Assembly: GCA_964566185.1 (NCBI GenBank)
Contig: CAZMHS010000004.1
Span: forward strand, 1-53,450
Length of the DNA: 53,450 bases
Source: an uncultured Alphaproteobacteria bacterium
GTDB taxonomy: Bacteria > Pseudomonadota > Alphaproteobacteria > UBA3830 > CAYLKK01
Direction: 5' to 3'
The number at the start of each line of letters is the position of its first letter. Positions within the stretch are counted from its first letter, which is position 1. The notes beneath the pieces were generated by a model that was given only the letters and a program-made list of their open reading frames with translations, had not been told where the DNA came from and ran no database searches. The translations under genes and the position numbers were made by a program. Positions 1-53,450 of the stretch are shown one piece after another.

Positions 1-895
1 TTTTTGATGATAATCCAATTTTTGCGAATTTCCTTTTTATTTTTTCCTTCTTCTCTTGTCTTTCTAGTTCTTTCTGTTGCTTTCTTCTTTCCTTTTTTTG
101 TTGAGCCAGATCCTTTTGTTGTTTTGACGCTATTTGAAGTACTATGTTCCCATACACAGTTTGCAAACTAGCTGTATCTTCCGCGGTTAATTTCGAATAG
201 CCTACGGCATTAGCTCCTTCTCTTACGATTTGTTCAATCAGTTTTCGAGTTACATTACTTCCGGAAATCTGGTTGTTTTGCGATTCATTAGCTAATACAC
301 GCGCTATTGCAGCTTGTGCATCATCTTTTCCAAGTTGCTTGCGGAGAGCTCGTGGTAATGCGAAGCATTTCTTATTGAATAATTTGAGAAATTTATCAAC
401 TGGAATAAGCACTTCTTTTAGCATTGCTCCTCTTTCCATGCTAGATATGCTTTCTTTTAGTTCAGGTATTCTTTCTGCCGTACGCATTAAAAACTGATAG
501 CATGGAATGCATTCTTCTAACATTAAAGAGAGTAGTTCATGATACAATGTTTCTAAGCTGCCTTTACGATGAACAGATGCAGATATGTCAACTGTAATAC
601 GTTGATTCCAGTACTCAAAGTTTTGTGTTATCTGATCGTCTTGTCTTGAGGCATCTAATCGCTTATAAACATTGTACGCTGCTTTAAAATGCGTTTTAAG
701 ATCATTCGCTACAAGTTTCATCATAGCATGCATTTGCGAAATTAAGTTTTCATTTACTGCTTCTGTCGATTTTGAAATTGCTGCGTAATCTGTACTGTTT
801 ACTTGAACGTTTTGTTCTGCCGCAGTCGCAAGCGCAGCGTAACTGAAGAAACAACATATTGTTACACAGTGTAAATGTGTCGGGTACTTTTTCAT
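1..895 (-). CDS. Hypothetical secreted protein; the C-terminus runs off the left window edge (298 codons visible)
   Basis: I checked every minus-strand codon from the ATG at 895-893 down to position 2 and found no stop. GGAG lies 6-9 nt upstream. The N-terminus MKKYPTHLHCVTICCFFSYAALATAAEQN looks like a Sec signal peptide. The rest looks helical and ends in a K/E/Q-rich stretch (QQKKERRKQQKELERQEKKEKIKRK). It is absent from the ORF track because there is no stop inside the window. Confidence 0.6.
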   Translation of the reverse strand, partial: MKKYPTHLHCVTICCFFSYAALATAAEQNVQVNSTDYAAISKSTEAVNENLISQMHAMMKLVANDLKTHFKAAYNVYKRLDASRQDDQITQNFEYWNQRITVDISASVHRKGSLETLYHELLSLMLEECIPCYQFLMRTAERIPELKESISSMERGAMLKEVLIPVDKFLKLFNKKCFALPRALRKQLGKDDAQAAIARVLANESQNNQISGSNVTRKLIEQIVREGANAVGYSKLTAEDTASLQTVYGNIVLQIASKQQKDLAQQKKERRKQQKELERQEKKEKIKRKFAKIGLSSK

Positions 896-938
896 AACTA
901 TCTCCAAAATATATGATGTTATGATATATTAAAATGAT

Positions 939-1658
939 TTAAATAAGGTTAACAGGCGTAGATTTTTTATCTATGACTACTTCCTGGAAGTTTCCGGGCA
1001 TCATATCGTCGAGTTTGTATTTTCCGTAGGATGTACGAATTAAGCGGTTTACAGTTAGCTCAAAAGCGGCAAAAACTTTTCTAATTTCTCTATTTTTACC
1101 TTCATACAACTCCACATTTAACCACGAGTTTGTTGAGCCGCTAGATATGACAGATATTGTCATTGTACCATAATTTACGCCATCTATACATATACCTCTA
1201 CGGATACTATTTAGTTTGGAATCAGTTATTTTTCCGAAAACCCTAACACGATACGTTCTACGAATTTTATTTTTAGGTAATTCAAAATATCGTGAGACAT
1301 TACCATTATTTGTAAAAAGCAGCAAGCCTTCAGAATTGTAATCTAGGCGCCCAATATATAAAAGGCGTCCTTGATTATAATTTATTACATCAAAAACAGT
1401 CTTTCTTCCTTGTGGATCTCGTCTTGTTGTAATAACTCCTCTTGGCTTATAAAATTTCCATAGGCGAATTTTTTCTGATTTTACGTTTATTGGCTTCTCA
1501 TCTATATAAATTATATTTTCTTCATTCACAAAAAATACAGGTGAAGATATTTTCTCTCCATCTACAGAAACTCTACCGTCATTGATTATCTTTTCTGCTT
1601 CTCGTCTAGATGCAAAACCAGTATTGGCTATTGCTTTTGCTATACGTATCATGTTCAT
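939..1658 (-). CDS. rRNA pseudouridine synthase, RsuA/RluB family (S4 domain plus PseudoU_synth_2 core)
   Basis: N-terminal S4-like segment (IAKAIANTGFASRREAEKIINDGRVSVDG) and the catalytic motif GRLDYNSEGLLLFTNNG. Overlaps the upstream gene by 4 nt. Confidence 0.85.
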   Translation of the reverse strand: MNMIRIAKAIANTGFASRREAEKIINDGRVSVDGEKISSPVFFVNEENIIYIDEKPINVKSEKIRLWKFYKPRGVITTRRDPQGRKTVFDVINYNQGRLLYIGRLDYNSEGLLLFTNNGNVSRYFELPKNKIRRTYRVRVFGKITDSKLNSIRRGICIDGVNYGTMTISVISSGSTNSWLNVELYEGKNREIRKVFAAFELTVNRLIRTSYGKYKLDDMMPGNFQEVVIDKKSTPVNLI

Positions 1659-2437
1659 AATTCTATTATTAAGCCATCATACGCAGGTCGTATCGTATCT
1701 GGTAGCATGTGAACTAATGTATCATAATCCATTGAGAAGTCCATATGAGTTAAGTATGTCTTTTTTGGCTTTATATTTTCTACTAACTGTAAAGTTTGTT
1801 TTAAGTTCATATGCGCTTTACTCTCTCTTTCAAAAGATAGGCAATCGACAATTAATACGTCTAAATTTCGCAATTTATTCAAGGATTGTAAGGAAAGTCC
1901 TGAGACATCCGTAGCATATGCAAAATTGTCGATTCTAAATCCTGTACAGTTTAAAATTCCATGCTTCATATCTACGCAAGTTATTTCTATGCTATCTGAT
2001 TCCTTATCAATTTTAAACAAATCTCCTTGTATCTCTTCAGCATGTAACGTAGGTTTATAAATCTCCTCTTGTGATGGATTGAAAAACATGAATTCTGCGA
2101 TTTGTTTTACATAATCTAATACTGATTTTCTAGCATAGACATGAACAAGGTCATTCCTGCTATAAAAGATTGGACGTAAGTCTCCTATGCCAAATACGTG
2201 GTCGAAATGTGCATGAGTATAAAAAATAGCATCTATGTATGGCATTTTTTCTAGCCGTAAGAGTTGTGTCCTAAGATCTGGAGAGGTGTCAATTAAAATA
2301 CAAAAATCTCTTATTTCTAGCAATACAGACGATCTCGTCCTATTATTTTTTGCATTATTCGGATCACAATTTCCCCATTTGTATATTGGATGTGGGACTC
2401 CTGTCGATGCACCACATCCTAATACTGTTATTTTCAC
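1655..2437 (-). CDS. MBL-fold metallo-hydrolase (PhnP-like)
   Basis: HxHxDH motif (YTHAHFDH) and N-terminal KITVLGCGASTG. Sits after metG-tatD, as is common in alphaproteobacteria. Confidence 0.8.
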   Translation of the reverse strand: MKITVLGCGASTGVPHPIYKWGNCDPNNAKNNRTRSSVLLEIRDFCILIDTSPDLRTQLLRLEKMPYIDAIFYTHAHFDHVFGIGDLRPIFYSRNDLVHVYARKSVLDYVKQIAEFMFFNPSQEEIYKPTLHAEEIQGDLFKIDKESDSIEITCVDMKHGILNCTGFRIDNFAYATDVSGLSLQSLNKLRNLDVLIVDCLSFERESKAHMNLKQTLQLVENIKPKKTYLTHMDFSMDYDTLVHMLPDTIRPAYDGLIIEL

Positions 2438-3267
2438 AAATTCTTACTCCTATTGAATGCATGAAAAAAATTTGCAGCAATTTGTTCATTCAAGAAATTT
2501 ATGTCAATTCCTTTGATCGATGCGATACATTCAGCGGTAAAATGTATCAGCGCCGGTTCATTAATGCTTCCCCTATGAGGGACTGGGGCTAAAAACGGCG
2601 CGTCTGTTTCTGTCAGCAGCATGTCTAGTGGAACGTATTTTATAGTTTCTCTGACTAAATTTGCATTTTTAAATGTTGCAATTCCAGAGAAAGATAAAAA
2701 TAGTCCAAAATCTAAATATTTTTTTGCAATTTCAATACTGCCTGAAAAACAATGCATGATACCACGTGGTTTATTCGCCCGTAATAATATATCTAGCGTA
2801 TCTGTTTCTGCGTATCGCGAATGTATTTGCAATGGTAAATCTAGTTCTTTCGATAATTGACAAAATATTTCGAACATTCTTATTTGTGAGCTTTTATTAT
2901 AAGACTCAAGCCTATAATCTAACCCGCATTCTCCCAAACATACAACTTTTTTATCTTTTGCAAGTTTCTTTAATGTATCTACAAGCTGTTGTTCTGTCGT
3001 CGTTCGTAATATTGTATCTGCGTTGTCTGGATGTATGCCTACTCCTGCGAAGACTTGCAATGTTCTACATAACACATCTGAGCTATTTACTATTTCTATG
3101 TTTTTCTTGCTATCATCCAAGTTTGTTCCTACTGCAATGATATGTGTTACTCCGCTTGTTTCTGCTCTTGAAAGTATGTCTGAAACGCCAAACACGTTAT
3201 TAGTTTTACGTTCATCGCAAAACGTCCGGTAATCTTCAAAATTTAAATGACAATGCGCATCTATCAT
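2434..3267 (-). CDS. tatD: TatD-family metal-dependent DNase/hydrolase
   Basis: MIDAHCHLNF start, an internal GECGLDY block, and IHSR / ETDAPFL motifs typical of TatD. Confidence 0.88.
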   Translation of the reverse strand: MIDAHCHLNFEDYRTFCDERKTNNVFGVSDILSRAETSGVTHIIAVGTNLDDSKKNIEIVNSSDVLCRTLQVFAGVGIHPDNADTILRTTTEQQLVDTLKKLAKDKKVVCLGECGLDYRLESYNKSSQIRMFEIFCQLSKELDLPLQIHSRYAETDTLDILLRANKPRGIMHCFSGSIEIAKKYLDFGLFLSFSGIATFKNANLVRETIKYVPLDMLLTETDAPFLAPVPHRGSINEPALIHFTAECIASIKGIDINFLNEQIAANFFHAFNRSKNL

Positions 3268-4748
3268 TATTTGTCATCTTTCGGAAACAAAGGAAAATGA
3301 TCTGGAAGTACTTGCGAGCTTAGAGGTTCTTGCAATTCTTTAAATAATTCACCTTTGGTGCGTAAAAATTCACACGCTTGTGAACATATCGTTGGCATAA
3401 ATGGCTTTAAGCACATTGAAATACTTCTTGTTGCTTCTAATAATGCAGTGATTGTTGTGCAAAACGCTATGGTGTCATTATTTTTAAGCAATGCCCATGG
3501 TTTTGTCTCTTCAACGAATCTATTCGATTCTGTCACTAATTGCCATATTGCATCTAACGCTCCAGAAATATCCTGCATCTCAAAATATTTAATCAGTTCA
3601 TTTGGTAGACTCTTAGCTTTTGCTATTAGATTATTATTCTTTTCTTGTTGATTATATGTCGGAGAGAAACCTTCGAATTTTTTGGCTAACGATATTACTC
3701 TCTGTACCAGATTCCCAAAATCATTTCTGAGGTCGTAATTTAGTCTTTTTTCAACAGCTTGTTTTGAAAAATCGCCATCTTCACCAAATCTTATTTCTCG
3801 AAACAAGTAATATCTAATCACGTCAGGATGATACAGTTTTGTTATTTCTTCTGGGTATATTACGTTTCCAAGAGATTTTGACATCTTTACTCCTTCACTT
3901 GTTAGCCATCCATGCGCAAAAATTCTTTTTGGTAATGGTAAGCCTGCTGACATCAGTAATGCCGGCCAGTAGATTGCATGAAACTTTAATATCTCCTTAC
4001 CAACTAGGTGCACGCAAGTTTGAAATTGTTCAGGAACATCATTGTTTTTCGGATAGCCTAATGCCGTTAGGTAGTTTGTTAGCGCATCGATCCATACGTA
4101 CATTACATGTTTTTCATCGTTTGGAACCGGTATACCCCAAGAAAATCTTGATCTGGATATACATAAATCATTTAATCCTTGTTTCACAATCGATTCAACT
4201 TCTCTCATTCTTTTTTCTGGCGCAATAAATTGAGAATTCGATCTATAGTATTCTAATAATCTATCTTTGTATTTAGATAACGCAAAAAAGTAACAGTCTT
4301 CTTCCATCCAAGAAACAGTATGCCCATCTTTTGTCTTTCCGTTGCAAACGTCAGCTTCTGCGACAAAGCATTCATCTACAGAATCGTACCAACCTTTGTA
4401 TGTGCTTTTGTAAATATCATGAGCTATTGCATTCCAAAATTCTTGCGCTGCTTTTTTGTGTCTTTCTTCTGTTGTCCTTATAAAATCAGTATTCGACAGG
4501 TTCCAAATAGTTGATAGTTTTCTGAACTCTGCTGACATTACGTCGCAAAATTCTTGTGGAGATTTTCCTTGCTTTTCTGCTGATTGAGCTACTTTCATAC
4601 CATGCTCATCTGTGCCTGTAAGAAAAAACACGTCGTGTCCGTGCATTCGCCAAAACCTAGATAATATATCTGCAGCGATACTTGTATATGATGAACCTAT
4701 GTGCGGTTTTCCGTTGACGTAATAAATCGGTGTTGTAATATACTTCAT
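3267..4748 (-). CDS. metG: Methionine--tRNA ligase (short form, without the C-terminal tRNA-binding domain)
   Basis: HIGH-type motif (GKPHIGSSYT), KMSKS motif (VKMSKSLGN) and a class I fold-like sequence throughout. Confidence 0.93.
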   Translation of the reverse strand: MKYITTPIYYVNGKPHIGSSYTSIAADILSRFWRMHGHDVFFLTGTDEHGMKVAQSAEKQGKSPQEFCDVMSAEFRKLSTIWNLSNTDFIRTTEERHKKAAQEFWNAIAHDIYKSTYKGWYDSVDECFVAEADVCNGKTKDGHTVSWMEEDCYFFALSKYKDRLLEYYRSNSQFIAPEKRMREVESIVKQGLNDLCISRSRFSWGIPVPNDEKHVMYVWIDALTNYLTALGYPKNNDVPEQFQTCVHLVGKEILKFHAIYWPALLMSAGLPLPKRIFAHGWLTSEGVKMSKSLGNVIYPEEITKLYHPDVIRYYLFREIRFGEDGDFSKQAVEKRLNYDLRNDFGNLVQRVISLAKKFEGFSPTYNQQEKNNNLIAKAKSLPNELIKYFEMQDISGALDAIWQLVTESNRFVEETKPWALLKNNDTIAFCTTITALLEATRSISMCLKPFMPTICSQACEFLRTKGELFKELQEPLSSQVLPDHFPLFPKDDK

Positions 4749-4752
4749 TTCT

Positions 4753-5526
4753 TTATCCTTGAGTTGCTCTTTCTCTACTTAAAAATTCTTTTGCTAATTC
4801 AACATATGCTATAGTTCCAGCGCACTTATGGTCGAACATTAAAACAGGCAAGCCAAATGATGGTGCTTCACTTATTTTGATATTCTTTGGAATGACAGTT
4901 TTAAATACTAAATCTGCAAAGTGCTGTTGTACATCTTGTGCTACTCTATAGCTTAATTTATTTCTTGTGTCAAACATCGTGAGCACAATACCTGAAATTT
5001 TCAAATTTTTATTTATAGAGCCTCTGACGCTTTTTATCGTTTGAATCAACTGTGCTAAGCCTTCTAAAGCAAAAAACTCACACTGTAATGGAATTACTAT
5101 TTTATCAGCGGTGTTTAATGCGTTTAACGTGATTAGTCCAAATCCTGGTGGACAATCTATGAAAATATAATCTGCGTCAGCATCTTTTAATGAACGTTTT
5201 AGGGCACTTTCCCTGTTTTTTTGAGTAACTAATTCTATTTCTGCTGCTGACAAATCTATTGTTGATGGCACGACAGATAAATTTGGAACACAAGTCTCTT
5301 GTTGTGTTTCTTTAAAGCTTCTTGCTCCAATCAATAATCCATAACTGCTATTTAAGCCGTTATTCTTTTTCACTCCAAGTCCTGTCGTCGCGTTTCCTTG
5401 CGGGTCCATATCTATTAAAGTTACACGTCTTCCGCATGCTGCTAACGCTGCCGCTAAATTAATTGCTGTTGTTGTTTTTCCTACACCACCTTTTTGGTTA
5501 ATTATCGCTACTATTCTTTTTGTCAC
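4753..5526 (-). CDS. parA: Chromosome partitioning ATPase ParA/Soj
   Basis: Deviant Walker A NQKGGVGKTTTAINLA. GTG start overlaps the rsmG stop (GTGA). Classic rsmG-parA context. Confidence 0.9.
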   Translation of the reverse strand: MTKRIVAIINQKGGVGKTTTAINLAAALAACGRRVTLIDMDPQGNATTGLGVKKNNGLNSSYGLLIGARSFKETQQETCVPNLSVVPSTIDLSAAEIELVTQKNRESALKRSLKDADADYIFIDCPPGFGLITLNALNTADKIVIPLQCEFFALEGLAQLIQTIKSVRGSINKNLKISGIVLTMFDTRNKLSYRVAQDVQQHFADLVFKTVIPKNIKISEAPSFGLPVLMFDHKCAGTIAYVELAKEFLSRERATQG

Positions 5527-6107
5527 AGTTCTACTACCAATATACGTCCATTTACATCTGTAATACTATCATATAAATCAAATTTAAATCTCTCTTTTTC
5601 TTCTGCTTCTCTTATTTCTTGAGAGACTTTTGATCCTTTTAAATATACACCTTTTTTAGCATACATTTTCTGTATTTTTAAAATATTTCGTAAGCTTGAA
5701 AAGCCCCTTGCTGTTATAATGTCTACATCTCGTATTTGTTCTGTCGCATCTTCTATCCTGCTATTTAAAATGGTTGCACTTATTCCTAAGTGGTCTACAA
5801 CGGTCTGTAAAAAACAACATTTTCGAAAATCTGCGTCTACGCAAGTTACATTGTATGAATTAGTTATTGCTAAAACTAACCCTGGAAAACCTCCTCCAGA
5901 ACCTACATCAACTACATTACTGCCAACAGGAATATATCGAATTAATTGAAGACTATCAAGTATATGTCGCGACCAGATATTATTTATTGTTTCATTTGAT
6001 ATCAGGTTTATTTGCTTTTGCCATTTTACTAACAGCTCTTCTAATATCTTAAGTTTATCAATTGTTTCACGTGAAACGAATTGTTGAACAAACTCATCTT
6101 CTGTCAT
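5523..6107 (-). CDS. rsmG: 16S rRNA (guanine527-N7)-methyltransferase RsmG (GidB)
   Basis: SAM-binding motif DVGSGGGFPGLVLA, about 194 aa, directly upstream of parA. Confidence 0.88.
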   Translation of the reverse strand: MTEDEFVQQFVSRETIDKLKILEELLVKWQKQINLISNETINNIWSRHILDSLQLIRYIPVGSNVVDVGSGGGFPGLVLAITNSYNVTCVDADFRKCCFLQTVVDHLGISATILNSRIEDATEQIRDVDIITARGFSSLRNILKIQKMYAKKGVYLKGSKVSQEIREAEEKERFKFDLYDSITDVNGRILVVEL

Positions 6108-6111
6108 TTTT

Positions 6112-8010
6112 TTAACTTAGGAAGCTTTTTAGCTTTTTCGATCTGCTAGGATGTTTCAGCTTTCTAAGAGCTTTTGCTTCAATTTGGCGTATTCTTTCTC
6201 TTGTAACGGCGAACTGTTGACCAACTTCCTCTAGCGTGTGATCTGAGTTCATTCCAACGCCAAATCTCATTCTTAAAACTCTTTCTTCTCTTGGCGTTAA
6301 GCTCGCTAGTACAGCGTTTGTTGTGTCTTTCAAATTCGTATCTATAGCTACATCTACTGGAAGCGCCGTGTTTTTATCTTCTAAGAAATCGCCAAGATGC
6401 GAATCTTCTTCGTCTCCTATTGGCGTTTCTAAACTGACAGGTTCTTTCGAAATCTTGAGTACTTTGCGTACCTTATCCACAGACATATGCATTTTTTCTG
6501 CTAATTCTTCTGGCGATGGCTCTTTCCCGTGTTCGTTTAAATACGCTCTTGATGCTCTTACTATTTTGTTTATCGTTTCTATCATGTGTACAGGGATTCT
6601 AATAGTTCTAGCTTGATCTGCTATCGCTCTCGTTATTGCTTGCCTAATCCACCAAGTCGCGTATGTCGAAAATTTGTATCCTCTTTGGTACTCAAATTTA
6701 TCTACAGCTTTCATGAGCCCGATATTGCCTTCTTGGATTAGGTCCAAGAACTGCAAACCTCTGTTTGTATATTTTTTTGCTATTGAAATCACCAGGCGAA
6801 GATTGGCTTCAACCATCTTGGCCTTTGCTTTAGTCGCTTCTCTATCTCCTTTTTGAATTGCTGATACAATCTTTCTGAATTCTGCAAGTTTTAACTCATA
6901 CTTGCTTTCTATTCTTTTTATTAAATTGAAATGCTCGGAAATTTCTTCTTCCTGTTTATTCATAAAATTCTGCCATGCTACGTTTTTAGACTCTAGTTCT
7001 TTCCATAGCTTTTCGTGCTCTGCGTTGTTATAAACTCGCAAAAATTCATCTCTTGTTATATTGCTTTCCTTCGCAAGTTTGAGCATCTTTGCGTCAGACT
7101 TGCCTAGTTGCTTTGCGTCGTTTAACACATCTTTGCACAACATGGATATCATGTTTGGTGTAAAGTTTATCGCCTGTAAAATTTCTACCATCTCTTTTTT
7201 CGCTTGCGTTCTTTTTACAGGTCGTGATTCTTCTATCACGAATTTTTTCTGCTCTACAGCTTTCGTCAGTAGCTGTAATAGCTGTGGTTTCGCTGCTTCT
7301 TCTGATGGTGTTAGCCTTATTTCTCCAGAATCATCTTGTATATCGTCTCTGAGTTTTACCTCTAAATCCTCTTCCGAATCATTTGCATCCATCGCGTTGC
7401 TTTGTTGTAATTGATTTTCTTCTAACAAAATTTCATCATCGTCTAGATCTCCACCAATCCCCTCTATTTGAAATGTCTCTTTAATTGCTACTTTGTTATT
7501 TTGTATATCTTTAATAAGTTGAGCTAGTTGTTCATAAGTCGTTGGAAGGCTTGATAAACCGTTTAGAATCGCTAATTTACCGATGCTGATTTTTTTGGAT
7601 AGCTCAACTTCACCGTCTCTTGATAGAAGCTCTATGTTACCCATTTCTCTCAAATACAACCTTACTGGATCATCTGTTTTTAAGACTTGTGCATCTGTAT
7701 CATATTGATATGCGCCTTTTGTTTTATCTTCCTTTAGTTCAAGTTCTACTTTTTCCGCTTCTTCAGGCTCTATGACCTTGATTCCAATATCTGCAAATTT
7801 CTGTAATATGTCATCTAAGTAATCAACGCCCATCGTTTCTTTTGGAAGCAAATCGTATAATTCTTCAAAAGTAACGTATCCTCTATCTCGTCCTAACGAT
7901 ATCAGCTGACGCATTTCTTCTTCATGAGAATCTTCGATGCTTAATTTGTTTCCTTCAATCTTTGTATCTTCTTGACTATCTACATTTTTTGCCGCTAATA
8001 CGCTCATCAT
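6112..8010 (-). CDS. rpoD: RNA polymerase sigma factor RpoD (sigma-70)
   Basis: Region 2 ([27 protein letters not shown]) and region 4.2 ([27 protein letters not shown]), with an acidic non-conserved N-terminal region. Confidence 0.95.
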
Positions 8011-9743
8011 TACCTCTTTTGCTTTTCTATTAATGCCTGTTTTAGTATCTTGTATTTATTCCAATCTTCATAAGACAACTCTTGCTTCAAAGAGCACGCA
8101 ATCTTTTCAAGTTCTAGCTTTTCGGCTGTCGTCGTCATATATCTATCAAAGCAGTCATTCCAATATAACAACGCATCTTTATTTTGTGAATTTAACGCCA
8201 AACACTTTTCATTTAATAAACTATACAGCAAATCTGTAAGATCTTTATTGTATATTTTTTTTATTGCATTCTCAATAGTGTTGTTTTTAGCGTAGTCTTC
8301 TAATATTTCTTTTTTTATCCACTCATAAGATGAATTATAAAAGTCTAACATTGCAAATTTTTCAACTATACTATCAAATATATGCGGATTGTTTATAATA
8401 ATAGCAAGTAGCTCCTCTTGCATTTTTATTGTTTTTGATTGTATAGTCTGCACATTTAGTGTCTTTTTTATTGTTCTCTTATGCTTTGTGTTATTTATAT
8501 TTAATAAGCAATCGTGTTCTCTCTGTTTAAACCATTGCTTATACATAATTTTAATATTTTTATGTTGAATTATATCTATTGTGCTAGAGATCTTTTGTAA
8601 TATAAGCGCAATATCTTCTGGCGTATTATGACTTCCAAGTTCAAATGTGCTATACCATAGCCAATCTTGCAAACTGTAAGACGATTTTATGATATCGTTT
8701 ATATATTCTTTTCCTCCTCGTTTTATCGCTGCGTCAGGATCTTCTCCTTTTGGGATTTTCACAAAACGAAATGTTTTGCCTGGCTCAAGTTTAGGCATAA
8801 TTCGTTCAAGCCATCTATTCGCTGCTTTTATGCCTGGCAAATCGCCATCTAACATAACGATTGGCGCATTTGATAATTTCCAGCACAAATTAATTTGGTG
8901 TTCACTTATAGTCGTACCTAGGCATGCAATAGTCCTATCAAAACCGACTTCATGCATTGATACAACATCCATATATCCTTCTACTATAATTAGTTCTTTA
9001 TGTTTACCTTTTTTTGCTATGTTATATGCGTATAAATTATGACTTTTTTTGAATACATCTGTTTCCGGTGAATTGAGATATTTTGGAGGATGATCTTTTT
9101 CTATTGCTCTTCCTCCAAAGCCTATACAACGATCTGATGAATTAGATATAGGGAAAATCAGTCTTCCTGCGAACTTGTCGACAAATCTGCCTGATTTATT
9201 AAAAAAAACGCCTGTTTTTTCCAACGCAGATTTTGAGAATCCTTGGTCTACTGCTTCTTTGTATAAATCTGTGACGCTTGCATAACCTATTTCGAACTTT
9301 TTTATGCTATCTTCTGATATTCCGCGTTGTTTGATGTAATCAGTCAATCTTTTGTTTGTACATAACGATAAACTTTTTATGTACTGATTTTTTATAAATT
9401 GAAGCGCGTTAAGCTCTTCTTGAAACGAGCTTTTTTTACTATTTTTCGTTAACTGTGGGACTTTGATGTTTGCTATATCTGCTATTGTTTCTAAGGCCGT
9501 CATAAATTGAACATTTTCTGTTTGCATCACAAAATTAAACATATTTCCGTGCGCATTGCAGCCAAAACAGTAATATAATCCCTTTTCTGGATCAACTTTA
9601 AATGAACCTGTTTTTTCGTGATGAAAAGGGCATAGACCAAAATAATCTCGCCCTTTTTTTGTTAATTTCACCTTTCTAGAAACTACATCCAATATCGATA
9701 TTCTAGTTTTTAAAATTTCGATAAAGTCTTGTAAGTCTTTCAT
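8010..9743 (-). CDS. dnaG: DNA primase DnaG
   Basis: Zinc ribbon [13 protein letters not shown]...CFGCNAHG and a TOPRIM segment (IVEGYMDV). Its stop overlaps the rpoD start (TAATG). Confidence 0.93.
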
Positions 9744-9745
9744 AC

Positions 9746-12409
9746 CTATTCTGTTTCTACGTTAGCTATTCGAGCTGCTGATACTACTTTTTCTCCTCTT
9801 TCTAGCCGGAACAATATGACACCTTGTGTTGCTCTACTAGTAATTCTTATTTCATCTACAGTACATCTAATCATTTTTCCTAAATTTGTTATGAGCATTA
9901 TTTCGTCGCTATCATCTACAGGAAATACAGAAACTACTTTCCCATTTTTGTCGCTTAAATCTATATTCTTTACACCTTGAACGCCGCGACTTGTCGTTCT
10001 ATATTCGTACGCGGAAGTCCGCTTTCCATAGCCCTTTTCTGTAACTGTTAACAACATTTGTTCGTGTTGTCTTAATTCTTCAAAGTTTTCAGGCTTTTGT
10101 ATAGGCGTTTGCACTACATCTAAATCTAATTCGTCCTTTCCTCTTCTGAGAGAGTTCGAGTATTTTATATATTCATCTCGAGATTCTGGGTCTAAATTAG
10201 AATTATTTAAAATAGTCATAGAGATGACTTCATCGTCGCCTAACAGCTTTATCGCACGAACCCCTGTTGATGATCTACTTGCAAAAACGCGTAATTCATT
10301 TAAGGAAAATCTAACGCATTTCCCCATTTTTGATGATACCATTATATCATTATTTTCATCGCAAAATGCCACGCTAATTAAACGTTCTCCGTCTTCAAGC
10401 TTAATGGCAATTTTTCCATTCGATCTAATATTTATAAAATCTGCTAATTTATTGCGTCTGATCGAGCCTTGCGATGTTGCAAACACAACATCCAAATCTT
10501 GGTACGTGTCGACATCTTCCGGCATAAGCATCGTCGTTGCTATTGTTTCGCCTAATTTCAGAGGTAGTACATTTACCAAAGCTTTTCCTCTTGCTTGAGG
10601 TGTTGCTTGCGGTAATTTGTATACCTTCATATTATATACGATTCCTGTTGTTGAGAAAAATAACACAGATGAATGCGTATTCGCGACAAATAAATCATGA
10701 ACGAAATCCTCGTCCTTAGGTATCATACCAGTTTTCCCTTTGCCGCCTCTTCTTTGCGTTCTGTAGCTGCTTAATGGAACGCGTTTGATATAACCCTCAT
10801 GACTTACGACTACGACCATGTCCTCTTTCTGTATGAGGTCTTCTATCTCAACATCTAACTCATCTTGTTCTATGTTCGTTCTTCTTGGTGTTGCGAATTC
10901 TGCTTTTATTAGATTCATTTCGGTCTTGATTATTTCAAGAATTCTTGACCTTGAGCTTAAAATGTTTAGTAGATCCTTTATTTTATCTGTTAAGCCTGTT
11001 ATTTCGTCTTCTATCTTTTTACGCTCAAGAGCTGTTAACCTTTGCAGCTTAAGATCTAATATTGCTTGAGCTTGATCTTCTGTAAGTCTAGATTTGCCAT
11101 TTTGTACGATATTTCCACCATCATCTACTAATTTGATCAATGGCTCTATTTCTACTACGTCCCATAATGTTTCTACAAGTTCTGCTTTTGCTGTCGCTGC
11201 GTCTTTGCTAGATTTTATAATACTTATTATACGGTCGATATTTGCAACAGCTACGGCTAATCCGATTAATAAGTGCGCTTGCCTTCTAGCTTTCTGCAAA
11301 TCGAAACGGGTTCTGCGTATCACGACATCTATGCGGAAATTGACGAATGTCGATACAATTTCCAAAATGTTCATTAATTTCGGTCGTCCATTAATTAGTG
11401 CAAGCATGTTGATACCGAAAGATGTTTGCACTTGTGTGTATTTGTACAATTTATTCAATATAACTTCTGGTACAACGTCTTTTTTTAATTCTACGACTAC
11501 TCTGACTCCGTCTTTATCTGATTCATCTCGTAGATCAGATATTCCTTCTATTGTTTTATCATTTACTAATTCCGCTATTTTCTCCAACAACTTGGATTTG
11601 TTTACTTGATATGGAATTTCTGTAAATACAATCGATTGTCTATCTTTTTTGAATTCTTCAATGTGGTGTTTTGCGCGTATTGTAATCGAACCTCGTCCAG
11701 ATTTATAAGCGTCATATATTCCTTTAACCCCAACTATTGTGCCACCTGTTGGAAAATCTGGGCCTTTTATGTATTGAACTAACTCTTCTGTTGTTATGTC
11801 TGAATTATCTATGTACGCTACGCAGGCATCTATCGCTTCTCCTAAATTATGAGGTGGGATATTAGTAGCCATGCCAACAGCGATTCCTCCAGCTCCATTT
11901 ACTAATAAATTTGGAAATTTTGCTGGTAATAGGACCGGTTCTTGTAAGGATTCATCATAATTCGGCTGAAAAGAAACAGTATCTTTATCTATATCGTCTA
12001 ATAAAGAGCTGCCTAATTTCGATAGTCTGGCTTCCGTATAACGCATTGCAGCAGCAGAATCACCATCCATTGACCCGAAGTTTCCTTGGCCTTCTACAAG
12101 TTTTTCTCTCATAGAAAATTCTTGCGCCATTCGTACCATCGAATCATATATGGCCGAATCTCCGTGCGGGTGATACTTTCCCATCACGTCTCCAACTATA
12201 CGCGCAGATTTTTTATACGCTTTGTTGTAATCACAGCCTACTTCCTTCATCCCATACAATATTCTTCTATGAACAGGCTTTAGTCCATCTCGTACATCTG
12301 GTAATGCTCTTGCGACAATTACACTCATCGCATAATCTAAATAAGACTGCTTTACCTCTGTTTCTAGCGCTATTTGTACTATATCTTCTTCTTTATTTTC
12401 CGTAGACAA
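9746..12409 (-). CDS. gyrA: DNA gyrase subunit A
   Basis: [19 protein letters not shown], the active-site region [10 protein letters not shown], and a C-terminal beta-pinwheel repeat region. Confidence 0.96.
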
Positions 12410-12446
12410 CTGATTTCTCCAACAACTCTAAAAAATTATGAACGAC

Positions 12447-12869
12447 TTAAAACGGTATGTCATCATCAATGATGGAAGCGTCAGGTGCATGCCCATCGAA
12501 TGATATCGAGGAATCGCCTTTGTTATCGAATAACACCATTTCTCCTCTGAATCTTGACAACACTATCTCCGTAGTGTATTTTTCTACTCCTGTTTGGTCT
12601 TGCCATTTTCTGGTCTGCAGCTGGCCTTCTATATAAATTTTACTTCCTTTATGGACATATTTTTCTGCAACTTCTGCTAAATTCTGGTTGAAGACTACGA
12701 CTCTATGCCATTCTGTTTTATCTTGTTTCTCTCCTGATTCCCTGTTTCTCCACGATTCAGTTGTTGCTACTGAAAATGACGCCACTTTTGATCCGTCTTG
12801 TGTCGTTCTTATCTCAGGATCACGCCCTACATTTCCAACTATTATTACCTTATTTACGCTGAATGCCAT
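12447..12869 (-). CDS. ssb: Single-stranded DNA-binding protein
   Basis: OB-fold N-terminus ([16 protein letters not shown]...TEWHRVVVF) and an acidic tail ending in DDDIPF. Confidence 0.93.
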
Positions 12870-12943
12870 TATTTCTCCACAACAAATACCTGTGGCGATT
12901 ATAATCCATTCTGCAAAAATTTTCTAGTGATTTCATTTGGAAA

Positions 12944-13019
12944 TGGCGTCCCTAACGAGATTCGAACTCGTGTTGCCGCCGTGAAAGGGCGGTGTCCTAG
13001 GCCTCTAGACGATAGGGAC
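12944..13019 (-). tRNA. tRNA-Glu (anticodon UUC), CCA encoded
   Basis: The reverse complement reads GTCCCTATCGTCTAGAGGCCTAGGACACCGCCCTTTCACGGCGGCAACACGAGTTCGAATCTCGTTAGGGACGCCA. Hand-folded, it gives a 7-bp acceptor stem, anticodon stem CCGCC/GGCGG with loop CTTTCAC, and T arm ACGAG-TTCGAAT-CTCGT. Confidence 0.93.
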
Positions 13020-13033
13020 TCGAAAACGGCTAC

Positions 13034-13063
13034 AGTGTATCATCGTTACTTGTTAGATGTCAA
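13034..13063 (-). promoter_or_regulatory. Putative sigma70-type promoter for tRNA-Glu (and possibly ssb)
   Basis: On the minus strand: TTGACA (13063-13058), 18 nt spacer, TACACT (13039-13034). The -10 ends 14 nt before the tRNA 5' end. Confidence 0.5.
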
Positions 13064-13120
13064 GGCGTTTTTTCGCAATTTCATTATTCTATATTTTTCT
13101 ACGAGTTCGTAGTTTGAATA

Positions 13121-14530
13121 TTATTTCACTGTTGCCTCCATATACACTATTTTTTTTAAGCATTTTACAGTGTTTAAATTCTTTAACTTTATGCGTATTT
13201 TCGTCGGAATGCTAACTAGGTGAGACTTTAGTTCTTGTATATCTTTAAAGTTCACGTGTCTAGTTGAATCTATTTGAAAACTTGGAGGATTTTCTACAGA
13301 TATGTCTTCAATGATGTTACTTGTTGTATCTCTACAATCTTTTGTTTCATATTTTATGTTTGGCAATTTAATGTTTTGTAAACACGTTGATATTTTTAGT
13401 TTTACGAACCTCTGATCTCCTGTCATTTTAATCGTTGTTTGGACAACCTTACCGATGATGTATTTATCTTTATTTTGTATACGTACAGTGTCGTCGACAG
13501 TGATGTTATATAATTTTTCGAATTTTCCGCATATTTCAATTTTCGTATTTCTTTGTTTCGCAAGCATGTGGTTGAATGCGCGTCTTGCGACAGATTGTAC
13601 GACTTTTTCTCCGCTTTTACTTTCGAAAAAACTGCTATTACTTTTGCTGATTGTTAACTCGTTTAGCTTTATGTAAATATTTTTTTCTGTACCATTGTTT
13701 GACGTGTGATTGTTGAGTGTGAAGTTTAGAGTTTCCTCTATTTTCTGTCTATAATGCCAATGCAAATCAAAAATACCATCAAACCAAAATCTTTTTAATT
13801 TAACTGGTTCTTTGTTTACATTAAAGCTGCAAGAATGAGGTAAGTTACTTGGATATGCTCTTTTTATTTTAAACATTCCTATGCTGTAACAGCTTTTTGG
13901 TAATGATCTGGATAATTGCCACCATTGATTTTTTAGATTATTTAGTGAATTGACACGTTTTTCTGGAAACAAATTCGCTATAATCTGAAATACGTCAATC
14001 ATGCCACTTCGTTCTTGGATCCATTGCGCTGTTACATGCATATTTACTTTTGATAGAGGTTCATTCATCTTCTTGATTGAACTTGACCAGTAATCTTCCA
14101 TGCGTATGTCGTGTTTATATTCAGCATCAACGATATTAGATAATTTTACATCACCTGATGTTCTCGAAAAAAAGAATCTTGCAGGATACTCTTCTGTCAC
14201 ATCATTCATATTGCCATTAGCTAGTTCTTTGCTGTAATTCTTTGATGCGCAAAAATCTGATGCTATTTTTTGTATTTGTTCTTTTTTGAAATGCGATATA
14301 ACCCTAACGACAGTGAACATGCTACTTGTACGAGATGGTGTTTCGTGTATCTCTCCTTTTAGTAGAATGTTGTTGCCGTACATGATAGTAGCCTCCTGGA
14401 GGCCGTCTGTGTTAAAATCGCTTTTGAGCATGACAGTTGCTGTTGCTAGCTCTCCTTCTTTTTGTGAAATTTCCAACTGAAATATTTCGTGGCAATCGCT
14501 TCTGCCTGGTGTTCTTAAATAAACGGACAT
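13121..14530 (-). CDS. Hypothetical protein (470 aa) immediately downstream of the terminase gene; no family recognised
   Basis: A long ORF in a dense coding context. I prefer the internal ATG at 14530 (MSVYLRTPGRS...) because AGGAG lies 7 nt upstream and it starts 22 nt after the terminase stop. The track's longer 516-aa form (start 14671) would overlap the terminase gene by 119 nt. Confidence 0.6.
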   Translation of the reverse strand: MSVYLRTPGRSDCHEIFQLEISQKEGELATATVMLKSDFNTDGLQEATIMYGNNILLKGEIHETPSRTSSMFTVVRVISHFKKEQIQKIASDFCASKNYSKELANGNMNDVTEEYPARFFFSRTSGDVKLSNIVDAEYKHDIRMEDYWSSSIKKMNEPLSKVNMHVTAQWIQERSGMIDVFQIIANLFPEKRVNSLNNLKNQWWQLSRSLPKSCYSIGMFKIKRAYPSNLPHSCSFNVNKEPVKLKRFWFDGIFDLHWHYRQKIEETLNFTLNNHTSNNGTEKNIYIKLNELTISKSNSSFFESKSGEKVVQSVARRAFNHMLAKQRNTKIEICGKFEKLYNITVDDTVRIQNKDKYIIGKVVQTTIKMTGDQRFVKLKISTCLQNIKLPNIKYETKDCRDTTSNIIEDISVENPPSFQIDSTRHVNFKDIQELKSHLVSIPTKIRIKLKNLNTVKCLKKIVYMEATVK

Positions 14531-14552
14531 ATTTTTTCTCCTATTTTTACTG

Positions 14553-15824
14553 TTATATTTCAATATTCCATATATTGGTGCTTTTTTTCTTTGATTTATC
14601 AAGCATAAGATCTCTAAGACCCCATACAAGTGCGTCAACTCTATCAGGTGATTTCTTTTTTTCTTTTCCAAATGATATCATTTGCATTTCGAGAGTTCTA
14701 AACTGTCGAATATGAAATATTTTTTTCTTTGTATACAAATTGTAGATTGGAACTGCTCTTGCTCTTTTTGAAGATGTTGCTCTGACGCTTTTTATTTTCA
14801 TATTCGGATTTATTTTTTGTAATAAAGATTTTACTACGTCACCTCCTTGATTGTTTTCAAAAACCACGTACTCAGCATTGTATTTTTCGTAAGCCAATGC
14901 TATGGTTTTAGCCCATTCATCTGGTGGCGCATGCGTAGATAGGTCCTCTATTACGTACGCATCATGCATCTCGTCTATTGCGCATACAATAATGCCAGTT
15001 TCATCGTGAACTTTTGATGAACTAACAGACGGATCTACGGCTATTATAATTTTTTCAAAATCGAAATTTGTCGTTTTATATGAATTGCTTATATCATCAA
15101 ATGTCCATAATCCGTTTTCATTGTCATCAATGATTTCTCCGAAAATTTCTTGTGCTTCGATTGCTGTTCCTTTCATGTATTCTAATTGTTGCATGAAATT
15201 TTTTGATAGATTATTTTTGTTTTCTAACGTAGTTCCTCTGGTTAAAAAAACATCTTGCTGTTTCGTTAAATCCTTAAGAAATTTTATTGGCCTTGGTGTT
15301 GTCGTGATAATAATTCTTGGATTTTCGCCTAATCGCAATGCAAGATTCAGTTGGTCAAATAACGCTTTTGGATTAGAGAACTTTGCTATTTCATCTATCC
15401 AAGCGAAGTCGAATTGCGGCCCCCTTAATTGGTCGTAATGTTCGCCACTATAAATATTTGCGATAGCTCCATTCGGCCAAAGTAGTTGCTGCTTTGTTTT
15501 TAGGTACTTAATATTGTCTTCTATTCTTGCGCTTGACAATATACCGCTTTCTCCTTCTAGCATAACGCTTTGTGCTTCTTTTTGTGATGCGCCGATAAGC
15601 GCAATTCTTTTATATCGATTTTCTCTTACAAGTTGAAGTACTGCTTCTGCTGCAGCTCTTGTTTTGCCAAATCCTCTTCCGGCCATGATAAGCCATATAT
15701 TCCAATTTCCTGACGGCATTTTCTGATTATCTCTAGCTAGCTCATTCCACGTTGGAGTCGTGCTCGCTACTCTGCTCTGGTACTCTGAACGCAGCACCGT
15801 CAGGAGCTCTTCCCTTGTTAACAT
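14553..15824 (-). CDS. Phage/GTA-type terminase large subunit (TerL)
   Basis: Walker A WLIMAGRGFGKTRAAAEAV and Walker B FAWIDEIAKF, in the pattern I associate with RcGTA g2-like terminases. The C-terminal RNaseH-like nuclease region carries acidic residues (IIIAVDPS..., VVFENNQGGD, SPDRVDALVWGL). AGGAG lies 9 nt upstream of the ATG. Confidence 0.82.
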   Translation of the reverse strand: MLTREELLTVLRSEYQSRVASTTPTWNELARDNQKMPSGNWNIWLIMAGRGFGKTRAAAEAVLQLVRENRYKRIALIGASQKEAQSVMLEGESGILSSARIEDNIKYLKTKQQLLWPNGAIANIYSGEHYDQLRGPQFDFAWIDEIAKFSNPKALFDQLNLALRLGENPRIIITTTPRPIKFLKDLTKQQDVFLTRGTTLENKNNLSKNFMQQLEYMKGTAIEAQEIFGEIIDDNENGLWTFDDISNSYKTTNFDFEKIIIAVDPSVSSSKVHDETGIIVCAIDEMHDAYVIEDLSTHAPPDEWAKTIALAYEKYNAEYVVFENNQGGDVVKSLLQKINPNMKIKSVRATSSKRARAVPIYNLYTKKKIFHIRQFRTLEMQMISFGKEKKKSPDRVDALVWGLRDLMLDKSKKKSTNIWNIEI

Positions 15825-15876
15825 AATGGAGGTCTCCTAAAAAAGTATGTAAATGATTATTGTAATGAATGGCTAC

Positions 15877-15906
15877 ATTATACTATTCTATAGTGGTGTA
15901 TGTCAA
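15877..15906 (-). promoter_or_regulatory. Near-consensus sigma70 promoter driving the terminase operon
   Basis: On the minus strand: TTGACA (15906-15901), 18 nt spacer, TATAAT (15882-15877), about 50 nt upstream of the terminase ATG. Confidence 0.55.
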
Positions 15907-15931
15907 GTGTTTTCTTTCGTTTTCTGCTTCC

Positions 15932-15961
15932 TTGTTTCTGCACTATTATTTTGTGTATAAT
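15932..15961 (+). promoter_or_regulatory. Putative promoter for fabG (divergent from the terminase promoter)
   Basis: TTGTTT (15932-15937), 18 nt spacer, TATAAT (15956-15961), 31 nt before the fabG ATG. Confidence 0.4.
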
Positions 15962-15992
15962 ACCAGCATGTTGTATTTTTTAGGAATAAGTT

Positions 15993-16733
15993 ATGTCTAA
16001 TCTTGCAGATAAAACAGCGCTCATTACTGGAGCAAGTGGTGCGATTGGAAGAGCTATTGTCGCATCATTGTATAATGCTGGAGCTCATCTGATAATTACT
16101 GGTACGAATGTAGATCGTTTGACGGAGGTTTGTAATTCTTATAAGGATAGATGTAATCTTATCAAATGTGATTTTAACAATCATGAGCAAGTTGGAAATT
16201 TAGTACAAAACATTGAAAATCAGTTTTGTAAGAAGGTCGATATACTTGTTAACAATGCTGGTACGACTGACGATTGTCTTCTAATGCGTATGAGTGATGA
16301 GTCTTGGAAAAATGTAATCGATATTAACTTAACTGCAACTTTTAAGCTAATGCAAGCCTGTATTCGTGGTATGATAAAGTCAAAATGGGGTAGAATAATT
16401 AATATTTCGTCTATCGTTGCATTTACTGGAAATCCAGGCCAAGCAAACTATTGCGCATCTAAAGCTGGGATGATAGGATTGTCCAAAAGCGTTGCAATGG
16501 AGGTTGCTAGGCGTGGGATTACTGTAAATTGCGTTGCTCCTGGCATGATAGCGTCAGCTATGATAGATAAGCTGCCTGAAGATGCTCAGCAAAAAATGTT
16601 ATCTAGTATTCCTGTTGGAAGAGTTGGTGTACCTGAAGATGTGGCGAATTGTGTGTCGTTTTTAGCCTCAAAAGAGTCATCATTTATTACAGGGCATGTT
16701 TTACATGTTAATGGAGGTATGGCAATGCTGTAA
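15993..16733 (+). CDS. fabG: 3-oxoacyl-[ACP] reductase FabG
   Basis: SDR motifs TGASGAIGRAI, NNAG and YCASKAG (YxxxK). Located in a fabG-acpP-fabF context. Confidence 0.92.
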   Translation: MSNLADKTALITGASGAIGRAIVASLYNAGAHLIITGTNVDRLTEVCNSYKDRCNLIKCDFNNHEQVGNLVQNIENQFCKKVDILVNNAGTTDDCLLMRMSDESWKNVIDINLTATFKLMQACIRGMIKSKWGRIINISSIVAFTGNPGQANYCASKAGMIGLSKSVAMEVARRGITVNCVAPGMIASAMIDKLPEDAQQKMLSSIPVGRVGVPEDVANCVSFLASKESSFITGHVLHVNGGMAML

Positions 16734-16848
16734 GATTTTTGTTTAAAAAAAATCCGTTTTATGGTATTTGTCTATATTAGTTGTTTTATTACGAAGCTCA
16801 ATAGTTACTGTTGTGCATTTTGTTGAATAGTTTTATAAAGGTTGAAAG

Positions 16849-17085
16849 ATGGAAAATTCTGAGCAGAAGTTGAAAGAGTTAATAGCGAAACACCTCGATG
16901 TTGATATTTCTAAAGTCGTAGATGACGCTAGGATGGTTGATGATTTAGGGGCTGATAGTTTGGATACCGTCGAGCTTGTCATGGAAATAGAAGAGGCTTT
17001 CGGCGTTGAAATTAGCGATCAGGATGCCATGAAGCTGATTACCGTTGGTGATTGTGTTAACTATGTAAAGAATAATTCTAAATAG
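16849..17085 (+). CDS. acpP: Acyl carrier protein
   Basis: 78 aa, with the phosphopantetheine attachment motif [13 protein letters not shown]. Confidence 0.95.
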
Positions 17086-17105
17086 TTTTTCGGGATTGCA
17101 TTATA

Positions 17106-18368
17106 ATGAGAAGGGCTGTAATAACTGGTATTGGTGCCGTTTGTCCGTTGTCGTGTGACATTAATGAGGCTTGGAAAAAGCTAATTTCCGGCGAATCTGG
17201 TGTCAACGCGATAAACGGTTTTGATGTTAGTGACTTGTCTTCTAAAATCGCTGGGCAGTTGCCTACGCTTGATAACCCAAAAAACGCGAATTCAGTAATG
17301 AACCCGTTAGACTTTTTTTCAGGAAAGGAATTAAATCGCGTTGACGCGTTTATAGTATACGGTATTGCTGCTGCTTCTCAAGCTGTTTTAAATGCAGGAA
17401 TCGAGCAATTATCTGATGAGCAGAAAGAACGCGTAGGCGTGATTATTGCTTCAGGAATTGGTGGTTTAAGTACGATATATGAGACATCTGTTGTTTTAAA
17501 GGAGCGAGGCGCTCGTCGTGTATCTCCATTCTTTATCCCTTCATCGTTGATCAATTTGGCGTCAGGTCATGTTTCTATGCGATATGGGTTTAAGGGGCCT
17601 AATCATTCCGTTGTTACAGCGTGTTCTTCTGGTACTCACGCTATAGGAGATGCTGCGAAAATGATTAAGTGTGGTGAGGCTGATGTTATGGTTGCCGGTG
17701 GATCTGAGGCTGCCGTGTGTCGGTTGGGCGTCGCTGGTTTCGCTGCTGCGCGTTCATTATCTTCTGCTTATAATGATAGGCCTAGTTGTGCTTCTAGACC
17801 TTGGGATAAAAATAGGGATGGTTTTGTAATTGCAGAAGGTTCTGCTTGTGTTGTTGTTGAAGAGTATGAGCACGCAAAAGCTCGAGGTGCTCAAATATAC
17901 GCGGAAATTATAGGGTATGGCATGTCTGGTGACGCATATCATATTACAGCTCCTCCTGTTGATGGAGATGGCGCTCGTAGGGCTATGCAGATGGCGTTAC
18001 GCTCAGCGAAAGTTGCTCCTGATGATATCGATTATATTAATGCACATGGAACGTCAACGCAGGTCGGAGATTTGGCTGAATTGAGAGCTGTTGAAAAATT
18101 GTTCGGAAATGTGAAAAATATTAAGATGTCATCGACAAAATCATCTACAGGTCATTTATTAGGTGCTGCTGGTGCTCTTGAAGCTATTTTCTCCATATTA
18201 GCTATGCGTGATAATGTGGTTCCTCCTACGCTAAATTTATATGAATCAGAAGATACGTGTATGAATTTAGTTCCTTTGACTGCTCAGGAGGCAAATATAA
18301 ACGTTGTTATGTCGAATTCTTTTGGATTCGGTGGGACGAATTCTTGTATTGTGATGAAAAAGGTTTAA
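17106..18368 (+). CDS. fabF: 3-oxoacyl-[ACP] synthase II FabF
   Basis: Active-site Cys region VVTACSSGTHAIGDA, plus the His motifs NAHGTST and STGHLLGAAG. Confidence 0.93.
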   Translation: MRRAVITGIGAVCPLSCDINEAWKKLISGESGVNAINGFDVSDLSSKIAGQLPTLDNPKNANSVMNPLDFFSGKELNRVDAFIVYGIAAASQAVLNAGIEQLSDEQKERVGVIIASGIGGLSTIYETSVVLKERGARRVSPFFIPSSLINLASGHVSMRYGFKGPNHSVVTACSSGTHAIGDAAKMIKCGEADVMVAGGSEAAVCRLGVAGFAAARSLSSAYNDRPSCASRPWDKNRDGFVIAEGSACVVVEEYEHAKARGAQIYAEIIGYGMSGDAYHITAPPVDGDGARRAMQMALRSAKVAPDDIDYINAHGTSTQVGDLAELRAVEKLFGNVKNIKMSSTKSSTGHLLGAAGALEAIFSILAMRDNVVPPTLNLYESEDTCMNLVPLTAQEANINVVMSNSFGFGGTNSCIVMKKV

Positions 18369-18422
18369 GACGAATATTTGTTCACGTAGAGCGTTATTAG
18401 CTCAAATGTTTTCAAACTCTTG

Positions 18423-18451
18423 TTGACTAGTGTTCATGTGGGACGTATAAT
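18423..18451 (+). promoter_or_regulatory. Near-consensus sigma70 promoter for the M23 peptidase gene
   Basis: TTGACT (18423-18428), 17 nt spacer, TATAAT (18446-18451). GAGGGTGAG sits just before the TTG start at 18479. Confidence 0.55.
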
Positions 18452-18478
18452 TTGTTTGTGTAGTAAAATGAGGGTGAG

Positions 18479-19573
18479 TTGTCTGTAAAGCATTTTTTGC
18501 AATATTCGCGGGTTTATAAGGGAATATTTGTTGTATTTAGTGGGTATTTTGTTTTTGCTGCGTGTAATAGCTATTCTGATCCGAAGATTGACGCTGGTGA
18601 AGACGAAAAAGTCGAAACTAGTATTGATGAGAATCAAAGTACAAATTCTTCCGCGTTAGAACAACATGAAGCGAATGAGACGTCGGGTTTATCGGATAAC
18701 TTTCTTTCCAACCAGAGCGTCCAAGTATTGGATAATAACGCGCAAGACATTAAGCATAATTCTGCTCTGAGAGACATCAAGGTTTCTAATAGCGATGCTG
18801 TGTATGTAGATGGCATTATTAAGAACAATTTTTACACGTCAGCGATTGATATTGGTATACCTGTTAAAGTTGTCAAATCTTTCATCGGTATTTTAGGTAA
18901 GAGGGTGAATTTTCGCTCTGGTTTAAGAAATGGTGATTCTTTTGCCGTTGTTTATGATAAGAAAACGTATGTTGTTTTGTACTTACAGATTAGCGTGCGT
19001 GGAAAGCAAATTACTGCATATAAAGGTGTAAATAGCGATAATAAATATTATTTTAAAGATGGAACACCGGTAGACACTAATGTCGTTTTTTTTAAAAAAC
19101 CTATAGAAAAGGCTAGAATATCGTCACCATATGGATATCGCTTGCACCCAATACTTGGCGTGTTTAAAAAGCATTCAGGCATAGATTATGCAGCTCCTTA
19201 CGGCACTCCTGTTTATGCTGCTTGTGACGGAATTATAAAGAAGCGAGGCTATGATAATTATAGCGGAAAGCATGTAGTTGTAAAGCATTCTAATGGATAT
19301 GAAACAGTGTATGCTCATCTTAGCTCTTTCGAAAATGTGAAAATTGGTGAACATATTTTGTGCGGTTCTCGTATTGGACGTGTCGGATCTACAGGACGTA
19401 GCACCGGAGCGCATCTTCACTATGCTGTTAGGAAAAATGGAGTATATGTGAATCCTTCAAAGGCTATGTCTATTCGTGGACACGTGAAATTGTGCAGTTC
19501 AAAATATCGGAACTTTACTAATTCTGTCGATTCAGCAATACGAAGTGTTAAAGCTTCTGGCAGTAATATATAA
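18479..19573 (+). CDS. M23 (LytM) family metallopeptidase, probable lipoprotein
   Basis: TTG start. Lipobox-like FVFAAC. Intact catalytic motifs HSGIDYAAP and GSTGRSTGAHLHYAV. Confidence 0.85.
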   Translation: MSVKHFLQYSRVYKGIFVVFSGYFVFAACNSYSDPKIDAGEDEKVETSIDENQSTNSSALEQHEANETSGLSDNFLSNQSVQVLDNNAQDIKHNSALRDIKVSNSDAVYVDGIIKNNFYTSAIDIGIPVKVVKSFIGILGKRVNFRSGLRNGDSFAVVYDKKTYVVLYLQISVRGKQITAYKGVNSDNKYYFKDGTPVDTNVVFFKKPIEKARISSPYGYRLHPILGVFKKHSGIDYAAPYGTPVYAACDGIIKKRGYDNYSGKHVVVKHSNGYETVYAHLSSFENVKIGEHILCGSRIGRVGSTGRSTGAHLHYAVRKNGVYVNPSKAMSIRGHVKLCSSKYRNFTNSVDSAIRSVKASGSNI

Positions 19574-21175
19574 GTGAGCAACGAATATATAATTTATACG
19601 AAAAAGGAGAACAGTTGTTCTTCAGATTTTTTCAGGATTACGGGGTTAGATGCCTCTAGAGGTGTTTGTATTTTATCTACAACGGTGTCAGCTGTATTCG
19701 TTGATTCTAGATATCTGTTAGCTGCAAATAGAATCTTAGATAAATCGAAATTTGAATTATATGAGCTAAATTTTGATAATATCAAAAATTGGTTGATTTC
19801 TCACTGTAATGCTTTAGACACGGTAATATACGATTGGAATATTTGGACCGTTGATGAAATAAAGCGTATAACTGTTTGCTCTCTTAAGTTTGTAGGAAAA
19901 GATTTGCAAAAATTATGTCATGAAGGGCACAGTGAGATAATTGAACTTGGCATAGAATTAACAGGGAAGTGTTATAAAGAAAAATTAGAAAGTATTCGTG
20001 ACGTATTTAAATGTAGTAATGTTTTGTTGCTTACAGATTCAGATTCTATTTGTTGGTTGTTGAATATAAGAGGGAAATATATTAAAGAATCTTTATCTAT
20101 TGATGGATTTGCTTTGATTCATAAAAGCGGACATGTCGTTCTTTATACAAATAAGTGTGTTAATAATACGAGTTTTTACAATAAACATATAGATAGTTTG
20201 TTGTCTGATTTGAGTCATCTTGAAAATGTTGCGACAGATATTCGATATTTGCCATGTAAGTTGTATGAATCATATAAAACGTTTATTTTTATCGATAATC
20301 CATGTATTAATGCAAAAGCTATAAAAAATGAAGTTGAAATACGAAATATTCGACAGATACACATTAACGATGGTGTTGCTTTAACAAAATTCATTTATTG
20401 GTTGTCTAATAGATTTAATGTTACGGAAACTGATGCAGCAAATAAATTACGTAAATTTCGAAAATTATCTCCAAAGTACATTGCTGATAGTTTTTCTTAT
20501 ATTTCTGCTGCTGATGAACATGCTGCAGAAATTCACTTTCATGGAACTGCTGAGAATAATAAAAAAATAAATGGTATATATCTATTCGATACTGGAGCCC
20601 AATATTATGGGGGAACAACAGATGTAACCAGGACTGTGTGTTTATGTACTCCTACTAAACAACAAAAAGAAATGTATACTAGGGTTTTAATGGGACATAT
20701 TGATTTGTTTCTTGCTCATCCTGATAGTGATGACCTAGATCGATCTGCTCGACAGTATTTACGTGATGTAAATGTTGATTATGCGCATGGAACTGGGCAT
20801 GGAGTTGGATATATGTTAAACGTACATGAAGATGGTGTATATATTTCTGGAAATATTGCAAAACAAATGCGTTTAAAAGAAGGTATGGTGCTATCTAATG
20901 AACCTGGGTATTACGAACATGGTGCTTACGGAATTCGTTTAGAAAATATGATGTATATAGCTAAACATAACGGTAAGTTAGTTTTTAAAAATCTTACGTT
21001 AGCGCCTTACTGTAATGAGTTGATATGTGTAAACATGTTGAAGAAGAAACATAAAACATGGCTAATCGATTACTACAAAGAAATTGTTTCACGAATATCT
21101 CCTCACATTGATGCGAGTGAGCAAATATGGTTGCAAAAATATGCAAATGAACTCATAGAAGTGCTCACCGTATAG
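19574..21175 (+). CDS. Xaa-Pro aminopeptidase (M24B, aminopeptidase P family)
   Basis: GTG start. The M24 pita-bread metal-ligand blocks are present: DTGAQYYGGTTDVTRT, HGTGHGVG, SNEPGYY, and the Glu in GIRLEN. Confidence 0.82.
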   Translation: MSNEYIIYTKKENSCSSDFFRITGLDASRGVCILSTTVSAVFVDSRYLLAANRILDKSKFELYELNFDNIKNWLISHCNALDTVIYDWNIWTVDEIKRITVCSLKFVGKDLQKLCHEGHSEIIELGIELTGKCYKEKLESIRDVFKCSNVLLLTDSDSICWLLNIRGKYIKESLSIDGFALIHKSGHVVLYTNKCVNNTSFYNKHIDSLLSDLSHLENVATDIRYLPCKLYESYKTFIFIDNPCINAKAIKNEVEIRNIRQIHINDGVALTKFIYWLSNRFNVTETDAANKLRKFRKLSPKYIADSFSYISAADEHAAEIHFHGTAENNKKINGIYLFDTGAQYYGGTTDVTRTVCLCTPTKQQKEMYTRVLMGHIDLFLAHPDSDDLDRSARQYLRDVNVDYAHGTGHGVGYMLNVHEDGVYISGNIAKQMRLKEGMVLSNEPGYYEHGAYGIRLENMMYIAKHNGKLVFKNLTLAPYCNELICVNMLKKKHKTWLIDYYKEIVSRISPHIDASEQIWLQKYANELIEVLTV

Positions 21176-21302
21176 TGTTGTACTATAATAGTATCTGCTA
21201 TGCTGCTATTAAATTATTTTTTCAGTGCTACCGTAAACGGTCTATTCTATAACAATTGGTTCATGTTACTATGTTGTTATTTTACTATATTCCACAACAG
21301 GA

Positions 21303-22565
21303 TTATTCTTTTTGCAATTTTGTTATTTTTAGCATGCTAATTTGATTTCTCTGTCTGCGTAATATTTCAAATCTATAACCATACAGTATATATATTGCTC
21401 CTGCCTCTGGAATACGGCGGACTTCATGCATGACTAATCCCGCTATTGTTGTAGAACAATCTTCAATTAAGTTCCACTCTAGTTGACGGTTTATATCTCT
21501 AACAGGAACTGTTCCTTCAACAATTACGCTACCGTCTGATTGAAGTGAAATGCCATTTTGAGTTGTGTCATATTCGTCTACTATTTCACCGACTATTTCT
21601 TCTAATACATCTTCCAGTGTTACGATTCCCATTAAGTCTCCGTACTCATCTACTACGATTGCGAAATGCTCATGTCTTTTTCTGAATTCTTGTAATTGCT
21701 CCAGAAGATCAGTCGTATCAGGGATAAACCATGGTGCTGCCATAAGTTTATCAATGCCTAGTTTTGATATATTTTCTGAGCCTATTCTTTGTGCCTCAGA
21801 AAGCAGTGAACGTACACGAAGTACACCAATTATATTTTCTGGACTATCTTTCCAAACAGGTATGCGTGAATATGGCGTATCTAGCAATTTTTTGATCATT
21901 TCAGTTTTTGGCATGTCATAATCTAGTGTAGATACATTTTTTCGATGAGTCATTATTTTCGTAACATTATTTTTTCCTAAGTCGAGAACTCCGTTCAACA
22001 TGAATTTTTTTTCTTGCCCGCTTTTATTGCCGTCATCGCTATGTAATTCTATTGCTCCGCGTAATTCTTCATCCGAGTGCACCATATGTCTTGTGTTGCT
22101 TACACTAATTCCAAGTAGGCGTAAACTGTACCTTGCTATCATTTCTAAAACAGATACCGCAGGTCTTAAGATTTTTACTAACCATTGGATAAACGTAATT
22201 ACACTCATTGCAAATTCGCATGTAAAGTTTATGGCTAACATTTTTGGAAATATTTCACAATACACAGACATAATTATGGCAACGATGACCGGCAATATTG
22301 CAGAATCCATATATTCTGCAGAGAACCATGCTGTCGCGCTTGGGATTATATAATTAACAAAATTTGTTGCTACGAGAATTGTGCTAATAGAGCTTCCTAA
22401 GTGCTCTTGCGTTTTCCTTACTTTTTGTGCTCTTGTATCTCCCTTTTTCGAGAGTTGATAAATTTGTGCTCTTGATGCACCAGTGATCGCTGTTTCAGAT
22501 CCGGCAAGAACGCCTGATATAAAAATAAATGCAATCAAAAAAGCAACAAATGCGATATAAATCAT
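21303..22565 (-). CDS. HlyC/CorC-family transporter (DUF21 membrane domain, CBS pair, CorC_HlyC); TlyC-like
   Basis: N-terminal membrane domain with GSETAITGASRAQI, a central CBS pair, and a C-terminal transporter-associated domain (YRFEILRRQRNQI). Confidence 0.82.
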   Translation of the reverse strand: MIYIAFVAFLIAFIFISGVLAGSETAITGASRAQIYQLSKKGDTRAQKVRKTQEHLGSSISTILVATNFVNYIIPSATAWFSAEYMDSAILPVIVAIIMSVYCEIFPKMLAINFTCEFAMSVITFIQWLVKILRPAVSVLEMIARYSLRLLGISVSNTRHMVHSDEELRGAIELHSDDGNKSGQEKKFMLNGVLDLGKNNVTKIMTHRKNVSTLDYDMPKTEMIKKLLDTPYSRIPVWKDSPENIIGVLRVRSLLSEAQRIGSENISKLGIDKLMAAPWFIPDTTDLLEQLQEFRKRHEHFAIVVDEYGDLMGIVTLEDVLEEIVGEIVDEYDTTQNGISLQSDGSVIVEGTVPVRDINRQLEWNLIEDCSTTIAGLVMHEVRRIPEAGAIYILYGYRFEILRRQRNQISMLKITKLQKE

Positions 22566-22642
22566 AAAAACCTACTACATCATTTTAATTAGTAACAAAA
22601 TCAAATATACTCTATTTTAGAAGATATAAATAGGTTTTTCTT

Positions 22643-22801
22643 ATGAGAAAGTTAAGCAAGTTGCTGTGTTATGTTATGCTTCCTTTAATTGTTGTCATTG
22701 CAATTGGAGTATTCGTTATTAATCCGCCTGTTCCTGTTTGTAAGATTAGAGTCGATCTTCCGATAAACCATGCAGACAAATGCTTGTCTAATAGTAAATG
22801 A
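22643..22801 (+). CDS. Small hypothetical membrane protein (52 aa), translationally coupled to xerD
   Basis: MRKLSKLLCYVMLPLIVVIAIGVFVINPP... has one predicted TM helix. Its TGA stop overlaps the xerD ATG (ATGA). It falls below the size cut-off of the ORF track. Confidence 0.4.
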   Translation: MRKLSKLLCYVMLPLIVVIAIGVFVINPPVPVCKIRVDLPINHADKCLSNSK

Positions 22802-23688
22802 GCCCTGATAAGTATTTTTCGGCTTTTTTGGTATCGCTTAAAAGCGAAAGAAACCTTTCTAGTCGTACTGTGGATGCGTATGAAGTGGATTTACGACAGT
22901 TCTTTTCGTTTCTAAACGATTGTGGTGGTGTAAACGCTTTAAATGTGACAGAAGAACATATCGCAAAATTTTGCGAACATCTGTCAGATTTGTCTTCATC
23001 TTCTATGCAAAGAAAGCTGTCTGCACTAAAGCAGTTTTATAAATTTCTTCTTATCGACGGACTGATTAATAGCGATCCAACGAAGAATATCGTAAGACCA
23101 AAAAAATCTCGTTGTTTGCCAAAAACGTTGTCTTATTCTGATACTCAAAAGCTTATGACCGCTACAGACATGTTATCTAATGAGGATGAATCTAAGCGTG
23201 TAAAATTGATGTTTTTGCTACTCTATGGATGTGGTTTGCGTGTAAGTGAGATGGTATCATTAAAGGTAAATGCTATAGATGGTAATTTTATAAGAATATG
23301 CGGTAAGGGGTCGAAAGAGCGAATTACTCCTATATCTTCTACTGTTAAGCAACATTATTTTGAATATCTAAGTATTCTTTGTGATAGTAAAAGCGATTGG
23401 TTATTTCCATCTGTAAATAACATGAAGAAACATATTACACGGCAAAGAGTTTTTCAAATTTTGAAAAATGTGTCGCTGATAGCAGGCGTTGACGTTACAA
23501 AAATTTCTCCGCATGTATTACGCCATGCTTTCGCAACACATCTTTTAGATAATGGTTGTGATTTGTTGAGCGTGAAGCATATGCTAGGTCATAAGCATAT
23601 TTCAACAACAGAAATATATACACATGTTTCAAAAAGCAAATTAAAGAATATCGTGGAAGAAAAACATCCATTGGGAAAAATAAAATAA
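22798..23688 (+). CDS. xerD: Site-specific tyrosine recombinase XerC/XerD family (probably XerD)
   Basis: N-terminal SAM-like domain (ERNLSSRTVDAYEVDLRQFFSFL). Catalytic region GLRVSE, LRHAFATHLL and GHKHISTTEIYTHV (R-H-R-Y set). Confidence 0.85.
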   Translation: MSPDKYFSAFLVSLKSERNLSSRTVDAYEVDLRQFFSFLNDCGGVNALNVTEEHIAKFCEHLSDLSSSSMQRKLSALKQFYKFLLIDGLINSDPTKNIVRPKKSRCLPKTLSYSDTQKLMTATDMLSNEDESKRVKLMFLLLYGCGLRVSEMVSLKVNAIDGNFIRICGKGSKERITPISSTVKQHYFEYLSILCDSKSDWLFPSVNNMKKHITRQRVFQILKNVSLIAGVDVTKISPHVLRHAFATHLLDNGCDLLSVKHMLGHKHISTTEIYTHVSKSKLKNIVEEKHPLGKIK

Positions 23689-23813
23689 CTTTTTACTAGT
23701 TAATATATCATGTGCTGCTACTGTTTACTCGATCTGCGCTTTTTAGTACAAAGTGGTTTACATCAAAGTCGATTCATTATAACATCTACAATGGGTTCTG
23801 ATGTAATCAATAT

Positions 23814-24860
23814 ATGAATAGACTGTTCTATGAAATTGGAAGTAAAATATTGCGGCAGAGCGTTGTCATTACGGTAGCTCTAATTTTTTGTGTATGCGTG
23901 ATACAGTCTTCTAAGTTTATGCATTTTATTAGTTCATCGCAAGCAACACTTGGACAAGTAGCTGAAATTTTGTTATTGCTGTCGGTTGATATGATTGCTA
24001 TCGTTTTGCCAGTAGCTATGGCTATATCTATATGCATAGTGTTGTTTAAGTTTAAAAGATCAAATCAATTGCTGGCAATGCAGTCATTTGGAGTGCCTAT
24101 TAAGTCATTGTTAAAACCAGTTTTTTGTGTTTCGTTGCTGTCCGCTTTATGTTTGTATTCTATAACACTTTATTTTTCGCCAATTGCTTTACAGAGTTTA
24201 AAAATCATGAGAGTCGGTATGATTAACAATATATCTTTCCCAAAACATTCTGGCAATTTATTAAATATCGGCGGTATTTCCGTATTTGCGGATAGGTATA
24301 TTGGTAGTTTTAAATTTAAAAAATTAATTGTCATAGATAACAGATCACCTGGTATTTTTAGAACATATTCTGCTGATTCAGGTCAGTTGATAGATGGTGT
24401 AATTACAATGAATAATGGTGAAATCGTCGAATTTCAGAAAAAGACTAATCGAATATCATCTATAAAATTTCAAGAACATGCATATAATTTAAAAAATGCT
24501 ATACAGCGAATAGATGAGTCGTATTCATCTCATGAAATGTCATCGCTTCGATTGCTTGCAAATTTGCACGATAAAAAATGTAATGCTGAGTTTCACAATA
24601 GGATTATTTCTCCAATGTTAGTTGTCTTGTTGGGGCTATTAGCATTGCTTTGTACATGCATAAAAAATAACGTGATGAGAGTTGCAAAGAGTTCAGAAAT
24701 TATATTTGCAATATTGTCTATTACATGTGTTGAAGCTATATCATTAACTTTGTCTAACATAATGGCTCGTAATGAATTTTTTATTGCTGTATATTACGCT
24801 TTTGTAGTTATGTCGATATTATTATCGATTTTTTTGATTAATGTTTGTCTGGATAAATGA
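23814..24860 (+). CDS. lptF: LPS export ABC transporter permease LptF (YjgP/YjgQ family)
   Basis: A polytopic membrane protein with a central periplasmic domain. It is the first of two paralogous permease genes directly upstream of lptD. Confidence 0.72.
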   Translation: MNRLFYEIGSKILRQSVVITVALIFCVCVIQSSKFMHFISSSQATLGQVAEILLLLSVDMIAIVLPVAMAISICIVLFKFKRSNQLLAMQSFGVPIKSLLKPVFCVSLLSALCLYSITLYFSPIALQSLKIMRVGMINNISFPKHSGNLLNIGGISVFADRYIGSFKFKKLIVIDNRSPGIFRTYSADSGQLIDGVITMNNGEIVEFQKKTNRISSIKFQEHAYNLKNAIQRIDESYSSHEMSSLRLLANLHDKKCNAEFHNRIISPMLVVLLGLLALLCTCIKNNVMRVAKSSEIIFAILSITCVEAISLTLSNIMARNEFFIAVYYAFVVMSILLSIFLINVCLDK

Positions 24861-25897
24861 ACGGCACTTTATTTAAATACTTTCTTAAAAGTCAGTTAAA
24901 AGCGATGGTTTTAATCGCTGCTGTGATCATTTGTTTTGTATTCGTTTTTACTTGTGCTGATATGATGAGGAGAGTGACGGCTGCAGTTGAATCACCTGTT
25001 CTTATTTGCGGATATTTAAGTTTGTTACGTATTCCGTATACATGTTGTAATTTATTCGGATATATGTATTTCATCGCTGCAACATTCAGTTTATGGAATT
25101 TGTCGCAGACGAACGAAATAACAATATTAAAATCAATAGGTAAATCACCAAAACAAATTCTTTTTCCGTTCTTTTTCTTGTCGGTACTTATTGGTATATC
25201 ATACGTATTTGTTGTTCATCCTTTAAGTGTTAGAATAGATAGATTCGCTGATTATCAAGATAAGGCTTATTTGTCTAAATCTACATTGTATTCTAGAAAT
25301 TTATGGATGAAAGATGCGAATAATAATGTATTTATTGGGCAGCTTTCACGAGATAGTATGAAATGTTTGCTAATTAGGGATGTCGTAACGCATGACGAAA
25401 TGTTTGCTGATTCCGTCGATATAATAGGAAATCAGTGGCTGTTGAAGACAGGTTATAGTAGGGCTAATGGTGTTAATACTGTTTTTTCTGAGAAATTGAT
25501 TAGAGCTCCAATAGGAAATGAAGAGCTGGAGATGTATTCTATACCGCCGCAAAAATGTGGTATTTATACATTGTTGAGATGCTTGGCATCTGAGAAATCG
25601 TTTGTAACAGATTTAAGCGGATATATGATAAATTTAAACAAAGTGTTATCTACAGGTGTAGTCTTCTTGCTGTTTTCTATTATCGCAGCAATTATTTGTT
25701 TACCAATAAATCGGTATAAAACAAAAACATACGTTTCTAGCAGCGTTGTATGCTCAGCTATCGGTTTGCACCTTTTTAATAATATATGCGGAAGTATGGG
25801 TAGGAGTGGTTCATTATCTCCGCTAATATGTTCGTGGTTGCCAACGATTGTTGCGTTATCTCTCTCTATAGCTTTGTTGATATGGAAGGAAGAATGA
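24857..25897 (+). CDS. lptG: LPS export ABC transporter permease LptG (YjgP/YjgQ family)
   Basis: The second YjgP/YjgQ-like permease. It has 4-nt overlaps with both lptF and lptD. Confidence 0.72.
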   Translation: MNGTLFKYFLKSQLKAMVLIAAVIICFVFVFTCADMMRRVTAAVESPVLICGYLSLLRIPYTCCNLFGYMYFIAATFSLWNLSQTNEITILKSIGKSPKQILFPFFFLSVLIGISYVFVVHPLSVRIDRFADYQDKAYLSKSTLYSRNLWMKDANNNVFIGQLSRDSMKCLLIRDVVTHDEMFADSVDIIGNQWLLKTGYSRANGVNTVFSEKLIRAPIGNEELEMYSIPPQKCGIYTLLRCLASEKSFVTDLSGYMINLNKVLSTGVVFLLFSIIAAIICLPINRYKTKTYVSSSVVCSAIGLHLFNNICGSMGRSGSLSPLICSWLPTIVALSLSIALLIWKEE

Positions 25898-28068
25898 AAA
25901 TAAGATATTTCATAATTATTGCGTCGTTTCTAACGTTTTTTACCAGCGATGCTGATGTGCACTTCGTTATGGAAGATGAAGAAAAAATAGAGTTAATACA
26001 AGCTGATACTTCAGAATATGTTGGCGCAAATATTATACTTTCAGGACATGTTTCTATAAAATACGGAGAAAAAACGGTTGAGTGCGATACATTAACATTA
26101 GATACAGAGCAAAAAAACATTATCGCAAATGGAAATATTGTAATCGATGATGAGCTTGGAAACTCAGTAACAGCTGACAACGTGCATATAAAAAATGGAT
26201 TTAAAGATGGACTATTAAAAAAAATTAAAATTACATTAGTTGATAGATCGTATTTACAGGCAGAAGATGCTTCTTTCGTTGGAAAGGATTATTTTGAAAT
26301 GCTCGATGCAGAGTATTCTCCTTGTTACGAATGTGTAAAAGGCGATCGATTAATGTGGCGTATTAGAGCTAAGCACGTTGAAAAAAATAACGATGTTGTA
26401 GAGTATAAAAATGCTTTTTTTGATATATTAAATGTTCCAGTGATGTATCTTCCTTATATATCAATTCCTTCTCCTACATTAAAGAGAAGGACTGGCTTCT
26501 TATATCCATTGTTTACGTATGCAAAATCTAATGGATGCGTCGTAGCTCCGAGATTTTTATGGTCTATCTCTAATTCGCAGGAGGCGATTCTAAAGCCAAT
26601 ATTTACCACAAAGTCTGGTACGGTTTTTTGGGGGAGTTATTCTCACCGGTTTTATTCAGGTGTTTTTGATTTAGACTGCAGCGTTGCGGGTACTAAATCT
26701 GCATATACGGTAAATAAGAATGATGTCAGCACGCCTGATAACAATGAGCTGAAAAAAATAGATAGTAATAACTATCGAGGGCATTTGTTTTCTAGTATTA
26801 TGTATGATGTTGATAAAAGAAACCGGCTGTCTGCCCAACTAAATCTCGTGTCAGATAAATATTATTTAAGGAAAATTCCGTTTTTATGTGATGATGAAAA
26901 ACGGCTGCTTGAGAGTAATATTTGTGCAGAAAACTTTTATAAGGATAATTATACTTCTGCCAAGGCGTTATATTTTCAAACATTGAGGGCTGATGAGCGT
27001 AATTCTGATGTTCCAGTCGCTGCTCCTGTGATATCTCATTCTTCTGTGTTTGACGTTTTTAACGGTCAGTTGAGCTGTGATGCACTGTTCATGCATTTAA
27101 ATTTTTCACGAAAGTATGAGACAAATAAGTTGTTTGCTAATATGTCTTGGAAACGAGATTTCATATTGGATTATGGGCATGTCATTACGCTAGAAGGCGT
27201 TTTAAGTTCGTCTTATAATTCGATATCATACATACGTAATATGGATAACAATTCATCTCTTACAGATTTGTCCCCTATGTTAGGTGTTAAGTGGCAGTGG
27301 CCGTTGCATATTACATATAATGATTCTGTTTTTTATGCTATTTTAAAACCTGTTGTAGGTTTCGTGTATAGCCCTGTAAGAAAACTAAATTCTATATACA
27401 ATGATGCTTATACGTCTATGTACTTTTTTGCGCTTAATGATGCAAATTTATTAGATGTTATACGATCTCCTTTTTCTAATCAAATAAATGATGGAACGAG
27501 AATTCCGTACGGTGTATTTTTTGATTTGTACAAAAACACAATGCGTGTAGCAGACTTATTTCTTGGTAGATCATTTAATGTTTCAGATGTGAAAAATAAT
27601 ATAAGCGATATGAAACATAAGCATTCGAATGTAATTTCGTCTTTTAATTTATATCCGGTTGAAAACATGACATTGTTTATGAATGGTAGTTATTCAACGC
27701 ATGATGATGCATTTGCCAGAATCGAAGTTGGTGCAAAATATGATAACAATAAGATAAAATGCTCTGCGCGGGTATTTAGGTACAATTTGCAAAATTATTA
27801 TAATCGATATAATACATATAAAGGTATTCATATGAACATCGAAGCTAATGTTACTAGAACAGTATCTGTTAATGGTAGCATTATCACTGGGGGAAGTAAT
27901 TGTAGATTGTTGAAAAAATGTGTTGGTTTAAAGTATAAGAACGAATGTCTGACAGCAAGTGTGTTATTTGCCCAACACGAGTTTAAATCTGGAGATATAA
28001 GGCCAGATAGGTCTGTTACGTTATTGTTTATTTTTAAGAATTTAGGTAAGGCAGGATTTAAAATATGA
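25894..28068 (+). CDS. lptD: LPS-assembly outer membrane protein LptD (OstA)
   Basis: I place the start at 25894 (MKIRYFIIIASFLTFFTSDA signal peptide; ATGA overlap with the lptG stop). It has an OstA-like N-terminal domain and a large beta-barrel-like C-terminus. The track's upstream start (25828) lies inside lptG. Confidence 0.78.
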   Translation: MKIRYFIIIASFLTFFTSDADVHFVMEDEEKIELIQADTSEYVGANIILSGHVSIKYGEKTVECDTLTLDTEQKNIIANGNIVIDDELGNSVTADNVHIKNGFKDGLLKKIKITLVDRSYLQAEDASFVGKDYFEMLDAEYSPCYECVKGDRLMWRIRAKHVEKNNDVVEYKNAFFDILNVPVMYLPYISIPSPTLKRRTGFLYPLFTYAKSNGCVVAPRFLWSISNSQEAILKPIFTTKSGTVFWGSYSHRFYSGVFDLDCSVAGTKSAYTVNKNDVSTPDNNELKKIDSNNYRGHLFSSIMYDVDKRNRLSAQLNLVSDKYYLRKIPFLCDDEKRLLESNICAENFYKDNYTSAKALYFQTLRADERNSDVPVAAPVISHSSVFDVFNGQLSCDALFMHLNFSRKYETNKLFANMSWKRDFILDYGHVITLEGVLSSSYNSISYIRNMDNNSSLTDLSPMLGVKWQWPLHITYNDSVFYAILKPVVGFVYSPVRKLNSIYNDAYTSMYFFALNDANLLDVIRSPFSNQINDGTRIPYGVFFDLYKNTMRVADLFLGRSFNVSDVKNNISDMKHKHSNVISSFNLYPVENMTLFMNGSYSTHDDAFARIEVGAKYDNNKIKCSARVFRYNLQNYYNRYNTYKGIHMNIEANVTRTVSVNGSIITGGSNCRLLKKCVGLKYKNECLTASVLFAQHEFKSGDIRPDRSVTLLFIFKNLGKAGFKI

Positions 28069-28748
28069 GGCATGATCTTATAGATGTTATCAGATGGTAT
28101 TATCTTTCAGGCGTATGTAATACGTCTGTAGAACCTTCTACCAATGGAGAAGACAGTTTCGATGTTTCGTCCATAAAAGATTTGCGTACGTTGAAGGAGG
28201 CTATGCAAAAAATAGATTGCGAGTTAAAAGCATCTGCTACGAATATGGTATTTGCTGATGGCTGCGTAACATCTGACGTTGTGTTCGTTGGTGAAGCTCC
28301 TGGCGCGGAAGAAGATAAACAGGGAATACCATTTGTAGGACAAAGTGGACAACTTTTGAATAAGGCAATAGAAGCAATCGGATTAAGTAGAAAAGCTGTG
28401 TATATTACTAACATTATTCCATGGCGTCCGCTGGGAAATAGAACACCAACTAATAATGAGATTGCTTTGTTCAGACCATATTTAATTCAACACGTGAAAA
28501 TCATACAGCCGAAACTAGTCGTTTGCTTAGGAAGCTCTGCTGCCCGCGCTGTGCTGGCTCAAAATACTGGGATTTCAAAATTACGAGGCTCCATAATTCC
28601 AGGAGATGCAATATTCGAAAGCAAAATAAACATTATAGTTACGTTCCATCCTGCTTACCTACTGCGTTCTCCATCTAACAAAAGATGGTGTTGGGATGAT
28701 TTCGTTCGAATTGCACAAGTGCTAAAAACACATACAAGCGTCATATAA
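28065..28748 (+). CDS. Uracil-DNA glycosylase, family 4
   Basis: Family-4 signature GEAPGAEEDKQGIPFVGQSGQLL and C-terminal FHPAYLLR. Confidence 0.85.
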   Translation: MRHDLIDVIRWYYLSGVCNTSVEPSTNGEDSFDVSSIKDLRTLKEAMQKIDCELKASATNMVFADGCVTSDVVFVGEAPGAEEDKQGIPFVGQSGQLLNKAIEAIGLSRKAVYITNIIPWRPLGNRTPTNNEIALFRPYLIQHVKIIQPKLVVCLGSSAARAVLAQNTGISKLRGSIIPGDAIFESKINIIVTFHPAYLLRSPSNKRWCWDDFVRIAQVLKTHTSVI

Positions 28749-28756
28749 CGCTTGTA
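28733..28756 (-). terminator. Hairpin between the convergent udg and rpsU genes; likely rpsU terminator
   Basis: TACAAGCG (28733-28740), 8-nt loop, CGCTTGTA (28749-28756). On the minus strand it is followed by TGTGTTTTT. The udg stop codon lies in the loop. Confidence 0.5.
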
Positions 28757-28764
28757 TAGATATA

Positions 28765-28968
28765 CTAGAATCCCTCTCGATCCATTCTTTTCCTTGCGAG
28801 CTTTCTCGCTCTTCGGACGGCCTCTGCGGCTTCTCTTACTCTACGCTCAGAAGGTTTTTCGAAGTGACGGCGCAATTTAATTTCGCGAAAAATACCTTCC
28901 CTTTGCATTTTCTTTTTCAATGTTCTTAATGCCTGCTCGACATTATTGTCTCTAACAAATACTAACAT
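28765..28968 (-). CDS. rpsU: 30S ribosomal protein S21
   Basis: 67 aa and highly basic, with typical S21 sequence ([25 protein letters not shown]...). Confidence 0.93.
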
Positions 28969-29005
28969 AACTCCTCAAAATAAAAACCAAACAACACTCG
29001 TGATA

Positions 29006-29449
29006 TTATCTACGAGACGAAAAAAAATCTTTTAAAATTTGCGAAATACTCGCTTCTTTAACACCACCTATCACTTCTAACTTGTCGTTCGAGCATTGTA
29101 CCATATTCTTTCTAAAAAGTATAGAGTTATGTTTTGCATTATAGGCGCCAAAGTATAATCTTTTTATTCTTGATAATAAAATTGCATTCATACACATTTC
29201 ACATGGTTCTAGGGTTACGTATATTTCACATGTATCTAGGTGGTGAGTTCCTAATGTTTTGCATGCTATTCTAATAGCCAGCATTTCAGCGTGGGCTGTC
29301 GGATCATTCATACGCATAACCTCGTTATGAGCTACTGCAACTATCTGTTTTTCGTGCGTAGTTATTACTGCTCCAACAGGTACTTCATCATTTAGCATAC
29401 CTTGCTGCGCAGCCTGTATTGCAATATCCATTGTTTTGAAATTAAACAT
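29006..29449 (-). CDS. tadA: tRNA-specific adenosine deaminase TadA
   Basis: CDA zinc motifs HAEMLAI and PCEMC; 147 aa. Confidence 0.9.
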   Translation of the reverse strand: MFNFKTMDIAIQAAQQGMLNDEVPVGAVITTHEKQIVAVAHNEVMRMNDPTAHAEMLAIRIACKTLGTHHLDTCEIYVTLEPCEMCMNAILLSRIKRLYFGAYNAKHNSILFRKNMVQCSNDKLEVIGGVKEASISQILKDFFSSRR

Positions 29450-29454
29450 TTCTA

Positions 29455-30558
29455 TTAATTTCCACTGTAAATGATTGAATTACCATAAGTTCTGCGAACT
29501 TTCCCTTCTAACTCAAGTTCGACAACAGCCATTAAAACATACTCAGGTTTTGTGTTAAAAGTTCTTATTAGATCATCTATGCTTAATGAATAAGCATCTA
29601 TCAACTGTAAAATTGCGCGTTTAGCGGATTGTACAGATTTTACATCAATATTACATTTTATATCTTTGACTTCAATCTCATTGCTTTCAAACAATAACTC
29701 GTCTTTTTCGTATAATTTTTTTAATATATCGGCTGAGCATGTTACAATATGTGCTCCATTTTTTATCAGTTCGTTGCCGCCTTGGCTTCGCACATCTAGT
29801 GGTGAATTTGGCACTGCAAATATCTGTCTTTTAAAATTACGCGCAAATGTTGCTGTAATTAGTGATCCAGACTTTTTTGCTGCTTCAACTACTAATGTGC
29901 CGTTAGATATTCCAGCGATAATGCTATTCCTTCTAGGAAAAAGGCTTGCATTTGGTTTCGTTTTACATGGCGATTCGCTATATATTCCGCCACTCTCTAA
30001 AATTTTATAATATAGCGTTTTGTTCTCTGGCGGATATATATTGTCGATTCCGCACGCTAGAATTGCTATTGTACCATATTTTATGCTACCCTTGTGCGCA
30101 CTAGTGTCAATTCCCTTAGCGAGGCCTGATGTTATTGTTACGTTGTTTTTTGATAACTCATCGCAAATCGAATAACAGAAACGCATACCGTTTAGTGTCG
30201 CGTTTCGAGATCCAACAACGGCTAAAATTTTATTTTGTAGTAAGTTTAGTACAGCATCTTTATTTCCTATAAATGACAGTATTGGAGGTGGATTATCAAT
30301 ATTTCTTAACTCTGGCGGATATAAATCATCTTCAAAAAATACAAGTCTGGCTTTAATGGATTTCAGTATCTTTATTTCTTCAAAAATAGCTTCTTCACTA
30401 CATAAAGCAAATTTTTTTCCTGAATTTTCTGATAAATGCTTTATAGCATTTTCTGCGCTCTTATACAGAGAAATTAATGACCAATACGTTGCATTGCCAA
30501 CATTTTTTGACCTTATTAAACGTAACCTAGCAACTTTCTCATCTTTTGAGACGTTCAT
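29455..30558 (-). CDS. dprA: DNA-processing protein DprA (Smf)
   Basis: Rossmann-like core VVGSRNAT...SGLAKGIDTSAHKG...FPRRNSIIAG. Confidence 0.88.
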   Translation of the reverse strand: MNVSKDEKVARLRLIRSKNVGNATYWSLISLYKSAENAIKHLSENSGKKFALCSEEAIFEEIKILKSIKARLVFFEDDLYPPELRNIDNPPPILSFIGNKDAVLNLLQNKILAVVGSRNATLNGMRFCYSICDELSKNNVTITSGLAKGIDTSAHKGSIKYGTIAILACGIDNIYPPENKTLYYKILESGGIYSESPCKTKPNASLFPRRNSIIAGISNGTLVVEAAKKSGSLITATFARNFKRQIFAVPNSPLDVRSQGGNELIKNGAHIVTCSADILKKLYEKDELLFESNEIEVKDIKCNIDVKSVQSAKRAILQLIDAYSLSIDDLIRTFNTKPEYVLMAVVELELEGKVRRTYGNSIIYSGN

Positions 30559-30583
30559 TCGTTTAAATTATTTTCAATAAACA

Positions 30584-31348
30584 TTACAACTTTACATAGC
30601 CAGTTGGGTTCGTTGGTGTTGAATTCTTCATCAATTGAAGATACAGTTGTGGGAATTTCACGTCTCCGCTCTTTCCAACGGTCCCTAATACAGTACCAAT
30701 ATTTACTGTATCACCTTTCTTAACAAGTAGCTTTTGTAGGTGTGCGTACGTAGAGATTAAATCGTTTTGATGTTTCACAACAACTATATTTCCATATTCT
30801 TTTAATTGACTTCCTGCGTAAATAACCTTTCCATTTAATATACTGTGTACATCTGTTCCAAGCGGGGCTTTTATTACAATTCCGTCACTTTTATAGCCGT
30901 CAACAATATCTCCAAATTTTACAATAACCGATCCATTGTTTACTGTCTTACCAGTATACGATGCAGCTTTTTTAGTGGCTTGTGCCGGTTCTGGTTTTAT
31001 TTCATTTGAAAACAAATCATCGCCTTTTATCGTATTGTGTGGTTTTATTGTTTTCCCTGATTGCTTCTTCACAGGAACTTTTGTTAACGCTGTATCATCT
31101 TTTTGGTCGTCTTCAATTAATTGTTCTTTTACGGTAATTGGTTTCTCATATTCGTTGTTTTTCGGAGATTCTTCTATTGGAGCGTATGAACTGCTTGCAA
31201 CTCTAGGTCCGAAAACAACCTCTCCATTTTGCGGTACACGAATGATATTTGCTTCTTTTCCTACTTCAAAAGGAGCAAATTCTGTTCTCGAGCATCCGCT
31301 TAGCAATGATACTACGCAAATTGTTGATACTAAGCTACTATTTCGCAT
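30584..31348 (-). CDS. nlpD: NlpD-like lipoprotein with a degenerate (non-catalytic) LytM/M23 domain
   Basis: Lipobox VSLLSGCS. The C-terminal LytM fold is present (GNIVVVKHQNDLISTYAHL...GTVGKSG), but the metal ligands are replaced: SDGIVIKAP instead of HxGxD, and PQLYLQL instead of HLHF. Sits in a surE-nlpD context. Confidence 0.78.
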   Translation of the reverse strand: MRNSSLVSTICVVSLLSGCSRTEFAPFEVGKEANIIRVPQNGEVVFGPRVASSSYAPIEESPKNNEYEKPITVKEQLIEDDQKDDTALTKVPVKKQSGKTIKPHNTIKGDDLFSNEIKPEPAQATKKAASYTGKTVNNGSVIVKFGDIVDGYKSDGIVIKAPLGTDVHSILNGKVIYAGSQLKEYGNIVVVKHQNDLISTYAHLQKLLVKKGDTVNIGTVLGTVGKSGDVKFPQLYLQLMKNSTPTNPTGYVKL

Positions 31349-32132
31349 AAAATTCCTCTTTTAGAGTATCAAGGTACCCATAATTTGTAAGATCATTGTG
31401 TAATGGTGTTATTGATATGTAGTTATCGTAGTAGACGGCTTCTATATCAGTTCCACACGTAGACTCGCTGTTATGTATTAAATGAGATGTCATCCAGTAA
31501 CACTTATATCCGTTAGGATCTGCTGATTGTTCAGCGTACCAATTAACGTTCACATGAGCCTGTCTAGTTACCCTAATACCATTGAGTGCATCAAGCGTGC
31601 AACATGGAAAGTTAACATTCATGACAGTATCAGTATCCCAGTCTCGCAAAAAGTAAAGCCTCTTGATGATGTCTGGAAGAAAATGCTCGGCTAGATTGTA
31701 TTTTACAGGTTGTCCTTTTATAATGTTCTGACTGACAGCTATTGAACGTACTTTGTCAGACGACCCAGCAAATGCTGCTCCAATGGTGCCAGATAACATT
31801 AAATAATTCCCTACATTTGAGTCTTTGTTTATACCGGACAGGATAAGATCAGGTTTTTTATCAGTAAGAATTTTGTCTATAGCGAGATGAACATTATCTG
31901 TTGGTGTTCCTGTTACTGAAAACTTTCTGTCCTCCCACTTTTGTATTCTTAATATATTATCAAAAGTAGCTGATCCGCCCTTTCCGCTTTGTTCTTTTTC
32001 TGGCGCAACAACCCAAACATCAGGCGTAATAGACTTTGCTATCTTTTCAAGAACCTTTATCCCTTCGGCATGTATACCATCGTCGTTTGATATCAGGATT
32101 CTGATATTTGATAAGGACCTACTTTCTGTCAT
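31338..32132 (-). CDS. surE: 5'/3'-nucleotidase SurE
   Basis: N-terminal ILISNDDGIHAEGI motif; 264 aa. Confidence 0.92.
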   Translation of the reverse strand: MTESRSLSNIRILISNDDGIHAEGIKVLEKIAKSITPDVWVVAPEKEQSGKGGSATFDNILRIQKWEDRKFSVTGTPTDNVHLAIDKILTDKKPDLILSGINKDSNVGNYLMLSGTIGAAFAGSSDKVRSIAVSQNIIKGQPVKYNLAEHFLPDIIKRLYFLRDWDTDTVMNVNFPCCTLDALNGIRVTRQAHVNVNWYAEQSADPNGYKCYWMTSHLIHNSESTCGTDIEAVYYDNYISITPLHNDLTNYGYLDTLKEEFYAK

Positions 32133-33393
32133 TTTTTATTACCTCCAGTCCGTTCATATATGGTTTAAGCACATTAGGAACAGTTACAGATCCATCTTCG
32201 TTCTGATAATTTTCTAGTATAGCTACAAGCGTTCTACCAACTGCAAGACCAGATCCGTTCAACGTAACGACAAAACCTTTGTCGGAGCCATCTTTGTACC
32301 GAGCGTTCATTCTTCTTGCTTGGAACTGTCCGCATGTCGAACAGCTAGAAATTTCTCTGTACGTATTTTCGCTAGGTATCCAAACTTCTATGTCATATGT
32401 TTTCCGAGCCGAGAAACCTATATCTCCAGAACATAGAACGATTCTTCTGTACGGCAGTTCAAGGTTCTCCAAAATACTTTCTGCTGCTGATGTCATTCTT
32501 TCAAGCTCCGAAAGTTCATCATCTGGGTGCACGATCGAAACAAGCTCTACCTTACTGAACTGGTGATTCCTGATCATTCCACGAGTGTCTCTTCCTGCTG
32601 CACCAGATTCAGCTCTAAAACACTGAGTATAGCTGGTGACTCTAATTGGTAAATCTGCAGCATCTATAATGCTATCCCTAACCATATTAGTCAGTGGTAC
32701 TTCAGCTGTCGGAATCAGCCAGCGATTATCAGTTGTTGAAAACAAGTCATCTGCGAATTTAGGTAATTGCCCAGTACCATACAATATATCTTCTTTCACC
32801 AAATACGGAACATTTATTTCTGTGTATCCATACTTGGTTGTGTGAGTATCTAACATAAACGATGCGATTGCTCGTTCAAGCCTTGACAAGCTACCCTTTA
32901 GTACTGTAAATCTACTGCCAGACAAAGCAGCTGCCGTATTGAAATCGATTAATCCAAGCTGCTCCCCAATTTCATAATGCGGTCTTGGTTGAAAACCAAA
33001 TGATCTTACTTTCCCGCACTTCTTTATTTCGACGTTGTCTTTCTCTGACGTTCCTAACGGTACTTCGTCCAAAATAGCATTTGGTAGCTTACTCATGACA
33101 GCATTTATTGAAAAACTCAAGTTTTCTCTTTGTTTTTCAAGATCGCTAACGGCAGCTTTTAGAGCAACTGATTCATCTTCTAGTTGAGAAGAACAAGTAC
33201 CCGCGCTTTTTTCTAATGCTATTTGTTTCGCCAACGTATTTCTACGAGCCTGTAATTGCTGAAGTCTTGTCAACACATTGCGAAGTTCTTTATCAATAGC
33301 TAAAACAGACTTAGCTTCCGAAGCTAAGCCTCTAGCTTGCAATTTTGCATCAAAAATCTCCGGTTTTTCTCTTAGCCATTTTAAGTCATTCAT
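32119..33393 (-). CDS. serS: Serine--tRNA ligase
   Basis: N-terminal coiled-coil arm, followed by class II motifs (FRAESGAAGRDTRGMIRNHQF, GSGLAVGRTLVAILENYQ). Confidence 0.94.
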   Translation of the reverse strand: MNDLKWLREKPEIFDAKLQARGLASEAKSVLAIDKELRNVLTRLQQLQARRNTLAKQIALEKSAGTCSSQLEDESVALKAAVSDLEKQRENLSFSINAVMSKLPNAILDEVPLGTSEKDNVEIKKCGKVRSFGFQPRPHYEIGEQLGLIDFNTAAALSGSRFTVLKGSLSRLERAIASFMLDTHTTKYGYTEINVPYLVKEDILYGTGQLPKFADDLFSTTDNRWLIPTAEVPLTNMVRDSIIDAADLPIRVTSYTQCFRAESGAAGRDTRGMIRNHQFSKVELVSIVHPDDELSELERMTSAAESILENLELPYRRIVLCSGDIGFSARKTYDIEVWIPSENTYREISSCSTCGQFQARRMNARYKDGSDKGFVVTLNGSGLAVGRTLVAILENYQNEDGSVTVPNVLKPYMNGLEVIKNDRK

Positions 33394-33414
33394 AAAACTA
33401 CCTATCTAACACTT

Positions 33415-33738
33415 CTACGCTAAATCATCGGTTGGGAGTAGATCTTGTTCACTCGTCGGTGTACAAAAACGAGCATTTCTTTTCGCGTTTAAATCAAAAT
33501 TCTGCCCAATCATTTTTACATTAATCATAAATCCAACTGTGTTCGTCTGCTGAACTTGTGCGGAATTATCTTCGCCAGAATCTGTCGCGTTTACCGTTAA
33601 TTTACCGGCACACGATTCTACACTCTTTTGTATCATTCTGTAAGCCACATTGCCTATATAGCTGAAAATCTGTTTTCGTAAACAAAATACAAGTAAACAC
33701 ACCGCTGCGCATACAACAAAAATCATTTTAGTCCTCAA
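33415..33738 (-). CDS. Hypothetical small membrane-anchored protein
   Basis: Has an N-terminal hydrophobic segment (MIFVVCAAVCLLVFCL). I recognise no motif. The call rests only on the ORF and its context. Confidence 0.4.
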   Translation of the reverse strand: MRTKMIFVVCAAVCLLVFCLRKQIFSYIGNVAYRMIQKSVESCAGKLTVNATDSGEDNSAQVQQTNTVGFMINVKMIGQNFDLNAKRNARFCTPTSEQDLLPTDDLA

Positions 33739-33806
33739 AAATGCTACATCAATTATAGTATCTTAATCGCTAGTAAACAAGGCTAAAAATCAAATTTTCA
33801 TACAGA

Positions 33807-33882
33807 TGGTGGGCATAGCAGGGCTCGAACCTGCGGCCTCCTGATTAAAAGTCAGAAGCTCTACCAACTGAGCTATATGCCC
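33807..33882 (-). tRNA. tRNA-Lys (anticodon UUU), CCA encoded
   Basis: The reverse complement reads GGGCATATAGCTCAGTTGGTAGAGCTTCTGACTTTTAATCAGGAGGCCGCAGGTTCGAGCCCTGCTATGCCCACCA. It gives a clean cloverleaf by hand, with anticodon loop CTTTTAA. Confidence 0.93.
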
Positions 33883-33895
33883 AAACAGTATGGCA

Positions 33896-33924
33896 ATTGT
33901 AACATACCATTTTTGAGAATACAA
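33896..33924 (-). promoter_or_regulatory. Putative promoter for tRNA-Lys
   Basis: On the minus strand: TTGTAT (33924-33919), 17 nt spacer, TACAAT (33901-33896), 13 nt before the tRNA 5' end. Confidence 0.4.
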
Positions 33925-33930
33925 GGTTTT

Positions 33931-34749
33931 TTAATTCGTTTGTGTTTGGCGTTTCTTTATTGTTTGTTCTATAAATTTTTTCACTTGATGAAACGACTCG
34001 CTGTCTCCTTTATACGTTTCTCCGTAAAGCATGAATGCAGGTAGATATTCTGATTTTATTTGGGAGCTAATTTTTTTGAAGTTCTTTACAATAGCTTTTG
34101 TGTTGCTATTGTCCTCTGACGTAGTTTTTACTAGTTCTTTGTCGATTCCGAGATCTATGACTATTTTGTGCACTTCTGCTATTTGCCCTTTTGCTGACAG
34201 TTTTTCTATTTTTGATTGACGATTGAAATATGTCTCTATAATGCTGTGTTTTGTTTCTTCTGTTAGGCTTTGGATGTTGATCATTTTTACTGCCTCAAGT
34301 ACTCCTGCCGTTTCTATATAGAATTCGAGACGTATTTTTACGTCAGGAAATTCTTTTATGATTTTGGGTAACACATTTTTGTGTACTTCCTTGCATGAAG
34401 AGCATGATAATGAAGAAAATAAAATAAGCTCATGTTTTGCTCGTTTCTTGCCAATATAAACACCTGTAAACGGTTGTTGCTCTTCTGTTGTGCTTCTATT
34501 ATTTTTTGTATTATCTGTTCGCTTGCTTTCACTTTTTTTTCGTTTTGATGTTTGCTTTTTATTATGTTCTTTTGCGTCTACGGTACTGTTGTAAAATGTT
34601 CTTTCGATAGTTACAAAGAACAGTACTGGAATTAATGTAATTAAAAAAGCTGCGCATTTTCCGTCGTTATGACGCATTTCTTCTGTTTCCTCCTGGTGTG
34701 ACTGTGCTAATATTTTGTATTGTATCGTTTTCGTGCTACTGTGATACAC
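33931..34749 (-). CDS. Membrane-anchored DsbA-like thioredoxin-fold protein (CxxC)
   Basis: TM segment AAFLITLIPVLFFV, then a long basic low-complexity linker, then a thioredoxin-like domain with the active site SCSSCKE. An alternative start is the ATG at 34677 (MRHNDGK..., with GAGGAA upstream). Confidence 0.55.
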   Translation of the reverse strand: MYHSSTKTIQYKILAQSHQEETEEMRHNDGKCAAFLITLIPVLFFVTIERTFYNSTVDAKEHNKKQTSKRKKSESKRTDNTKNNRSTTEEQQPFTGVYIGKKRAKHELILFSSLSCSSCKEVHKNVLPKIIKEFPDVKIRLEFYIETAGVLEAVKMINIQSLTEETKHSIIETYFNRQSKIEKLSAKGQIAEVHKIVIDLGIDKELVKTTSEDNSNTKAIVKNFKKISSQIKSEYLPAFMLYGETYKGDSESFHQVKKFIEQTIKKRQTQTN

Positions 34750-34819
34750 AAAACAAGCTTATACTTCAATATATTAAACGAAATTTGTAAAAATATTATT
34801 AGTTTTTTGCTTTTTTTGA

Positions 34820-35152
34820 TCAAATTCTTGTTTTTATGAGTATGCGCTGTATATTTTCGTCTCGCAGTACATCATGTATACGCTGTAGTATAAAGTTTGT
34901 TTTGTACTGCACTGTAATGATAGCATGTCGCTTTACGTAAAGCGTTAGTGTGCTTTTGTCTACTGATATGCATTTTGGTGTTGAATCATTCGCTAATTCA
35001 ACTCCGACAACTCCACGCCAATCTAAGAACAATTGTGCACCATAAGTGCTTTTGGATAAACTCATAGTTATAGAATTTATAGCTTCTGCCATCGTACGGC
35101 CGCGAATTCTATCGCTTTTGGTTTTAATTGATGAGTGTATAATACTGTCCAT
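34820..35152 (-). CDS. DUF721/DciA-like protein
   Basis: About 90-110 aa with the DUF721-like pattern LDWRGVVGVELANDSTP...LTLYVKRHAIITVQYKTNFILQRIHDVL. An alternative start at 35092 (MAEAINS...) would avoid the 29-nt overlap with the upstream gene. Confidence 0.5.
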   Translation of the reverse strand: MDSIIHSSIKTKSDRIRGRTMAEAINSITMSLSKSTYGAQLFLDWRGVVGVELANDSTPKCISVDKSTLTLYVKRHAIITVQYKTNFILQRIHDVLRDENIQRILIKTRI

Positions 35153-35660
35153 TCTTTCTAAGTGCTCTTTCGACTCCGTGAGCTGGGTTTACAAGGATTG
35201 TTTCGTACGCGTGAGCCCACACGTGCAAATCATCTTTCGAGTTTCCAGCGTAAGAAAAAGCTTTGTCGCCAAACTCGTGAACAAGTTTATTTGCTTTTGT
35301 TTTTGCTCTCAAATTAATACATCGATCGCTTGCAAATACTTCGTCGAATATTCCAAGGTGATCTGCTATGCTGTTTGCGTATCTATAATTACAAGCTGTT
35401 GCGAGGACGATTTTTCGTCCTTGCTGTTTTTGGTCCTTTATATACCTGATAAGTTGTGTGTTGTATGTCAACTCGTGCGGCGATATTTCTACTTCGTCAG
35501 CTAATCTGTGTTTCATATATGCGCGCCCACCTTTTGTTAGCCAAAACAAAACGTTAAGCATTTTGAATTGATTGCCACAAATATAATCACCGTAGGCGAT
35601 CAAAGTCACATCGTTGTATATTAGCGTCCCATCTAAGTCTACACACAATGGGTAGTTCAT
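35124..35660 (-). CDS. HAD-superfamily hydrolase (subfamily IB-like)
   Basis: Motif I CVDLDGTL at the N-terminus and motif IV-like GNSKDD. Its ATG overlaps the grpE stop (ATGA). Confidence 0.65.
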   Translation of the reverse strand: MNYPLCVDLDGTLIYNDVTLIAYGDYICGNQFKMLNVLFWLTKGGRAYMKHRLADEVEISPHELTYNTQLIRYIKDQKQQGRKIVLATACNYRYANSIADHLGIFDEVFASDRCINLRAKTKANKLVHEFGDKAFSYAGNSKDDLHVWAHAYETILVNPAHGVERALRKNGQYYTLIN

Positions 35661-36181
35661 TTCCGTTTTGCTACCCCGACAAGCGTTGGTCGCAAAAGTC
35701 TTCCATTTATTAAAAAGCCGCTTTGGTATATGTCTACAATTTTTCCAGGTTCTATGTCTTCAGAATCTACTTCGCACATTATCTGATGAAGATTATGATC
35801 GAACGCATCTGACCGTTTTGTTTCTATTTTTGTTATCCCGTTCTTCGATAATGCTGAGTGAAGCTCTTTTTTGGTAAGCTCTATTCCGTCAACAAACGCT
35901 TTACAGTGTTCATTTCCATCCATATTTGCTAATGCTCTTTCTAGATTATCTATAACTGGCAGTATGTCTTTCGCGAATTTTGTGATTGCGAATTTTATTG
36001 TCTCTTCTCTGTCTTTGAGCATTCTTTTTCGCATGTTCTCGACGTCAGCGTGTGCTCGCAGCAATAAATCTTTTAGGTTTTCTTCTTCGTTTTCTTGTGT
36101 AGAGTCGTCTTTCTTGCACTCGCAAGCGTTATCTTGATCATTTTGCTTGCTTGCTTCTTCTTCGCCATGATTTGTATTCAT
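35657..36181 (-). CDS. grpE: Nucleotide exchange factor GrpE
   Basis: Acidic N-terminus, a coiled-coil (LLRAHADVENMRKR) and a C-terminal beta domain (GKIVDIYQSGFLINGRLLRPTLVGV). Confidence 0.9.
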   Translation of the reverse strand: MNTNHGEEEASKQNDQDNACECKKDDSTQENEEENLKDLLLRAHADVENMRKRMLKDREETIKFAITKFAKDILPVIDNLERALANMDGNEHCKAFVDGIELTKKELHSALSKNGITKIETKRSDAFDHNLHQIMCEVDSEDIEPGKIVDIYQSGFLINGRLLRPTLVGVAKRK

Positions 36182-36417
36182 AACTAAATCTCCTGTAAAC
36201 TAAAATTTTGACAAATTAGTTAAAATCATTTTTAATAACTATGAGCATTGTATGATAAAATGTAATGAAAATCAAGGAATGCTCTTTTAAGAATGCATTG
36301 TTTGTGTTACAATGGTCCTCGTATGTAAAGCATGCGGATTATGGTGGTGAAGTGGTTTTACCTCCTTCCGATCGGTTTTTGACGATCCGCAGATGTATAA
36401 TCGGAGAATGTTTTTTT

Positions 36418-37176
36418 ATGAATAACAAAGTAGATTTAAAGCAATTGTTGGAATGCGGTGCGCATTACGGGCATAATGTTCGTCGGTGGAATCCGAAGAT
36501 GTCTCCATATATATATGGAGAAAGAGAAAAGGTGCATATAATTAATCTCGATAAGACTGTTCGTCTGTTCGAAGAAGCGTTGGATGCGATTTCTGGTATT
36601 GCCGCAGCTGGTGGTAGAGTCTTGATGGTTGGAACGAAGAGACAGGCTGCCTGCCGTGTAGAAGAGGCTGCGAAGAAAACAGGACAGTATTATGTATCTC
36701 ATCGCTGGTTGGGTGGGATGCTCACGAACTGGAAAACTGTTTCTCAGTCTATAACGAAGTTGAATGAGCTTGAAGGACGTTTAAGCGATTCTGAAGTTTC
36801 TCTTAAGAAAAAAGAGCAGCTCGTGCTGGCACGAAAGGCTGAAAAGTTGCAAAAATCTCTCGGCGGTGTTAGAGAAATGGGCGGTTTGCCGTCTGTTTTG
36901 TTTGTCATTGATGTCGTAAATGAGGCTACTGCTGTTGCTGAGGCTAATAAGCTTGGTATTCCTGTTGTTGGTATATGCGATACGAATTCTGATCCTTCTA
37001 ATATCGATTATCCTATTCCAGCGAATGATGACTCAATTAAGGCTATCGATTTATATTGCTTCTTAGTTGAAAGTGCAATCGTTTCTGGAATGAGAAAGGG
37101 ATTGAGTGATGCGGGTGTAGATATTGGCAGTCTTGAAAACCCAGTTCTAGAAGATGTTAGTGTAAGCGGAGAGTAA
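36418..37176 (+). CDS. rpsB: 30S ribosomal protein S2
   Basis: I place the start at ATG 36418 (MNNKVDLKQLLECGAHYGHNVRRWNPKM), with GGAGAA about 10 nt upstream. The track's 51-codon N-terminal extension does not look like S2. Confidence 0.93.
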   Translation: MNNKVDLKQLLECGAHYGHNVRRWNPKMSPYIYGEREKVHIINLDKTVRLFEEALDAISGIAAAGGRVLMVGTKRQAACRVEEAAKKTGQYYVSHRWLGGMLTNWKTVSQSITKLNELEGRLSDSEVSLKKKEQLVLARKAEKLQKSLGGVREMGGLPSVLFVIDVVNEATAVAEANKLGIPVVGICDTNSDPSNIDYPIPANDDSIKAIDLYCFLVESAIVSGMRKGLSDAGVDIGSLENPVLEDVSVSGE

Positions 37177-37178
37177 TA

Positions 37179-38099
37179 ATGGGTATTACAGCTAATGATG
37201 TAAAGGTTCTTAGAGAAAGAACTGGCGCTGGTATGATGGATTGCAAAAAGGCGCTTGTTGCGTGCGATGGTGATATAGAGAGCGCTGTCGATTGGCTTAG
37301 GAAAAAAGGGTTAGCTGCTGCTTCGAAAAAAGCTAGTAGGGTAACTTCTGAGGGTGTCGTTGCTGTTTGTTCTTGTGGAAAGAATGCAACATTGCTTGAA
37401 CTAAATGCTGAGACAGACTTCGTTGCTAGGAACGAGATGTTTCAAGTTTACGCTAGAAATATAGCGAAGCTTGCGTGTGAAAGACAGTGCGATTTAGAAA
37501 CACTTAAGTCTCTTCCGTATCCTGAAAGCGATCGTTCAGTTCAAGATGAATTGGTTAATTTGATAGCTGTGATTGGTGAGAATTTGACCATTCGTCGTGT
37601 AGAGCACTTGTCCGTAACTAATGGCGTAGTAGCAACGTATATTCATAGCAAGTTAGCGGATAACCTTGGAAAAATCGGTGTACTTGTGGCTTTGGAAGCA
37701 GAGAACGCATGCTCTTCTGTAGAAACGATTGGAAAGCAAATTGCTATGCATATTGCTGCTGCAAATCCGCAAGTGTTAGCAGTTGAAGATTTGTCTCAGG
37801 AAAATCTCGAGAGGGAAAGAGCTGTAGTAACCGAACAAGCTAGAGCGACAGGAAAACCTGAAAATGTGATAGAGAAGATGGTAATCGGTCGCTTGAATAA
37901 ATATTATGAAGAAGTCGTGTTACTAGAGCAGGCTTTCGTTATGGATCCTGATCTTAAGGTTAAGGCTGTCGTTGAGAAGCTTGCAAAGGAATGTGGCTGC
38001 AATGTAACGTTGCGTGCATTTAAAAAATTCGTACTTGGCGAAGGTATCGAAAAACAGAGTGTCGATTTCGCTTCTGAAGTCGCAGCTCAATTAGGTTAA
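37179..38099 (+). CDS. tsf: Elongation factor Ts
   Basis: The UBA-like N-terminus VKVLRERTGAGMMDCKKAL is typical of EF-Ts, and the gene follows rpsB. Confidence 0.95.
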   Translation: MGITANDVKVLRERTGAGMMDCKKALVACDGDIESAVDWLRKKGLAAASKKASRVTSEGVVAVCSCGKNATLLELNAETDFVARNEMFQVYARNIAKLACERQCDLETLKSLPYPESDRSVQDELVNLIAVIGENLTIRRVEHLSVTNGVVATYIHSKLADNLGKIGVLVALEAENACSSVETIGKQIAMHIAAANPQVLAVEDLSQENLERERAVVTEQARATGKPENVIEKMVIGRLNKYYEEVVLLEQAFVMDPDLKVKAVVEKLAKECGCNVTLRAFKKFVLGEGIEKQSVDFASEVAAQLG

Positions 38100-38104
38100 C
38101 ATAC

Positions 38105-38128
38105 AAGCCGCCATTTGGCGGCTTTTTT
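38105..38128 (+). terminator. Rho-independent terminator after tsf
   Basis: AAGCCGCC (38105-38112), loop ATTT, GGCGGCTT (38117-38124), followed by TTTT. Confidence 0.75.
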
Positions 38129-38139
38129 GATGAGGGTAT

Positions 38140-38850
38140 ATGTCTTTAAAGTTTAGTAGAGTTTTGTTGAAGCTTTCAGGTGAAGCTCTGCAGGGATCAT
38201 CGGAGTGTGGAATCGATTTTTCTGTAATATCGAGGATTTGTAGCGATATTCATGATGCAGTTAAGCTTGGTGTGCAGGTTGGAATAGTAGTTGGTGGCGG
38301 TAATATCTTTAGGGGGGTATCGGTAGCTGCTAAAGATATGAATAGAGCCAGTGCAGATTACATGGGAATGTTGGCTACAGTAATTAATGCATTAGCTTTA
38401 CAAAATGGTTTAGAAAAACTTGGAACTGAAACGGTTGTTATGTCTGCGATTAGTATGGTCGAAATCTGTGAGACCTATGTCCGTAGAAAAGCTGATGCTT
38501 ATTTATCTCGTGGCGTAGTAACGATTTTTGCCGCAGGCTCAGGGAATCCTTTTTTTACGACAGATACTGCATCATCTTTACGAGCTGCAGAGCTTGGTTG
38601 CGACGCAATTCTTAAGGCAACAAAAGTTGATGGTGTTTATACTGCAGATCCGTGTAAAAACACAGATGCTGTGTATTTGCCGTCTGTTTCATATGGTGAA
38701 GTTATATCTGGGCGCTTACGTGTTATGGATACTTCTGCTATTGCTCTTGCTGAGGAAAGTAATATTCCTATTATAGTTTTTTCAATATATGAAAGAGGAA
38801 ACTTAAATAAAATCTTGCATGGGGAGGGACATTTTACTACTATATCTTAA
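38140..38850 (+). CDS. pyrH: UMP kinase
   Basis: Motifs VLLKLSGEAL, VVGGGNIFRG and MDTSAIALA; located in a tsf-pyrH-frr context. Confidence 0.94.
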   Translation: MSLKFSRVLLKLSGEALQGSSECGIDFSVISRICSDIHDAVKLGVQVGIVVGGGNIFRGVSVAAKDMNRASADYMGMLATVINALALQNGLEKLGTETVVMSAISMVEICETYVRRKADAYLSRGVVTIFAAGSGNPFFTTDTASSLRAAELGCDAILKATKVDGVYTADPCKNTDAVYLPSVSYGEVISGRLRVMDTSAIALAEESNIPIIVFSIYERGNLNKILHGEGHFTTIS

Positions 38851-38868
38851 GAATATTGAAGGTGTTGT

Positions 38869-39420
38869 ATGGTTGAGATAACTGAATTACGGGCGAAGAT
38901 GGCTTGTGCTATTGACGCTTTTGTGCGTGAATTATCTGGCTTGAGAGCCGGGCGTGCGTCTGCTAACCTGTTAGATTCTATAATGGTTGACGCTTATGGA
39001 AGTAAGTCTCCGATAAAACAGGTGGCAAATATTAGTGTAGCCGATCATAGAATGTTAATTATTCAGGCATGGGATAAGTCAGCGATTAAACCAATTGAGG
39101 TTGCTATACAGAATTCTAGTCTTGGAGTTTCCACGCAAATAGAAGGTCAGACTATTCGTGTGATTGTTCCAGAGCTCAGTGAAGAGCGTAGGAAGGAAAT
39201 TTGTAAACTTGCTGGCAAGTATGCTGAGAACGCAAAGGTTTCTGTGCGTAATGTTCGTCGTGATGGTATGGAAGGATTAAAAAAAGCTGAGAAAAATAAG
39301 GAAATATCTGAAGATGAAGCTAAAAAACTTTCTGATAATGTCCAAAAAATCACGGATGACGCGGTAAAACAGATAGATTCAATCCTTGAGAAGAAAAATA
39401 CAGAGTTAATGAAAATTTAG
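38869..39420 (+). CDS. frr: Ribosome recycling factor
   Basis: 183 aa, with typical RRF sequence (LRAGRASANLLDSIMVDAYGS...VRNVRRDG). Confidence 0.94.
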   Translation: MVEITELRAKMACAIDAFVRELSGLRAGRASANLLDSIMVDAYGSKSPIKQVANISVADHRMLIIQAWDKSAIKPIEVAIQNSSLGVSTQIEGQTIRVIVPELSEERRKEICKLAGKYAENAKVSVRNVRRDGMEGLKKAEKNKEISEDEAKKLSDNVQKITDDAVKQIDSILEKKNTELMKI

Positions 39421-39427
39421 ATTTAGT

Positions 39428-40129
39428 ATGCTTATTCCTAAACATATATCTTTTATTGCCGATGGGAATAGACGTTGGGCTAAGTCTCGTGGCTTGCCTG
39501 CGTTTGTAGGGCACAAGCGTGGAAGTGATATCATCTTAGACATTACAGAGAAAGCTGCATCTATTGGCGTCGGATATGTGTCGTTTTTCGTTTGGTCTAA
39601 TGATAACGATATAAAACGTTCTACGCAAGAGAAAGAACATATCGTTGATATTATATGGAAATTTTGCTCAGATAGGATTGATCGCTTAAATACCATCGGT
39701 GCTAGAGTTAGAGTTTTTGGCGAACGGCCGTCGTTCGTTGATGATAAAACATACTCTTTGGTTACTAAATTGGAACGGGATACTTGTAATAATACAAAGA
39801 TTACGTTGTGTCTGTATTTCGGGTATAGTGGGAGAGATGAGATCATTCATGCAATAAAAGAGTGTGCAAAAGATGTTTCAGACAAGAAAATAAATTTGCA
39901 TGACATTAATTCTGATGTTGTAAAGTCAAAACTTTATGATTGCGATATCCCGTATCCTGAGATTTTAGTTCGTACTAGCGGTGAAAGACGTATTAGTAAT
40001 TTTACTTTATGGCAGTTAGCTTATTCTGAATTCTTTTTTGTTGATAAATATTGGCCAGATTTTTCAGGCGATGATCTGAATTATATCATAGAGCAGTTTC
40101 AAAATAGAGAAAGGCGGTATGGAGTTTAA
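39428..40129 (+). CDS. uppS: Undecaprenyl diphosphate synthase (cis-prenyltransferase)
   Basis: Motifs HISFIADGNRRWA, and RTSGERRISNFTLWQLAYSEFFF. Confidence 0.92.
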   Translation: MLIPKHISFIADGNRRWAKSRGLPAFVGHKRGSDIILDITEKAASIGVGYVSFFVWSNDNDIKRSTQEKEHIVDIIWKFCSDRIDRLNTIGARVRVFGERPSFVDDKTYSLVTKLERDTCNNTKITLCLYFGYSGRDEIIHAIKECAKDVSDKKINLHDINSDVVKSKLYDCDIPYPEILVRTSGERRISNFTLWQLAYSEFFFVDKYWPDFSGDDLNYIIEQFQNRERRYGV

Positions 40130-40766
40130 TAAGTACGCTATTAAAGATTTAAATAATCGATTGTTGTATGCGGCTTTCGTTTTGTTCGTCGGTCTTGCAT
40201 GCTTGTTAGCTAGTTCTTTGTCTACATTGATCGCTGCAACGTTCTGTTTAGCGTGTATCATATATGAGATTCTATTTTATACACCGCGTGGATTTTATGT
40301 GTTAAAATTTATATCGTCAATGATTTGCCTGTTTGGAATATTTTTATTTGTAGTATATCGCTTTATTTTTGGCGTAGAAGTTTGTTTGTTTCTTATTTGC
40401 ATCGCTAGCGGTGCTGATATTGGTGGATATTTTTTCGGCAAGTTTTTTGGTAAGACTAAACTGTGTCCTAGTATTAGTCCAAACAAAACAGTTGAGGGCT
40501 TTTTTGGCAGTGTATTGCTCGGTAATGTATTAGCTGCGGTTTGTAATCACTATTTCGGTTTAATGGTACATTTTTTGGCTATACAATTCATTTTGTTTTT
40601 TGCAATTCTTGGAGATTTGTTTGAATCAAAGATAAAGCGCATGCTCGGTATAAAAGATTTTGGCCATTGTTTAGGTGATCATGGAGGTATGTTTGACCGC
40701 TTCGATAGTCTTGTTTTTGCATCTATTAGTTTTTGTGCAATTTGTGTAATAGGACGGTTTTTATGA
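40119..40766 (+). CDS. cdsA: Phosphatidate cytidylyltransferase
   Basis: A polytopic membrane protein with the signature SPNKTVEGFFGS...DLFESKIKR...GHGGMFDRFDS. Confidence 0.9.
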   Translation: MEFNKYAIKDLNNRLLYAAFVLFVGLACLLASSLSTLIAATFCLACIIYEILFYTPRGFYVLKFISSMICLFGIFLFVVYRFIFGVEVCLFLICIASGADIGGYFFGKFFGKTKLCPSISPNKTVEGFFGSVLLGNVLAAVCNHYFGLMVHFLAIQFILFFAILGDLFESKIKRMLGIKDFGHCLGDHGGMFDRFDSLVFASISFCAICVIGRFL

Positions 40767-41896
40767 TTGATTCTCTTTGTTATGTTGTTTCTTTTTTATT
40801 CATCATTACTTTAATTGTTTTTGTGCACGAGTTTGGGCACTACATTGCTGCAAGACGAGCTGGAGTTAAGATTCTGACTTTTTCTATAGGTATGGGGCCT
40901 GAATTGTTCGGATTTTATGATAAGCACGGTACAAGGTGGCGCTTTTCTCTGATTCCTGTCGGAGGTTATGTTATGATGTTAGGAGATGAGGATATTTCTA
41001 GTGCGCAAGCCGATGAAAATGTTGAAAAATTATCAGATGAAGAAAAAAAACAGGCGTTTCATCTGAAAAGTAATTGGCAAAAAATGTGGATTTCATTTTG
41101 TGGTCCATTTGCAAATTACATCTATGCGTTTATTATGATGATTTTTGTTTTTGTTTTTGTCGGTACTCCGATTAATACCGCAGAAATATCTAGTGTTATG
41201 CCGGATAGTCCAGCTTATAATGCAGGGCTAAAAGAGGGAGATGTAATCAAAACGATTAATGGTCGTGAAGTAAATCGCGTAGAAAAAGTCACGATGATTA
41301 TTAATTCATTAAAAGAAAAGTCGGTGTCTATTGTAGTAAATAGAAATGGCTCCGAAATGACGTTTAACGTGACGCCAGAGGAGAAGCATGGGCGTTCTTT
41401 ATTTGGAAAAAGGAAGGTTAGTAAGCATATAGGTGTCGCTTTTTCGATGAGTAGATATGAGAAAGTCAACCTTGTTAATGCTGTTCGTAGCTCGTTTATA
41501 ACATGTGTAGATTCGACAATCATGATGTATACTTTATTTAAAAAACTGTTTTCTGGACAGCAGTCTGTCGATAATCTCGGTGGCGTTGTTTATATGGCTA
41601 GTGTCGCTGGAGATATAGCAAAAACAGGTAATTTTGTTATGTTGCTAATGTTTACAGTGACGTTATCGTTAAATCTTGGGTTTATTAATTTGCTGCCATT
41701 TCCTGTTGTCGATGGCGGAAATATTTTAGTCAGCCTAATAGAGCAGTGTATAGGTAGATCGATAAATAGAAAATTGATGAATTATATAATGTCAATAGGA
41801 GGTGTTTGTTTGATATTTTTGATGTGTCTTACAACATTAAATGATATACTACGATTTAAAGTTGTGAATGATTGGTTCTTGTCACTGTTTAATTAG
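40763..41896 (+). CDS. rseP: RIP zinc metalloprotease RseP (site-2 protease)
   Basis: The likely start is ATG 40763 (MIDSLCYVV...). It has a HEFGHY zinc motif in TM1, a PDZ domain (SPAYNAGLKEGDVI) and a C-terminal NLLPFPVVDGG motif. Confidence 0.9.
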   Translation: MIDSLCYVVSFLFIITLIVFVHEFGHYIAARRAGVKILTFSIGMGPELFGFYDKHGTRWRFSLIPVGGYVMMLGDEDISSAQADENVEKLSDEEKKQAFHLKSNWQKMWISFCGPFANYIYAFIMMIFVFVFVGTPINTAEISSVMPDSPAYNAGLKEGDVIKTINGREVNRVEKVTMIINSLKEKSVSIVVNRNGSEMTFNVTPEEKHGRSLFGKRKVSKHIGVAFSMSRYEKVNLVNAVRSSFITCVDSTIMMYTLFKKLFSGQQSVDNLGGVVYMASVAGDIAKTGNFVMLLMFTVTLSLNLGFINLLPFPVVDGGNILVSLIEQCIGRSINRKLMNYIMSIGGVCLIFLMCLTTLNDILRFKVVNDWFLSLFN

Positions 41897-41911
41897 GGAG
41901 CGTATTAGATT

Positions 41912-44329
41912 ATGTCAAGAGGCATGTGTTTCTTGTGTTCGTCTGTTGCTATTTTACCGTTGATTGCAGAGTCTAATGATAAGTGTTCTGTTAAGTGCTC
42001 ATCGGTTGATATGTTTGAAAGTAGTAATCAACCTTCAAGGATAGAGTATCCGAATTTGCGCATTGACGGGTTAGATAAAGTGCATAGAGACGTAGTCATT
42101 AACTTGCTTGTTTCTTCAGTAAATGGAAATGTTGATGTTGATGAATCGATAAAGTCAATATATCGTTCAGGAATATTTTCTGATGTATCAATAACGTCGT
42201 TAGATCGTGGAATTGTTGTCGTTAAAGTAAAGGAAAATCCATCGATAGAACGATTAAGATTTGAGGGAAATGATAATATAAAAGATGAAATGTTAAAAAA
42301 CGTTATAAACGATAGAATGGCTGAAGGAAAGATGTTCAATAAGTCATTGATTTATGACATTGTAAGCGATTTGCAAATTGCATATCGTTTTAACGGATAT
42401 CCTTCTGCTGTTATAGAACCAAAAATAATTCGTAGAAATGGAAACAAAGTTGACGTCATCTTTGAAATTTCAGAGGGTAAGAAGGCATTAGTATCTAAGA
42501 TCATTTTTACAGGCAATAAGCATTATGGAAAGGATGTTTTGAAAGAAAAAATAGAAACAAAGGAAAAAGCAACATGGCGATTTTTGAATAGCGATGTGTC
42601 AGTTTTCGGTTTTGAAAAATCGAAACTAGATCAGGAAGCGTTAAATGATTTCTATAAGAATAGTGGTTTTATTGATTTCAAGGTAAATAAGATTATTCCT
42701 GAACTTGATACAAAAAAAGAACACTCATATCTGACGGTAATGTTGCACGAAGGTGAGCAATTTAGAATAAGTAATATCGAAATAAAAAGTAAAAGTAAGC
42801 GTGTTGCGGCTCCTAGCATTGAACAATGCAGATTACCAGTAATCGTTGGTGACCTGTATAGTGAAAAGTCGTTGGAAATTGCTAGATTAAATATACTTGA
42901 TCTGCTTGCTAATAAAGGTTATGTCTTTGTTGACGTGAAAACAGATTTGCATATTGATCGAGAGAAAAAATGTATTAATGTTAGTTTTTCTATTATTGAT
43001 GCGCCTAGGGTTTATGTCGAACGAATAGAGATAGAGGGAAATGCAAAAACAGAAGACTCTGTCGTTCGTAGGTATTTGGTTATGCACGAAGGAGATCCTC
43101 AGTCTGAGTATGATATTTATAGATCAAGAGAGGCATTGCTTGAAACAGGTTTTTTTTCTGATGTGAATATATACAGTGAACGTGGTAGCTTCGATGATCG
43201 TGTCGTATTGAAGGTTGTAGTAAAAGAGTCTGAAGAAACAAGCACGATAAGTTTGGCTCTTACTGCTGCGGATCAAGATGGATTTGGCGGTATGATCGCG
43301 TATTCTGATACTAATTTTATGGGAAGGGGGCAGACGATATCTTCTGATGTTCAACTTGCTCAAAAAATGGTTAGCGGAACTGTTAGTTTGTATGAGCCGC
43401 GTTTTATTTGGGATAATGTTGCTGGTGAGATAGAGTTTGGTGGAGCTAAGCGTTCTAGAAAAAGACAAGAACATTCTGATTACAAAGATATTCACATTAC
43501 CCCGTCTGTAATGTACGATATTAATCGTAATCTTTCACATAGAGTGTCATGTAATTTAATGTTTAGTAAAAAAGTTTGGGTTGGTAATGATGGACATCGA
43601 TATAATCGTATTCCTGCATTTCATTCTGGTAAGACATTTTTGGAAGATGAATACGGCAATTTTTCGTCGTCAGAGCTTTCTTCTACATTAACGTATAAGG
43701 ATAGATTTAAAACAAAACAAGGTGTTAGTGGATATTCTGTTTCCTTGAGAAATGCATATTCTGGTGTAGCTTCTAATACAAAATATTTTAGAAATTCTAT
43801 ATCGGCTGAGTATTTTACGCCATGTCATGCGATAGATAATAAAACAGCTTTTGTTATAAATGGTTGTTTATCAATTATGCATGATATAAAAAATGTTAGA
43901 GGATTTTTCCGTCATCAACCTGGAGCAGATGGGCAGTCATTTAGAGGATTCGATACAGTCAGTCCGAGGGAATCTTTTACAGGCGATTGTATAGGTGGTT
44001 TAAAAATGTGGAATATGAGTGCTCAGTTGCGTAGGCCGATTAGCGGTCAAGATCTTGGCGTATTCGGTTCTCTCTTTGTTGATATTGGTAGTGTTTGGGG
44101 TGTGCCTCATAAGTACAAAAACAAAACATTATCTTGGGATGAAACAGTTAATGGCGCTAACGTAAAATGCATAAATAAAATTAATGATTCAGCAAGTCCA
44201 AGAATTTCTCTTGGTTTTGCTATTGAATGGAAGAAATGTCCATTAGGTACGCCTATATCTTTCATCTTTGCTGCTCCAGTAAAGAAGTGTAGACATGATG
44301 TTCGGCGTGCGTTTACATTGGGAATGTGA
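41912..44329 (+). CDS. bamA: Outer membrane protein assembly factor BamA
   Basis: About 800 aa, with repeated POTRA-like units (e.g. I..I.F.GN patterns such as KIIFTGNKHY and IEIEGNAKTED) and a C-terminal beta-barrel. Conserved rseP-bamA-skp-lpxD context. Confidence 0.9.
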   Translation: MSRGMCFLCSSVAILPLIAESNDKCSVKCSSVDMFESSNQPSRIEYPNLRIDGLDKVHRDVVINLLVSSVNGNVDVDESIKSIYRSGIFSDVSITSLDRGIVVVKVKENPSIERLRFEGNDNIKDEMLKNVINDRMAEGKMFNKSLIYDIVSDLQIAYRFNGYPSAVIEPKIIRRNGNKVDVIFEISEGKKALVSKIIFTGNKHYGKDVLKEKIETKEKATWRFLNSDVSVFGFEKSKLDQEALNDFYKNSGFIDFKVNKIIPELDTKKEHSYLTVMLHEGEQFRISNIEIKSKSKRVAAPSIEQCRLPVIVGDLYSEKSLEIARLNILDLLANKGYVFVDVKTDLHIDREKKCINVSFSIIDAPRVYVERIEIEGNAKTEDSVVRRYLVMHEGDPQSEYDIYRSREALLETGFFSDVNIYSERGSFDDRVVLKVVVKESEETSTISLALTAADQDGFGGMIAYSDTNFMGRGQTISSDVQLAQKMVSGTVSLYEPRFIWDNVAGEIEFGGAKRSRKRQEHSDYKDIHITPSVMYDINRNLSHRVSCNLMFSKKVWVGNDGHRYNRIPAFHSGKTFLEDEYGNFSSSELSSTLTYKDRFKTKQGVSGYSVSLRNAYSGVASNTKYFRNSISAEYFTPCHAIDNKTAFVINGCLSIMHDIKNVRGFFRHQPGADGQSFRGFDTVSPRESFTGDCIGGLKMWNMSAQLRRPISGQDLGVFGSLFVDIGSVWGVPHKYKNKTLSWDETVNGANVKCINKINDSASPRISLGFAIEWKKCPLGTPISFIFAAPVKKCRHDVRRAFTLGM

Positions 44330-44330
44330 T

Positions 44331-44894
44331 ATGAAAAGGAAGCTTTTGTTTTCATTAATAACGTGTTGTTTTTGTTGCATTTCTTATGCAGATGTAAGAA
44401 TTGGTATTGTGAATTACACAAAAATTATCGATGATAGTAAGGTTGGTAAAGACGCTAAAACGAAAATAAAAAAATTAATGGATGATGTTCGTCGCAAGTT
44501 TGCTGTTTTAGAAGATATTTTAAGAGATTCGAAAAATAAAACGATAAATAATTCCAAGTCGCTTGGCGTTGTTTTTGGTAATAAGTCAGAGTTTGACATA
44601 AAAGTTTACGAAAATAGTAATGAGAAAGATAAGTATCTTATGTTACATTCTTTCGCTCGGCGGAAATCTGATGAGGTAGCTGAAATTGCGGCTGAGGCGA
44701 GGAGATTATTAGAACGATTTGCATATAGTATGATCAAACGTATTGCAAAGCATAAAAGTGTTGATATTATCGTTGATAGTTCTTCTGTTTTGTATAAGTC
44801 TGACGTTGTAATTGATATCACAAGTGATGTGATTAAATGTATGGATAGTAATTGTAATGAATTTAAATTACCGAGTAGGTTGAATAAAAAATGA
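44331..44894 (+). CDS. OmpH/Skp-like periplasmic chaperone
   Basis: I place the start at ATG 44331 (MKRKLLFSLITCCFCCISYA signal peptide). It looks like a helical basic protein, and it sits between bamA and lpxD. Confidence 0.65.
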   Translation: MKRKLLFSLITCCFCCISYADVRIGIVNYTKIIDDSKVGKDAKTKIKKLMDDVRRKFAVLEDILRDSKNKTINNSKSLGVVFGNKSEFDIKVYENSNEKDKYLMLHSFARRKSDEVAEIAAEARRLLERFAYSMIKRIAKHKSVDIIVDSSSVLYKSDVVIDITSDVIKCMDSNCNEFKLPSRLNKK

Positions 44895-45904
44895 TTAGTA
44901 CGTTTTTTGATAGTCCGCAAAATGTAAGTGCGGTTAAATTAGCTGAAGTGTGTTGCTGTAAAGTTATCGGAAATGATGCTGCCGTTGTTAATAATTTCGC
45001 GACATTAGGAAAAGCTAAAAGTAATGAGCTTTCGTTTTTTGGTAATGTAAAATATCTTGCTGAGTTAAAAGCAACGCATGCTGGTATTGTCATTTTAGAC
45101 GAAAAGTATATTGATTATCTTCCATCTTCTGCAACTGCTTTGGTATGCAAAAATGTGATGGCGGCATATGCTAAAGCTGTAGAATTTATGTGTCCAGCTG
45201 CGGAAAAAGAAAGCAATATAGCTAGTACAGCAATCATAGACGAATCTGCAATAATTGGAAAGAATGTTTCTATTGGAGAGTATGTTGTTGTAGGAAAGGG
45301 GGCTGTTATTGGTGACGGTTGTTCTATAGATTGTTATACAAAAGTAGGCGATAAAGTGCAAATCGGCGTAAATTGCCGTATAGCATCGCATGTTTCTATA
45401 GAATATGCTATCTTAGGTGATTGCGTTTTTGTCCATTCTGGAGCAAAAATAGGACAGGCAGGCTTTGGCATTGTTCCTGATGGCGACCGTATGGTTTATA
45501 TTAGACAGCTCGGGCGTGTTATTATAGGAAATCATGTGAGGATTGGAGCAAACACGACGATAGACCGTGGTGCGATAGATGATACAATAATTGGGGATGA
45601 AACGATTATTGATAATTTAGTGCAAATAGCGCATAATGTGAACGTCGGCCGGATGGTGACGTTAGTAGCTCAAGTTGGAATAGCTGGTAGTTCTGTGATA
45701 GGCGATAGGGCTGTGCTTGCTGGACAGGTCGGAGTAGCAGGTCACGTTACGGTTGGAAAAAATGCGATAGTTGCGGCTAAATCGGGGATAGCTTCTTCTG
45801 TGAAAGATGGCAGCATTGTTGGCGGTATTCCTGCTGTAGATATAATGGTGTGGAAAAGGCAGTCAGCATTCCTAAAAAAAGCAGTGTCGAAGAAAGACGC
45901 ATAA
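44891..45904 (+). CDS. lpxD: UDP-3-O-acylglucosamine N-acyltransferase
   Basis: Contains a long run of left-handed beta-helix hexapeptide repeats (I/V-G-x-x-x-x), is 337 aa long and lies directly upstream of fabZ-lpxA. Confidence 0.9.
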   Translation: MISTFFDSPQNVSAVKLAEVCCCKVIGNDAAVVNNFATLGKAKSNELSFFGNVKYLAELKATHAGIVILDEKYIDYLPSSATALVCKNVMAAYAKAVEFMCPAAEKESNIASTAIIDESAIIGKNVSIGEYVVVGKGAVIGDGCSIDCYTKVGDKVQIGVNCRIASHVSIEYAILGDCVFVHSGAKIGQAGFGIVPDGDRMVYIRQLGRVIIGNHVRIGANTTIDRGAIDDTIIGDETIIDNLVQIAHNVNVGRMVTLVAQVGIAGSSVIGDRAVLAGQVGVAGHVTVGKNAIVAAKSGIASSVKDGSIVGGIPAVDIMVWKRQSAFLKKAVSKKDA

Positions 45905-45920
45905 ATATTGGAGTTAAAGA

Positions 45921-46367
45921 ATGAGCGGAAATTCTCTAAGTTTAGATGAAATAAAAAAGTGCCTTCCTCACAGATATCCTATGTTGCTTGTAGATAGGAT
46001 CGATGAATATATCGTGGGAGAAAGTGCTGTTGGAGTAAAAAATGTTACGGCGAATGAACCATTTTTTCAGGGGCATTTTCCAGCGAAAGAAATAATGCCT
46101 GGAGTACTAATAATTGAAGCATTAGGACAAACAGCGGGCGTGCTTGTTTGCAAAACTATGGATTTAGATGGAGCTGGCGGACTTGTGTATTTTATGTCTA
46201 TAGAAAATGCAAAGTTTAGGAAGCTAGTTGCTCCTGGCGACGTACTAAAACTGCATGTATCTAAAGAACGTTCGCGTGGGAATGTGTGGCGTTTTAGTGG
46301 GGAGGCTCGTGTTAACGGCGAGTTGGTCGCTGAAGCGGTGTTTTCTGCGATGATTGTGCAAAAATAG
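45921..46367 (+). CDS. fabZ: 3-hydroxyacyl-[ACP] dehydratase FabZ
   Basis: Motifs LPHRYPMLLVDRI and FFQGHFPAKEIMPGVLIIEALGQ. Confidence 0.94.
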   Translation: MSGNSLSLDEIKKCLPHRYPMLLVDRIDEYIVGESAVGVKNVTANEPFFQGHFPAKEIMPGVLIIEALGQTAGVLVCKTMDLDGAGGLVYFMSIENAKFRKLVAPGDVLKLHVSKERSRGNVWRFSGEARVNGELVAEAVFSAMIVQK

Positions 46368-46379
46368 TGGAGAAGTGTC

Positions 46380-47183
46380 ATTAACATTCATCATACAGCA
46401 ATTGTAGATAGTTCTGCAGAGATAGATTCAGATGTCGATATAGGGCCTTATTGCATAGTCGGTCCAAATGTCGTTTTGCGTGCTCGTGTTAGGCTGGTAT
46501 CTCATGTGTGTATTAGTGGTATTACTACTATTGGTGAGAATACAGAGATATATCCATTCGCGTCAATAGGATATAAACCGCAAGATTTAAAATATCGAGG
46601 AGAGAAGTCTGAAGTAATAATTGGAAAGAATAACTCGATAAGGGAGTATGTTACAATTAATCCTGGTACAGAAAATGGTATTATGAAAACAGTCGTTGGT
46701 GATAGCAATTTGTTAATGGCTCATGTCCATGTCGCTCATGATTGTGTGCTCGGAAATGGTATCGTGTGTGCGAATGCGGCCACTTTAGCTGGCCATGTAA
46801 CTGTTAATGATCACGCTGTATTAGGTGGATTGTGTGCTATACATCAATGGGTAAGAATTGGTACATGTTCAATGGTTGGTGGCATGTCAGGTGTCGAGCG
46901 TGATGTTATTCCATATTCTACAGTTGAAGGAAATAGAGCTACTGTACGTGGGCTTAATGTTTTAGGCCTGAAACGTCGAGGAGCATCTTTGGACGAGATA
47001 TCCTGCTTGAAAAAGATGCTTTGTGCTGTTTATGATGCGTCAAATACGATTAATAAAAATATTGAAAATATAGACGCTAATTATACTGTAAAATATAGTA
47101 CTGAACAGGATGTCATAGATTTTATTAAATCAAAGAGCAGACGATCGTTTTGTCAGTTCTTCGAAAAAGAACAGAGATGCTAG
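46380..47183 (+). CDS. lpxA: UDP-N-acetylglucosamine O-acyltransferase LpxA, apparently with a non-canonical ATT start
   Basis: The track ORF starts at TTG 46476. However, the in-frame upstream codons encode INIHHTAIVDSSAEIDSDVDIGPYCIVGPNVVL, which matches the conserved LpxA N-terminus (E. coli: [31 protein letters not shown]). Between the in-frame TAG at 46365 and 46476 there is no ATG, GTG or TTG. GGAG (46369-46372) lies 7 nt before ATT 46380. Confidence 0.85.
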   Translation: MNIHHTAIVDSSAEIDSDVDIGPYCIVGPNVVLRARVRLVSHVCISGITTIGENTEIYPFASIGYKPQDLKYRGEKSEVIIGKNNSIREYVTINPGTENGIMKTVVGDSNLLMAHVHVAHDCVLGNGIVCANAATLAGHVTVNDHAVLGGLCAIHQWVRIGTCSMVGGMSGVERDVIPYSTVEGNRATVRGLNVLGLKRRGASLDEISCLKKMLCAVYDASNTINKNIENIDANYTVKYSTEQDVIDFIKSKSRRSFCQFFEKEQRC

Positions 47184-48025
47184 CAATTGTTTGTGGCGGT
47201 GGACATTATCCGTTAGAGATAGCAAAGTGTTGTCAAAACGCGAATGTCGACTTTGTCTTAGCTTTTGTTCGTGGTTCCGCGGACGAATCTTTGCCGTGGC
47301 CTGTTGTTTCACGTGAAACATTCGATATTTGCGAGTTAAATAAACTACTTCATTTTTTACAAGATAATAGCGTAGATTCGTTAATATTTGCTGGACATAT
47401 AAAACGACCGAATTTATTCTCTTTAGTACTTGATAAAACGGCTCAGGAATGGATAAAAAAAATCGGAACGAAAGTTCTCTCTGGCGATGATGGGTTATTA
47501 CGGGCGATAGCTGACTTATTCGCTCTCGAAGGAATTTCCGTCATCGATCCGAAGGTGTATACTGAGACTCTAAAAGTAAATGATAACGTATTAACTGTAG
47601 CTAGACCATCACAACAGGATATGGTCGACGTTTTTAAAGGAATTAGCATATTAAATAGTTTGAGCTCCTATGATATAGGACAGAGCGTTATTATTGAAAA
47701 TGGCATTGTGATTGGGATCGAATGCGTTGAAGGGACTGATGCACTTATTACAAGGTGCAGGAATATTAAAAAGACAAAAAACGATGGCGTTTTGGTGAAG
47801 ATGTCCAAAATAGATCAGGATCATCGATTTGATCTTCCGACAATAGGCCTGAATACGATTGAAGCATGCCATCTAGCTGGGTTGCGAGGAATTGCGATAG
47901 AAAAGAGAAATAGTATCTTTTTAGATCGGGAAGACGCTATTTCGTTTGCTGATAAATATGGTATATTTGTCATAGCTGTTAATAAAGAACAGGAATTACG
48001 TGAATGCATAAGCGAGTATTTATAA
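47177..48025 (+). CDS. lpxI: UDP-2,3-diacylglucosamine diphosphatase LpxI (DUF1009 family)
   Basis: The N-terminus MLAIVCGGGHYPLEIA and the position between lpxA and lpxB are typical of alphaproteobacterial LpxI. Its ATG overlaps the lpxA stop (ATGCTAG). Confidence 0.8.
   Translation: MLAIVCGGGHYPLEIAKCCQNANVDFVLAFVRGSADESLPWPVVSRETFDICELNKLLHFLQDNSVDSLIFAGHIKRPNLFSLVLDKTAQEWIKKIGTKVLSGDDGLLRAIADLFALEGISVIDPKVYTETLKVNDNVLTVARPSQQDMVDVFKGISILNSLSSYDIGQSVIIENGIVIGIECVEGTDALITRCRNIKKTKNDGVLVKMSKIDQDHRFDLPTIGLNTIEACHLAGLRGIAIEKRNSIFLDREDAISFADKYGIFVIAVNKEQELRECISEYL

Positions 48026-53450: not shown

Follow-up and report, generated by a model that had tools for sequence, protein, structure and literature searches.

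Expression of RcGTA, the GTA of Rhodobacter capsulatus, is tightly restricted. The particle is reportedly encoded by a cluster of genes g1–g15, and its structure is said to have been described by Bardy et al. in 2020 (PDB 6TBA/6TB9/6TOA). For endosymbionts, George et al. (2022, Genome Biol Evol 14:evac099, PMC9254644) reported head-only GTA clusters together with a detached large terminase (TerL) in Holosporaceae. The Holosporaceae GTA genes were under purifying selection, with dN/dS of 0.02–0.1, and particles were not seen by TEM in >850 endosymbiont cells (PMC9254644). The same authors treated the genes beyond the adaptor as unknown ones that "may be tail genes", and put forward a use other than gene transfer between bacteria for endosymbiont GTAs (PMC9254644). 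The detached TerL of a Holosporaceae-type GTA, accompanied by a head-only cluster, is already known from that work, contrary to the novelty implied by an earlier note on the DNA analysed here; what is new, as a modest point, is that its neighbour encodes a predicted tail-tip hub.

The window (the whole 53-kb stretch of DNA that was analysed, 53,450 nt) is contig C4 of a 0.87-Mb genome. The genome is of the Holosporales type, and its named relatives are Holosporaceae/Holosporales, which replaces the Rickettsiales-type label of the earlier note. Contigs closely related to that of the window derive from samples of the SRR33036521 and SRR33013283 type. Its GTA-particle genes are spread over at least three sites: contig C10 carries the portal, prohead protease, HK97 capsid, adaptor, two small neck-sized proteins, and a tube-fold protein; the window carries terL and the tail-tip hub gene; and contig C1 carries a divergent copy of F7, the protein of ~300 aa that comes after the hub in relatives. 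All of these genes are intact. The terL gene is surrounded by fabG-acpP-fabF, tRNA-Glu, ssb, and gyrA, and no integrase or replication module lies alongside. With a head cluster, a singlet TerL elsewhere, and a reduced genome, this is a reduced GTA of the Holosporaceae type. The earlier note had called the terminase an orphan, a description that does not fit a genome with intact portal, protease, capsid, and adaptor genes on C10; packaging for a dispersed GTA, one of the options it offered, does match this genome. The genome-wide scan for head and tail genes that it proposed recovered these four genes on C10 and did not recover the canonical tail gene (TIGR02218, g13).

The terL gene (14553..15824, minus strand) was identified from Pfam, PHROG, invariant motifs, and a tree. 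In this 423-aa open reading frame (ORF), which includes MAGRGFGKTRAAAEAV and FAWIDEIAKF, the earlier note had seen TerL Walker motifs and an unbroken nuclease region, and this reading held in the profile searches and in an alignment. The protein scored above the Pfam cut-offs for Terminase_6N (PF03237; 1.1e-26, 94.2 bits, curated cut-off 22) and Terminase_6C (PF17289; 2.4e-16, 60.6 bits, curated cut-off 22.6), and matched PHROG families of terminase large subunits (best 3e-35). The N-terminal domain of TerL is a packaging ATPase, and its C-terminal domain is a nuclease of the RNaseH-like type. Among 15 aligned homologues, Walker A (AGRGFGKT) and Walker B (FDxAWxDE, with the catalytic Glu) were invariant, and the acidic residues of the nuclease (D264, D274/E275, and D394/D397) showed no variation. 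Judged from its sequence, the 423-aa protein is a bona fide, intact TerL of the Terminase_6N plus Terminase_6C type.

Upstream of terL, the hexamers TTGACA and TATAAT, 18 nt apart, form a putative sigma-70 consensus promoter (15877..15906, minus strand), reported previously and found here to be a perfect 12/12 match. Its −10 hexamer ends 52 nt ahead of the terL ATG. It is the sole 12/12 match in the window (shuffles give 0.11) and one of six genome-wide, another of which precedes rpsD. At the same site in a 96%-identical relative (L151), the −35 hexamer is retained, the −10 hexamer reads TACAAT, and the spacer has diverged. No motif common to the regions upstream of terL, portal, and F7 was seen by eye. 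A Shine–Dalgarno sequence of terL (AGGAG; 15834..15838, minus strand) is located 9 nt before the start codon. Only 168 nt separate terL from the divergent fabG (15993..16733, plus strand), so there is no space upstream for a small terminase gene; on this point, the coordinates agree with the earlier note.

The gene behind terL (13121..14530, minus strand) is co-oriented with it, begins 22 nt beyond its stop codon, and encodes a protein of 469 aa, which its predicted fold and synteny mark as a divergent tail-tip hub of the gp27/Mu gp44 type. The 22-nt gap holds the Shine–Dalgarno sequence of the hub gene (AGGAG; 14538..14542, minus strand), and terL and the hub gene therefore form an operon. 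The mechanically called ORF has 516 aa and begins with TTG; conservation instead places the start at an ATG (14530), which yields the 469 aa, has AGGAG 7 nt upstream, and encodes an M1 that is invariant among homologues. Pfam, NCBIfam, and PHROG gave neither a family match nor a portal signature for this protein, and its profile found nothing among PDB sequences. Its AF2 model (pLDDT 74.5) was compared with solved and predicted structures using Foldseek. The top PDB matches were Mu gp44, the MuSo2 43-kDa tail protein, eCIS/PVC spikes, VgrG, and T4 gp27 (best E 6e-9 with probability 1.0; 51 matches at E ≤ 1e-3; maximum TM-score, normalised by target length, 0.55). In BFVD, 325 matches were obtained at E ≤ 1e-3 (best E 3e-20), and the named ones lower down the list were siphovirus tail proteins.

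A Pfam and PHROG scan of 60 members of the hub family yielded weak matches to unnamed PHROGs and a single Pfam domain present in more than one member, CBM_5_12. This domain is an insertion in 18 of the 60; the copy in the window genome is shortened and has no insertion. The possibility that the hub is a diverged RcGTA g13 was rejected, as hhalign of the hub against the g13 (TIGR02218) alignment shows no similarity. The same was true when the hub was aligned with each of the gene families from four canonical full GTA clusters, with the adaptor against canonical g6 (99.9% probability) serving as the control. By its modelled fold, the product of this gene is the tail hub of the particle, of the gp27/Mu gp44-like kind. 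The earlier note had described it as an unknown, not portal-like protein of 470 aa. It is indeed not portal-like, and it now has a predicted identity and a place inside the main GTA cluster of relatives. The accompanying statement that no other head or tail genes lie near terL is correct as far as sequence recognition goes, but the downstream gene is a tail gene by its predicted fold.

The head genes on C10 resemble those of RcGTA. Portal, protease, and capsid have no internal stops. The best solved structure for the portal was the RcGTA portal Rcc01684 (2.4e-69; the next phage portal, 1e-17), and that for the capsid was the RcGTA capsid Rcc01687 (1e-50). The protease matched Peptidase_S78 (1e-30). 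The adaptor matched TIGR02215 and, as stated above, aligned with g6 of the canonical full GTA clusters. These similarities identify the head genes as homologues of RcGTA g3–g6. For the remaining particle genes, the tail assignment (hub, o103, o130, o169, and F7) follows from predicted folds, with TM-scores of 0.3–0.55, and from synteny. The model of o169 (pLDDT 82.7) matched tail-tube, distal-tail, and terminator proteins in Foldseek, among them the RcGTA neck entry 6TOA, and its predicted fold is of the tail-tube type. Compared with PDB sequences, the o103 profile hinted at a "putative head-tail adaptor" (2KZ4, E 0.0055), and those of o130, o169, and F7 gave nothing; F7 also had no match in Pfam or PHROG. 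Sequence or profile similarity between hub, o103, o130, o169, or F7 and canonical RcGTA g7–g14 was not found.

TerL was found in 37 of 41 relatives (five families, 14 genera), always as a single copy, and was intact in 35 of the 41; the two other reads had one internal stop each. Homologues of the hub were present in 55, and the hydrolase in 51, of the 58 genomes of the order. In many of these genomes, hub and capsid share a strand, with the hub ~3–7 kb downstream. All 12 hub-bearing clusters that we fetched (four families) had the hub inside the main GTA cluster, after the tube-fold protein o169, usually with only an antisense EamA gene in between, and in most of them a cell-wall hydrolase followed the hub. 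The usual order is portal, protease, capsid, adaptor, o103, o130, o169, antisense EamA, hub, F7, cell-wall hydrolase, and membrane protein. L151 and a distant metagenome-assembled genome (L036) also have the hub immediately behind terL; in L154 it comes after a partial upstream ORF, presumptively terL, and in L047 immediately after the capsid. Adjacency of terL and hub is not universal: the homologues P0004 and P0006 are not beside terL, and G001 has the two genes on separate contigs. In the genus of the window genome, the hub has been relocated from the main cluster into a two-gene operon with terL. The family of the window genome lacks the cluster's cell-wall hydrolase and membrane protein, which leaves particle release by lysis without an explanation here.

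Selection on the operon was estimated against the 96%-identical relative. The dN/dS was 0.090 for terL and 0.079 for the hub; in the same comparison, the neighbouring fabG, acpP, and fabF had 0.075, 0.062, and 0.104, respectively. The terL gene is kept by selection on par with the neighbouring fab genes. The earlier note had suggested retention for a function and had proposed dN/dS as a check; selection is not relaxed, and stops occur in only two of the 37 terL reads of relatives. In the TerL tree, which it had also proposed, Holosporales-type sequences formed a clade with 100/100 support that had no phage inside and recovered the family groupings. The specific grouping with canonical GTA TerLs over phage TerLs was not obtained, as the tree did not resolve relationships beyond the Holosporales clade. 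The best phage TerL was 43% identical to that of the window. TerL is inherited vertically, under purifying selection.

Taken together, terL very probably encodes the DNA-packaging enzyme, both motor and nuclease, of a domesticated particle that is inherited vertically, belongs to the RcGTA lineage, and has the form typical of Holosporales-type endosymbionts, with the neighbouring gene encoding the hub. We infer the assembly, cargo, and expression of this particle as follows. The terL–hub operon would be transcribed from the consensus sigma-70 promoter. TerL would dock onto the portal of proheads built from the C10 genes, pump in DNA with ATP hydrolysis, and cut it with its RNaseH-type nuclease. 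The portal would be closed by the neck proteins, the tube-fold ring, and a trimeric hub, giving a stub tail without a tape measure.

Three other explanations were weighed against this one. If terL and its neighbour were functionless leftovers of a decaying prophage or GTA, heading for loss, one could understand why the particle genes are dispersed over several contigs, why the genome lacks TIGR02218 and other canonical tail genes, why the genes for hydrolase and membrane protein were lost in the window's family, and why terL, hub, or F7 of a few relatives contain single in-frame stops. Decay is, however, hard to reconcile with genes that are all intact in the window genome, with catalytic motifs that are all invariant, and with a dN/dS of 0.08–0.09, the level of the adjoining essential fab genes. 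Moreover, terL persists in 37 of 41 and the hub in 55 of 58 genomes despite genome sizes of 0.7–1.5 Mb. We strongly disfavour decay and give it a very low probability. The 469-aa protein could also be a second VgrG-like spike or hub of a scattered type VI secretion system (T6SS) that came to lie beside terL by chance. VgrG structures are among its fold matches, the genome has a canonical VgrG (C1:109932-111407) and no Pfam-recognisable Hcp, and the F7 homologue on C1 is ~6 kb from vgrG. Nevertheless, the VgrG model TIGR03361 matched only C1:109932-111407 (4e-164) and not the 469-aa protein, whose top folds are Mu gp44-type hubs and siphovirus tail proteins instead of VgrG. In the 12 fetched clusters, which come from four families, the hub has the tube-fold protein on one side and F7 on the other, and in three further lineages it stands directly behind terL or capsid. 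On TIGR03361, the fold ranking, and synteny, a T6SS origin of the hub was rejected as scarcely credible.

Exaptation is the alternative closest to our preferred explanation: capsid, TerL, and hub would be retained but no longer serve gene transfer between bacteria, and might supply the host with DNA or protein, form a storage compartment, or process DNA in a TerL-dependent way. The placement of terL and hub at one of only six perfect consensus promoters, set against the tightly restricted expression of RcGTA, speaks for such a use, as do the loss of the cluster's cell-wall hydrolase in the window's family and a tail tip that is not of the RcGTA type. An obligate intracellular life in small clonal populations and the lack of particles by TEM (PMC9254644) point the same way. 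Against it, the genome has what DNA packaging needs, namely ATPase and nuclease motifs that are intact and an intact portal, protease, and capsid, and there is no sequence sign of another cargo. We consider exaptation unlikely and not needed; it bears on what the particle is used for, not on what its genes are, and it overlaps with the packaging role of TerL in a domesticated particle that we favour.

The conserved tube-fold protein, hub, and hydrolase suggest that the Holosporales-type particle is more than a bare capsid and probably has a short tail with which it can dock and penetrate. One can go further, with a proposal that we put forward tentatively and, all its parts taken jointly, regard as somewhat doubtful. 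The "tail-less" Holosporales GTAs would be complete, chimeric, stub-tailed machines, in which a head and adaptor of the RcGTA lineage are joined to a non-RcGTA tip. This tip would be composed of the tube-fold ring, the gp27-like hub, and the distal protein of ~300 aa, with no tape measure, and the pair of hydrolase and membrane protein would act in lysis or penetration. The family of the window genome would have rewired this machine, co-transcribing hub and terL from a promoter of housekeeping strength and losing the hydrolase and membrane protein. If this were true, particles would be constitutive, and their release or use, perhaps directed at the host cell, would involve no phage-type lysis. 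The predicted tail genes narrow the question of whether endosymbiont GTAs serve to transfer genes or to interact with the host, and make the tube-fold protein, hub, and hydrolase concrete targets for cryo-ET or proteomics. The terL–hub operon with its loss of the hydrolase is a natural variant that can be compared with relatives keeping the full cluster.

With respect to described hubs, the 469-aa protein shares its predicted fold with the gp27, Mu gp44, and P2 gpD hubs and with the N-terminal domains of siphophage Tal proteins (PDB 1WRU, 3CDD, 9KI1, 1K28). As with gp27-type hubs, its gene adjoins a tube-fold gene in relatives; in the window genome, it follows terL. It differs from these hubs in having no sequence membership in a curated hub family (e.g., Phage_GPD), and its gene belongs to a GTA-like head cluster rather than to a contractile-tail baseplate. 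With RcGTA, the window genome shares homologous portal, capsid, and adaptor (g6), a TerL of the same Terminase_6 type as g2, and chromosomal location with vertical inheritance. Unlike RcGTA, it has no contiguous 15-kb cluster in which the head genes are joined by the RcGTA tail genes: homologues of g9, g11, g12, g13, g14, and g15 were undetectable (TIGR02218, hhalign), the tail tip comes from a different hub family, and a gene of tape-measure size is absent.

The closest match is with the reduced GTAs of Holosporaceae and Rickettsiales (PMC9254644). Common to both are a symbiont genome of greatly reduced size, an RcGTA-like block of portal, protease, capsid, and adaptor, a terminase apart from the main cluster, undetectable RcGTA tail genes, and strong purifying selection (0.09 for terL of the window). 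Relative to the published clusters (PMC9254644), we could add a tube-fold protein, a gp27-like hub, a Hydrolase_2 hydrolase, and a membrane protein, identified by predicted folds and order-wide synteny, and two departures, namely the hub in the terL operon in the window's genus and the loss of the hydrolase in the window's family. The system at this locus is one already described; its arrangement is new, and its cryptic tail tip is of a type other than that of RcGTA.

The window spans the entire contig C4 of G000, a draft genome of 868,754 bp (25 contigs, ~36% G+C, 99% complete). The terL gene (14553..15824, minus strand) is a 423-aa ORF containing the Walker A and B strings quoted in the earlier note. 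Its product was placed among terminases by profile search, matching Pfam Terminase_6N (1.1e-26) and Terminase_6C (2.4e-16), both above the cut-off, as well as large-terminase families of PHROG (up to 3e-35). The Walker A, Walker B, and nuclease acidic residues were invariant in 15 homologues. Direct reading also confirmed the consensus promoter (TTGACA, 18 nt, TATAAT; 15906..15877, minus strand) and the 168 nt separating terL from the divergent fabG-acpP-fabF genes. This promoter was the sole 12/12 site found by scanning the window (shuffles give 0.11) and one of six perfect TTGACA-N16-19-TATAAT sites in the 869 kb of G000. Four of the others precede rpsD (C1:12365), a DedA-like membrane protein gene (C8), an EamA-like gene (C16), and a dapB-like gene (C20); the last (C1:92508) has no ORF directly downstream. 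In L151, a relative with 96% identity and identical synteny, the -35 hexamer was the same, the -10 hexamer was TACAAT, and the spacer had several changes. An AGGAG motif lies in front of the terL ATG. The downstream 469-aa putative hub gene (13121..14530, minus strand) starts with an ATG at 14530 and has its own AGGAG within the 22 nt behind the terL stop codon. It is followed by tRNA-Glu and then by ssb and gyrA. The tRNA-Glu(UUC) gene (12944-13019, minus strand) has a promoter-like site of its own (13034-13063, minus strand; TTGACA, 18 nt, TACACT).

The closest named relatives of the TerL belonged to Holosporaceae/Holosporales MAGs, Finniella, Odyssella, Caedimonas, and Gromoviella. Whole-genome searches of 41 relatives (five families, 14 genera, genomes of 0.5–1.5 Mb) detected TerL in 37, in a single copy every time, and 35 of these read without an internal stop. 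On a maximum-likelihood tree, the window's TerL fell within a clade of 26 Holosporales-type sequences (support 100/100) that recovered family groupings and contained no phage TerL; the best phage TerL was 43% identical to it. Outside this clade, canonical-GTA (gene transfer agent) and phage TerLs were interleaved without support. Related TerLs also occurred in MAGs bearing Verrucomicrobiales, Thiotrichales, Terriglobia, and Bacteroidetes labels (contigs L032, L033, L061, L067). The three placed in the tree (L032, L033, L061) fell within the Holosporales-type clade, which probably reflects binning contamination or mislabelling.

The possibility that terL and its partners are a decaying remnant is contradicted by the intactness of the genes, their conservation across relatives, and their low dN/dS. 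Measured against L151, dN/dS was 0.090 for terL and 0.079 for the hub gene, among the values for the neighbouring fabG (0.075), acpP (0.062), and fabF (0.104). In some relatives, single in-frame stops were observed within otherwise full-length matches to terL (G024, G037), the hub gene (G021, G042), and F7, a family encoded behind the hub gene (G024, G027, G009, G034). Sequencing errors, genuine pseudogenes, and programmed events are all possible causes.

The earlier note had described the TerL as an orphan, which does not hold at the level of the genome: its partners are on contig C10. There, genes for the portal (PF04860, 1e-71), the S78 prohead protease (1e-30), the HK97 capsid (3e-68), and the head-tail connector (matching both TIGR02215 and PF05135) run in one direction without internal stops, followed by ORFs of 103, 130, and 169 aa (o103, o130, o169). 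Among solved structures, the best match of the portal was Rcc01684 of the Rhodobacter capsulatus GTA, RcGTA (2.4e-69; next phage portal 1e-17), and that of the capsid was RcGTA Rcc01687 (1e-50). The connector matched g6 from four full, canonical GTA clusters (hhalign probability 99.9%). Based on these sequence matches, the head of the G000 particle is assigned to the RcGTA lineage. Directly 5' of the portal gene is an HTH_3 Cro/C1-type gene (L004:4068-4490, plus strand; 140 aa; Pfam 5e-11) whose product may regulate the particle genes. This product partially matched the HTH region of Wolbachia phage WO Wmk in NCBIfam (2.4e-13, far under that model's cut-off). In G045, a homologue (L140:658-1158) likewise lies 5' of the portal gene, and L047 carries one close to the cluster.

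The hub protein could be placed in no Pfam, NCBIfam, or PHROG family. A word-indexed search yielded six homologues, and an exhaustive profile search yielded 576 cluster representatives. Its AlphaFold2 model (seven input sequences, pLDDT 74.5) was compared to the PDB using Foldseek, which returned 51 matches at E<=1e-3 (best E 6e-9, probability 1.0), including Mu gp44, the MuSo2 43-kDa tail protein, eCIS/PVC spikes, VgrG, and T4 gp27. In BFVD, the best match was an unnamed viral protein (E 3e-20), with siphovirus tail proteins among the named entries lower in the list. By predicted fold, the protein is thus a gp27-type tail hub. It was not recognisable as RcGTA g13: hhalign comparisons with g13, and likewise with all remaining gene families of canonical GTAs, were negative, and TIGR02218 had no match anywhere in G000.

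Among 58 genomes of the order, hub homologues were detected in 55 and capsid homologues in 54, and in many the hub gene lies ~3–7 kb downstream of the capsid gene on the same strand. Fourteen loci, twelve of which include the hub gene, were fetched and their ORFs clustered. The recurring order in these twelve was portal, protease, capsid, adaptor (connector), o103, an o130-like ORF, in some a ~53-aa ORF, o169, hub (560–650 aa), F7 (~300 aa), a Hydrolase_2 cell-wall hydrolase (~140 aa; Pfam 1e-16), and F9 (110–180 aa), one protein of which was judged hydrophobic by eye. In most fetched relatives (L137-L150), an EamA-family transporter gene (~300 aa) lies on the opposite strand between o169 and hub; its G000 orthologue (C3:23875-24795) is away from both the C4 and C10 loci. 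The o169 model (pLDDT 82.7) resembled proteins of the tail-tube, distal-tail, and terminator types, among them the RcGTA neck entry 6TOA, and the o103 profile weakly matched a 'putative head-tail adaptor' structure (E 0.0055). These tail assignments are predictions based on folds with modest TM-scores (0.3–0.55) and on synteny. The synteny across the order settles that the hub gene belongs with the GTA cluster.

In the window's family, the cluster stops behind o169 and the hub gene is located elsewhere. Within the window's genus it follows terL in L151 and probably in L154 (upstream ORF partial); the same adjacency recurred in 'Alphaproteobacteria bacterium 40-19', a distant MAG. A further MAG has the hub gene directly behind the capsid gene, and in several genera terL lies 3–13 kb from the hub gene on the same strand. 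The terL-hub operon reflects rearrangement at the local level. Profile HMMs run against the six-frame translation of G000 recovered o103, o130, o169, hub, and a divergent F7 homologue (C1:117492-118352, minus strand; E 2e-12), but no hydrolase, F9 membrane protein, F16, or F12. The hydrolase and F7 were each present in 51 of the 58 genomes; the hydrolase was absent from all three genomes of the window's family and from family f5. A CBM_5_12 carbohydrate-binding module was inserted in 18 of the 60 members of the hub family alignment (A3). The insertion is missing from the G000 hub, which at 469 aa is shorter than those elsewhere (560–650 aa); this lineage has therefore lost a putative adhesion domain.

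We also considered whether the hub is part of a type VI secretion system. G000 encodes a canonical VgrG (C1:109932-111407, plus strand; TIGR03361, 4e-164), and no Pfam T6SS_HCP match was found anywhere in the genome. The position of the hub gene inside the GTA cluster order-wide argues against this reading. The VgrG gene and the divergent F7 homologue are ~6 kb apart. As for their use, the particles may still carry DNA from one bacterium to another or may have been repurposed. The intact ATPase and nuclease predicted for TerL argue that DNA is packaged, and an altered use would fit the strong consensus promoter and the hydrolase loss in the window's family.

From Holosporaceae endosymbionts, George et al. 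2022 (PMC9254644) reported clusters of GTA head genes, noted that unknown genes behind the adaptor might be tail genes, found very low dN/dS (0.02–0.1) in Holosporaceae, and left the function open. The central point of the earlier note, a detached TerL that is intact and under selection, is therefore already published biology. A 2025 Holosporales review merely cites George et al. 2022 on endosymbiont GTAs. The combination of hub, tube-fold protein, and hydrolase as a predicted cryptic tail tip of non-RcGTA type appears to be absent from both publications.
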